A stretch of DNA of 64,000 nt from Trichoplax sp. H2 (GCA_003344405.1 NOWV01000001.1:1302001-1366000); one strand, 5' to 3'. Shown: positions 1-64,000, counted from the first letter of the stretch. Notes: generated from the letters alone by a model not told the origin. Numbers and translations: made by a program.

Positions 1-560
1 TCAATACTATTTCTGGCGTATTGTCTTAGTATGAATACAATTATTTGAAATTTAAGTTTCGAGCTATCGATTGAAAGATCTGCCCAAATTTTCGACCGTA
101 TTTCTCCGACAATCTGTTATTTCTGGTTGTTACTTTCGTTCGATTATAATTATATGTTCATCAAGAAGATTGTCAGATTTGGAAATCGAAGTTGCTTGCA
201 ATTTCGGGCTCCTAATTAATCAAGTCTGGATTGCTTTCGTTCTAATAATTTGGGTAGTCCAATTTCATTCACAAGAGTTTACTTATTAATATTAATTAAT
301 ACCGGCTGGAAATTTTAACACACTAATGGTGATAACCGACGATCCAGCAAATTCTTATTATGCATCCTAAAGGAGATCAATACTCAACCTATTCGATATA
401 TTATATTCAATTCTATTGAAAGACCAGAACGAAGCTATAGCTACCTACTCAAAATTAATCTTTACTTCCATTCATTACCAATATAGCGGATACAATCCAT
501 TTTACCTGAGCGTAAAAAAACAGTTCTCTATTAATCTATTGCATTTAAAAGATCATCGAG

Positions 561-2504
561 ATGGCTATTACTAAAGCTGTTGCCGAAAGGAGATGGCAAC
601 AAGTTCGCTTATTAACTGAACTATTCTATGATGTTAATTCAAGAGATCATCGCGGATATACACCATTAATACAGACTATTTACATTGATAATGAGCGTAA
701 AGCGATTGGTGTGGCTAAATATTTGTTAAATCACGGCGCTAAAGTTGGTATCACAGACAAGCAAGGTTTAAATGCATTAATGCATGCCTGTAAGGAAGAT
801 CGCGAACGTTTAGCTTTACTCTTTCTAAGTGAGAGAGATTTTGATTTAAATCATAGCGATCATGAAGGAAATACTGCCTTAATTTATACCGCTATTACAG
901 GAAATATTATTATATTAAATAAATTGCTAGCCGAGATGAAAAAGTACAAATTAACTACGGATAAAGCCAATCGTGATGGTATTACTGCTTTAATTGCAGC
1001 TGCACAACATGGCAATATTTTATGTACTAGAATATTAATTTCTATTGGTCGCGCTTCTGTTGGTATTCGCGATAATAAATATCATCGGACCGCTAAAGAA
1101 TGGGAAACCACTCGTACTAGTCGTGATTTAGCATCTAAATCGCCCTTATTTCAACTTATTGCTGCTTCCAGTAATAATTCATCATTAACTAGTTCATTAT
1201 CTAGCTCGCGATCGCAAAGTATATCTACTCCAGTGGTATCCACTCCACGTCGTCGGCCAAGATCGGCCGTGACTAATTATCAACAATCTCGATCTGTAAC
1301 CAAAAGCCGTCCAAATGAAATCATTACAAGCAAAAAACAACCTCGAGCTGTCTCTGCGGGTCCATATCGGCGCCCATTAACTCAACCATTAATGAGTAAA
1401 CGTAATGCATCTGTGGAAATTTTACCATTACGTCAATATTCGACATTAAGTAACGATGATGGGCAAAATCAAGCAGTCTTAACACCACTAAACAAATTGA
1501 TGCTAATTTATCAAGCTCAATATGCACCGTCGTATAAGGCTGGGGTTAAATCCGTTAATGATGATAAATGTTCTGGTCGTAGTTTATCGCCAGCCAGTAC
1601 CATTGATCGTGAAAATAGTGAAACAAGTGAACTTGGCCACAGTATATCATCGATTGCAAAGCGTAGGATGAGTTTAAGTCGTCTAGTTGGATTAACTCGA
1701 TCAAGGCGTGATAGTACAGCTTCCAATAGTAGCACCAGCTCATTTAGTAAATTAGCCAAGAAAGCCTTGGCAATAACCAGATCGGAAATAAGTAATAAAA
1801 TTACCGGCAATAGCCACGATGAAAGTGATCATGATCGTAAGAGTGAAAATCGTGATGATGTTCGATTGTCACGATTTCGATCTTATTCTGATATTCGTTA
1901 TGATCAGGAAAAAAGTGAAGACGACAAAGCAAGAATTCGATCAAAATTCATGGTTAAATTTCAATTATCGCAGCGTAAAGGTGGCGATTCTAATGATCAA
2001 GAAAACGATCAGGAGAATTTCTTTCCTTCCAATAAATTGCCAACACCAATGGAGAGTTCACATCAACGCATCTTGGCAGCAACAAAGTTAGTTTCCCTTT
2101 ATAAAGAGACTAAAAATAAGACCGCACAAGATAGAAAAAATGCTGAAAAAGACCAAGTATCTAAAGAACAACATGATGATATTCATACTCCCTTAGCACA
2201 GGACGATACACCTTCCAACGAATCGAAACATTTTTCTCCTCCCTCATCTTCTCCTACTCTTTCTACTGCTGACCATCTAAACCAAGTCGAGGATGATACT
2301 AATATCGATAACCATAATGCTGAAGAAGAGAATACTATAGACGATGAAAATTGTGACGAAAATGATGCCGATCTCTTAAATAGTCGTCCACAATTTACAT
2401 ATGATACCATTGGAGCGATCAATAAATTTAGTAAACAATTTAAAATTATAAAAGATCAATCTAAAATAAGATTTCCTACCGTGATAGAAGCTGATGAAGA
2501 GTAG
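561..2504 (+). CDS. Ankyrin-repeat protein, ANKRD34-like architecture (N-terminal ANK repeats, long Ser-rich/acidic tail), single coding exon
   Basis: 647-aa ORF with ANK motifs GYTPLIQ, GLNALMHAC, GNTALIYTA and GITALIAAA in the first ~180 aa, followed by a low-complexity tail. Subfamily assignment is from architecture only. Confidence 0.85.
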   Translation: MAITKAVAERRWQQVRLLTELFYDVNSRDHRGYTPLIQTIYIDNERKAIGVAKYLLNHGAKVGITDKQGLNALMHACKEDRERLALLFLSERDFDLNHSDHEGNTALIYTAITGNIIILNKLLAEMKKYKLTTDKANRDGITALIAAAQHGNILCTRILISIGRASVGIRDNKYHRTAKEWETTRTSRDLASKSPLFQLIAASSNNSSLTSSLSSSRSQSISTPVVSTPRRRPRSAVTNYQQSRSVTKSRPNEIITSKKQPRAVSAGPYRRPLTQPLMSKRNASVEILPLRQYSTLSNDDGQNQAVLTPLNKLMLIYQAQYAPSYKAGVKSVNDDKCSGRSLSPASTIDRENSETSELGHSISSIAKRRMSLSRLVGLTRSRRDSTASNSSTSSFSKLAKKALAITRSEISNKITGNSHDESDHDRKSENRDDVRLSRFRSYSDIRYDQEKSEDDKARIRSKFMVKFQLSQRKGGDSNDQENDQENFFPSNKLPTPMESSHQRILAATKLVSLYKETKNKTAQDRKNAEKDQVSKEQHDDIHTPLAQDDTPSNESKHFSPPSSSPTLSTADHLNQVEDDTNIDNHNAEEENTIDDENCDENDADLLNSRPQFTYDTIGAINKFSKQFKIIKDQSKIRFPTVIEADEE

Positions 2505-3040
2505 TGCAATCCTTAGAAGAGGATATCACCTAGAAATAAGAACGTAAAAGAGGAGAATATTGACCAGAAATGAAGCAGATCTCTTAATTTAGGGCTGGGA
2601 CTCGACTGTGCCGAGAGCTACAGACTCTTAAATGATTGTTCACAATTTGCATAGGGTACCAATGGAGCCATCGATAAATTTAGTAAATGATTTAAAATAA
2701 AATTTCTAACCATGATGGAAGCTGACGAAAAGCAGGAGAATCTTTAGAAGGTATTTTATACGAATAATAAATTTAGAAAGGAGAATATTGGCCAGCAATG
2801 ATGCTAGTCTCTTAAATAATTGTCACAATTAGCATGCGATACCATTGGAGCCATTAATAAATTTCCTATCGTGATGGAACATGATAAAGAGTAAGGAATC
2901 CTTAGAAGAGGATATATCATACAAATAATAACGTTGAGAAGAGAAATATCGGCCCGAAATGATGTACATATCTTAAATAATCATCCGCAATTTACACTCG
3001 ATATCACTAAAGTAATCAATAAATTTAGTAAACAATTTAT
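2350..3040 (+). repeat. About four diverged tandem copies (~160-230 bp) of the segment encoding the ankyrin protein's C-terminus and stop
   Basis: The motif aatgatgc..ctcttaaata..cacaattt..gataccattggagc..aataaattt..gtgatggaa..ccttagaag recurs from ~2360, ~2568, ~2797 and ~2957 (last copy partial). Confidence 0.85.
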
Positions 3041-3669
3041 AAAAGTATTAGTAAGTTGTTTAAAAGTTTAAAATTATAAGAAATTGGTGCCTGATGCAGG
3101 CAATAATTGGATTATCATGGAGGATGTAATATCTATTCATTTTTTTCAATTTCATGCAATTCTAACCTTTATTTAAATCATTTTAATTCTACTTTGACTT
3201 TGGATTATTGAAATAATACCGGCATCTATCTTTACTGATAATATCATGTTAATATTGTATAAGTTAATATCTATTCTATTTATTAATAGATTTTAATCTA
3301 GAAAATAGAGAAGACACATCGATTAATCTTACTCAAAATATAATTATTGACGAGAAACGAGTCTTTTCCGGACTCTATTTATTTTATTTTGACTATAAGC
3401 TGTACACATTCAATTGGCATTCTAATTCTATCGATATTACTAATACAGCCTTCCATGAGTATAAAGTCAGAAAATGAAATACATGTTATCCATAAAATAT
3501 TTAAATCAAATTTAATTATATTTGATCTTTAATTACAAAATAATTTAGAACAAATTATATCCTATCCATAAAATACATCGAAATTCGATTTGAATGCTAA
3601 AGATATTTAGTGACATTATAGGCTTATAACATATAATATATATATTCAGCATTTATTATCAGCTTAAAT

Positions 3670-5551
3670 TTAAGCTGACAATAAATGCTGAATAGTAAAG
3701 TCTTTGCCCTTTTTCGATTTATGAACATCATTACTTTCTGTTGGGCATGACGACGATTGATAATTGGTTTTACCATTACTTAATAATTTGCTATGGCTTA
3801 CAGTTGGCATGGCAGCTGGCAAGGAAGGTAAATAAAATTGAAATGGATAACTGCGTAGAAAAGGGAATGATAAATGGCAAGAAGATTTCATAGCATGATT
3901 TTGATGAAGGTAATTTCTGTAGTATTCGCTCGACCAACCCAAAATGCTTGAACACGATATATTCCGACTATAATGAGGATGAGTGTTGATAGCCATAAAA
4001 TTATTCGATGTTATTGGTGCACAAGTTGACAAAGTTGTAGTCTTTTCAGGCCTGATACTACTAGAATGATTTTCTCCTTGAATATTGGATGATATGCCTT
4101 GGCATGGATTAGCATTCATTGAGTGTGGAAGAGATTGGATCGGATAATAACTTGAGCTAGACGATGACGGTAAAGATGATGATATTGCCGAAGGATTAAT
4201 AGGCTCTAACGTTGAAAGCATGGTAATGTCGCCCTTTTTAAATCGTTTTCGACGCCTGAGGAAACTTCCGCTATCGAACATGCCTTCGCTAGATGGATCC
4301 AAAGCCCAGTAATGGCCTTTGCCGGGCTGGTTCGTCTCACGTGGCAATTTGATAAAGCAATCATTTAGAGTTAAATTATGCCTATAAAAGAGCAAGTTGA
4401 AAAGATATTCTTGATAGGATTGAATTTAAGATTGTAAAATGTTATAATTTCAAAATATATCCTTATTAATATTAAATTTAATATCACAGAGTATTACAAG
4501 TTGAGAAGATATTCTCTATAAGACTGAATTTAAGATTGAAAAACATTATAGTTTTGAAGAGTAATTAAGGTTGGAAAGATGTGTTTAATGAAATTGGATT
4601 TAAGATCGCAAAAATCGCAAATATCCGCCAAGGAATTTAGTATAAGCTAGAATATTATAACTCAACTAGCATTATAGTGCCATAGAGCAAAAAATGAACT
4701 TTTGCTATTTAGATATTCCCGTTCAATAGTAAAGCATTTATTGCGAGATGGAACATGAAGTAATTTAATCTAACTATCTCATTTCATCTTTAGTTGATAA
4801 ATGCCTCGAAATATCTATTCTGAATTTCTGTCTATATTTTGGAATTTCCATTTCTAACGGTACACTGAAACAATTAGAACTATCATATTTGGCGAAATGG
4901 ATCATACTAACTGAAAATTTTATATTGGTTGCAAAATTTTGTTACCATTCTAAAAAATGGCCCAAAATAGTACTATTTTTAAACAGATGATATTAAATCG
5001 TGGCATTTTCTGCCAGTATCCAGAATTATCCCCAGACGTATGGTGATCAATGCCTTGTATAGAAAATTAACATTGATATTGGGCGCCAACTAATTTACCT
5101 ATTATCAATGTTATTCCATATTTGCCCCTGAGATCGCCGTTATTGGCGCGGTAATTTGAAATATAAAAGTATAAACGAAAAAATTTTGTCAATTCCAACA
5201 CTATCAGACTAAATCATGGTGAACAAACCTGATTGAATTTTGCCAACTTTTACATGATAGGCTGTAATAAGGAAAGTGCTTGGCTATGAATTGATAAATA
5301 TCACATAAGGTCAATTTCTTATTTGGAGAGTTTACAATCGCCATCGCAATCAGCGCGATATACGAGTATGGCGGTTTGCCACGTCGAGATAATCGCCTTG
5401 TCTTCACCTTTTGACTCAATTGATTAGTACCTTTACTTTTAACGCTAACAGTTTGATCCTTGTCCATGTTAATTAATTCGCTCTTGGATAGTTCATCATG
5501 CTCCACAGGTGATTCCGATTGTATAGTCGCTGTAACAGTTGAGTCAGCCAT
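3670..5551 (-). CDS. FoxE: Forkhead box transcription factor, FoxE class; exons 5551-5229 and 4381-3670
   Basis: Spliced product reads [17 protein letters not shown]...[21 protein letters not shown]...[10 protein letters not shown]...[24 protein letters not shown] and HNLTLNDCF are typical of FoxE. The GT-AG intron 5228-4382 (phase 2) restores the frame. C-terminus has an eh1-like FTIQHLL. Confidence 0.85.
4393..4610. repeat. Three diverged tandem copies in the FoxE intron
   Basis: aagttgaaaagatattc..tgaatttaagattg recurs at ~4394, ~4498 and ~4568. Confidence 0.65.
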
Positions 5552-7568
5552 AATATCAAATTTTGAAAACCGCAAAGACTGAAAATTGGATTGAATATAG
5601 AAGAATCATAAAATTGGACTATGTATAGATAGAACGGAGAGTGACTACTTAGAAATAGGAACAATAATCATAAGGACTATTGAAATGCTGCAACAACTCT
5701 ACTTTTCTGGCAATCTTCTTAACTACTATTTTTGATAAGAATCAATCTACAAATGAAGAAATGAGAATATTAATATTTCTCTCAACTTGTCAGTTAACTC
5801 CTTCTATGTAAGGTTTTTATACCTTTCTTATCACGGAAGACCAGATGAGCCGATTATTATGATTATAAGCATGTTATTTCTTTTTAACACATTATTGTTT
5901 TCATCATAATTTAACATCTTGATATGTACTGGGTTGGACGGTTAACTTTTGCACCTTTGCATTATAATTTGTACCTAGCAATTGTTTACGTATATTCAAG
6001 GGTTGCTAGTAGAAAAGCTATGAGCTAAAGCCTTGTTGAACGTTGTAAATAAACTTCATCGAATCTTTTTGCCCTATTTACCCTTTTCATAGTATTCATT
6101 GTCATGCTTAATTCAGACATACACAATATTTCCGGACTCATCTCTAATCAATTCTTAGTACTCTACTAAAACTAGAATCTAGAATTCAATTCTGCTGGAA
6201 AAAATTACATAATTAAGAATATGAAAAATGTCTCTATTAAACAATAATATTGACTACTTTGCACAAGTCAGTTCAGCTCGATGATTTTCAGGTATCAATA
6301 ATTCTATGCTATTTGTCATGTTTCACGTATCAAGCTAAGCCATAGATAGTTAAGATACTCAACAATCATGCAACAATGTTCGATCGACTATAACAGGTAA
6401 AATTATAAATCTATCAAAATGATACACAAATAGGCAGTATATCATCGATTAATTACACTTGTGAATCAGTTTGTTGATTGGCTATTGTGTGAATTGGGCC
6501 CCAGACGTTAAAAGTCTCTGCATGTCATCATTTTAATAGTTTATAGGACAATCATTAATAAGATTTATATTGCAATTCTATATGATAAAATTTTTAGCAT
6601 GTAACAAAATGAAATGGAAATTAAATAGGTTACTAATAACTTGTGAATTTTTCGCATAATAATTTTATCATGAAATTAGCATGGTTTTGAAGTATGAAAT
6701 AACCGTAGTAATTGCCTGCTCATGTTATGAATGAAAATTAAGCTATAGTTTTCTATCAAGAGAGTCGTTGAGCCCTTAATATTATTGTTTTGAAATCATA
6801 TATACACTATCTTAATACTTTCGTGCAATCACACCTTGGAAAATTCTCCAAAATAGAATCACAGATTGTATATTAGCAAGCAAATAAGATGTTTCATTTC
6901 CTAATTATGCTTTCTAATGCCAATGTAAATCAGACTGTTTTTATTTCTTAAATTCATTGACAACAAATAAGAATCCTTCAACCAACAATTAAAAAAATTG
7001 ATGGAATATATAGCTTTTAGAGTAATGTTGATTCATAGTAAAATGGATCTTATTTAGCGATGCAATCAGTTATCGGTTGATAAAAATGCATATTATTTTT
7101 GATTAGAAATGTAATCCGTCAAAGTTATGTACATTATTATTATGATATGCCTTTAGATTTCATACCTTTAGGGCAAAACTTTCCACATGTTATTCAATTA
7201 CTTTCATTACCGGTTATCGGTAACTGTTTACATGCAGTCAACGTAAGACAAGCAAAATTTTCTTTTTAAATACTGGGGCACTTCAACTAATTTCGGTGCT
7301 AGAACTTGCACCTAATCAATTCTTAGGGAAAGTTATGCTCCGCAGATTATACACAACACTGAGTCAGTGTCAATATTATCATTTTGGATAAGTAAATAGC
7401 TGTATAGCAATGTAACATTGACTATGCGTTCTTTGCTATAAAAAGATTCTATCTAATTCCAGATTTCATCATTTGTTATCAAAAGCAAATACTGTACGAT
7501 ACAATCATACGAGCAAGCAAATACTATTCTAGGATGCAAGATTTCGTTCTATAAAGTTAATAATCTGA

Positions 7569-10500
7569 TTAAGGTTCATTTTTTTTCGGTATTGATATCG
7601 GTAATAAATTTTTTCCTTTTCCTTTACCTTTTCCTGCAGTCTTCGAAGAATGCTTTACCTAACAAATAACAAAGTTAGAATCAATCATGATTTATGAGTT
7701 ACATTATTACCGAATTCGAACACGAATGAATAAATCAAGATAAAAATGAAAAAGCTATCCTAGTTCATAAAATTTGCGGAACTAACTCGATTATAAATAA
7801 CAACACCACCAGCAGCTAATGTCATTCCGATTGCATTTGCTGAAGTGATAGGATTCCGAAGAATGGCTATTGATATAACTATCACAAAAATCCTTTTAGT
7901 CGCACTTGCTACTGAATAACTTAAGGGATTGATCGTCCATAATATTGTGAAAGCTATTATATTTTGAAGAAAGTTGATGAAACCATTTAGAAATACCAGA
8001 AAGGTGATCCAGTATGGATCTAGGTCCGCATACTAAATTAAAGCAATTTTCTGATCATTAGTTATAGATTGTTTCGTTCATAGCCATTCGTAACTTTAGT
8101 ACAGCCTAATTACTATAAAAGCGTTTCATTTATACAATATGGATATCGTACCGTATCTTTCTCTTCGAGTATAGGCATAACATCAAAAACGAACCAAATT
8201 GGGAGCATCAGGCTAGTAGCACTTCTTGACATGGTATGCAGTAATCTTAAATGATGGACCTTAACATCGGACAAGACCTAGATAGTAGATATAGATATTG
8301 AATTAATCTTTAAGAATTAAGATCGAAGAGTTTTGTAAAACTTAATGAGTATTTTCATAGTGAGAGTGGAAATGTTTATCAGCCATACTATATTATACTT
8401 GTACATATCAAGTATTTGACATTACTGAATTAAGATAAAATTTCAATTCTGTGAAGTCGGTATAATGATTAAGAGATTAAGTCGAGTATAGAATCTACGC
8501 ATTGTTAAAACTTTTATTCTGTGACTTTTTTCATAGCATTGCACTTACTTTTTTACTATAAACGTTTTGTAAGGCAAAAGAAAGCGTTGATAGTACACAG
8601 CTAATTAGGCCGATAATATCAAATTCTATTTCTGTAGCGGTAGCTAACATAACTCCACCAACGATAGGAAGTAAAGATAAGTACTCCTAAAAAAGGTTAC
8701 AATAAGTAAAATGATTAGATCGATAAAAATATTAATCAAACAAACCGTGATAAGTAAGACTATGGTTGGTATTTCGAATCGATATGTCAACAATTCGCTT
8801 ATGCTTAATGAAAATATAGCTGCTAAATGTTAAATATGCACTACAAGATTAGGCATTATAGACTACATAAATTTCATGTCTTTTCATCATATACATCCAT
8901 TAAAGTACATCAATCAGAGACATCTATAGCCACTGATGATACTGCACTAGTGATTTACTGTATGAAGGGATCTATATTTAATATCCTCAAACAAAAGATA
9001 GCGTCCTGTACATTGTTATTGGGAATGCTTTCAGTTTGGATATTTCTTATTAGCTCTATCTAGATATTTTTCTTCTAACAAAGCAATAAATTAGCCTTTT
9101 CCTAATAGCATATCCTAAATATCAATGTATTACATAGCATCCTTAACATTATACGTGTAATAATTTACTTATTGGACACAGCTGTAGTATTTCAGTCAAA
9201 AACTGTAAATATAATATAGTCAGTAGCAGTAGAATTTAAATAACAAGACTGTGTTGCTGCATAGTTTCGAGTAGTGATTCGATATCTAGTAGACAGTACT
9301 ATAAAAAATACGCCTACTTAAACTTGTACGAAGTAGCTTTAATTGGTTACACTTTGTTCTCATATCTATAATGGACGAAACTTAATACAGTAAAGGAACG
9401 TTTACAGTATTTGTATTTACTGGTCTCTATGCACAATATATTCATACAGTATGAACTGTGCTTGCTTGTTACTAATAGTGCTGACGTCTTGCGATATGAT
9501 AGACACTGCTGCAGTCCAGCATGTACACATATTTGTACTATATAAATATATATCGCAAACTTTTACTCCCGAGGATTTAATCATCCCTAGCGGACTCTTT
9601 TGCTATATTATATCGTCATTGATGTTATGATTTGCTTACAATTTAGAACTAGTATTCTATACTTATGCGTTATTAAGTATGGTAGCAGTATGATTTTGAA
9701 TATCAAATTTCATGCTTTACTGTGCTTATCTTCCTATCTGTACACTAATGCCATCTCTCTAATACCCTTGGGCATTATTAGAAGACGCAAAGTTTATTAA
9801 TTTTGATAATATAATGCTTCAAAAAATAAAATGTACAAATTATCAAAGTATTAGATCCATATAAGGATTATTTAGCAATACTGCTAAAATTGTCGAAGAA
9901 AACATTTTCTTAACGTTTTCTTTAAAAAATCTTTTAAGTTGGATATTTTTCAAGCATACACTTGTCGAGTGACTGATGTCTGCAAGCCGAAATTTAAGTG
10001 ATCAATACATAGCATCCAGCACTTTCGTGCGCCAGGTATTGACTTGTAAATGGAAAGTAGTAGCCTTCTCTACTCACCTTTACAGTATATGTAGCACCAA
10101 GGACTAGCTTCGCCATAATAACGGTAAAGAAAGGCATTAAAGCCTAGAAGAACATAATAAATGCAATGGAACGATTATAAACATAATATGAAATAATAAT
10201 AAGTGCAAAAAGAAACGAAATATCTAGTCTCAGGATTCATGATTGATATTTTAGCAGTAATCCATATCACGCTTGTCACCTATGTTATTGTACGCTCTAA
10301 AATGGCCTTTTGCGGCTCGTAGTTGCAATTAACCTTATAAAACAAACCATTCATAAGCTGAATACTATTGCGATAAATATACGACAGGCTTCTAGATTAT
10401 AATGAATTTTGTGATAGGTGGATATCTCGTATTTTCAAATACCGTCCATGCGCTATTTCTTAGTACGCAGCATTTAAGTGGTTAGCTAAGCATTAAGTAA

Positions 10501-13500
10501 ATCATATTGCAAGCTATACAGGAACTAAAGTATACCGTATCTTACAAAATCGGATTAGTCTGCAATCTGATGCTGTTATTGGTTATTAAGTGAAATCATT
10601 GTTTGCTCTTTGAGTTAATTATGACAGTATCATTCTACTTTAAGCGTTTATTGTAAAGTATGTACATTAGATATATTTTAATAATTTAATTCACGTCATA
10701 ATGTCGTCCGTATTGGAGCTCAGGTTTATAAATATCAATACTAGCTAGTGATCGTTATTCTAGGTAATGACATACTAGTCTTAAATTTACATAGTGCATA
10801 AAAGTGATGTATCAGAGTCACAATTATTTTGCTGTCGTAGACTGTATACTATAATTGTACTTGCAGAATTATGCCATATATCTATTTATTAAACTTGGCT
10901 ACTAATCTGTCCTTTTTAAAGCAAGTAAGAATATGCAATTAAAACTTTAGGAAGATGAGATCACGGTATTTGATACAACTATTACTATGATTTTCCTCGT
11001 CGAAATAATAAATCAGCATTACGAATGCTTATGTAAGTTGTATTATTCTGAATTAATATTAATTATTTATCAAATACGAAATGATAAACTCATTAATGAC
11101 TGTGACACAATAGACAACAAAATTAGAAATAGCGGTATGCAAAGATCGGAGGTGGTGTACGATGTGTACTATATTGTATTCATAAATTATAAGAAGTATT
11201 TCACCATAACTAGTTATGTATACTCACTTTAACTTTAGTTTCACATGTATGGTTGATTATGGAAGAAAACGATAGCCAAGAGAACATATGCAAAAAAAAT
11301 TCGATAATACTAATTAAGCTTATTAGACACTAGCATATGCTAATTTCATTAATTCAATTTATTTAAATTTAAAATTATAATCGTTACTGTACTATAATGC
11401 AAATATATAATACTGTAATCGTCGCGATTCGGCGATGGCATTTATACACTGATAATTTATTTAAATTTAAAATTATAATCGTTACTGTACTATAATGCAG
11501 AATCGAATAACAATTACAAGCCATATCTATAATTTAATAAGCCGTAAAGAAATTGTATAGTATGCGCATAGTACGTGCATAGCTTTGCAGACAATTGGTC
11601 AGTTAGTAATAGAAATTTACTTTTCTAGATTTAATATTTTGATTTGATAATTTCTACAGCTACGTCAGTAAATGATAGCGCCATAACTTGGGCTTGTAAG
11701 GCACAATAGCTCGCAGGTAAGCAATAGTAGCCAGAGACTCATTCTTCCTTTTATTGGTTGCAATACTGTAGGACCTACAAGTCCATATTACGTAATTGCT
11801 GTCAGATAGGTTTCTTAATGAGAACTGCAATAGTATTATAATACATATAAAAGGCACAGCTCATGTCAACCTTTATATATTATTCTCATAATGGTAAATT
11901 ATATTAATAAATCGGGCAGTTCTAAGCGATCCTGCTGTATTTAGCGAACACTGCTGGCTGTTAACATCATACAATAGTAAGCTTTTAGTGATGTCTGGAT
12001 TATATAAACAGTCAAAAAGAAGGCCGTATTTTACTGCAAATAAACGTTGAGATCTATGCAGTTATACTGACATTAGTGCTCTGCCTAGTACATCCACAGA
12101 AAGATAGATTAACATTCCGTTATTAGGGTTAACATCTTTGTAAAGAACATACTGTATAAAGTAAATTTATTATATCATGATATCTATTGTGCAGAGCTGT
12201 AGGATTTTCCGCATATGGCACGATGTCCTATGAGCTAATATGAATACGTATATGGGTAGGATACTATAGTATCTCACTTTGATTGAGCTTACCGTAAGCA
12301 AAGGCTTAAAGTAACGACTACGCGTAATCTGCATTGCTTAACCTATTCATTTATTTGGCTCACTGAGCTTAGAAAGAAGGCCTACCCGTAAATGGAGTCA
12401 TTCATTCATGAACTATGCAGGAAGGTATCAAAGTCTCATTTTATTACCTTACAATAGAGTCTACCGTATATGATCAGCTCAAAGTACAGTAATATATCAG
12501 CAATGGCTTGCATAAAATGTGAATCTGTTATTTATCATCCTTATAACACCGGATTCTATAGTGCGCGTTCTATTTTATAAATTATAGAAATTGAATCTGT
12601 TAATCTGGCATCTAGAACAAAACAGTTTAAATTAAACACTTTATCAATACCACGTGTATTAAATTAGTCATGGACCGATTAACATAATGCTGCAAATATA
12701 CAACATATGGCTTATTTAAAGATATGTTTTATTTCGTTGCATGCCGGTATTATGTATTCTTAACTGTACGTCTGTAGTGGGTATTTCAACATCGGTTTTA
12801 GCATTTATAACAATGATGTGGACATCTAGAACGTATTTGCAATTTGTATGGTATGATGTCTACATAATCACCTGATTTCTTCTGTGCGTGCAATGTAGAT
12901 GTCGTTTACCGTATAGATAATAATATAATCGGTCATTTTATAAAATGATCGGGCAATTTGTAAAATGACAAATTTTGCGGTCATTTTGCAAAATGACCAG
13001 TATAGGGTAATAATGATGAATAAATTAGATTATTGAAGATGTACCTGTTCAAATTGAACAGTTTGTGTAGCTCAATCTGTACAGATCGGGTCAACTTGAT
13101 GTTAGTAACAGCAAAACATTAGATGAACTACTGGGATTTTAAATGAATCATCATGACCACAAATGTCAAGTCCAGGCATAGCACTATCCTATTTAAATTT
13201 TAGCAGAAATTGATAGCTTCAAGAAAATAGGCCACTGTCTCTGTTGATGTGCCGCTCTATGCATATCACAGATCTACTGCTATTAAAGTCGTTACCTTGT
13301 ACCAGCAAAAGCAATATACAAGTAGATGGATTGTAATGCAAGCTTCAACAGCACTTACCTGTATGTGCATAAGATACAGAAACTTTCCAAATAGCAACAT
13401 GACTAAGTAAAGCACCTAAAATTTTATTAGCCGCTAAAGGAAGGATTTTACTCCAGTACGATTTATAAACAACATAAGGGAGTGAATCGACATGCCAAAA

Positions 13501-13746
13501 TTTGAGCAGTGAACCAAGATAAACCGTTTGCGATACCACTTGGATAAAGGACAAAGTTAAAGGATGAGGCCAATCGCGTAAAACCCATTTACCAACTACG
13601 TTGTTGCTAGCGCTGACAATATACCATGACAAGCAAAGTAAAACAATTTTATATTTTCCCATCTGTTTGGGTTTGTCTGATTTAATATTAGGCGGTAATT
13701 CTTCGCCATCGATATTAGCCTCTGCAGTAAGAGGAGCGGTAGCCAT
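7569..13746 (-). CDS. SLC35E1: SLC35E1-like triose-phosphate/nucleotide-sugar transporter family protein; exons 13746-13359, [11232-11228 microexon], 10143-10078, 8686-8549, 8277-8152, 8032-7787, 7658-7569
   Basis: Spliced translation: ..[14 protein letters not shown](VK)[86 protein letters not shown]... All introns are GT-AG with consistent phases. Confidence 0.88.
11228..11232 (-). CDS. Predicted 5-nt coding microexon (TTAAA) of SLC35E1
   Basis: Minus strand reads aaactaaAG|TTAAA|GTgagta. It bridges a phase-1 donor (ACA G|gt at 13359) to a phase-0 acceptor (ag|GCT at 10143), giving GTT AAA = Val-Lys of the conserved HTVKA motif. Confidence 0.75.
11356..11499. repeat. 46-bp exact direct repeat, two copies 98 bp apart, intronic
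   Basis: aatttatttaaatttaaaattataatcgttactgtactataatgca at 11356-11401 and 11454-11499. Confidence 0.85.
12907..13010. mobile_element. Short MITE-like palindromic element in SLC35E1 intron 1
   Basis: Termini ttaccgtata / tatagggtaa are a 9/10 inverted match. Internal palindromes: ggtcattttataaaatgatc (12931-12950) and the perfect ggtcattttgcaaaatgacc (12979-12998). Confidence 0.5.
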
Positions 13747-16700
13747 ACTTGTTGCCTTGTTAATAAGTAAATGAATTAATTTAATTGTGCGGTAATATGG
13801 GCCTGAAAGTGAGCAGCAGGCCCTTTTAAGGCCACTACACCACAGGACTTAAATGGACCGGTACCATACTGTGTACTTACTGCATTGCACCCTGACTGCA
13901 TCGATCCGTCATTCATTCTACTGTTCCTGCCCAAGCCTGCCATATCCTTCAAACAAATATGTTACTCCGTGCTTGCACTCCTCTGTGTACTGTCAACAAT
14001 AGTTTCTTGCAAGCAATATTTTATTTGGATAGTCTCCTAAACCTTGTATAGTATGCTCCAAATTAGAATGGATGCCAGCTGGTAATGGAAAAGGTAGAGG
14101 CAGTAAAAATCGGACAAATGATATGATTTTCGAGTTCAGGAAGGCTAAATGAGATGGGTTGTTGTAATTTTAATACAGAAAAAGAGAATAAAGTCTTGAT
14201 CATTTATATTCTTTGATCGATTTCATACTTTCACTTTAAGAAAGAAAAATCTCTGTTACTAAATATCGTCAATGACATAAATAACCAATAGCAATCCCTA
14301 GTAACGGATGATTAACGTAATATGAAAAATAATAATTTGAATCAATCGATAGTTTAAGCAAAATTACTCCTGGTATTGCTATTTTCATGTTAATAGAACT
14401 AATTTCTCAGTCATACTGCAGAACATTCAATTGTTGGTATTCCTGTAAGTAAAGCGACGCCATGGTTCGTATGTAAAGTAAGCTTATAGAACGGCGAAAA
14501 ATTCGCTATTAAAGTATGCTGTAGGTGCCATGTTAATGATAGTAGCATCGATTGCGATAGATCATGCCCATCGCCAAATCTAGTCTTAAATATCAGTCAG
14601 TTTCAAATGGATCTTTTACTCTCATAGTACTCGTATATCGAGTAAAGATGAAAAAACGGACTGTACTGTAAGTTTAAGATATTAAATAACATTTCGTGGT
14701 CAATGGATTCATTCTAATGATAATTAAGAAATCATGTTTATATTGAGATATTACAGAAATTGATTTCTGAAAGTTTTTCTTCTAATCACAATGCGGTTGG
14801 CTAATCATTTTTTTTGGCGATGATATACCGCAGGTGGGTTTTGCTATTAGTAATATTTATTTGGACGCTAATGTGGAGTATTTTTACGTAGCATCTTTTT
14901 ATTTGCCAATAAATATCTATACGAATACGAGTATGTACCGGTATGCCTATGTATTACTGATCAACATATCGTACGTTCGTTGAAAAAGGAATTGCCGGCC
15001 GGTATAGACAACACTAGAATTAATTAATGAAATGTGTTTGCATAACCTTTTGTACACACACATTCTCATGATTTAAGCCAGTAAATGATCAATCGTACGA
15101 ACACTAATTCACTAGTACACTAATCTAGTATTCTTGTGGTATGAGAATGGTAAAAGAAAGCAGAATAAGTCCTCTAATTCTATCATTCCCATAATCTTTT
15201 GACGACCAAGACTAATTTTTATAAATATCAATTTTAGACTAGATTCTTCGCTCTACAAGAAGACTCTGTATTGCTAAATGATCCCTTTTTAGGGTATAAA
15301 GATAACGTAATACCCGTATGTACTGTCATGGACAAGAATAATTGGTAATGCCTATTGCTGCAATAACACGATAACTGAGCTATAGCAATCAATGAGTAAA
15401 GGTTTACCGTAGAAATAAATATCACCGTCAAAGCATACAAAAATGTGATATGATCACGCATTCAATCTCTTACTATATTCAAAGCCTAACGTTGGTATAG
15501 CCATGGAAACATCATTATGTTGTTTTGTCACATATGGCAAAATTAACAGACAAAAAATGAATCTTATCATTTAGATCCTTTTTCTTAATTAAGGCCAGAA
15601 TATACTCGTATAGAAATGAAGTTGTTCATACATTGCTCAGCGTATAATATTACCACACTCAGAACAAATTGTTCATTTCAGACTACAGCTTGGAGTTTTA
15701 AAATTTTTCATTCAAGTTATAATTTTAATGAAAAAGTGCAAGTTTTATCAATCTGCAAGCGTAATTATGTATCAGCCTTTCCTTATTAACCTTGAAGTTT
15801 GTAATGCAATATCGAGATAGGTTTAGGTAAATATTTATTTTATATCTGGTACGTGAAGTTGCATCGAGATAAAGATAAAAATAGAAAGCACGTGTACAAC
15901 AGAGTATTTACATAGACATCAAAATTTTGCCGATGGTCTTATATTATGCCACGCATCAATAAATTACGCTGTCCCACTATTGCTTGCTTTAGTTCAATTT
16001 AATTAGTGGCAATGTCTATGGTAGTATTTGAATCCAAAGTTTGCTCCAACAGTTAGAGCATAATATTCCCATTTTATACGCTTTAGTATACGTAAATCTT
16101 GTCACTAAATCGTTCATTCGCTGCATGATAGCGGAAAAAGTTTACCTGAGCGGTTTAGAAACGCTTAATATTGAAAGATTAATCACGCGTATGACTAAAA
16201 GAATGATGATTCTTTCCAAGAAGTGCTGGTACGGCAAGTTGTGATTACGAATTTATTGACATAAAAAAATACGGCAGTGTTCAATGCTTATTCAAGGATT
16301 GGTCTACTTGTAGTACAACATCTGGCATTAAAATCTGTTATTTACTTAATTAAAATTGTTAAGAGGATGAAGCAGATTATCGGAGTATTAAGACTTTTAA
16401 TTTATTAGAATCTAAAAAAAACCTCGAAAAACCATAGTGCGGATTGGTAATCATAATTATACAGTATAATCGAGTTCTTAGTATACTGCATTGGTTGTTT
16501 GATTAATTACGCAATGTGAGCATTTCATTAACATGACCATCATGACTTTATGAATAGTAATTAGGAGTAAATTTACAACAGTATTATTGTATGCCAAGCC
16601 ATGAGTAAAATTAGAGAAAGAGATCCGAAAATAAGATTATCCCATTAAATGGAATAACTGAAAATTATGCTTTAGTATCACACAATATTGTACTGAAATG

Positions 16701-19323
16701 AATAATTTAATTAAAATAATATATGATTATCTTAATGCAATGACATCCATTGCTTAACATTCGCGATTTCAGTAAAATCGCTTCGCACCATATGGTACTA
16801 AAGCTGTTCCAGAAAGAAATTAATCTTTCAGAAAAGTGACTAATGAAGGATTTTCACAATGATTACATTACTATATGACTATGACACAGTCTTTACTGGA
16901 AATATAATGTATATTATGAATTAGAGTTTCCAGCCATTGCTCTGATTCAATAAATGATGCTATTTGCAGTGCAAGTATTGAAATGAAATAAAATACATTT
17001 TGAAAAATTATACCGTCATCGCTAAATCAATAACTGCCTTAGAGCTGATCTGATTATCATGAAGGTGTTAAAAATATGCAAGTAAGCAATATTGCAAAGG
17101 ATCGATAATAAAAGTATTGTCAAACCAAAGTTTGATTGTTAATAATGGTGGCGAAATTTTCTTGCTAATTTATCTGTCTCATAAGGAAAGTTTGTAGTGT
17201 GCATTAATAAATTAATTTTTGATTAGATAGTAGGGATCTGAAGTAAAATCCATCATTTAAAGCATAACGAATAAAAGTTAAACCCAAGGTTGAGAATTTA
17301 CAATTTCGCTTTACTCTATAAGCATTTATATAATGGTATATTTCAATTCTTACTATCCTTTAGGCACGAAGAATTTATTAACATTGAATTGGAACAGACT
17401 CCGAATACTTCGATAAGTAATATACCCGTATAGTAAGTTGATAAACTATGCGCACATTCATATGCAGTTTCCATCGCAAGATACTACAGTTATAACCTGA
17501 AAAGTGTTCTTTAATAGCATAAAAGTTTTCTCCTACTTCATCCAAATTTCGTCTTTACGTATATTAATTACCTCTATGGCGCTACATTATCACAAATTAT
17601 GCTCTATTGTAAGCATATGTGGAATATTCACCTCCGTTTAGATATTACATTGTAGGTGATAACATTGCTATCTGGGCCATGCGATTAAAATAGGATAAAA
17701 TTCTCTACCAAATGTTCATTTTTTAAATTGCGGCAGTTTTTGATTTCAGATAATAATTTGTACAACCTGTTTCTTTACCTGACAAGTGTGATAGCTTTCT
17801 GAATTTTACTGTAATTGAAGATTCAACTATTTTAACCATTGCAGTACATATTATTTTGCAAAGACTGCCCTATTTGTTTATAATAACAAAGTGTATTTTG
17901 TAAAGTAGTTCCTACTGGGACAAAAATACTGTACTAACCTCTGATACCTATCATATACCATTATTTGACCTTAAGTTACCATACGCTAAGCTACCGTTCG
18001 TTATTAAAAGGATTACCTGAAAGAATTTTTTTGAAGATGTATGGCCTAGATACCTTTTAGTGATTTATTCATTTACGATTAATGCTCATACGTATGTATA
18101 TATATAAATCTGCAAGATTACTGTCGTCACTACGTGCCACTATGTATCACCATGCCTTCTCATACCCCAAATAAAAATATCCATAGTCTTAAATCCTAGT
18201 GCTTATACATGGTTATTAAGTGCTTAGTATAATAACAATGTGATATTTTTTACTGTAGTGTTTAAGTGTGATATAAGTTTAGATCGTGTTAATAATAATC
18301 TTACAAGTGCAGTTATTACCGGTTAGTCTGTTAAGCTATGATATTCGGAAGATTCTCTGAACCATCCTAATTATTCTAGCACTGATACTACATATAAACT
18401 GAAGACATTGCTGTAGACAGTGCATACCACAGTATTATTACACGTATACATATTAAAATAAGTTTATTTAAAATATAGTTAGAGAAAAATTTCATAAGGA
18501 CTCTACGTAATTTTGATCTTTGTAGAACATTGAGATCTTTCAATATCTATCTAATTAATGCGTTAGAGATCGTCTACAATGCAGTATAGATCTGATAGGA
18601 TTCATAGTGCGGTATTTTGTATATACGCGTATAGCCAATTATATATATTCTACCAAAAATTAAAAAAACAAATATACTAATTTTTCCAGTGATGTTAATG
18701 ACGATCGAATAAAAAATTTAGTTGCGAATTTAGTAGATTACGATATTTCATTTAATGTGAACCCAACATAACTAGTCTGCTAGCATATTAATATATATTT
18801 TCTAGGTAAAATTACCTCTGTGTCCTATCTGATGGAATAATGGACCGAATTGTAGTTTTCAGAGCTTAAAGTATATAGCAAGACACTGACATTTATCGCA
18901 ATTTACAGTCAATGCGAGTTTATGTAGAGATATACAGTATAATGATATCTTGTTTTAGTAAGTAGCGTAGAGGTAATCCGATGTAAGGTAAAGACTACGT
19001 GAAAAGATATAATAAGTTTTATTGGTTTTTTTTTATTATGATAACAAGGTTTGTTAATAATGATGCTAGTATGATAGATAAAGAGAACAAGACGTCAGGA
19101 CTAATCTAAAACTTAGATTGCAGAGGTTTACGTAATGAGAATAATACTATTCATAACAAGCGTAAATGCGTCTTAGCAGGATATGCTGTAAATAGAATAG
19201 AATACATTTATATATAAAAGGTGTAGTAGTGTCTCTATTGGTAGTGAGTTCATATCAGTATATTGTAGAATGTATTACATTAACCTTGCTTCTATAGTAT
19301 ACGCGCAAATATACTACGCTATA

Positions 19324-20119
19324 TCTTACTATACTAAGTACCGTGTATTCGATAACACATTCAGACAAGCATTTCTATAAAGTTTACGGGTATCAATCTA
19401 GAGGTTGATCGCCATATAACAAAGTATAAGCATACACAGCATCATCCAAAGTTATTTTGCAAGCTAAAACAAAAATTACACCAAAACGATAAATCAAAGT
19501 AGCTGAGATGCAGTTTTGGCAAAGATTGATGCTTATTTGGTGTCAAAATTCGACACTTTGCAAGTAGCACTATCCTTTAACATTGCATCATTTACCCAAA
19601 CTGTATACTCTTTTACTTATAGGCTTTAAACTCTAGATTTACGGTCTTCTATCGATCGAAATAAACAGGAGTAAATTTTAGTTTTCAGAGCTTTAAGTGT
19701 CCTAATAAAGTTGATCATTAGCTTCAAATCAACAATCTTCTTATACTTTACTCTTTTACTTATAGGCTTTAAACGTTAGATTTACGGTCTTCTACTGATC
19801 GAAATAAACAGGAGCCAATTTTAGTTTTCAGAGCTTAAAGTGTCCTAATAAAGTTGATCATTAGCTGCAAATCTACAGAATCCCGATTATTTCCAGAACA
19901 ATTGACAATTCGCATATTTATTCTTAATTTTAATATCGTACAATTTAACCATCCTGGGGACCTAGACATACAGTACAGTACTTTTGTACAGCATACAGTA
20001 CACGGATACACGGTAAAAAGTTACTGAACCTCTGACAGGTCTATGACAAATAGTAATACTATCTGTTCAATGAGCACATTATCGTAAACCGTCAGCAAAG
20101 CGACGGGAGTTTGCACTAG
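19324..20119 (+). mobile_element. Putative non-autonomous Helitron-like element (3' end supported, 5' end tentative)
   Basis: GC hairpin ccgtc-agcaaagc-gacgg (20089-20106), then 9 nt, then CTAG|T (20116-20120). Candidate 5' end A|TCTTACTATACTAAG at 19324. No Rep/helicase ORF. Confidence 0.45.
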
Positions 20120-20790
20120 TATGCTTTAAACGCTAGATTTACGGTCTCCTACTGATCGAAATAAACAGGAGCAAATTTTAATTTTCAGAGCTTAAAGTGT
20201 CCTAATAAAGTTGATCATTAACTTCAAATCAACAATCTTCGTATACTGTACTCTTATAGGCTTCAAACTCTAGATTTACGGTCTTCTACCGTTCGAAATA
20301 AACAAGAGTAAATTTTAGTTTTCAGAGCTTAAAGTGTCCTAATAAAGTTGATCATTAGCTTCAAATCAACAATCTTCGTATACTGTACTCTTATAGGCTT
20401 CAAACTCTAGATTTACGGTCTTCTACCGTTCGAAATAAACAAGAGTAAATTTTAGTTTTCAGAGCTTAAAGTGTCCTAATAAAGTTGATCATTAGCTTCA
20501 AATCAACAATCTTCGTATACTGTACTCTTATAGGCTTCAAACTCTAGATTTACGGTCTTCTACCGTTCGAAATAAACAAGAGTAAATTTTAGTTTTCAGA
20601 GCTTAAAGTATCCTAATAAAGTTGATCATTAGCTTCAAATCAACAATCTTCGTATACTGTACTCTTATAGGCTTCAAACTCTAGATTTACGGTCTTCTAC
20701 CGTTCGAAATAAACAAGAGTAAATTTTAGTTTTCAGAGCTTAAAGTGTCCTAATAAAGTTTAGCCGCAAATCAACAATCTTCATCCATTT
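19600..20790. repeat. Tandem array of a 137-bp unit: 2 diverged copies, a ~240-bp interruption, then 5 copies (last four near-identical)
   Basis: tatagg unit starts at 19618, 19761, ~20120, 20255, 20392, 20529 and 20666; the period is 137 in the homogeneous part. A diverged fragment (gttttcagagcttaaagt) lies at ~18855. Confidence 0.95.
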
Positions 20791-21578
20791 AATCTACGTC
20801 TTATACTGTACATCTAGAATATGCCACAGAATATTATCCCCTGTTATTCACCATAGTAACGCTGCCTACTACATGTACCACAGTAACTGTACGAGGACGC
20901 TCGAGTCATGACCACGTTAGCGATACAGTGAGACTAATACTGTATTAGTATCCAAAGTCCCTGACTGTGCACTATACTAGACGGTATTTACATCTGACGA
21001 TCCTTTTATGTATGATACAGTATGAAAGTCTTTCGTCAGTATAGGTCTGGCACTGGCATTGTTGCAGTCCAGTGAAAGACGACGATGGACATGTCGAAAT
21101 TGCAGTGAAGAAGAGTTTGAAGACTTATTTGAACGACTTTCCATCTGAGTAAATTATATTCAAAATAAGAAATAACGATCTAGAAAGCTTAGAAATATCC
21201 AATAGTACTAATCTTCTTTGACGTCATTTCCCTTATACGAACTGACTGACTTTACTCACTCCATTTATCCTTTTTGAACCTTGGCCATTCCCAACGACGA
21301 CATTGATCTCACCTGGATCTGCTGTTCAATGATTTCATAGAAATTGCACTTTACCAATACGCTAATTTCTTGTACAATATCGGCAACAGTCAATAGACAA
21401 GATCCAGTTCAAATTTTGATGCTTGCCTAATTTTATCCTATGAAGGATGCATAAACATGACCAAACCATGTATAATCCATCTATTTATGGACTTTATTGC
21501 AGCAAAATGGATCGCTCATGAATGAATTGGACTAAGAAATTTCGATATTAATCCCTGGTCATCAATTACTCAATCGTC

Positions 21579-24500
21579 ATGCGTTTATGGTCAGTCTTTA
21601 CCGTTACTATAGCATTTGGTGCAGCCTTCTTAATTCTACAGCTGGTATTATATAAGGAATTTTTATTCAAGGTAGGCCGTTGCTCTAATCGATGAATAGT
21701 TATGATGATATAATATTAGATGAATTTCTTCTAAATATTCACATGTGTATGTTGGACTTGTAATGCACCTCAATGCCATTTCTAATTTTATAATTTCAAG
21801 ACGTTTTCGGCTATTGAAACACAAGTATACTATAGTATAAGCATTCGTTTGTGCTGAATTTGTAGGAAATTAGAACGGCATTAGCTTTATTTCCATTATA
21901 GTACAATATATGCCTCAAGAAAATTTTTGCCTGTCCTGTTACGTGTATCAATCGATATGCCTCGCTATCTTATCAAACTACTTAGTTTTATCCACTGCAC
22001 AGTGCACATTGCTGAAATGGGCTTGATCCGATCATTGTCAATAATGATAACTCAGTTTCATTTGTCCAATTCGTCACTATATGCATATTAGCTCGTGAGT
22101 GCTCATGTAGTGCAAAGCTTTTTAAGAAAATTCATAGATGATGAACAATTTCTTACATCTTCAATCAGTGTTTAGAACATCAATCCTGTTCTGTAGTGAG
22201 TTTTTACTTTGACTGTATCTTCGTCGGATAATGCCATCGTGGCAAGATTACCCAATGACGTGCTGCCATAACCTAGTACCGTAGACATCATGCCGGTGCT
22301 TGCTAGTAAAATTGACATTTTATATTACTTTAAGAGTACTCGTCTATCGCTAGGCTACTGTTATTGAAACAGTTATGCTAACATTAGTAATTGTCTGTTA
22401 CAATGTATTATTGTTATATCGAATTAAATATCGCTCCTACTACAGAAATCAATTCCTGATTATGAATGGTACAATGGCGGCTCATATATACACGTAGTAC
22501 TGTAAATGCATGTATTTTGATGGATAATCGAATCTCACTTACTGTATAGTAATTACTTTCAGTGAACAATCTATTGTAGTGCTACAAATTGGCTTATTTT
22601 GCAACCTATTTTCTGTATCTGTGGTTTTACATTAGTTTCATTCTGGAAACATAAATATAATGACACATGATATTAGATACATGAAATCGATAAGACACTG
22701 TAATTACCGATTGTAATTAAAAAAATCTCATTATTTATGCCTTACAACATGCAAAGTTAATAGATACACATTATTTTCAATATAGGAAAGGGTAAATTAT
22801 CCACATTGTTATATATTCTTACCATATTCTTCATGCCTTTAACAAACCTATCATTATTGACTTTTAGGTATATGATAACACAAGATTTTCTAATATGAAC
22901 GATCAGCAACTATCAGAATTAAATTGGGTAAGATTCTTGAAATACGTTAGACATTAGTAGGAACGCACATTTCATTGTTCTGAGTAGAAAATTTGGCATA
23001 GTTTAGTTTCATCACAAATAGCTGTCATACCATAGTGTACATCAGATATTATGCCGATTCATTTACTTCGTTGTCTAATACTAAATTGTTGGCTAACACA
23101 ATTTGCATATTAGCATAATACGCAATAAAGGAAAGAATTGCACGTTAGTCAAACTTTTTGAATTTATCTTGTCAATTATAATTACTCTATGTTTTAATAG
23201 GAGAGCTACTGTTTAAAATGTAAATGTAGTAATCGAGTAGTAATCGCTTATCAAAAAACTTGTTGGAGATATCAAAATCTTTTGCATAGCTATGCCCTAG
23301 AAGTAGCAATGTGATTGATTAAATCATTGCAAAGGAAACCCATATCACTTGGTATATGGGTAGATATCAGGTTATAGAAATCAAGTATCCAATATACACG
23401 TATTGGTATACTGTTCGGCTACTGCTCTGTTTGCGCTATTATACTTGTTCGCTAAGATAGCACTGATTAAACATTACCACGATCGTAATGTCGTTATAAG
23501 TTGCTTAGGTGTTTACTAATACACGTGTATCAATTCCTGTTGTACATATTAGGAAAAGTTTAATATAGTTTTTCAAATTTTTGAAAAATTGGGAATGAAA
23601 ATAATACTGATTGATAATCAAGCCTTACAAATGTGGCAAACTACAATCAATAAAGTTTCTATTGGCATGAAAAGTAATAAACGCTGTCCTGTACTATGTA
23701 ATAGAAAAAGAACGGCTTTTGCTCTGATGGATAAGGATTGGGAAGCCAATAAAGTAAGAAATGCTTCAGTCGAGCTTATTTTTACTAATAGATTCGCACT
23801 ACGTATTTATTCAGAAATACGTACAATGTTAATTTTGATCATTTTCAAAAATGATTTTTAAATTTTACTGTTAGACCTTAAGTGAGAAGTTTTCTAATGA
23901 GGTAACAATAATATATTCATACAGATTAAAGTTTATAACGAACTATCTAAACGAAATATTCCATTTATTGTCGATTATGGAGATGATCCTCGCATTACGC
24001 ATTGGTCTCTAATCGGTGATCAAATTGTTTATCATTTATGGCTTCGTTTACTTGACCATAGCTTTGTACAAGTTGTAATTTTGTATAAGAGAGGTAGTGG
24101 TAATTATCATTGGTATGGTCCTGTCAAGAACCCTTCCATACTGTCTGGTTTCTCAAGAAATAGATCGGCTAACCAGTTTGGCGAATTTGAAGGTGTATAT
24201 GACAAGTACGTTTCTCGCCGTAATAAAAATTCTCCCTTTGGAAAATTTAAGGAGCGGAACTTTTCTATGATAACTATGATGTCTGCAGGGCAATGTATTG
24301 ATTCTATGCCGTACTTATGCACCACAGTACTTTAAAATTGACAAAACTTTTAAATATTTAGGTTCTCTATTGTAGGAGTATCAATCGATGGGTTTAGAGT
24401 TCACATACCGATTAATATCAACGCATTTTTACGTCAATCGAGATCTCAGTACACAATGTGTAATATGAGTAGAGCTATGATTTTTTTTCAAAATCATGGG

Positions 24501-25398
24501 AAAGACCTGTCACCCAAAGCCAAGAAGTTTTATGACTCGTCTAAAAAACTAATAACTAAAGCGAAAAAAGTCTTAGATGATTTAATGATTCCATTTTGGA
24601 TTAGTAGTGGAACATGCCTAGGTACATGCATATCGGATCTCTTTGCCAGTTCATTATGTAAAGTTAGAGATTGTTTATAATGTTATTACCATAGTAGATG
24701 AATTGCTATGTTTTATGCTTACCTGTATCAGGTTGGTTTCGCCAATGTGGAATCATTCCCTATAGCAACGACGTAGATATTGGCATTATGGCAGACGACT
24801 ATAAACCAGTGCTCATTAACGCTATGAAAAGAAACGGTTTTTCCTTAAAATTTATTTTTGGCAAAGTATGTTCTATACTATGTAACGTGCTATCTCATTT
24901 TATAAATATATTGCGCACAGATGCCGTAACAACTATTTATATGTTTACTTAATACTCTTATTTCAGCTAAACGATAGCTATGAGTTATCGTTTATGTATG
25001 GAGAAATCAAGTTGGACATTTTCTTTTTTTATAAAGAGAAATCGTACTATTGGAATGGAGGCACTCAAGCGAGAACTGGCCTTAAATTTAAGTGAGTAAA
25101 TAGATTTTTTTGCAAATGCTCAATCATAAATTTGCAGTTTTAGATAATACCATGACCTTACCTTGCTATGCTAATTTGGTTTAGATATATTTTCCCGAAA
25201 TTTACCTTATGTTGGACAGAATTTCTTAATCTGATGATTCGTGTTCCTTGCGATACGCAAGTATATCTGGAGGCCAACTATGGTATTAACTGGTTCACAC
25301 CTATTAAAACATGGGACTGGAAAGAAAGCCCCCCTAATGTTATCAAGAATGGTCAATGGGATCGTCATGAATGGTCAAAAGTAATACAACTATTTTAA
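21579..25398 (+). CDS. FKTN: Fukutin (LicD-family ribitol-phosphate transferase); exons 21579-21671, 22868-22927, 23553-23753, 23925-24205, 24362-24621, 24732-24865, 24967-25091, 25185-25398
   Basis: N-terminal signal anchor [26 protein letters not shown]. Motifs [55 protein letters not shown] and [25 protein letters not shown]. All GT-AG introns are phase-consistent. Confidence 0.93.
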
Positions 25399-28244
25399 TT
25401 AAATCTGGTTTGTAAGGACTTGTTAATGAATATATATCAACAATATACATGTTATGCAAATCGTCAGCTTTTTCTACGCTGATATAAGTAAGGACTCCAT
25501 TTCCTACGGTATGATTTATTATGAATGTTAATTTTGTTGGTTACTTCTGGTGAAATTTCAAATTATGACTATATTTACTATCGATCTATGGTTTCATCCG
25601 TAGAATGACTCAGAATAGATGGATGACGAATTAAGGAATTAAATCTATTTGTTAAGTGCATTACAGTACTTTATCAAAATCTTAAGGAAACTTCCTGTAT
25701 AAAAATTTTATCTCACTTGCAATAGTTACGAGTCAATTTGGTTCTTAAAGATGTGAAAATCGCTACCTACACAATTATTGTGCGCAATAATTATTAGATA
25801 ATGTAATACATGTACTGTACACGCAGACTGTATTCTGTAATCCCAGGTTTTTCGATACGATATTGTTCGAAAAACAACATTTGTGTGCTTGACTCCGAAC
25901 CTGTTGTATTGTTTGTCACAACGAACTCAATCATGTAACGGTCTCGACCGTCTTGTGCGGTAATATGGATACTAATGTTTTTAACTTGCGTAGCCTTAGT
26001 GTCGATGACTCTACCGTAGGTTGGAAAGCTAGCGTATCATGCTACATGATATTGATAAATAAAAAATTTTAATAAGCAGTTAATCTGGGTTACCCGTTAT
26101 ACGAATTGAAGGATACATAAGTTATACTATTTGTTTTTCCAATATGAAATCCGAACTTATATATTTTTGGTAGGGTAATTTACGAAAAAAGCACTGCTAC
26201 AAATTAACACTTGACTAATGAAACATGTGTATCGCTTACGGGCGATCGATTTCGGTACATCAACACTTGCAAATCCTACTTCAGATTTCTGCGTATGCAA
26301 ACTTTGCAAAGTATCTGCCAGGCAGCGAATTATCTACATTCATACTGCTATGTATCCACGACCAATTCATAATACTTTCAATTAAATTCATCAACCTGAA
26401 CGGAAACAAGGCACCTAACCCTATCTCAACAACTTTGATAATAACCTATTTCAACAAAACTCGTCATTGACGCGCAAATGTATAATTGGCTGATACAAAT
26501 TTATTTAACGTAATATCCAAAATTTACTTAGCAAACAAGCCGTAAATGTTTCCGATATCTAGTTGTTAATTCAACCAAGAAAATAGCAAACAAAGTTATT
26601 TCAAGGTTATGATGCGTACGATAAAAATATCTGGTGTATAGCCCTACAGTACATAATTTAAGCTTGTTAATATGACATACCTAGCTTATTTTAAATAAAA
26701 ATACAAAGTAATTCTATTTGCATCAAGTAACACTCGTAGTGAAAGCATAGAGTGTCATCAGAAGGCAAAATGATACGAACTTTGGCGTAAGCTTCTAATA
26801 AGCTTATATTTGTAAGCACAGATACGTAGTATTGGATACTACTATCTACTTTCTAAGTGTTGCATAAAGAGACATTCCAGTAAGAGCATTTCGTTATTTC
26901 CTCAGTAAATTTACTATATTATAAAATCAACGGTACTACTAGAATAGAATAATCATTACGACCATTAGTTTATGTAGGCTAACTATAGCACATTAAGCAA
27001 AGGCTTTAAATAGCCTAAAGCCCCATTTGTAACAAGTTGTGAATATTGAAGAACAGATTTTGTATAAGATAAACCGCATTGGAAGATGTAGAAGTATTTC
27101 TTTGCTGCCGTTGAACAATAAAATTTGAGATAGTAGCTTCTACAACAGTCATAAATAACCAAATATCAATTGCGTTTAACAAAATTTATAAGAAATCAGC
27201 AAACAGCATATTCTTTTGTTCTTGCTATTTAACATCTTCCGGGATTTGGTGTCTGCTAAACGATTGATTAAATTTAAAGTTCTTTCATGAGGCATCGGTG
27301 TGGTAAAAACTGCTACTGTGTTAATCTAATAACCAATATACGCGTTGTCCATGAAGCGTTAACAGTCGTACCAAGACACATTGCCGCTTGCTATAGTACA
27401 TAGATGATAATTACGATATAGCATACTGATTCAGTAAACCGCACCTTTGAATGATCAAGTTGTACGGAAATGTGCAACTCGACTATTAATGAATGATAAG
27501 GTATTAATACCAAGTTGTTATAAGAGGTGATTGTCATAATTACCTTATTACAGTAACTATTATATTATCAATAGATAAAAATAATAATAATAAGTTAAAT
27601 GGTTTCTTAAAGTGGATGCATAGTCGTTACCATGGTAGTAAATATTCATCCGTGTAGGTAGTTCCATTAGAAGAGAAGAAGAGTAATTTCAAGACATATT
27701 CTTTTGATACACCAGTAAATACAAATACGAGTATTGGTATTGCTATCCCGGAGAGTGCACGACAATGTTATTACTATTGATGAGCCATACAGTAGAGTAG
27801 AAAAGCTAAAAAAGCTAGCGATTCATGTTTATTGATATCAGCTTCATGAAATCAATACGGGCGAATCTTTTTTTAAGACCAACAAATTCCCTTGGAATTC
27901 AATTGAAATTTTAAAATAAAACTTGAATATTACCATAGCGATCGCATTCACGGTATACTCTCATATCTGTAAATAACGCTATTTTAACCCAATCTAATAC
28001 TATACTTTCAAATCGAACACAATCAATACACTTGCGCAAGTGGCAATCATGCAGCAATAATTGATAAGCACTCCATATTATTACACTTTTCAAGCTTGCA
28101 AAAGCTTTACAGTATGGCGCATTCACGGTTGCAAATATAAGCGACTTTAATCTCTAATTCTATCTTGCGATGCAGTAGGCTATTTACAGATCTGGGATGC
28201 AAATCAAGTCCATCCAGTACTGTACTTGATAGCAGCTATGCGAG

Positions 28245-28859
28245 TCACATAACGTCGTCTTCGTTGCTGTCTTGATCACCGATTGAAAAGTTCCTACTTA
28301 GGCGTTCGTGATCGCCAGAGTTATTTGATAGACTAATCGAGGGTTCAACAGCATCAAGTAGTACACTAGAATCCGACTCAAAGCCAAATTCTCTGGCTGC
28401 GATCTGCATCAAACTCAAAAGATTTTCTAGCATACCCTTGGTTTGCATCATTTCATTCAAGAGATCAGCTTTTGGTTTTAATTGATCGATTACACTGGCT
28501 TTCTCTTTGATTTGATTTTGTAATAAATCTGTCTGTTGCTTATAATTTTCGAGTTGCTCTTCCATGGTACAGTTTAGCGAGTCTATCTTGTGTTTATAAT
28601 TGCGAAGTTGCTCTTCCATCTTTTCATTTTCTGTTCGTAAGCTGTCAACCTTGCCTTCCTCCGATTTTAGCGAACTCTTGAGCAGCGACACCTGGATTTC
28701 GAAAGCAGCCTTATCTGATTGCCTACCTTTTTTTTCTTCTTCTAACTCTACTTTGATGAGCTTATTTTCACTTTCCATTTCTGATAAATTTTTATACAAC
28801 TGCTGTAGATGATCATTTGCTTCCTTAATTGATATTTTAGTTGGTGTAATTGCTGCCAT
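28245..28859 (-). CDS. Coiled-coil protein resembling VMAC (vimentin-type IF-associated coiled-coil protein), single coding exon
   Basis: 204-aa heptad-rich ORF. IKEANDHL and VIDQLKPKADLLNEM..LENLLSLM resemble the VMAC segments IREANAHL and LIRQLQPRAELLQDI..LAGLLDAL as I recall them. Confidence 0.7.
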   Translation of the reverse strand: MAAITPTKISIKEANDHLQQLYKNLSEMESENKLIKVELEEEKKGRQSDKAAFEIQVSLLKSSLKSEEGKVDSLRTENEKMEEQLRNYKHKIDSLNCTMEEQLENYKQQTDLLQNQIKEKASVIDQLKPKADLLNEMMQTKGMLENLLSLMQIAAREFGFESDSSVLLDAVEPSISLSNNSGDHERLSRNFSIGDQDSNEDDVM

Positions 28860-29149
28860 ATTGACCGTCTTTGGTTACTATTTTGATGACACTTTCCAAT
28901 CAATTATCTTTCAATTTATAGTTCCAAATCTACTATTACTATCTTACATATACCTTGAATCTGCTAGAGAAATTGGCTTCGTCTTGGTGTTATGATAACT
29001 ACCTTACTCAAGAATGAATCAATTTTTGAAGGTTGGAAGAGTTTATGTAAAAGGCTAGAGCGCTACTACAGAATTATGGTGGATTATCAACTTGCCAGAC
29101 TCGACAAGATGATATTTTTAGAAGCACGCCATACTGAATGGCAGATCGT

Positions 29150-29930
29150 TGGAGCACAGTACTGTAGACTGTACACTGTAGACTGTATAATACACTGTCA
29201 GTTCAGTCAGTAATGTGCGCATGCTCCTCTTCAGGTTGTGGTCAAAGTCAAGTTGCTCTTAACTGTATGCACTGTGCAGTACACTCACTGTACAGTACTG
29301 CAAAAGTTGATGACGAAAGCAGCCAAGACTACTGGTACAGTAGACCCTGGAGATTCAACTTGACAACAGAAAGTTTTGTATAGTACAGTACTGTACAGTA
29401 CAATCTGATTATTTTCGAAGTCTCCTCTTCGTTAAAAAACCAAAGTTGTATTCCTTTGAAATTTCTGTATAGTATTTATATGTACTGTACAGTATACCCA
29501 TAGAAGGATATCTCCGTACAGACAAGTACAGACTTACTGTACATGAGAAAATTTCTACAGTACAGTACTGTAGTCATTGGAGAACCTGTACTGTACAGTA
29601 CAGTGTACAGTGTACACTACTGTATACTGTACACTGTACGGTATGTCCGTCAATAGCTCTTTCTTGATTGGAAGTCCCTACACGTGACCTCATTTCACCG
29701 CCACACATCAACCAAGTCATGATCCGATTATGTACAGTACGTACTGTACCTGTACTACAGTACTGTACAGTACAGTATACAGTACAGTACTTAGATCTAA
29801 GTGTACAGTGTACAGTACTGTATGTATTGTCATGCACTGGAATACTATAGTACAGTATACTGTACGGTACTGTAGACACTAGACAGCCTGTAGACAGTAA
29901 ACTATACTACTGTGCGTGCCCTACAGTGAA
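29150..29930. repeat. (TACTG/CAGTA)n low-complexity palindromic tracts in the VMAC-like/PABP divergent promoter
   Basis: Dense tactgtacagtac-type runs, especially at 29555-29640 and 29730-29895. Confidence 0.9.
29660..29700. promoter_or_regulatory. Candidate promoter elements: inverted CCAAT (gattgg 29666-29671) and E-box CACGTGAC (29681-29688)
   Basis: The motifs lie in a unique island between two repeat tracts and between two divergent genes. Confidence 0.4.
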
Positions 29931-30021
29931 TGTTCTGTATAAAAGAGCACATGCTCATCTCCAACCGATCCATTTTTCTTTCACCTTGTCATTAAGACAC
30001 TGGTAGTATCCTTTTACCATA

Positions 30022-30092
30022 CTTAAAAAAAATAAAAATTCCAAAAAAATTTGAAAAACTCTTTTAAAAACTCCCAAAAAACTTAGAGAAAA
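30022..30092 (+). promoter_or_regulatory. A-rich tract in the presumed PABP 5' UTR (candidate autoregulatory sequence)
   Basis: Oligo(A) runs split by pyrimidines (aaaaaaaataaaaattccaaaaaaatttgaaaaactcttttaaaaactcccaaaaaa), ~280-350 nt upstream of the ATG. Confidence 0.6.
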
Positions 30093-30369
30093 TTGTGTAC
30101 TACCCTATAGCAAATCCATTTAACAGCAACATAACAAGAAAATACTCCTAGAAAGCGTTATAACGGCCTCCGGTTCTCTAATTTTTTTTTTGTTGGTAAG
30201 GGCGCTAAAAAACACATACTCTACTGTACTTTTGACACCTTGGAATGTTTGGTAGAAGGCCACGCTGTAGTGCACTTTGACCGACTTTTTGGATTACTTT
30301 TCACTAATTGGATTGCAATTTTGATTACAATTTTCAGAAGGAAACTATCATTAAAGAAAGTGAAGAAAA

Positions 30370-33301
<2,932 letters not shown>

Positions 33302-34286
33302 TCGAATAAATACTGTATGACGGTTGTAACAATCTCTAGGTGATATATGTTCTGCAATGTTGTGTGAACTTTGCGATGCGATCTTATTGTAAAGTGGTTA
33401 ATCGATTTGCTAATTAATGTCACAATTTTAAGGGTTATACTTATAGCTCAATGGAACTAATAAAAGGATACTTTAAGAAAAACATGCATTCTTTCCTTTC
33501 ATTAATAAGTATGAACTGTAGGAATCCGATTAAAACGATTTAAATTCGCTATCCCAAACAGGGATTACTAAATATAATTTAGAAATTCTTGCCCAAAACA
33601 TGTATGAAAACGACCGGATTGAGTGAAAGTTGATTGCCATAGTACTGTACATGTTTGTTGTGGTTCGATGCTCTACGATGGTACATAATTATTACAGTAA
33701 TAGCATTCGTAAGGACAGAAATATCTCGAACATGAAAAACTAATGTATGCGTGTTGAGGTAAATTAGCAGTAACTGACCATGTCATCTGTTTACGGTTAT
33801 AATTCACTTAATTAAGTTCGTGTTTGAGTCTACAAGTTTACGTTTAATATTCTACTTTACGCGTAAATATTCTAACTTCGAAAATCATGACTATCATGCA
33901 TTTCAAAATCATAAAAATACTTTTTTATTTATAGTCACCTAGTTGCTACTTATACTTATCATGCACTATACAAATTTGAAAATTACCCATATTCAGTCAT
34001 TAAAATAGAGATTCGCATAGGTTTCATAATATTAAAATTGTAGGCATTTTGCTGAGTAACAGTAATGAGAATATAAGCGATGTTAATCATAGAGGAGGTC
34101 TCCTGAGCGTATTCCTTTTGTAATATTTAAATAACAACCAATTGCAGTATAAGTACAGTTGCACTAATTGTGCATCATTCCCTCTATACACAGTACAGTA
34201 TGTACTGTATTATATAGTACGAGTACTAATGTGTACAAATTCAACAATACCATACGATCCAGTAATTATTTATTATTATTGATCAT

Positions 34287-37232
34287 TTAAGAGTAACGAT
34301 AGATCATCTTTTTGGCGAATTCATACGCAACAAAATTTACGGCAATAGCTGGAGCGACCTAAATATCACAATCGTAAGCATGCAATACCTTAGTACGAGA
34401 GTACATAACTTAAATGTATAAACTGAACAAGCTAGAATAACTATTACTCCTTAATTATTACCTTTATAACATTAGGTAGCATTCCTTTATACAATCCGAG
34501 ATATCCTTCTACACGGATAATAGTAGCAAACGCATTTGCAGTAGAAGTATAGGCGAAGTTAGAATTAGTTCCTTTCATTTGCATTCTTCTTCGTATCACA
34601 TCTAGTGGATAGGTGACTTGAATGATAAAAAATGATTGACGTCATCAAAGGATTATAGGTTTACAACATTAGATATTTGATAATCATACTTCAAAAGTTG
34701 ATACAATAACCCTTAACATTGTAAAAGTAATATTTATTTATTCTCTCGATAAGTGATAATTTAGCACGTATATAATAAAGGAAACACTACCTGATTGAGA
34801 TGCAGCACCAGCAATCCCACCGCACATTAGTCTAACTGGCACAGGCAATTCAGAAGTTCCGTTTGTAGAGGTACTATAATAACGTCTCGTCACTATACCT
34901 ATAATATGAAATGATTTAGCTTACAATCGGTTTACAATATGAAACATCCACCAATATAGCTAAATAGCTGAAATTCGATGTCATCTAATATGCCAAACAA
35001 ATTCACTAATTTTTAATAGATAAATCAGCAGTCTGTACCTTTTAAGTTTTCATAAATCATGAAATTAAGGCCAACGTAAGGAGCAACACCCTAGTGTAAG
35101 GAGTATCGGATATAAACAGTAGTAAAGTGAGATAATAATAGAGTAGTATATGTAAGGAATTAATAATAATTCTTAATTGCAACTAATTTACGAGTATAGA
35201 TAGTTTAGTACGGATTATATTCCACAATTACACATTTTCATGTGAAACTGCATTTTCTTTGGTTACCATTAATGATGGTCCAATTCCACGATAAAGTGCA
35301 CCCCCAAAAAATCCGCCTTCTTGTCGACATATTAGTACGGCTGCATGGAGAATACTCCTGAAAAAATTAAATTGCTTTAGATTGGAGTCTATCAGTGCCT
35401 GATTAATTCATACCATAGATTGACATTCAAACTATAATTGCAATCGATCACGAAATAAACAGATGAAAATATCGTCAACTTAAGTTAACTCTTTGATAAT
35501 CACAAAATTATGGAACCTTTAGAACCTTTAGCTTGCACAAAAAATTAAAAGTTTTTATATTGACTTTTCTGAACTGCATAATTAGTAAGATCGATTTCTT
35601 TGTTATTCACAAGTGTAGATACTCTCATTGTTGATATTGCAGTATAAGTTAATCTAATAATTAGTCGAGCATATTTACAACTTTATATCTTCGTATGAAA
35701 CTACGAAAATAATGTAATTACATTTGTGAATACTTGTTTAGCTCTAGCAATACGAACTATAACAAAGTACCATAATCAATTTAATACATGCACTTTGCAG
35801 TACATTTACTTAATTTGCTGCTATCATATTGCAGAAATATGGATCGTAAGAATAATCTATTATGCAGAAACGTAATCTAATATACGTATAATTATTAATT
35901 ATGGAGTAATCAAAGTCTTTCCCAATCCATCATCAATGATGAGCGTAAAGGATGCAATATGATCTACCTACACAGTAAATGGAAAATTTTTACATGTGTT
36001 TACCTGTATTTGCGTGAAGGTCCATCGCCTTGAGCAGCCAATCGAGTTCTGTTTGACACGACATTTATATATTTACAACGAAATAATATAGGCCATTAAA
36101 GCGTAATAAAATCAAACCTTAAGACGTTCCGTAGCCTAGACGATGTAAGATGTTGCCGTATTAAGACATCTAAGCATTCCTATTTACCGAATAAGATCCA
36201 AAGGATAAGTGACGATAACTGATGTAAGGCCAGCCAGAGCGCCAGCTAATAGTCTTCGAAAGGAATCATGTTTGCGAAAGTCTTGGCTTATATGAAATCG
36301 CTATATTAAACAAGCAGTCGTCAATTTTCATTTAAGAATGCAGTTTTAAGTTGAATAGTATTGCAGCATTACAATAATATATTAACTTGGAATCAAGCCG
36401 AGGTATTATCAGCGATATCAAATTACTTATTGTGATAATATTAGTTTATCAGAAAGCTTATAATTCTTAGATTGCATCTACTTAGTATTATTCAGCTACC
36501 TTCTTATATTCTTCATACGCAGTAAATTGGACGGCCATATACGGAATCATGCGAACAACGTTGGTCCCATTTCCCTATAATTAGAAAGATATCGTTTGAA
36601 ATAAAGTACATTATCTTTAATTTTATGCAATAGTGACGTATGTTATTGTTGCAGCTAGATCAGTAACCAACCTTGAAGTAACCCCTAAATCCTTCTTCTC
36701 TACCTATTTGTATTAGACTTGGTATGATTCCCTTAAATTTGATTTCATGTTGTGAATGTTGAAGCTACTCGATAGATAGAAATGTTGACCAAAATTTATC
36801 AGAGATGACTGCGAAAGATTATAATCTATGCTTACAGGTTATATTACCAACGGAATTAAGGATTACAGAACGTGCCAGAACGATATTTACAGATGTACAC
36901 ATATATGCACTGATTACGCTGTACAATAGAATTATAACTACTGCAAATTCTAACAATTTTAACAATTTTAATAGAAAAACGATAGGAATAGCAACAGGTA
37001 TCTAAGACAATGCATCTAAACTCGGCACCTATGCTATATACAGTACTGTAAATAACTTAGCTGACCTGAAATAATATCTTCAGTCTTTCTAACGGAGATA
37101 CAACAGTTCGTGAAACAGCACCAGCAATTCCACCAGCTATTAGATGCTTAGATGTGTTACTACTAAATATTAACAAGGTACTGTGGCGATTTCGGCGAGA
37201 TGACAATAATGAGGGATCCTTTTCGTTAGTCA
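34287..37232 (-). CDS. SLC25 mitochondrial carrier (adenine-nucleotide/CoA branch), N-terminus unresolved; exons ..-37066, 36764-36672, 36574-36500, 36300-36188, 36048-36004, 35357-35267, 35090-35039, 34898-34791, 34616-34462, 34358-34287
   Basis: Three PX[DE]XX[KR] signatures (SPLERLK, YPLDLIR, YPLDVIR), plus HLIAGGIAGAVSRT, FKGNGTNVVRMIPY and GVAPYVGLNF. Phases are consistent. Confidence 0.88.
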
Positions 37233-40200
37233 CTTGATATCAATGCAACAAGATACATAACAAAAGCCAGTTAAACTTGCTAATCAACAGGTTTGCATTC
37301 ACTTTTTACTCATAAATTACATTATTTACGGTCAGTACATGCACTGCATTGCACGTTATAAATCGGTCATCACATTTTTATACTATATTTCTAGTCTAAT
37401 CATATCACGTTGGTAACCATAAGGTAGAAAGAAAAACAAGTTACCAATTATCGATCTGCACACAGTATGTTAAATCTCTTCTACAAATGAACCAAATATC
37501 TACAAACGTAGTTGCTCAATTAGCACAGACTTTGAAGTATAGCACTATATATTGCAGTAGAATAAAGCTTTCCATCTGTAGCATCATATTGATATATTTT
37601 ATCCCCATCGACCCTCTCTCTTCATTCAAACGTATAAAAAATTTTTAAAAATTGAAAAACTCCATAGGCATTTTTGCAAAACGACATTGAATTACTGTAT
37701 GAAATAACACGTGCTTTGATTTTATCTACTCTCTATAAAGCTATCAAGTACAGTATATGCATTCTAGTTCAGTTTATTTAACTATAGCGGTCAAGTTTCC
37801 TGTTACTATCATGGGAAGTAAAAGAAGACCAAGTTTATCGAATGAAAGGAGTGGTACTGTACATTAATTGTACGCAACTATGTTCTTGTATAGCTGACAA
37901 TAATCAAGTTAAATTGGTTATAAAATTTTAAACATTAGCAAATAGAACTCTACTCTTGTGAGGAACGTTTAAATCTCTTCTACATAAGTCATAACAAGTA
38001 ATGAAAGTTATTAATTGCATACGCATATATCGTATAGAATCTATGAAGTTCTACAGTATGTTTAAACTTTAAACTTCACATGGCCAAATGTAGGTGAATA
38101 TCGACTAGCTATCCGAAAAAAGATCACTTCTACTAGCCGATTGATATCGAATACACCATGTAGTACGTGTATCATCGTAGAGTAATGATCAAATTTGTAT
38201 CATCGTTAGGATGCCATGAACGTCATCGTTTAAGTTCAATTAAGGCCACTTTAGAGTGACTGATGTAGCATTATAGCATGTTTCATCGATATTAAGTGTG
38301 GTAATTTTGACATTAGCAGGCGATTCTTATGATGATAGATTGGAATAGATGCTTATTTTCACTTTTTTCACGATGATATTTTACTTTTTACTTGTTTTCA
38401 AGCAATGGAAGTTAACAAAATATTAATCTTACTCATAATCTCTACTTACTTGTAATAGAGTAAATATACGTATATCAATTTTCAGCACTTATTCGGTCTC
38501 ACTAGGCAGTCCTCAATTCCCTTTTGTTTGTCTCCTTCAAATCTCATTCTGACTTGGCCATTTCGCCGTTCTTATGACATTTATACAAGTTGTTTGAAGA
38601 TTGCTTTATCCAATTCTAGTTGTAAATGATATTATCTGAATAGATATAGTGAATAGAAAGAGGGTGGAGCCGGCTACTAGAAATTATAAGAAAAATGGTT
38701 GTCATTCATGTATTGCAGTAAACTTGGAGTCAAGCTCAGAAGTTAGTATGTGCATAGACTATCGAACCTCGTTAGTTGCCTCTAGTACCTGGCTAACTAT
38801 AAGTTGAGTGTATTTATTAGGCGCCTAATTAATAGCATAATACTGTACTAAGGGCTTCCTATTTTTATTGGTAATCCTTTACAATACATTACATTGCCGT
38901 AGCCTCTGGCGTTTACTAACGTATTGTATTTCAAATACTACGTGAAAAGCTTGTAGTATGTGTGTATAGTATGTTAACATTCATCTAGTATACGCATAAT
39001 TATAATACTAGTAATTATAATATCTATATGCGAGTATATTCTGTATAGGCCATTACGCGTATTGCTTAGATTTCAGACATTGGCCGTAATATATATACAT
39101 AAACATATATGTATATACAGTAATAATGATACTTTATACGTGTATAAGGCGTAAAGCTAACTATAATCAATTAGCAAATAAAATAAAATCAACGAGCTAC
39201 AATCTTTATTCTAAATGATGTTAATTTTCCGTTATTTTTAGGCGTCTCCCTGTCTGCAACCAAAGGGTTTGTACTGTACTGTCCGTGAAGCAGACCTGAG
39301 AAAGGTTCGGTTCGGTTCAATATCTTTATGTTCTATGGCGTGAAGACTAACAGATGTACAGTTGTCACTTACTAACTAGAAATAATTGAGAAGCTGACTA
39401 TTTTACTAGTCGTTTTACTGTTCTGTACAACTGTTGCGTTACACCTTTTTAACCGGTTTTAAGATTGTGGCACCTGATGCAGAGCAAAAAGGATGAGTAC
39501 AGGAGCGTATGGAAACAGATGTACGGTAGGGATATAACCAGCAAATAGTGTAGTCAGTCTCCCAGTTTCCAGATAGAAAGCGGCAGTTTGCTCATTTCTT
39601 TTCTTCTCGTTTGAACTACTACAGACTCATTATACTCACTAATAGTAATGAATTATAATACAGATCTTGTTTCACAGTTAGTAAAAGAGCTGTACAGGGA
39701 CGGACGGGAACTGGCCTTTACCAGAAGGCTGATCTAGGCTGATCAATGTGATCATTTTCTAGTCATTTTATTACTCTACCATACTACTGAAACCATACGG
39801 CGCACTATGGGAAACCTACAGGGCTACGATTCAGCTTAAGACCATAGCGCTCAATTACCATTAGAGCCAGATGAGCAAAAAGATTCCAAATTTACTTCAA
39901 ATTATTCAATTTTAGAATCTTTGTAAAATATTATTTTCACCATACTCGTATGCTTGCCCACTGTATAGAGTACATTGTAAGATCGCACATGTGTGGAGTA
40001 GAATAGAGTTTAATTGACCAGCAAAATAGGCCGTCTGCTCGATTCTGGTGAAAGGCCTCTTGCCGTGCTTCTCTTTTGAGTAAGATGACTGATGTTAGTA
40101 TGGAAGGCTGTACATCACTGTTGCCATAGAGATAAGAAAACGGCTAAGCATTAATCAGTTAGTTTACTATAGACAACCTTGTCTCTACTCCGATGACAAA

Positions 40201-40418
40201 TACAAGTATACGACGTCTATCTACTGCGATTAATTGAGAAACGATTAAATTCGAATCGTGATTAGACGAAGAACTCGAAATTTCTATCGCTTGTCTGTGC
40301 AGCATTCGCTGCTAACTGTCTTTGCGTTGGATATTAATCTAGTTACACTGTAGAAACAGGAAATATCCAAGATTTAGCATCCATCTTCAATAGAAACAAC
40401 TGATCTGTAATAATCAAT

Positions 40419-42026
40419 ATGCCAGGTTAGATTAAGTCAATTATGAATAATATCATGGATATCTTGACTCATGATTAATTCTTAAGTATTAATATTGATG
40501 GCCATGCCAACTAAATTTAAAATAGAACATAAAAAGATATACTAGCCTACGGAAATTAAGATATTTTTCTTTTCTCTTCACTATCAATCTACTGCTGAAC
40601 CTGTTAATTCAAATAGGAAGTAAATTAAAGCAAGGTAATAAAGTTAACATTGATATACTCAGGCACAATATATTTGATAAGAATAACCTACATCAGTTTA
40701 GCCACCATTAAAAGTGAACATATTTTGGTATAGGTAGAATATATAAGTACGGCAAACGGTACTTTAATCGACTACGGTAGTCGTATTAGACACTGGCTGT
40801 ATATAACTATGTAGCCAAATGTTAAGATGAAGTTTCTGTCAACTTGATTCTTTTACCTGCCTCAGTATTATTAGTCCACATGAACATAGAACACGTATAA
40901 TAACTTGATCAACTATGCCCTGGCATGCATAACATAATGAAAACAAAAAATATTTTACAATTTTTAAACCCAGAGTTGATCTGTAAAACTCCGTTATATC
41001 TTTAAATTAGCATATTATAGTATTTATGTAATTGAAGTAGAATATATTTCTAAAGTTTGCAAAATATAGGACTCGCTAGTTATCGTAATATGCAGAGATT
41101 TCAGTTTCTGCTATGTTGTTTAAAGGAACCTGGAATTTTAATACCATATCTATACGATAAAGATTGCATTGATATATAGTAGAACATTTTGAATGGCTTA
41201 AAAGCAAGAAAAATGTATCGTTGTACCAGTGATAATATTATACATGTGAAACCAATAAGAGCAGTTCAGTTGTATACTTAAATACTGTTCACCAATTTTA
41301 TTCTGATCTCTATAGCTCCGCCAGTATTGAAAGGAGTCTATATATTTCCCAATGGAGATCGTTATGGTATAGTAAATATTTTAAAACGGAATGATTTTGT
41401 CTAATTTGTCTTGTCTAGTAGAAAAAATTTGTAAATGATAATCATAATTGAAATAGATGGAGAGTATGTAATGATTGATGGAAATTTACAAAGAAATGGT
41501 TATGGAACACATACTACGCCGGACGGCCATCGCTATGAAGGACAATGGATAGCAGATCGAATGTTGGGAAAAGGTATATCCTCTAATGATCGTTAAGAGT
41601 GAAACGTCTTACATATATTTAATATTAATACATATCATACGTTTTGACATGAATAAACATATAGTACAATTAAAACTGCCATGAAACTTGACTTCTAGGC
41701 TGTCTAACCCATCCATCAGGAGCATCATATGACGGTGAATTTATGGATAACAAGTTTCATGGTCGTGGAAAATATTCATGGCCAGATGGATCATATGTAA
41801 TGTGTAATTTTAACGATAATTTGTAAGTCAAGATTGTTTTATTGAGAGGCTTAATTAAGAACGCGTACTCAGTTGGCGCCCATCGAAATAATCATCTTAA
41901 TTAAATTTGTATTTAAGATTGAATGGTCAGGGAACGTATGTAGATCCTAGAGGTCAAGCTTGGGTTGGAAATTTCAATAAGCTGCAAGCAAACAATCTTA
42001 GATTCGTTTTAAATATGAAAACATAA
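40419..42026 (+). CDS. MORN2: MORN repeat protein 2; exons 40419-40425 (tentative), 40617-40634 (tentative), 41316-41366, 41457-41573, 41699-41822, 41918-42026
   Basis: YIFPNGDRYDGEY..RNGYGTH..YEGQWIADRMLGKGCLTHPSGASYDGEFMDNKFHGRGKYSWPDG..GQGTYVDPRGQAWVGNF. The C-terminal half matches the MORN2 pattern. Confidence 0.8.
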
Positions 42027-42486
42027 TATCATATTTATCTCCTAATAGCCTATCCAGTTTATTGTTCAAAACCAATTGTAATCAAATCTTCTAAATTTGA
42101 TATTGTTAAGATATAACTGTAAAACTGATGCCGATTTTTTCATTTGGTTCATTGTTAAGAACCTATCTTAATTTAGGAGGCTGTTAAAACTATACTTAGA
42201 ATACTGTACATCTACTCTGAAATAGTAATTGCCAACAAGGATTAATAGATAGAAATCATAGATAAGAACGTATTTGCAAAGGTCATTTATTTCCGTATTT
42301 TACAATTTTTTTTGAGAGCTACTTGATTATAGATAAATGTAAAAATTGCCTTCGTTACCGGATTGTTTGTAAGAGCATTAACAGTATACTATATGGAATA
42401 CATTACATTGTCCAAAGCTAACTTAAAATTAATTTAAAAGCTGTTTTGTTCCATGATATTTTAATTAAGAAAATAATGGAAACGTT

Positions 42487-44001
42487 TCATTTTCGTTTCA
42501 ATCGCAAAACATGTATATCATCGCTACGATAGACATCATCCAAGTCCTCCTGCCTAATCTCTTTTATCCTAAAATCTCTCTGCATATCCTATAAAATATA
42601 GAGATAATAATCAACTATTTTAATAAATGAGCCCTACAAGATAAATTTGTTAGCATCAAGGTCCGTATTTAACATGTCCTTACATATAGGAATCGGTGTA
42701 TTAAGCTCATCTTATTGCCTAAAGTTCTTTCCTCGTAACTTATTAATATTGAGGTGTCTTGACCAGCAAGTTTCTTTATAACATTTATCAATGGGTCTAA
42801 ACCCTAAAAATTTGTCCATGTCTGAGTAATGTGTTTATTAATCTCAAAATTTACGGCATGGTTATACCTTAACTACAGTTTGATTGTAATAGTCAACAAA
42901 TACAATGATTACCACATTCAAGTGGTATAGTTGTTAATATAAAATTTTTGACCCTGATTACGTTATTTGCTATAGCTTAATTTCAGCAATCCCACACGCA
43001 TGTACAAGTAGCACTACAGTATACCCAAGCAATAAGACTATTAATCAAAAAATTAGTCACCAGATTACGTTATGTTACAGCAAGTTAATTCTAGCTATAC
43101 ATAAATTTATGTAGCAGTAGTACTTACCTCCTCATAATATATAACATCTGACATGATTAAATAGTCTGGTAGGGGTAAAAGTTTGTCAATTTCATCATTC
43201 CTGTCAGTAAAATAGTATTTATTAGCATACAGAAGATTTCATGATATAATTTTGTGATTAGAGCTTTTAGTTTCTGGTTTACCATTATCAACTATTAATC
43301 ATTACACATCTAAACCTTTGCTTGTGAAATGAAAGGTTAGTTACTTCTCAGTCAATTAATGCTAAAATGGTACATTTTATGATAAGATATACTGCATAAT
43401 TAAATCAATTCAATTCAATAGCTTCATTACTGACCAAGATAGGACGGATGCTTCAATGTGTCCAGAATGTATGCTACTTTTATTATTGTCTATGTTCAAT
43501 TGCATTAATGGTAAAAATTGAGGTAAATCGGTTATAACCACGTTCGCTCTAGAGAAAATAGAACCAATTGAAGAGTAAAAAGCACGCATGATCCGAACAA
43601 GTTATGCAACTGCGATGAAAACGACGTTCGATCTCACTGTGTAGTGCAATAGTATAGCATACTCGCATGTATACTGTATATTGTCTACAAATTAGCCACT
43701 AGTTACAAAATCGAATGATGACTTGAGTAACAACTGACCCAATTATAGCAGCACAGAGTCCAACAATGCCAGTTCCAGCACCCAACTCAATAACTTTCTT
43801 CCCGTTAATATCTTCGCTACCTTTCTCGTGACCTAACTCCAAGTATTTCGCCAACACCAAGGCCGCATCCCATACCACACAACCAACGTCACCAATTTCA
43901 GCTTGATGAATTTGTAGAGTCGATGAGCAGCATTCAAGTTGTCGTATAAATGATTTACTCAAGTCCATACTGTCGGTAACGATATCCATATCTCCATCCA
44001 T
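42487..44001 (-). CDS. VCPKMT: VCP lysine methyltransferase (METTL21D); exons 44001-43739, 43548-43435, 43200-43128, 42803-42684, 42588-42487
   Basis: IHQAEIGDVGCVVWDAALVLAKYLE, motif I VIELGAGTGIVGL, VVITDL, SDVIYY, SYEERT and YRSDDIHV. Confidence 0.92.
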
Positions 44002-44319
44002 GTCTAAGAAGTTATATTATCTACAGTATCAATGGCATCCATATTAAGGTGATTAAAAGAGCTGAACTTGCGAGCATGAACGTACCTGGCTAGTACAGTA
44101 CAGCAGCAGACATTTTTAAATAAACTACATCATTTAGATCCTGATTAACTATTGCAAAAAATGTTATAACTATCCCAATAATGAAGTTACCTGCTTGTGA
44201 TGTCGAAGCTACTTGCTCTTTATCGTTGCTATCCTCTTATTCTATCGACCACCTCCATCCATGGCGTCTTTCCCTTGCAATCCTCTGCTAATCTAAACAA
44301 GCCAGTTAAATAAACTGCT

Positions 44320-44385
44320 GTGCTGTACAGTACACTGTACTGTATTGTACTGTACTGTGTACTGTATTCTACAGTACAGTACACT
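44320..44385. repeat. (TACTG/CAGTA)n tract in the VCPKMT/CAP divergent promoter
   Basis: ctgtacagtacactgtactgtattgtactgtactgtgtactgtattctacagtacagtacac. Confidence 0.85.
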
Positions 44386-44949
44386 TCGTCAGGGATTACT
44401 ACTATAGAGAGATGAAATCTGTCCTACTGTAGTATATATACAGTATGTAGCCCCTGGCCCTGACTGCGTACTACAATATACTAGCTGGAATCGTTGTAGC
44501 CAGTCCTGTGCGGACTGAGCAATACCGTCTTGAAAAATTGATTTTGTTGGAATGGGGGGGATATTGGACGTCATATTTGGTCATCTAAAATCGAGTCATG
44601 AACCACTAGAAGAAGGCCTAGGACTTCGAGTACTCTTCCCGTTGTCCTTGATAAAGTCAAAGGGATAAAGAGTCCTTTGACTGCTTTCCAAAGCTAAAAC
44701 AGCAACTACTGTACAAAATTCTTCATACTGGAATAGTGGATTAACAGTTCTCCAATAGGCGATACTGAACTTCGTGTGCAAAATAGCATGTCACTACTGA
44801 TATCAACTCTAGACCATTGCTGTATGATAGCGATCGTTTCATAGGTGACAGATTATTTTGCACACAAATCGTTATCGATAGTGTACCGTACCCTATGAGG
44901 TCATCGCTATACGGTACTGCAGGGTATCGGTATGGCACTGCGCAATAGC

Positions 44950-45099
44950 TGAAGGACCCCACCCTACCAACGACTTTTCTCCTTTCTTGTCCTCCCTTAC
45001 CAGGTACCATACCAGGAACGTCTTCTCTTCTGCTTGACGAGGTCTCCAAAAAAAATTTCTCAAATCATTTCCTTCTTCTACTGCTGACTATTCTGTTCG
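44950..45099 (+). other. Probable non-coding 5' exon of CAP
   Basis: Pyrimidine-rich stretch ending at a strong donor cg|gtaagt (45100). An acceptor tttag ends at 46956, just before the CAP ATG. The start coordinate is approximate. Confidence 0.45.
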
Positions 45100-46964
45100 G
45101 TAAGTTTTCATGATGCAACCATGAATTCTTTTTAACCAATATTGAATGTACGGTATCTATCTGTGGAATATTCTGAGTTCTATCATCAGTCATAGCTTGC
45201 AATACTTGCAAGATTCAATTTAGCCCTTTTCAAACCCTCGCCGTAGCTGCTCCTTTATCCATCACGTTATTATAGCATGGATGCTCGTCAATTCTATCAA
45301 AGATGAAATTTCACTCAGTGACTGCCATTTTTAGCTACTATGTCAATAAAGTGGAATGTTGATGGCCTTTGTAGGCGAATTCAATGTCAATTATACTTTC
45401 CAATAAGACGAATAGAATCGATTAAATGATACGGCCATGACACGACGCTACGGGACGCACAATAACAGGCAAATAGGACAACCACTTGCATCAGCCTTCT
45501 AAATCAGTTTCCTTAAGGCCCCTTTTATCCTTAGTTCAGATGCGCTCTGTACTTTCTGACTGTCAATGCCAGCTAGTTAATAAATCTTAACTTAGACCAC
45601 TGCAGAATGAATCCTGCTTTCCTCTGTATAACCTGTCTAATCTTACTGGATGTAGACGGTTAGAAATAGGCATTAGCTTACTAGCTTGTAACGAAAGTAG
45701 AAAAACAATTTACCCTATCACGTATACAGAAAACCATACCGTATACCGTATCCCTGTTATCACTTATTCAATTGTAAATTCTGCAGATGATGTAACGTAC
45801 AAAATTGCATTCTTCAAGGAATCGATCGGTTACTCTAGACAGCTTTCTAACTTACAGTTTCAATCCATTTTCGTATTGATCTCCTATCCTCTTTATTAGT
45901 GCAGCACAGCCACGTTCTCAAGCTTAATACAGTACTGTAGACGTAGTTCATGAGAAGAGCCTATTGATCTGTATTAGGACTGTTGGATACCATATTCTTG
46001 AATGAGTTTTTATTATCTACTTCCACTACATCGATCTTAGATACGTGTAGTGTACTTAAAATGGTAATGATGGATGTATGGATACTTTGAACAACCTCGA
46101 GTACTTATAACTAGTTCTAACTATTAACTTTATTGCACATATTTGCACAGTAATCTAAATACACGTATGTAGGTAATACGGTTATGAATACCGCATATAG
46201 ATATGCACCTTTGATCGAAAGAGGTGTCTTTGCAAGGATACAGTAATGCCTAGAATTAGACATGTGTATTAATGAAGTCAAAAATAAATTGGTTTACGTA
46301 GATAGGGATATGGGTTAACCTATCAAAGTTTTCATTTAAACAAGCATAGCGTGCAGTAGTTGTACTAATAGGATCGATTGTGAAATTGAATTATGCAAGT
46401 CAATAGCGACGGTTGTAATATAATAGCTAATATGTATCGTTTAGTCCAGCGATTCAGATGAAAGACGGACTATCCATATCGTAAAAGATGTAACTGCAGG
46501 CATGCAGGAATAATCTTGACTATTTCTTTCACTAATATCGGCATACTATGAGTAGGTAATCATCTTGGCAGCTCATCATTATAGACTACTCACTGCATGA
46601 CTATAGGCATTACGATCATCCGATTATTTCCGTAATTCCTACTGTATGATAATAATTCTTATTAACTATTGTATTATTTATAATCACTACCTATAATGTA
46701 TTTGCTTTCAGGCCGATAAATACTGTACGTGGTATTTTAACTGCGTTTACAATAAAATAATAAAATGAGATTATTAAAGACAACGTAGTCAATAAAATTC
46801 CTATCTCTGTTAGAACTAATTGTAGTAAAATAGTTAACATAGAGTGAACAAGTCTAACTTTATTTGTCAATGCTGAAGTTTAGCTTTGTTATTACATTCT
46901 CCTTTTCTCTTGAATGAGAAGATGGTATTTATTATATACTATTTTGCACTGTTTAGAATCATTC

Positions 46965-49961
46965 ATGGCCAACGATCAAAGACTTGCATCTCTTTTAGAC
47001 CGTTTGGAATCGGTTACCAATCGGTTAGAAAAAATCCCAGGGAAAGGGGGCCAACCTGCTGACGATGAAGGTAGGATACGTTGATCAATAAATTGTAATA
47101 GCATGCAGTTTATCTTGCAAATTATGATAAATTTAGTATACTTACACGGTTATAAGAGTAGATTGTATAACATGGACTAACATAACATACCCTGTCGTTA
47201 TATACTTAGGAAATACGGAAATGGTTGAAGAATTGGATAAGGTATACTGTAATGTTTTCACGGTCTGTAAATGAATATCAAACTTGAATTATGCTCCCAC
47301 ACAACTAACAGTTGGGGTATAATCCAATCGATTTAAAAATTTACTCTTTAATAGTATCTCGATAGATCATTTATGCCTATCTCAAGTTATTTAGCATATT
47401 ATAGCAATGACTAAGGCAATTGCTATGAATAGACAACATATTGTCATAATGATGCTGACCATATACAGGACTTGGTTTAACAGTCGCCTTTTCGCACCAT
47501 TAAATAGGCTCTTCAGAAAGAATTTGATACATACTATAACCTTTCAAATCAAATTGGTAATGATGTTGCAAAGCAGGTAGGTAATATGAGCTTGTATTCT
47601 AGTGAAAGTAAAGAAGTTACTCAACTAATCGATCGTCATCAAAGATTCAGTGTTAATAGATGATTCAGTATGATATTTCTTTCAATTAATATAAAGTGCC
47701 TTTACCGAAAATTCTTTACAGGCAGAATTAACCAAGAAAGCATACGAAGCTCATAGAGCTGTTGTTGTCACAGCATCAAAATGCAAGCTTCCTGAGGCGG
47801 TAAATTCGTTACTCAGTTAGGTAAAATATAGATCAGTTATAATCAATTTTGACAATATCCTTTTGTCGCGTAGGCTGCGTTACAGAATTTGCTTAAACCA
47901 TTATCGAATGCAATCAGTGAAGTTCAAGTCAGTAACCTATTGTTTCCCATATTCTAATTACTATAAAGTATGGTACAGGTGTACTTCTTGTATGTGATAT
48001 TTTGACCAACCATTCCAATATCTAGGCCTTTCGTGATAAGAATCGCGGTAGCAAGTTTTTCAATCATTTATCAGAAGTCTATGAATTTATCCTTTGTTTT
48101 GGATGGGTAACTGTGGTAAGTTGCAGTCTAATGTTATTATTATGGTCTCTTTAGTACCCATGACACATCCCATTTTAAATTGCTTTGAAATTGAATCGCG
48201 CTAATAGAGTCCTAAACCAGCAAATTACGTCAAGACTAATTATGAATCAGCTCAATTTTACCTAAACAAAGTCTTGAAAGAATTTAAAACCAGGTTAGTG
48301 TAAAGAAATTTTTTTATCTCAGTGATTACTAGAAATTTGAAATATTGTAGGATGCTATGATCTACATGTATGAATGTACTACATTTAAATTTCTAGTGAC
48401 CCGCAACAAGCAGACTGGGCTAGGTCAATTGGACGTTTTATGAATGCTTTGATAGGATATATTAACGATTATAATGCAATTGGACTTAATTGGAATGCCG
48501 AAGGCAAGGACGTTTCAGCTGTATCCGCAGGAGCTCCTGCTGCACCACCACCACCACCACCACCGGCGCCTGTAGCGGCTGACCCACCAAAGAATAGCGG
48601 TAATGAACGTGCTGCTTTAATGTCCCAGTTAAATAAGGGTGCTGACGTTACGAAAGGTAAGTTGTGCGGTTACACGTATGCATTTCTTCCGCTGTTTCAG
48701 CAGTCAATTATAAATATTTAGCGAACCCGGAGAGTTGGTATTTCTAAGTATTATTTAGTTCTCACTGTTACAGTATTCCAATTATGATATTGTATATATG
48801 ATTATTAGGTTTAAAGAAAGTTACCAATGACATGAAGACACATAAAAATCCTGCTCTACGGGCATCAGGTGTAGTCTCTAGTACCTCTACGCCTGGCAAA
48901 CCAGCTGTAAGTCCTAAGCCTGCTGCTACTAAACCTGTCGCTAAGAAGCCGCCAGTATTCCGTTTGGATGGAAAAAAATGGATTGTGGTATGATCAGTTT
49001 TCCAGAACGTAGATTGCCAAAGATTCTTGGATAATAATATTTTTAAAAGTCGTGTTAGCTAATTTCAGCTATTTAACGGTCCTACGTATTTCTTAAGGAA
49101 AATCAAGAAGGGAATCAGGATCTTGTCATTTCTGACACCAATATGAGACAAAGTGTTTACATATACAAATGCAACAACTGCGTAATCCAAGTAAAAGGAA
49201 AAGTCAATTCTATTGCAATGGGTATCGTAATGCAAAATGTTGTTTTAGTACAGTACAATAAAGATATAGTATTATACTCTTAAATCTACAGTATTACCAC
49301 TTATTACCTTTTGATACTAGTTTATGTAAGTCAAATCTATTTGTTTTTTCTTCAATTGTTTCTACGAAACGTTTGAAAAGATACGTGTAAGAAATCCGCA
49401 ATTGTATTCGATCATGTCATTTCCGTTATGGATTTCGTTAACTGCCAAAGTGTGAAAGTGCAGGTTAGACCTAGCTCAGACTATTGAGCGATTGCACAGT
49501 ACAGTACGCTACGTATATCGTAGCAACACTCAGTCTGTTTTAGGACATACGAAGATATGCAAATTTGTTTTCCTACAAGCATAATCTCATTGTCAGATAT
49601 CTTTAAGATAACAGGTGTCTCTGATAATCTATAGGTAAACGGTGCTGTTCCAACGATATCTATTGGTAATACTGATGGCATCCAGGTTTATCTTAGTAAG
49701 GAAGCAATGCAAACCACTATAATCTCTTCAAAATCATCAGAAATGAACATCTCAACTCCAACAGGGAATGATGGCGATATGGTAACGTTCATGCTTGACT
49801 TTGAACTATAGCATATAAAGATATAATATCTACTTCAGCATCGTAATACTCTCCTATTATTAATTTATTAGGTTGAAAATGCAGTCCCAGAGCAATTTAC
49901 GACCGTATGGGATGACAAGAAGAAATGCTTCGATACCTATGCATCTGAAATAACTGCGTAA
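46965..49961 (+). CDS. CAP1: Adenylyl cyclase-associated protein (CAP/Srv2); exons 46965-47070, 47210-47241, 47508-47576, 47722-47799, 47874-47927, 48026-48115, 48208-48293, 48397-48656, 48809-48987, 49098-49221, 49381-49463, 49634-49781, 49872-49961
   Basis: [32 protein letters not shown], a polyproline tract, [36 protein letters not shown] and VPEQF. Confidence 0.95.
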
Positions 49962-52900
49962 ATACGATAACGTTAATATAGTAATATTGTCTTTATCTCA
50001 TTATAAAGTGAGCATAAGTAAACATGACTAAAATGATTGTCTTAGCAAGTACCGATATTCGTATAACATGTCTTCACGAAAATTGATTTACTAGCCTTTA
50101 AGTATCAATGTTAAGTGATAGATATAAGGTAAAATTGAATGTTTTTGCCAAACAATAAAAAGATGATTTGATTTCTACTCTATGGAAAAATTGGATTCTT
50201 GAAATATGTAACTTAGTGCTCACTTCAGTAAATACGTTGACTTACTCTTATAAAGCTTTTTCTCACTTACTCGTACATAATGTCTACGATATGGACACTT
50301 GTTAATTTTAAAAGTTAGTCAGATATAATTTCCGGGTACTGCATATCAGTATTAGATCAAGTTTCAACCTCGTAGAATGTATAAGATAAGCGGTATTTCT
50401 ATTGGTGTCTCTAGCCAGTTTCTACTGCGCGATAAACCCTAAAATCGAAGTTGAATGAAGTGTAAAATTTTATGAAGTTCCGAAATGTAAATATCATCTG
50501 TTATTAATTCGTCAATTTAGCTTGTAGTGAGCCTACAGGCGTACAAGTATTATTCATTCATCGCTGTAATGTAAATCGATAAAGTATGAATTACTTACCA
50601 TTCAGTGCGGCAGGGGTGATAATGCTAAGAATTCTACATCTTACCCTAAACTGTTAAACGAATGTCCCACTAAGAAGTAGCGAGAAAATACTCATAATGC
50701 CGTTCTAGAGGCTACCAGTAAAGTATGATGAATTTTAGTTTCCCTTTAAACTTTACGTGCTATGAAACTATCAGGAAAATAGATTAATATGATTATCGAT
50801 CTAGAAAATTTTAATTTCACTTTAGCATTGAAAGATGTAGTCTTTGTCCAGAAGTGTACTAGGATGCATGTTACAATGAATTATTACGAGTGCTTACAGT
50901 TAATGTATTTTAGATATCATCAACTGTAATTAGTGATATTTGAGGAAGGGATCAAACGTATAAGTATAATTATCAAGAATCCTAACAAATCTCATGGAGC
51001 CGATCAAAAAGATCTTATAGTAAATTTTTTATTACGTAATTATTAAGATTTAGATGCTATAAACCTATGCAATTGGATAAATCAACAATAATTCGATTAC
51101 ATATTAGCTGTAACCCTAAATGAAAAATTTCTATGTAATAACTCCTAACCGTAGCGATAATAGAGTAGAATTTATACGTATAATTTCTAAGGTATTTGCA
51201 AATATCATCTCTGAAAAGATACGGTAAATGCATAATCGTATATTACTTAAAAATATCAATTAAAGAACTTGCTCCCGTATAAACTCGGATGGAATCATTC
51301 GTTTGATATCCATGAGTCAAAGAAAACTATTTATTTGTAGAGTAACTAAAATAACAAATTGCTGTAATAAAATATGCCAAAGGTATCTGAAACGTGAGAA
51401 TATGATAAGCTAAGTTGCAGTTTGTTTACTAATTAATTAAAGTATGATTTTTCTAAATTTAGAAAACATAAGCAAGAACTCATACGATGTCACTTTCAGC
51501 CGAAAAATTTAAATTGCTGTTAAATTATTTGATCGGTTAGGTATAATAAATTGAAATATTTTAAAAATCCTTCATCTTCAACTAGGAAGTTTGTGTCAAT
51601 ATTCAATATTTAGTTACTTACCGTAAATAACTATAACTATAATATAAACTATAAAGCGTTGAGAAAATTTTAAGAAAAATTACCTGTAGATTGTTGTAAA
51701 TATCTATATCCTAAATGGTAACACGAGCTACACTTGTTGAATGCGGTAATGGGAAAGGATTTATGTCTCACTTTTCTCTTCCCTGACACTAAAAGTTAAT
51801 ATAAATTGTTTATGAAAAATATGATATCCTTTCCGAACTGATTCATTTCCAAAGCTGAAACTTTTAAAGCATAAAAAATGCGGGAACTCCATACGATAGT
51901 AGATATATTGCTGATAAGTATTTATTGGCAGCAATTTTCTATTTTTGAAGCCGATATCCTTGTATATATAAAAGTTATAGTAGCAGCAAGCTAAAGTATC
52001 CTGTAAAAATGAAGGATCTAATTAAATATTATATGCAAGGAAATATTAAGTGATTTATGTGTATCAATAAAGTCCATGTGTATATTTCATATTATTCAAT
52101 TCTAATTGTAACAAGTGGCTACAGCCAATTCTATAGGTAAAACAATGATCGATGGAACGCGTTAAAAAGATGGAGAAACCCACAATTCTACAAGACGTCA
52201 AAGTTCAATAAGTTGTTCATTTTACCAATTAAGAACTTGAACGTAATGCTACAACGTCTATTTTGAAATAAATTTACTAATATAGTGTTTACTAAATCTT
52301 ACTGTAGTACTCAATTTCGAACACAGCTTTTAATATATTATTAATGATGTTAGATCTCACAATAATGCTTTTTCATGTCAATTCTAAAACATTACGAGCA
52401 ATGTGAACTCTAAACTCAGGGTCTATTTTCCCACTGAGTAGAGTAGCTTATAAACAATTTCCTGCAGTATTACAATAAATGCAGCATTTTTTCCTTTCAA
52501 TCGATATTATCTACAATTTTTTATACCAGTATTATGCATAATTGTTTATCCTAAAGGAAAATCATCATTTAGTGTAGATATTTATTGATATAAAATTTCA
52601 ATGAAATAGCATTCATAAACTACGTGTGTTTATGCCTTCAGTAATAGCCAGTCTACCTGAATATTTACGTCATCAGCCAAGCATGAAACCTTTTCCTAAT
52701 GACAATAAAATCGTTCTACCAGACAGCTATTGTACAACTGAATAAATAGAAAAATTTTCTATATCATGCGTAATTTAAGCTACATTATTTGTTCTAGCGT
52801 TACTATATTCTATTATTTATCACTTCTAGAAAGCTATGCATGAATTAAATCATTCAATCTGCAGTATTGACATTACCCCAGCACCAACTGCAAAAATTAA

Positions 52901-55900
52901 CAAATAAAAATAGGAAAGATTTGTTTATTTTAGAGGACCTTTAAATGTCACAGCTACGATTTGCTTATGCTGATTTATTGTTACGTGCATTTATTTTTTA
53001 AATTACTCCTATTATGTCCAAATGTCTGTGTTTGCCCATCATCAAGACTAAACTTTATTCTTTATGAACTGATATGGCTGTCAATCATATTAGCCATCTT
53101 TATAATTTAACCATTATAATTTAACGGTGTTAGCAAGAACGATTTACTTATAGATGTCTATACATTTTACTGTTATTTTAAGGAAATGATAACGTTACCT
53201 AATCAAATGGATTTATGATTAGATATTTCTTCTATAGAAGTCACAATAAATAAAACTATAAGTAACGTTTGTTCGTATGTCATTCTATCACGGATTAGGA
53301 AATGTTGTATTTAATTGTCACTTCAGCCCGTTTGCAGCTGTAATTATAACTATAATGCTGCACGATAATCAATAGCCTCTATTTTAGCTATTAAGCGTAT
53401 ATCGTGGAATAGATAACCGACTCCTTTTGTAAAAGTTCACTCTTAGCAGTTGTGAATTATATATGATTATCATAGTTTGGTCTCTATAATATTAGATCTT
53501 AGATATAAAACTGTTATCTTGTTGATATTGCGAATGAGTTTGGTTCTTTATGTAGTTAACAATATGTTGACCTGATCCCAATAATATATTGATCCTGGGA
53601 TGGAAAATGATACGTCATTGCGAGGGCTGCAAGTTTTAGCCCTTTACATCCCATTACAATAAAATCATCTGATTTATCTAAGCCTCTTCTTTACAGTAAA
53701 AGCAACTGTTTAATTTATTATTATCTATTTGCAGTATTATATCATATATTAGCATTATAACCTACAGATAATTCAAGTCTTACCATCACCTATGGTAAAG
53801 TATGTCCATGTAATGATTAAGAACAGATATCTCTTTTATAGAGATACCTCAATTAATGTTAATAATAAAAGCTTTCCACTCTTAATTTCTACTTTTAAAA
53901 TATTATGAAATATAGAAAATATTAATTATAACAATGTTTTCGTTGTATCGATTCCTTTCAATATTAGTCCATAGTCATATGCAGCTGGTTCTGAAATTAT
54001 GGCACAAGCTATAAATACCGTAATTTTCTTTTATTACCTACTAAGTAGCAGATACTAATTTTATTGATTGTTTAGAAGATAAGATTTTATCGATACTTAG
54101 TTTAAGTAGTGCCTTTTTCTATGCTAAAATTAGAACGCCCTAAATGTAATTAATTGATTACACAAATTCATTCACCCTAGTGCTCTATCTCATAATACAT
54201 ACCTTATAATTATACACGCACCATACAGGCATTTTTAATGTTAGGATAATAAGTATGATCAAGACATTTGCATATTTAAGACTAATAACGATATCATACA
54301 ACAAGGAGATTGTTTTATTAGCATGCAAGATTAATTAGCAGTGGTGATGTATGATAATTTCAGAGTAATTTATTATTCTAGTTACGATCAACATTAGTCG
54401 TTCCATGCAAATTTATGAGGTTAAGAATGAATTCAGGATATTACCGCGATATATAAATTTATGAGTCATTTTTAACCTTATGTAGCAACAAATCATTCCT
54501 CTGTTATTTTCATCCATTTTATCATTTTATTTGTAGCCTGTTTGATTTATTTATTTCCATTCAATATTTGTTAAATCCTTTTTATCAGTATAGTAAAATT
54601 AGAATTTAAGGAGTAATCGCTGGTGTAGATGATAATAAAGTATTGCGGTTGTTGTTATCATTGATGTTATTAGTTTATCTATCATCTATTTGATGTATTA
54701 ATCTTTTTAAAACATTTTTTAAATCTTTTCTATCTTCATCATCACTATAATAAATTGAACTTTAAGGTTACATTCGTCGTAGGTATATTTGATAGTAAAA
54801 ATATTTGGATTGTTGTCATCCATTTATCAACATGTCTATGACCTGTTTGACTTATCCAATTCCTCTTAATATTCCTTCATCATCACAATAATTGTTGATT
54901 GGATCATTTAAAATAGAGTAGAATAGATTTCGTCACATTTTCCAGTAAACTGACATCGCCCACACTTCCATTTATTCACGTGGATTCCATTTTACTCGTT
55001 ATTAGTGTGTTCCTGTTTAAATATAGAATGGCGAGAGAGGAAAACAACTAATGCAATCAATTTATTGGCGTAGCAATCCTTATACGATGATGGTTATTTT
55101 TTTCGACATAGAACTGCTTTGATAGACTAACACTATGATCATTAGTCATCAGCGTTAGAGGGATAATATTGCTATGGTTCGTGCTTTTCTCAATCTTATA
55201 CTGGGTATTTAAAGGGAATACAAAGGGTTATCATGAATTTATTTACATCGTAATGTTGACATCCTTTTTATCTAGTCAACTTTTAAATATTACATGAGTT
55301 TGGATCATTTTTTTCCCTTTGCTCGTTAGAGTAATGACTAAAAAAGCAAATATTGAACGTCTGCTGTCTTATCAAAAGTATTCATGAAATGCAAAGATTA
55401 TAATTCATCTCGCCCACGACTCTTTATCCTGCCCATATGTTATATAATGGAAGAAAAAACCCATTTAACAAATGCTTTATCCCTTTTATGCAGATTATTG
55501 ACGGTGTATAGAATAAAATGTGCAATATTTTGGATAGATAACCGAACATCAACATTTAAAGGTGATTTCTGTTGTGATATGAGTGCTATGCTGGATAATT
55601 TCAGCTGTGATATTATAATAGTATTAAAGATAACTTTTAAGTTTTTAAGCCATGGCACGCTAATCTATGCTACAACCATGAAGAATTTTATCTATAGGAA
55701 TAAATATAATTAGGTTTAAATTAGTTTTATAATTAAGAAAGGGTAAGAAATATGAATTGAATGTTTGATAGCAGGCAGTGCAATTACGAAGAAGAATAGT
55801 AACAGATAGTCCTTGGAGGTGTTATTTACAGTTGTTTAACTTTTAAGATGAATGTTGATAGGTATTTTACATATTACTTATGTGAGGTTGTTACAACAAT

Positions 55901-57029
55901 TAACTTTAAAGACTTTGTATGTTATAGCTTTACAACACCTGAATTACAATAATTTTGGGAAAGATTACTTTGATCTCAATCGTAGTTTACATAAAAGTTG
56001 GGTGGTTAATCCAATGAAGGAGGGTAAGGAATAGCATTCTTCATCCTTAAAGTGTCAGCGAAAGCGTCGTCAGTGGTTTAAAGCAATCTAGAATTAATGC
56101 CTGGATAAAATGAATAATGTCAAGTTAAATTTTCCATATCAGCGTCTATCTATAGCCGCTCATGGATAATTACGTTATCGAGTATTAGAGATAGATTTAT
56201 TATATTGATATAACTAAACGTATATACGTGATTAATTTTGATTCTACTTCCATGTGAGAGAGTTGACTAAGTTTCTGTACTGATCAAGGATTAACATACA
56301 ATATTATGCATGAATGAGAGTGAAAAGGGGGAGGAGAGCCTGGAGAGGTGAAATTAAGAATCATGTTTCTTCTTCAATTCATCGATAATATGATTAGAAC
56401 TAATATATTTATTTTATAGTCGGTAGACCTTTATATTAGGTTCTAATACCATTAATTTTTTCTCTATCTGGATAAAATGATTCCTAGCATACTTTATCAT
56501 TTACAGGATAATTGAGAGGAACTTGAAGAGATCTAGAGGACCGCAAGATAACAAAATAATGGTGTGATTTAGCTATGATCTACTTAAGACTAAAAGTATG
56601 CCGTAATAAAATTTTATCCATTCTAGCAAAGGTCGATAATTATAATTATCAACGACGTAAGATCGAATTTATGCTATGGAATTACTTGGTTGAAATCATC
56701 ATACGCAATGAGAGACAGTATTAACCTTAATGCCAAGGAAATAGCTGAATAAAGATATAGTGTTTTGCTTTACGGTATTAAGCAGGTAGTAGTACTGTAC
56801 TTTAATATTTGCTACTGCAACCCATAACATCATCCTCCATGATAGAGGTAAATTTCATAGATGATTGAGATTGCCTAGTCGTAAGAGTAGCATTTTGAGC
56901 TACTTAGAAATCTAGTTAACTCTTTGGTGAGTAAAAGATTACGAAGCTGGTCTAAGTTTGCTTCCACAAAGGTAGTAATGAAGGCAATTTGTCGATCCAT
57001 AAATTGGATAGTGACAGGATAGGAAATAT

Positions 57030-57310
57030 AGTTTACGAATTATCTTAAATGAGACATGGATGAACCATTTGGAAATAGATTAATTCTATGATAGGAGAAT
57101 ATTGACATAAAATAATTTAAGCACTGCGGCCTGGATAGAATCTTAATTCTTAGAATGAGCAGTCTCGATAGTAAATAGTATCAATCGTCTCAAGCCAGAC
57201 AGAGTTGAGCTATTGGGAAAATGAACTGATTCTATGATAGGAGAATATTTAGATAGATAATTAAACTACCTGCAGCCCAGATCGAATTTAAATTCTTTAA
57301 ACTAACAGTT
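57030..57310. repeat. Two diverged ~146-bp tandem copies
   Basis: ttctatgataggagaatatt at ~57084 and ~57230, with similar flanks. Confidence 0.65.
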
Positions 57311-57999
57311 TCACAAATATATATACACGTACATAATAGAAGGTTTCAATTAGGTTGATTAGGATTAGTTTATATTCGCATTTAGTACATCTCGTCCTGT
57401 ATAATTTTGCGAATACAGTTTAGATAATCAATTGTGCAGGAATATATGAAAATTTGAAAAATACGATGGGGATTGAATAGTACTAATATGTTCTTCGTAT
57501 ATTTTCTGAAATTGTAGTCTAGAGAGTCAAATCGCCAATTATCCAAGGGATATCTTACGATCGAAATTGATCATAATCGTCTTATGTACCTGGTACCGTA
57601 TACGGTCAGTTTCTAGATTTTGGAATTACACTCTAGAGAATCTATTAGGTAATGCTTCAAAACTACTTTCCGAAAGATAATTGCGACAACTTTGCGGTCA
57701 TTCGCTTGGAAATAGCTGTTGATAGGAATTAAAATCATCGCCTTCTACAAAAGTTCTCCTTAATTTTTGAAAAAGCGGTTGCTAGAGCTGATCAATTGAT
57801 TGTTGTATGGAGCAACAGGTGGCTTATATCAATTGCTCTTATGTAGTAGGCAGCATCTGTATTTGTGGATAAATACTAGGAAAATTGCTTACATCATCAA
57901 TCTTCTAATATATATGAAGGGAATTATCTTCATTTTGGGGGAGGGGAGTAATATTAGTAGTAATATTAGTCTAGATAGTGTCAGTATGCTCATTTTATA

Positions 58000-58720
58000 A
58001 GAAAATACAATCTTGATGACAGATCAATCCTGTGCATAACAGAAATAATTTCCATCCATCGTTTTATGTAATTCAGTATCTTAATCTTTGTAAGAAATCA
58101 CAGTCGTGATGATCGATCGTCCCTAGACACGCGAGTATTACTTCTATCCCTCATCTTATACGCCAAATGTTACTTTAGTTGCAGAAAATATCAAAATTAT
58201 ACATCATCATTTTACGTAGAATATTACTTTTATCATCTTATGCACAGGGTAGTGTCTGAATTTTTGAGAAAATATTAGCCTTTAAATCCCGTTATGCTCA
58301 ATTAATCGTCATACATGATACAACCTATTTGTATCACCTTGTGCATAGGATAGCATCTTAATTTAATCATCATTTCTGGCCTCTACTTATTTCTAGGAAT
58401 TAATTAGTGATTTAATCATCTTGCATAGAAAGTAGACTTTCATATTAAAGAAAATACCAGATTCTATGCCTGATTAATCATGCTGTGCATAGAGTTATAT
58501 CTCCATGAATTGAGAAAAATATCTATCTTTCTACTTGATTATATCTATTTGCCATAGAGTGGAGTACATGATACCAAAGAATATCTACAGCTGGCTCAAT
58601 CCTTTTTTTATAGAAAATAATAATCTCTTTACGGCTGAAGTAATCCACCATCATGCAAGGTGGTGCACCGCAGGATATTACTTGTCTAAATCAGCTGTGC
58701 ATAGAAGAGAATTTTAATTG
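58000..58720. repeat. Highly degenerate tandem repeat region
   Basis: Recurring aatc/atc..tgtgcatag..gaaaaata motifs at spacings of tens of bases to ~100 bp. Confidence 0.45.
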
Positions 58721-61700
58721 GAGGAATAGTTGACGATTGCAATGACTTTCAGCTCATTAATCTTTAATCGTCTTATATATTGATAGCAATTGAAATATTT
58801 TAGCCTCAAATGAGGGGGAGGCAATTTTTCAACTTCATCATAATCTTTCAGTTGTCTGGCCAAAATTGGATGCTTACTATGTTGGTATTTAATTGCTTTG
58901 TTTTATTAAATAAATACTTGATTAATTTAATATTTCCAACTAAAGTTAACATGTCAATCAAATTATAGAATATCCATTTGGTATTCATTTGCACAGTCAT
59001 CTAGTCTTTACTATGCAATATTAATGAGGCAAGGAGAGAAAAATAAATGAGTACTAGGTATTTAGCATCTTTTCCATGGTGCTAACTGTAGCCTCTTTTT
59101 GGCCAAGTTGTTAATGAATGGCTTAGTTTAGCAATCAACATGTTGTAGGACAGTATGAATGGCTGCATGCAGTTCTATTCCAGCTTTTCGTTCACTCTCT
59201 CTCTCTCTCTTGCCGTATTTGGCGATTACTTGTTGTTATTCTTTTGCTACAGTATGTTCTAATGCGTATTTTGATCCATAGGCTACGAGTCTGTAGCAAA
59301 ATAATAAATATAAGTTATGTCTACAATCTTTCAATATTGTGTACGCATGATTGGAATAAAATAGTTGAGGAATCGATGGTAAACAACTTCTTTTATGTAA
59401 TATGTAGATGGGCGATTACCAGATCGATTTACTCTGTTCATGCAAATATAGTCTATCGCCACTGGCGGACAGTAAGCAATGCAAGACGAAAATAGTTGAG
59501 AGATGATTGAATTGATTTGTAAGCTCATTATTGTGCAATCGATAATCAATTGAATTCTTCCCTTTTCTCTGTCTCTTTCTACATCTTGACTTGATTGTAC
59601 ATCGATTTCACCATTTCCCCACCCCTTTCTCTAAGTAGAAGAGAAAAAAAAATTGAAGCAAACAGTTAATTGATTATATAGCAACATAGTGTCAAGTGGT
59701 TGGAGAGGAAAAGATATTCTAGTAGAAAGGGAGGGAAAATTGACGATAAATGCTCATTCAGTAAAATTTAGCCTAAAACATGCCTGTTGATTCGATCATA
59801 GCGTGGATTGAAATGGGTCATACTAAGAATCAAGGCAGACAGCCAATAGATGGATTATGTATTCAAGAAAAGTCCATCATGGCTAAAATATCATTAGCGC
59901 AAATATTGGGTGGTGGCAAATGAAAATTGTCACTTTAATTACATAGGGAGGGGGCAAGAAGAAAAATTAATAATAGCCAACCATTCTCTCCTTGTCTGCT
60001 CCTTCTATTTAAGCTAGCCAATATGTTACAGTATATTGTCTACAAGGTTCTGGCCTTGTTCGAGCACTAATATGTAGCTTAATGCTACTCTTTCACGCCA
60101 TCAATATTATTTTAATGATGATTGATTATGCATTGCATTCTCGTGCACAGTCATGCTGTCGATGATGTGTACACAGTCGACATAGTTTATTGGATTCCTT
60201 GAGACTTTTGAAATACTGTGCCTATTCTATTGCAGGGATTATTATTCATTTTCAACTGTCATCATTGGTATGATTGATGAAAAAGAATAAAAGAGCCTAC
60301 AAATTCAAAGTATTGTTCAAAAGTCTATACATAGCAGCACATGTTAATTTAGGGTAAGTTCTTCCGTGGCTTGCATCCAATTTTAAATTACCTTGTCACT
60401 CTGGTCCAATTTCCATTTGCTTACTTCGCTTTAGTTTGGCTCAGTTTTTCATTTTTTTTCGCATTACCAAAAAGCCATTACTACAGCTAGAAATTGACGA
60501 TCAATTTAGGTAATCATGATTGTAATTAGTGCATAACCATTGCCATTTTGCATGTTTTAAGAGATCATTTCCTCCATGAAATGATCATTGTTTTGTCCTT
60601 TTTACGCCATCAGTAGTAGCGACCATTTTTCTACACAAGTTGTCTTATGTTGGATTGACGTATGCATAGCGAAATTTTTAATGCAGACATAATTTACAGT
60701 TTAAAAATTGAAAGATAGTGCAGGTGATAAAAAAAGTAGAGCTTAGTTCGTTATTTGCTGGCCGGTAGAGAATTTGAATTATTGTTCTATCCAGTTGTCA
60801 AATTCATCTTTCATCCTTGATCTGTTTCGTTTTTACTTTTTTATGTTGTTATTGCATTGCTTGATTGCTAAGCTGGACCAATGTTAATTTTGGATGGACT
60901 ATTTTTCTTGATTCTGTTTAGGTATTGCAACGATCATTGGCCATCTAATTGAAGTAGAATTCTATTAATCTTACCCATCCAATTGATAACAAGTTAAACA
61001 ATTTCAGGTAAGATAGGTCCATGAACTTTTTCAAGGGGTTTTTGGAAAATTAATCACTATACAAGATAGCATCGGTCATTTCCCATCGCTCCAATAATAA
61101 TAACAGAGTAATCTTCATTTTTGCATCATGACGCTATGCCATGAATAATACCTGGAAAGAGTGCATAAGTTGGTTTGACAGGGATCCCAAAAAATGGAAA
61201 ATGAATTACGCAATTTTCTTTTTTCCTTTCTATTTGCTTGGCCAATTAATTACAGATGGAAAGAGAAATTTTTTTTGATTTTTTTTTTTCATGCTGTTCA
61301 CTTCAAATCGATGGAAACTTATTATGGGAATTAGTCTGGGGTCCAATATATTGAACTCTTAAGCACACATTACGCTAATGTCGATGGAGAACTATTTTCT
61401 ACAGTAATGAATGACCTTTCAGTCAACTGTATTGGCTATTCGATTCAGGATTTGTCGTAATTACTTTGCTCTTTGCCTCTAATTTTAAAAATTATAATTA
61501 TTGATATCGGTATGATTAATCTCGTCGATTTAAAGTCGATGGGTGCTCTATTTTTTTAATTTTATTTTTCCTTATGGAAGGCTAATGGTACTCCTAGCAA
61601 TTAAGTACATTCTACACTATCTTGACTTTTTTCCACCTCATTTGCGTTACGATTAATCTTGTCCGTTTTGAAACCACGTAAGCCGGCAATTAGACTGTAG

Positions 61701-62014
61701 CCATTCTTCCTCCATATGTGGTAGTAGGATAATTACATCGATCAGGGAAATGCATTACCCCCATCTATAAAATCTAATTAATGATGGTGTCCACTTTGGG
61801 CGTTTTTGGAAATTTCGTCTAATTACTTTTCGGTTAAAAGATCAGAAGAATAGGTATCTGTATCAAAAAAGGATTTGTTATACTATTACCATAGTAGCCA
61901 ATTGCATGAAATAGTCTAGCTTTCCGTGTTGGCTATATAGGAAAATAGCATCGTATACTTAAGTGTAAAATACTTGTCATTCTACCATATATTGCATATG
62001 TCTCGTAGAATAGT

Positions 62015-62220
62015 ATACCACTTTATCTAGTAAGCTTTCATAATTTAAGCTAGGATAATTGCATTTTAGACCTATCCATAGATCATCTCCTAGGAATGGA
62101 GGGGGCTGAATGATAGCATACCACTTTATCTAGTAAGCTTTCACGATTTAAGCTAGGATAATTGCATTGAAGATCTATGCATAGATCATCTTCTAGGAAT
62201 GGAGGGGGCCGAATGATAGT
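62015..62220. repeat. Two near-identical 103-bp tandem copies
   Basis: ataccactttatctagtaagctttca...ctaggaatggaggggg..gaatgatag starting at 62015 and 62118. Confidence 0.9.
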
Positions 62221-62479
62221 ATGATGGAATGGTACCGTTAATTATTGTATCGCTATATATTAGACCTATCGATTTTAAACCCATGTCGTTGGTGAGTAAT
62301 CTTTTCCTGAGAGGGGGAGGGAGTAAATATCATAGGATTTCATCGTTAATTAGAGTTATAACTTCTATATAGTTTCTGTTCATCATATTCGGTAGTAATA
62401 TGGGATCACAATGCGTTATAAGATTATCCCGTTAAATATTTGTCAAATCGCCTACTTAACCGATCGGTGCAAATTTGCA

Positions 62480-62960
62480 GTAAGATAGCGATCCCTGTAG
62501 ATCACTTGATAGCTTTGTCACGGGATATAGGATAGCAATTCGTTGATAGTTTAGTAATAGGATAATAGCGACCATAGGATTGCACCGTTAAACATTGTGC
62601 AGTACGTATACTTGATGTCTTGATTCTTACAGGATAGAGATCTGATAAATTAGTCGATAATTTAGTAATAGGATAATAGCGATGCGTTAAACATTGTATA
62701 CTGGATCGATCGATTCTGATCTCCTATGGAATGGCGATTTGATAAATTAGTTGATAATTTAGCAATAGGATAATAGCACGTCGTAGGATTCTTCACTTCT
62801 AGCAATCGGATAAATTAGTTGATCATTTAGGATAATAGCAATAATAGGATTGCAATAATTGATAATTTAGTCATAAGATATTAGCACATGGTAGGATTGT
62901 GAGCTATCAAGCATTGTATACTGGATCGACCGATTCTTCATCGCTATGGGATCGCAATCT
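62480..62960. repeat. Degenerate tandem repeat
   Basis: gataaattagttgataatttagtaataggataatagc-like motif at ~62540, 62644, 62741 and 62809; cattgtatactggatcga occurs twice. Confidence 0.7.
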
Positions 62961-64000
62961 GGTACATCAGTAGGCAGTCTAGTTATTCGGTCATCTCACA
63001 TCAGAGGATTCTACTATTTAATTACCTAGCGTTAATGTATTTTAGATCGAGTGATCCTGGCGATCTCGTTAATAAGATGGTCTAATTGCTATGAGATGAT
63101 TCATAACACATCGCAAAGTTCTACTCTATCGTCTAAGATTGTATAACTGTTTGATCATAGGATTAATTGATCTCTCTTCTAGTAAGTGTTGCTAATTTGA
63201 GTTATAGCCAATTACACGATGGCTTTCTAGTCATTAGTAGCATTCCATCACAAAATTCTATCGTGAAGTATTGGCTTGCAAGGCAGGTAAACAACAAGCT
63301 GTTGGGATTGGTGTCTGCTGCTTAGCACATTGTGCATTTGCATGGGATGATTGGATTGTACGTTACTTTATTATGGTGGGAATATGGGTGAGATATTTAC
63401 AAGTATGATATTGTTGTCATAAATGTTGTTATCAATGAGCTATGCTTTGCTCGTTGACGGCTGATTGCATTATACTAAATGTTTAGGCGAGGAATAGGCC
63501 TAAATAAGGCCTTGAATCGCAGATAAGTTTGTAGTAATGGAGCAATTTAATGAGACAATTTTCTGTAAAGTACTGAATAGGCGGAGCTGTACCTCTATGC
63601 AAGGAATACAGTACATGAAGATGATCTGAATCGCTTTCATTTATTACCTATTTTTTTTACGCTGTATATTGATATGATAAATTTCACAGCAATCATTTAA
63701 ATCCTTGCTAGCATGATTGGAATATTGTTGTACAACATGGACCTCCAATTCGATGACCAGTACGCGTGCTATATTCATTTGAAGATACTGTAACGAATAG
63801 GTTATATCCCAAGTGATCACGAGTAGAAGAGATTGACGATCTATATCATATAGGCGTATAATTACAGTTTTTTAATCATTCTGCCTAGCAAATAGCTTTG
63901 AAAGATTCCTTGCGCAACTGATATGATACAGGTAGTCTAGAGGAAAGGGATAGTATTGATGCGCAAATGAGTGAAGAATGAGGTAGCTAAGTATGGTTGA

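Follow-up and report, generated by a model that had tools for sequence, protein, structure and literature searches.

The locus examined here raises the question of how a reading frame is carried across two exons that cannot be joined directly. On the minus strand of the window (the whole stretch of 64,000 nucleotides of DNA that was analysed), the coding part of exon 1 (13359-13746, 388 nt) starts with an ATG at 13746-13744; its last letters are ..CAT ACA G, which leaves it in phase 1 in front of GTAAGT. Exon 3 (10078-10143, 66 nt), the nearest following exon that is readily recognized, is preceded by ttctag, begins in phase 0 with GCT TTA ATG CCT and is followed by GTGAGT after 10078. Because exon 1 ends in phase 1 and exon 3 starts in phase 0, their direct joining shifts the frame. 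An earlier note, made from the sequence alone, had proposed that the frame requires an additional exon of five nucleotides, TTAAA, at 11232-11228; the phases and coordinates from which it reasoned are confirmed by direct reading of the sequence.

In a collection of 5.8 billion sequences, exon 1 matches one long protein with 100% identity, i.e., TRIADDRAFT_28036 (P0003) of Trichoplax adhaerens, which is named solute carrier family 35 and whose 304 residues fall in six blocks on the window. The closest named relatives of the protein are SLC35E1 homologues, with identities of 45-51%. The Pfam TPT profile (PF03151), which is also precomputed on P0003, recognizes exon 1 alone with an E value of 1.3e-17 and a score of 64.6 bits, against a cut-off of 30. 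By sequence comparison, the gene is identified as the SLC35E1 orthologue of Trichoplax adhaerens and its product as a transporter of the sugar-phosphate type, with a transport role that is predicted only. The placozoan proteins found, among matches of similar, greater and smaller length, are limited to P0003 and P0123; the latter, of 143 aa, corresponds to exon 1 read through its donor site.

Intron A (11233-13358, minus strand, 2126 nt, GTAAGT..AG) interrupts the gene in phase 1 within a Val codon and is followed by the TTAAA exon (11228-11232), which together with the final G of exon 1 yields GTT AAA, i.e., Val-Lys. Intron B (10144-11227, 1084 nt, GTGAGTA..TTCTAG) then separates the Lys and Ala codons in phase 0. 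Beyond exon 3, on the same strand, lie exon 4 (8549-8686, 138 nt), exons 5 (8152-8277, 126 nt) and 6 (7787-8032, 246 nt), both as joined in RNA contigs, and the coding part of a predicted exon 7 (7569-7658, 29 codons and a stop), which is absent from the public model and to which a loose contig end at 7785 matching 7627-7656 points. RNA contigs extend exon 1 to 13764. When the microexon is included and the joints follow the RNA contigs, the open reading frame from 13746 comprises 352 aa, which is inside the size range of the relatives. The introns flanking the microexon indeed have the lengths of 2.1 and 1.1 kb that had been noted, but the accompanying statement that they are far longer than most holds only in part, as the remaining four introns of the gene measure 1391, 271, 119 and 128 nt. 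A blastn comparison of both introns with the window detected no second copy of intron A or intron B in the window, and hence no sign there of a transposon-derived intron; intron A does contain a 46-nt exact direct repeat (11356-11401 and 11454-11499).

The Pfam TPT profile aligns with exon 1 at positions 2-96 and with exon 3 at positions 99-119, leaving exactly two positions missing. These agree with the two motif residues, Val-Lys, that had been found wanting between the exons: YAHTVK is present in all 120 relatives returned by the search, followed by Ala in 117 and by Gly in 3. On the minus strand AG (11234-11233), TTAAA (11232-11228) and GTGAGTA (11227-11221) follow one another, such that the flanks are canonical and the GT-AG parse is unique. 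The pattern AGTNAARGT (AG-T-N-AAR-GT), which covers any 5-nt exon yielding Val-Lys, has 11 matches on the two strands of the window (shuffle mean 5.52; 11 reached in 3 of 100 shuffles) and a single match within the 3215-nt interval between exons 1 and 3, where about 0.14-0.28 would be expected. Given this chance expectation, the sequence alone is no more than suggestive, and it is the RNA contigs that decide. Rescue of the frame as such is easy, since the intron contains 82 frame-open pieces flanked by AG..GT with a length of 3k+2 (2 to 62 nt), nine of which are 5 nt long; what singles out 11232-11228 is its exact Val-Lys output, which it alone provides among the nine.

The RNA data consist of assembled contigs of four runs from four studies (X8, X10, X11 and X14), picked from nineteen runs by the share of words matching the exon-only signal over 7700-13800. 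X14 is recorded as RNA and has no cover over exon 1, the microexon and exon 3. For X8, X10 and X11 the RNA label is a guess; their contigs cover the exons and skip the introns, whose ends read CT..AC in plus-strand orientation, as expected of spliced RNA. The source of these contigs could in principle be a processed DNA copy, but such a copy would itself still record the spliced form.

In three of the four runs (X8, X10 and X11, from three studies), one contig each joins 10143 to an aligned position 13355 with a single T in between. Record 11 of X11, for instance, aligns with 10077-10143 by its letters 1-67 and with 13355-13764 by its letters 69-478, so that exactly five contig letters separate the exon ends at 10143 and 13359. 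The plus-strand genome reads TTAC at 13355-13358, and the reverse complement of TTAAA is TTTAA. An inserted TTAAA is thus predicted to align as a loose T followed by TTAA on TTAC with one mismatch, which is the pattern observed, each of the exon-1 contig pieces carrying one unlisted mismatch (one mismatch in X10, one in X11, and two in X8 including a listed change at 13471). Among the nine 5-nt candidates, TTAAA alone combines a final A with first four letters that are at most one change away from GTAA; the other eight fail this combination of letter and mismatch. The presence of TTAAA in the RNA therefore follows by exclusion from one letter and a mismatch count, and not from read letters. 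The junction search that the earlier note had suggested, for the included and the skipped form, gives the five-letter joint in three contigs, and a direct joint of 13359 to 10143 is not listed for any junction-crossing contig (3 of 3 include the five letters). As contigs can drop rare variants, the word constitutive is used here in the sense that no skipped form is seen in three contigs.

The Val-Lys pair belongs to the invariant YAHTVKA motif in transmembrane helix 4, and Val102 and Lys103 are identical in 20 of 20 aligned diverse members of the family. In an alignment with solved structures the protein matches the red-algal triose-phosphate/phosphate translocator (TPT) 5y78 with an E value of 2e-24. 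Lys103 pairs with chain residue 115 of 5y78, the aligned segment of which is VAISFTHVVKSAEPVF. According to the available part of the structural report (bioRxiv 10.1101/169169), residue 91 is the first of the crystallised TPT construct, and the phosphate is bound ionically by Lys204 jointly with Lys362 and Arg363. Counting from residue 91 and allowing for one leading residue, chain residue 115 becomes Lys204, and there is no other lysine nearby. By this residue numbering, Lys103 would be the counterpart of the phosphate-binding Lys204. On that reading the microexon would contribute a central, putatively substrate-binding lysine of the transporter, and would carry a residue indispensable to the transporter family.

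A scan of metagenome contigs with the family alignment yielded 57 loci, in 51 of which a motif regular expression found YAHT; the six loci without such a match (L019-L023 and L025) are left out of the counts. At 39 loci the motif runs uninterrupted into VKA, which is no evidence of intron absence, since many of these loci look like cDNA-type contigs and one of the two search patterns, VSYAHTVK, finds uninterrupted copies only. A phase-1 intron at ACN G/GT, i.e., at the place and in the phase of Trichoplax intron A, is present in 11 of the 51 loci. These represent about four lineages, comprising six termite-like loci, whose identity with named proteins of termites and cockroaches is 83-88%, three ant-like loci (about 84% identity), L037 and L054; the lineage labels are guesses from the best named matches. 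In eight of the 11 loci (L037-L043 and L054, the last judged by eye because its VKATAP was missed by the flag expression) this intron is 57-125 nt long and the next exon, which starts with T-N-AAR-GCN and encodes VKAT.., is in every case exactly 71 nt long and followed by GT. For L044-L046 the following exon did not turn up in the next 4 kb or so. Judged from its common place and phase, intron A is old and shared with the insect-like loci.

Trichoplax and these eight insect-like loci thus have in common a phase-1 intron after ACN G in the His-Thr-Val codons, a phase-0 intron 71 nt further on, and the motif VKA..P.FTV. Whereas the insect-like loci have one 71-nt exon and introns of 57-125 nt, the same interval in Trichoplax is made up of 5 + 66 = 71 nt, with introns of 2126 and 1084 nt. 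From this sum, the microexon appears as the 5' sliver of an old 71-nt exon that has been cut by the extra 1084-nt intron B. The insect-like loci stand for about four lineages of one clade, in which a single loss of intron B would explain the data equally well.

It is somewhat more probable that intron B was gained on the placozoan side than that it was lost in insects. The opposite history can be entertained tentatively; here both introns would be old, the microexon would go back to the ancestor of animals, and insects would have lost intron B. All loci without intron B look like insects or other arthropods, so that one loss suffices, and the structure in this region is old, since Trichoplax and insects have in common both intron A and the intron that follows the 71-nt exon. 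In addition, L033, a locus of unassigned lineage, contains an intron that is offset from the site of intron B by one base in the 3' direction and could represent intron B after sliding; this neighbouring intron calls for caution against a gain and hints that an intron near here may predate placozoans. However, L033 has no intron A and hence no microexon, and no second 5-nt exon was found among the metagenome loci. The human gene, which we take to have six ordinary exons, also counts against an ancestral microexon. With the gain of intron B as the preferred history, the insect-like comparison shows a route to such exons, i.e., the arrival of a second intron five bases from an old one.

The pyrimidine tract of the microexon acceptor is displaced, as had been observed before: the pyrimidine fraction is 0.71 at -23..-70 from the microexon (11255-11302, minus strand), compared with 0.40 in the last 20 bases before the AG (-3..-22). 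By the latter measure the microexon acceptor is the weakest of the five RNA-confirmed acceptors scored, the others reaching 0.55-0.75, where the value for the intron D acceptor is approximate because its boundaries are two bases off. Two putative branch-point motifs of the type yTnAy lie at 11313-11326 on the minus strand, with their A at 11314 and 11323; they lie 82 and 91 nt upstream, the final 110 nt of intron A contain no others, and an AG-free stretch of 75 nt (11309-11235) extends just downstream of them. The microexon donor, AAA/GTGAGTA, is near consensus. RNA folding of 171 nt around the exon gives -22 kcal/mol (z = +0.51; 131 of 200 shuffles as good), and thus no structural signal in this segment.

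A 5-nt exon offers no room for splicing complexes at both of its sites simultaneously, and U1 and U2AF/U2 would accordingly be unable to occupy it together. For short microexons with a weak acceptor and a strong donor, the downstream intron tends to be removed first, as described in the available parts of PMC10250204 and PMC8831610. From this pattern and the shortness of the exon, we propose that intron B goes first. The strong donor AAA/GTGAGTA would be used before the acceptor, leading to the removal of intron B, which would recreate the ancestral 71-nt exon. The weak acceptor of the rebuilt exon could then be used together with the distant branch point, allowing the removal of intron A. By analogy with the published microexons, such stepwise splicing with the downstream intron first is likely; partly spliced intermediates were not seen in the contigs. 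For studying the order in which the introns around ultra-short exons are removed, the locus offers a natural substrate that can be put to use.

TTAAA is very probably a genuine coding exon of the SLC35E1 orthologue, with no skipping seen, which exists because two introns lie 5 nt apart and whose splicing we infer to proceed with the downstream intron first. It is highly improbable that the exon is instead a regulated cassette, the skipping of which would cause a frameshift and NMD and in this way provide an off-switch for the transporter. Skipping would, as the earlier note had predicted, shift the frame; translation would then meet a stop at codon 174, within exon 4 and 445 nt upstream of the final exon junction, and a stop well before the last junction is the classical geometry for EJC-dependent NMD. 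The microexon acceptor is also weak and its flanking introns are long, features that often accompany regulated exons. Against regulation, however, the five letters are included in all three junction-crossing contigs, from three studies, with no direct joint listed, so that the off-switch proposed in the earlier note finds no counterpart in these contigs, and by eye no TGC is present within 57 nt upstream of the exon. The eMIC domain, moreover, is described as bilaterian (PMC8797185, available part), in agreement with what had been stated, and non-bilaterians, among them Trichoplax, are reported to skip exons significantly less often than bilaterians do (PMC6142364, available part). Should an animal that has neither neurons nor, presumably, the eMIC machinery nevertheless use the five-base exon as a deliberate on/off switch, microexon-based dosage control would predate bilaterians.

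It is hardly credible that the five letters stem from elsewhere, be it alternative donor or acceptor sites at exon 1 or exon 3, some other location, or a faulty assembly of the window. In favour of such a source, the aligner set four of the five on 13355-13358, where intron A begins, and the contig letters are deduced and not directly seen. Against it, an exon 1 extended by GTAA predicts zero mismatch and needs an A in front of exon 3, at a base that is G in the genome, and one mismatch together with the plus-strand T is present in all three contigs. In addition, AG-TTAAA-GT with its strong GTGAGTA donor is the sole AGTNAARGT in the intron and the sole AGTTAAAGT among the 11 matches in the window, and 11232-11228 encodes exactly the invariant Val-Lys.

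Gene predictors had been expected to miss the exon, but the public sequence of TRIADDRAFT_28036 already includes HTVKA, reading SYAHTVKALMPFF. The exon is thus implicit in the public protein model, and it is apparently undescribed in the literature as far as searched: no description of a microexon in SLC35E1 was found, nor, as judged by titles and the beginnings of abstracts, of nuclear microexons of placozoans. The public model appears to be wrong at three places, i.e., the start codon, the exon 5/6 junction and the C-terminal exon. It starts at an internal Met at 13662 instead of the upstream ATG at 13746-13744, the upstream Met being where P0123, which comes from a relative, likewise begins; compared with the RNA contigs its exon 5 is longer by 15 nt and its exon 6 starts 15 nt later; and it continues beyond 7787 into the next intron. 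A practical use of the analysis is therefore as an annotation check, in which the microexon is right in the public model and the three other places are apparently wrong. The new points are modest: RNA confirms the exon, a substrate-binding lysine is linked to it, and its origin is traced back to an exon of 71 nt.

Extremely small exons are known from several other systems. In placozoan mitochondria, cox1 contains a micro exon of a single base which, like the Trichoplax exon, was recognised through RNA data (PMC5436844, available part). The same source describes organellar introns and trans-splicing, so that in contrast to the present exon the cox1 case is unrelated to spliceosomal splicing.

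Neural microexons are mostly multiples of three, and skipping of the Trichoplax exon would cause a frameshift; unlike the SRRM3/4-dependent (eMIC) microexons, it shows no sign of regulated inclusion in the three contigs. A UGC near the acceptor, as in the eMIC criterion, is absent, the nearest TGC lying 57 nt upstream of the exon as located by eye. Both kinds of exon are very short and combine a strong donor with a weak acceptor and a set-back tract, and the accepted problem of such exons is that U1 and U2 cannot, for steric reasons, assemble on them at the same time (PMC8797185 and PMC10250204, available parts). The eMIC domain is described as having arisen in bilaterian ancestors (PMC8797185), and no evidence for a link to the eMIC programme was found at the locus. 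As constitutive ultra-short exons are known outside bilaterians (PMC8831610, available part), nothing here calls for eMIC. As the locus illustrates with support from RNA, an exon of 5 nt that is flanked by introns of 2.1 and 1.1 kb is included by the spliceosome of a basal animal, whose lineage presumably lacks the microexon enhancer of bilaterians.

Constitutive ultra-short microexons have been reported earlier in animals too, and the Trichoplax exon adds one more example to a phenomenon already known and does not represent a novel type of regulation. It resembles the constitutive coding microexons of 15 nt or less that have been catalogued in land plants (PMC8831610, available part). The plant microexons and the Trichoplax exon both consist of few bases between canonical AG and GT, encode conserved residues within a domain, and break the protein when omitted; for the plant cases, a sequential removal of the flanking introns has been proposed, usually with the downstream intron first. 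The Trichoplax exon differs from the plant cases in that it is placozoan, is flanked by kilobase-long introns and encodes residues that are already in the public model. It also differs in that its origin can be read by comparison, as an old 71-nt exon split by one extra intron.

The public protein model of the Trichoplax adhaerens SLC35E1 orthologue (TRIADDRAFT_28036) conflicts with the assembled contigs of runs X8, X10 and X11, taken here as RNA, at two places within 7569-8277 on the minus strand. In contigs of all three runs position 8152 is joined to 8032, whereas the public model places the splice sites of the exon 5/6 junction 15 nt further on at each side. The second conflict concerns the C-terminus. 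A loose contig end at 7785 matches 7627-7656 (minus strand), which implies a further intron of 128 nt (7786-7659) and a seventh exon, contributing 29 additional codons, on the same strand. The public model runs into this intron and meets an early stop, and comprises 304 amino acids, as against 352 in the RNA-supported frame.

At the 5′ end, an in-frame ATG lies at 13746 (minus strand), and the RNA contigs of all three runs terminate 5′ of it, at 13764. The same first residues as those encoded from this ATG are found in P0123, a 143-residue open reading frame from a related placozoan. Since the contigs extend past the ATG and P0123 begins identically, the true start probably lies 28 codons upstream of the annotated methionine at 13662.

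Low-depth contigs of X8 also lie inside intron C, between exons 3 and 4, at 9785-10085 and 9159-9395. They differ from the window at several bases and have a deletion of 11 letters at 9905; the sample may have contained unspliced RNA, or DNA whose haplotype differed slightly.

Intron A (11233-13358), the phase-1 intron preceding the 5-nt microexon, is an old intron. Its first ten bases following ..ACAG (13349-13358), GTAAGTGCTG, are identical in Trichoplax and four termite-like metagenome loci (L038-L041), and the read-through in P0123 (..HTGKCC) reveals the same intron start in the placozoan relative; these identical starts probably reflect a consensus donor plus chance. Inside the intron, 120-270 nt upstream of the microexon, is an exact direct repeat of 46 nt (11356-11401 and 11454-11499), of which no further copies occur in the window.

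Three near-identical ant-like loci (L044-L046) also have this shared phase-1 intron. The exon following it was not found within about 4 kb, so that either the intron is long there or a very short exon comes next and escaped detection. The shared phase-1 intron is absent from L033 (region 600-760), a locus of unassigned lineage with about 50% identity to insect proteins. The coding sequence of L033 is instead interrupted by an intron a single base beyond the Lys codon (GTTAAAG/GTAGGT .. CAG/CGACC), 1 nt away from the position of intron B in Trichoplax, which may reflect intron sliding or independent gain.
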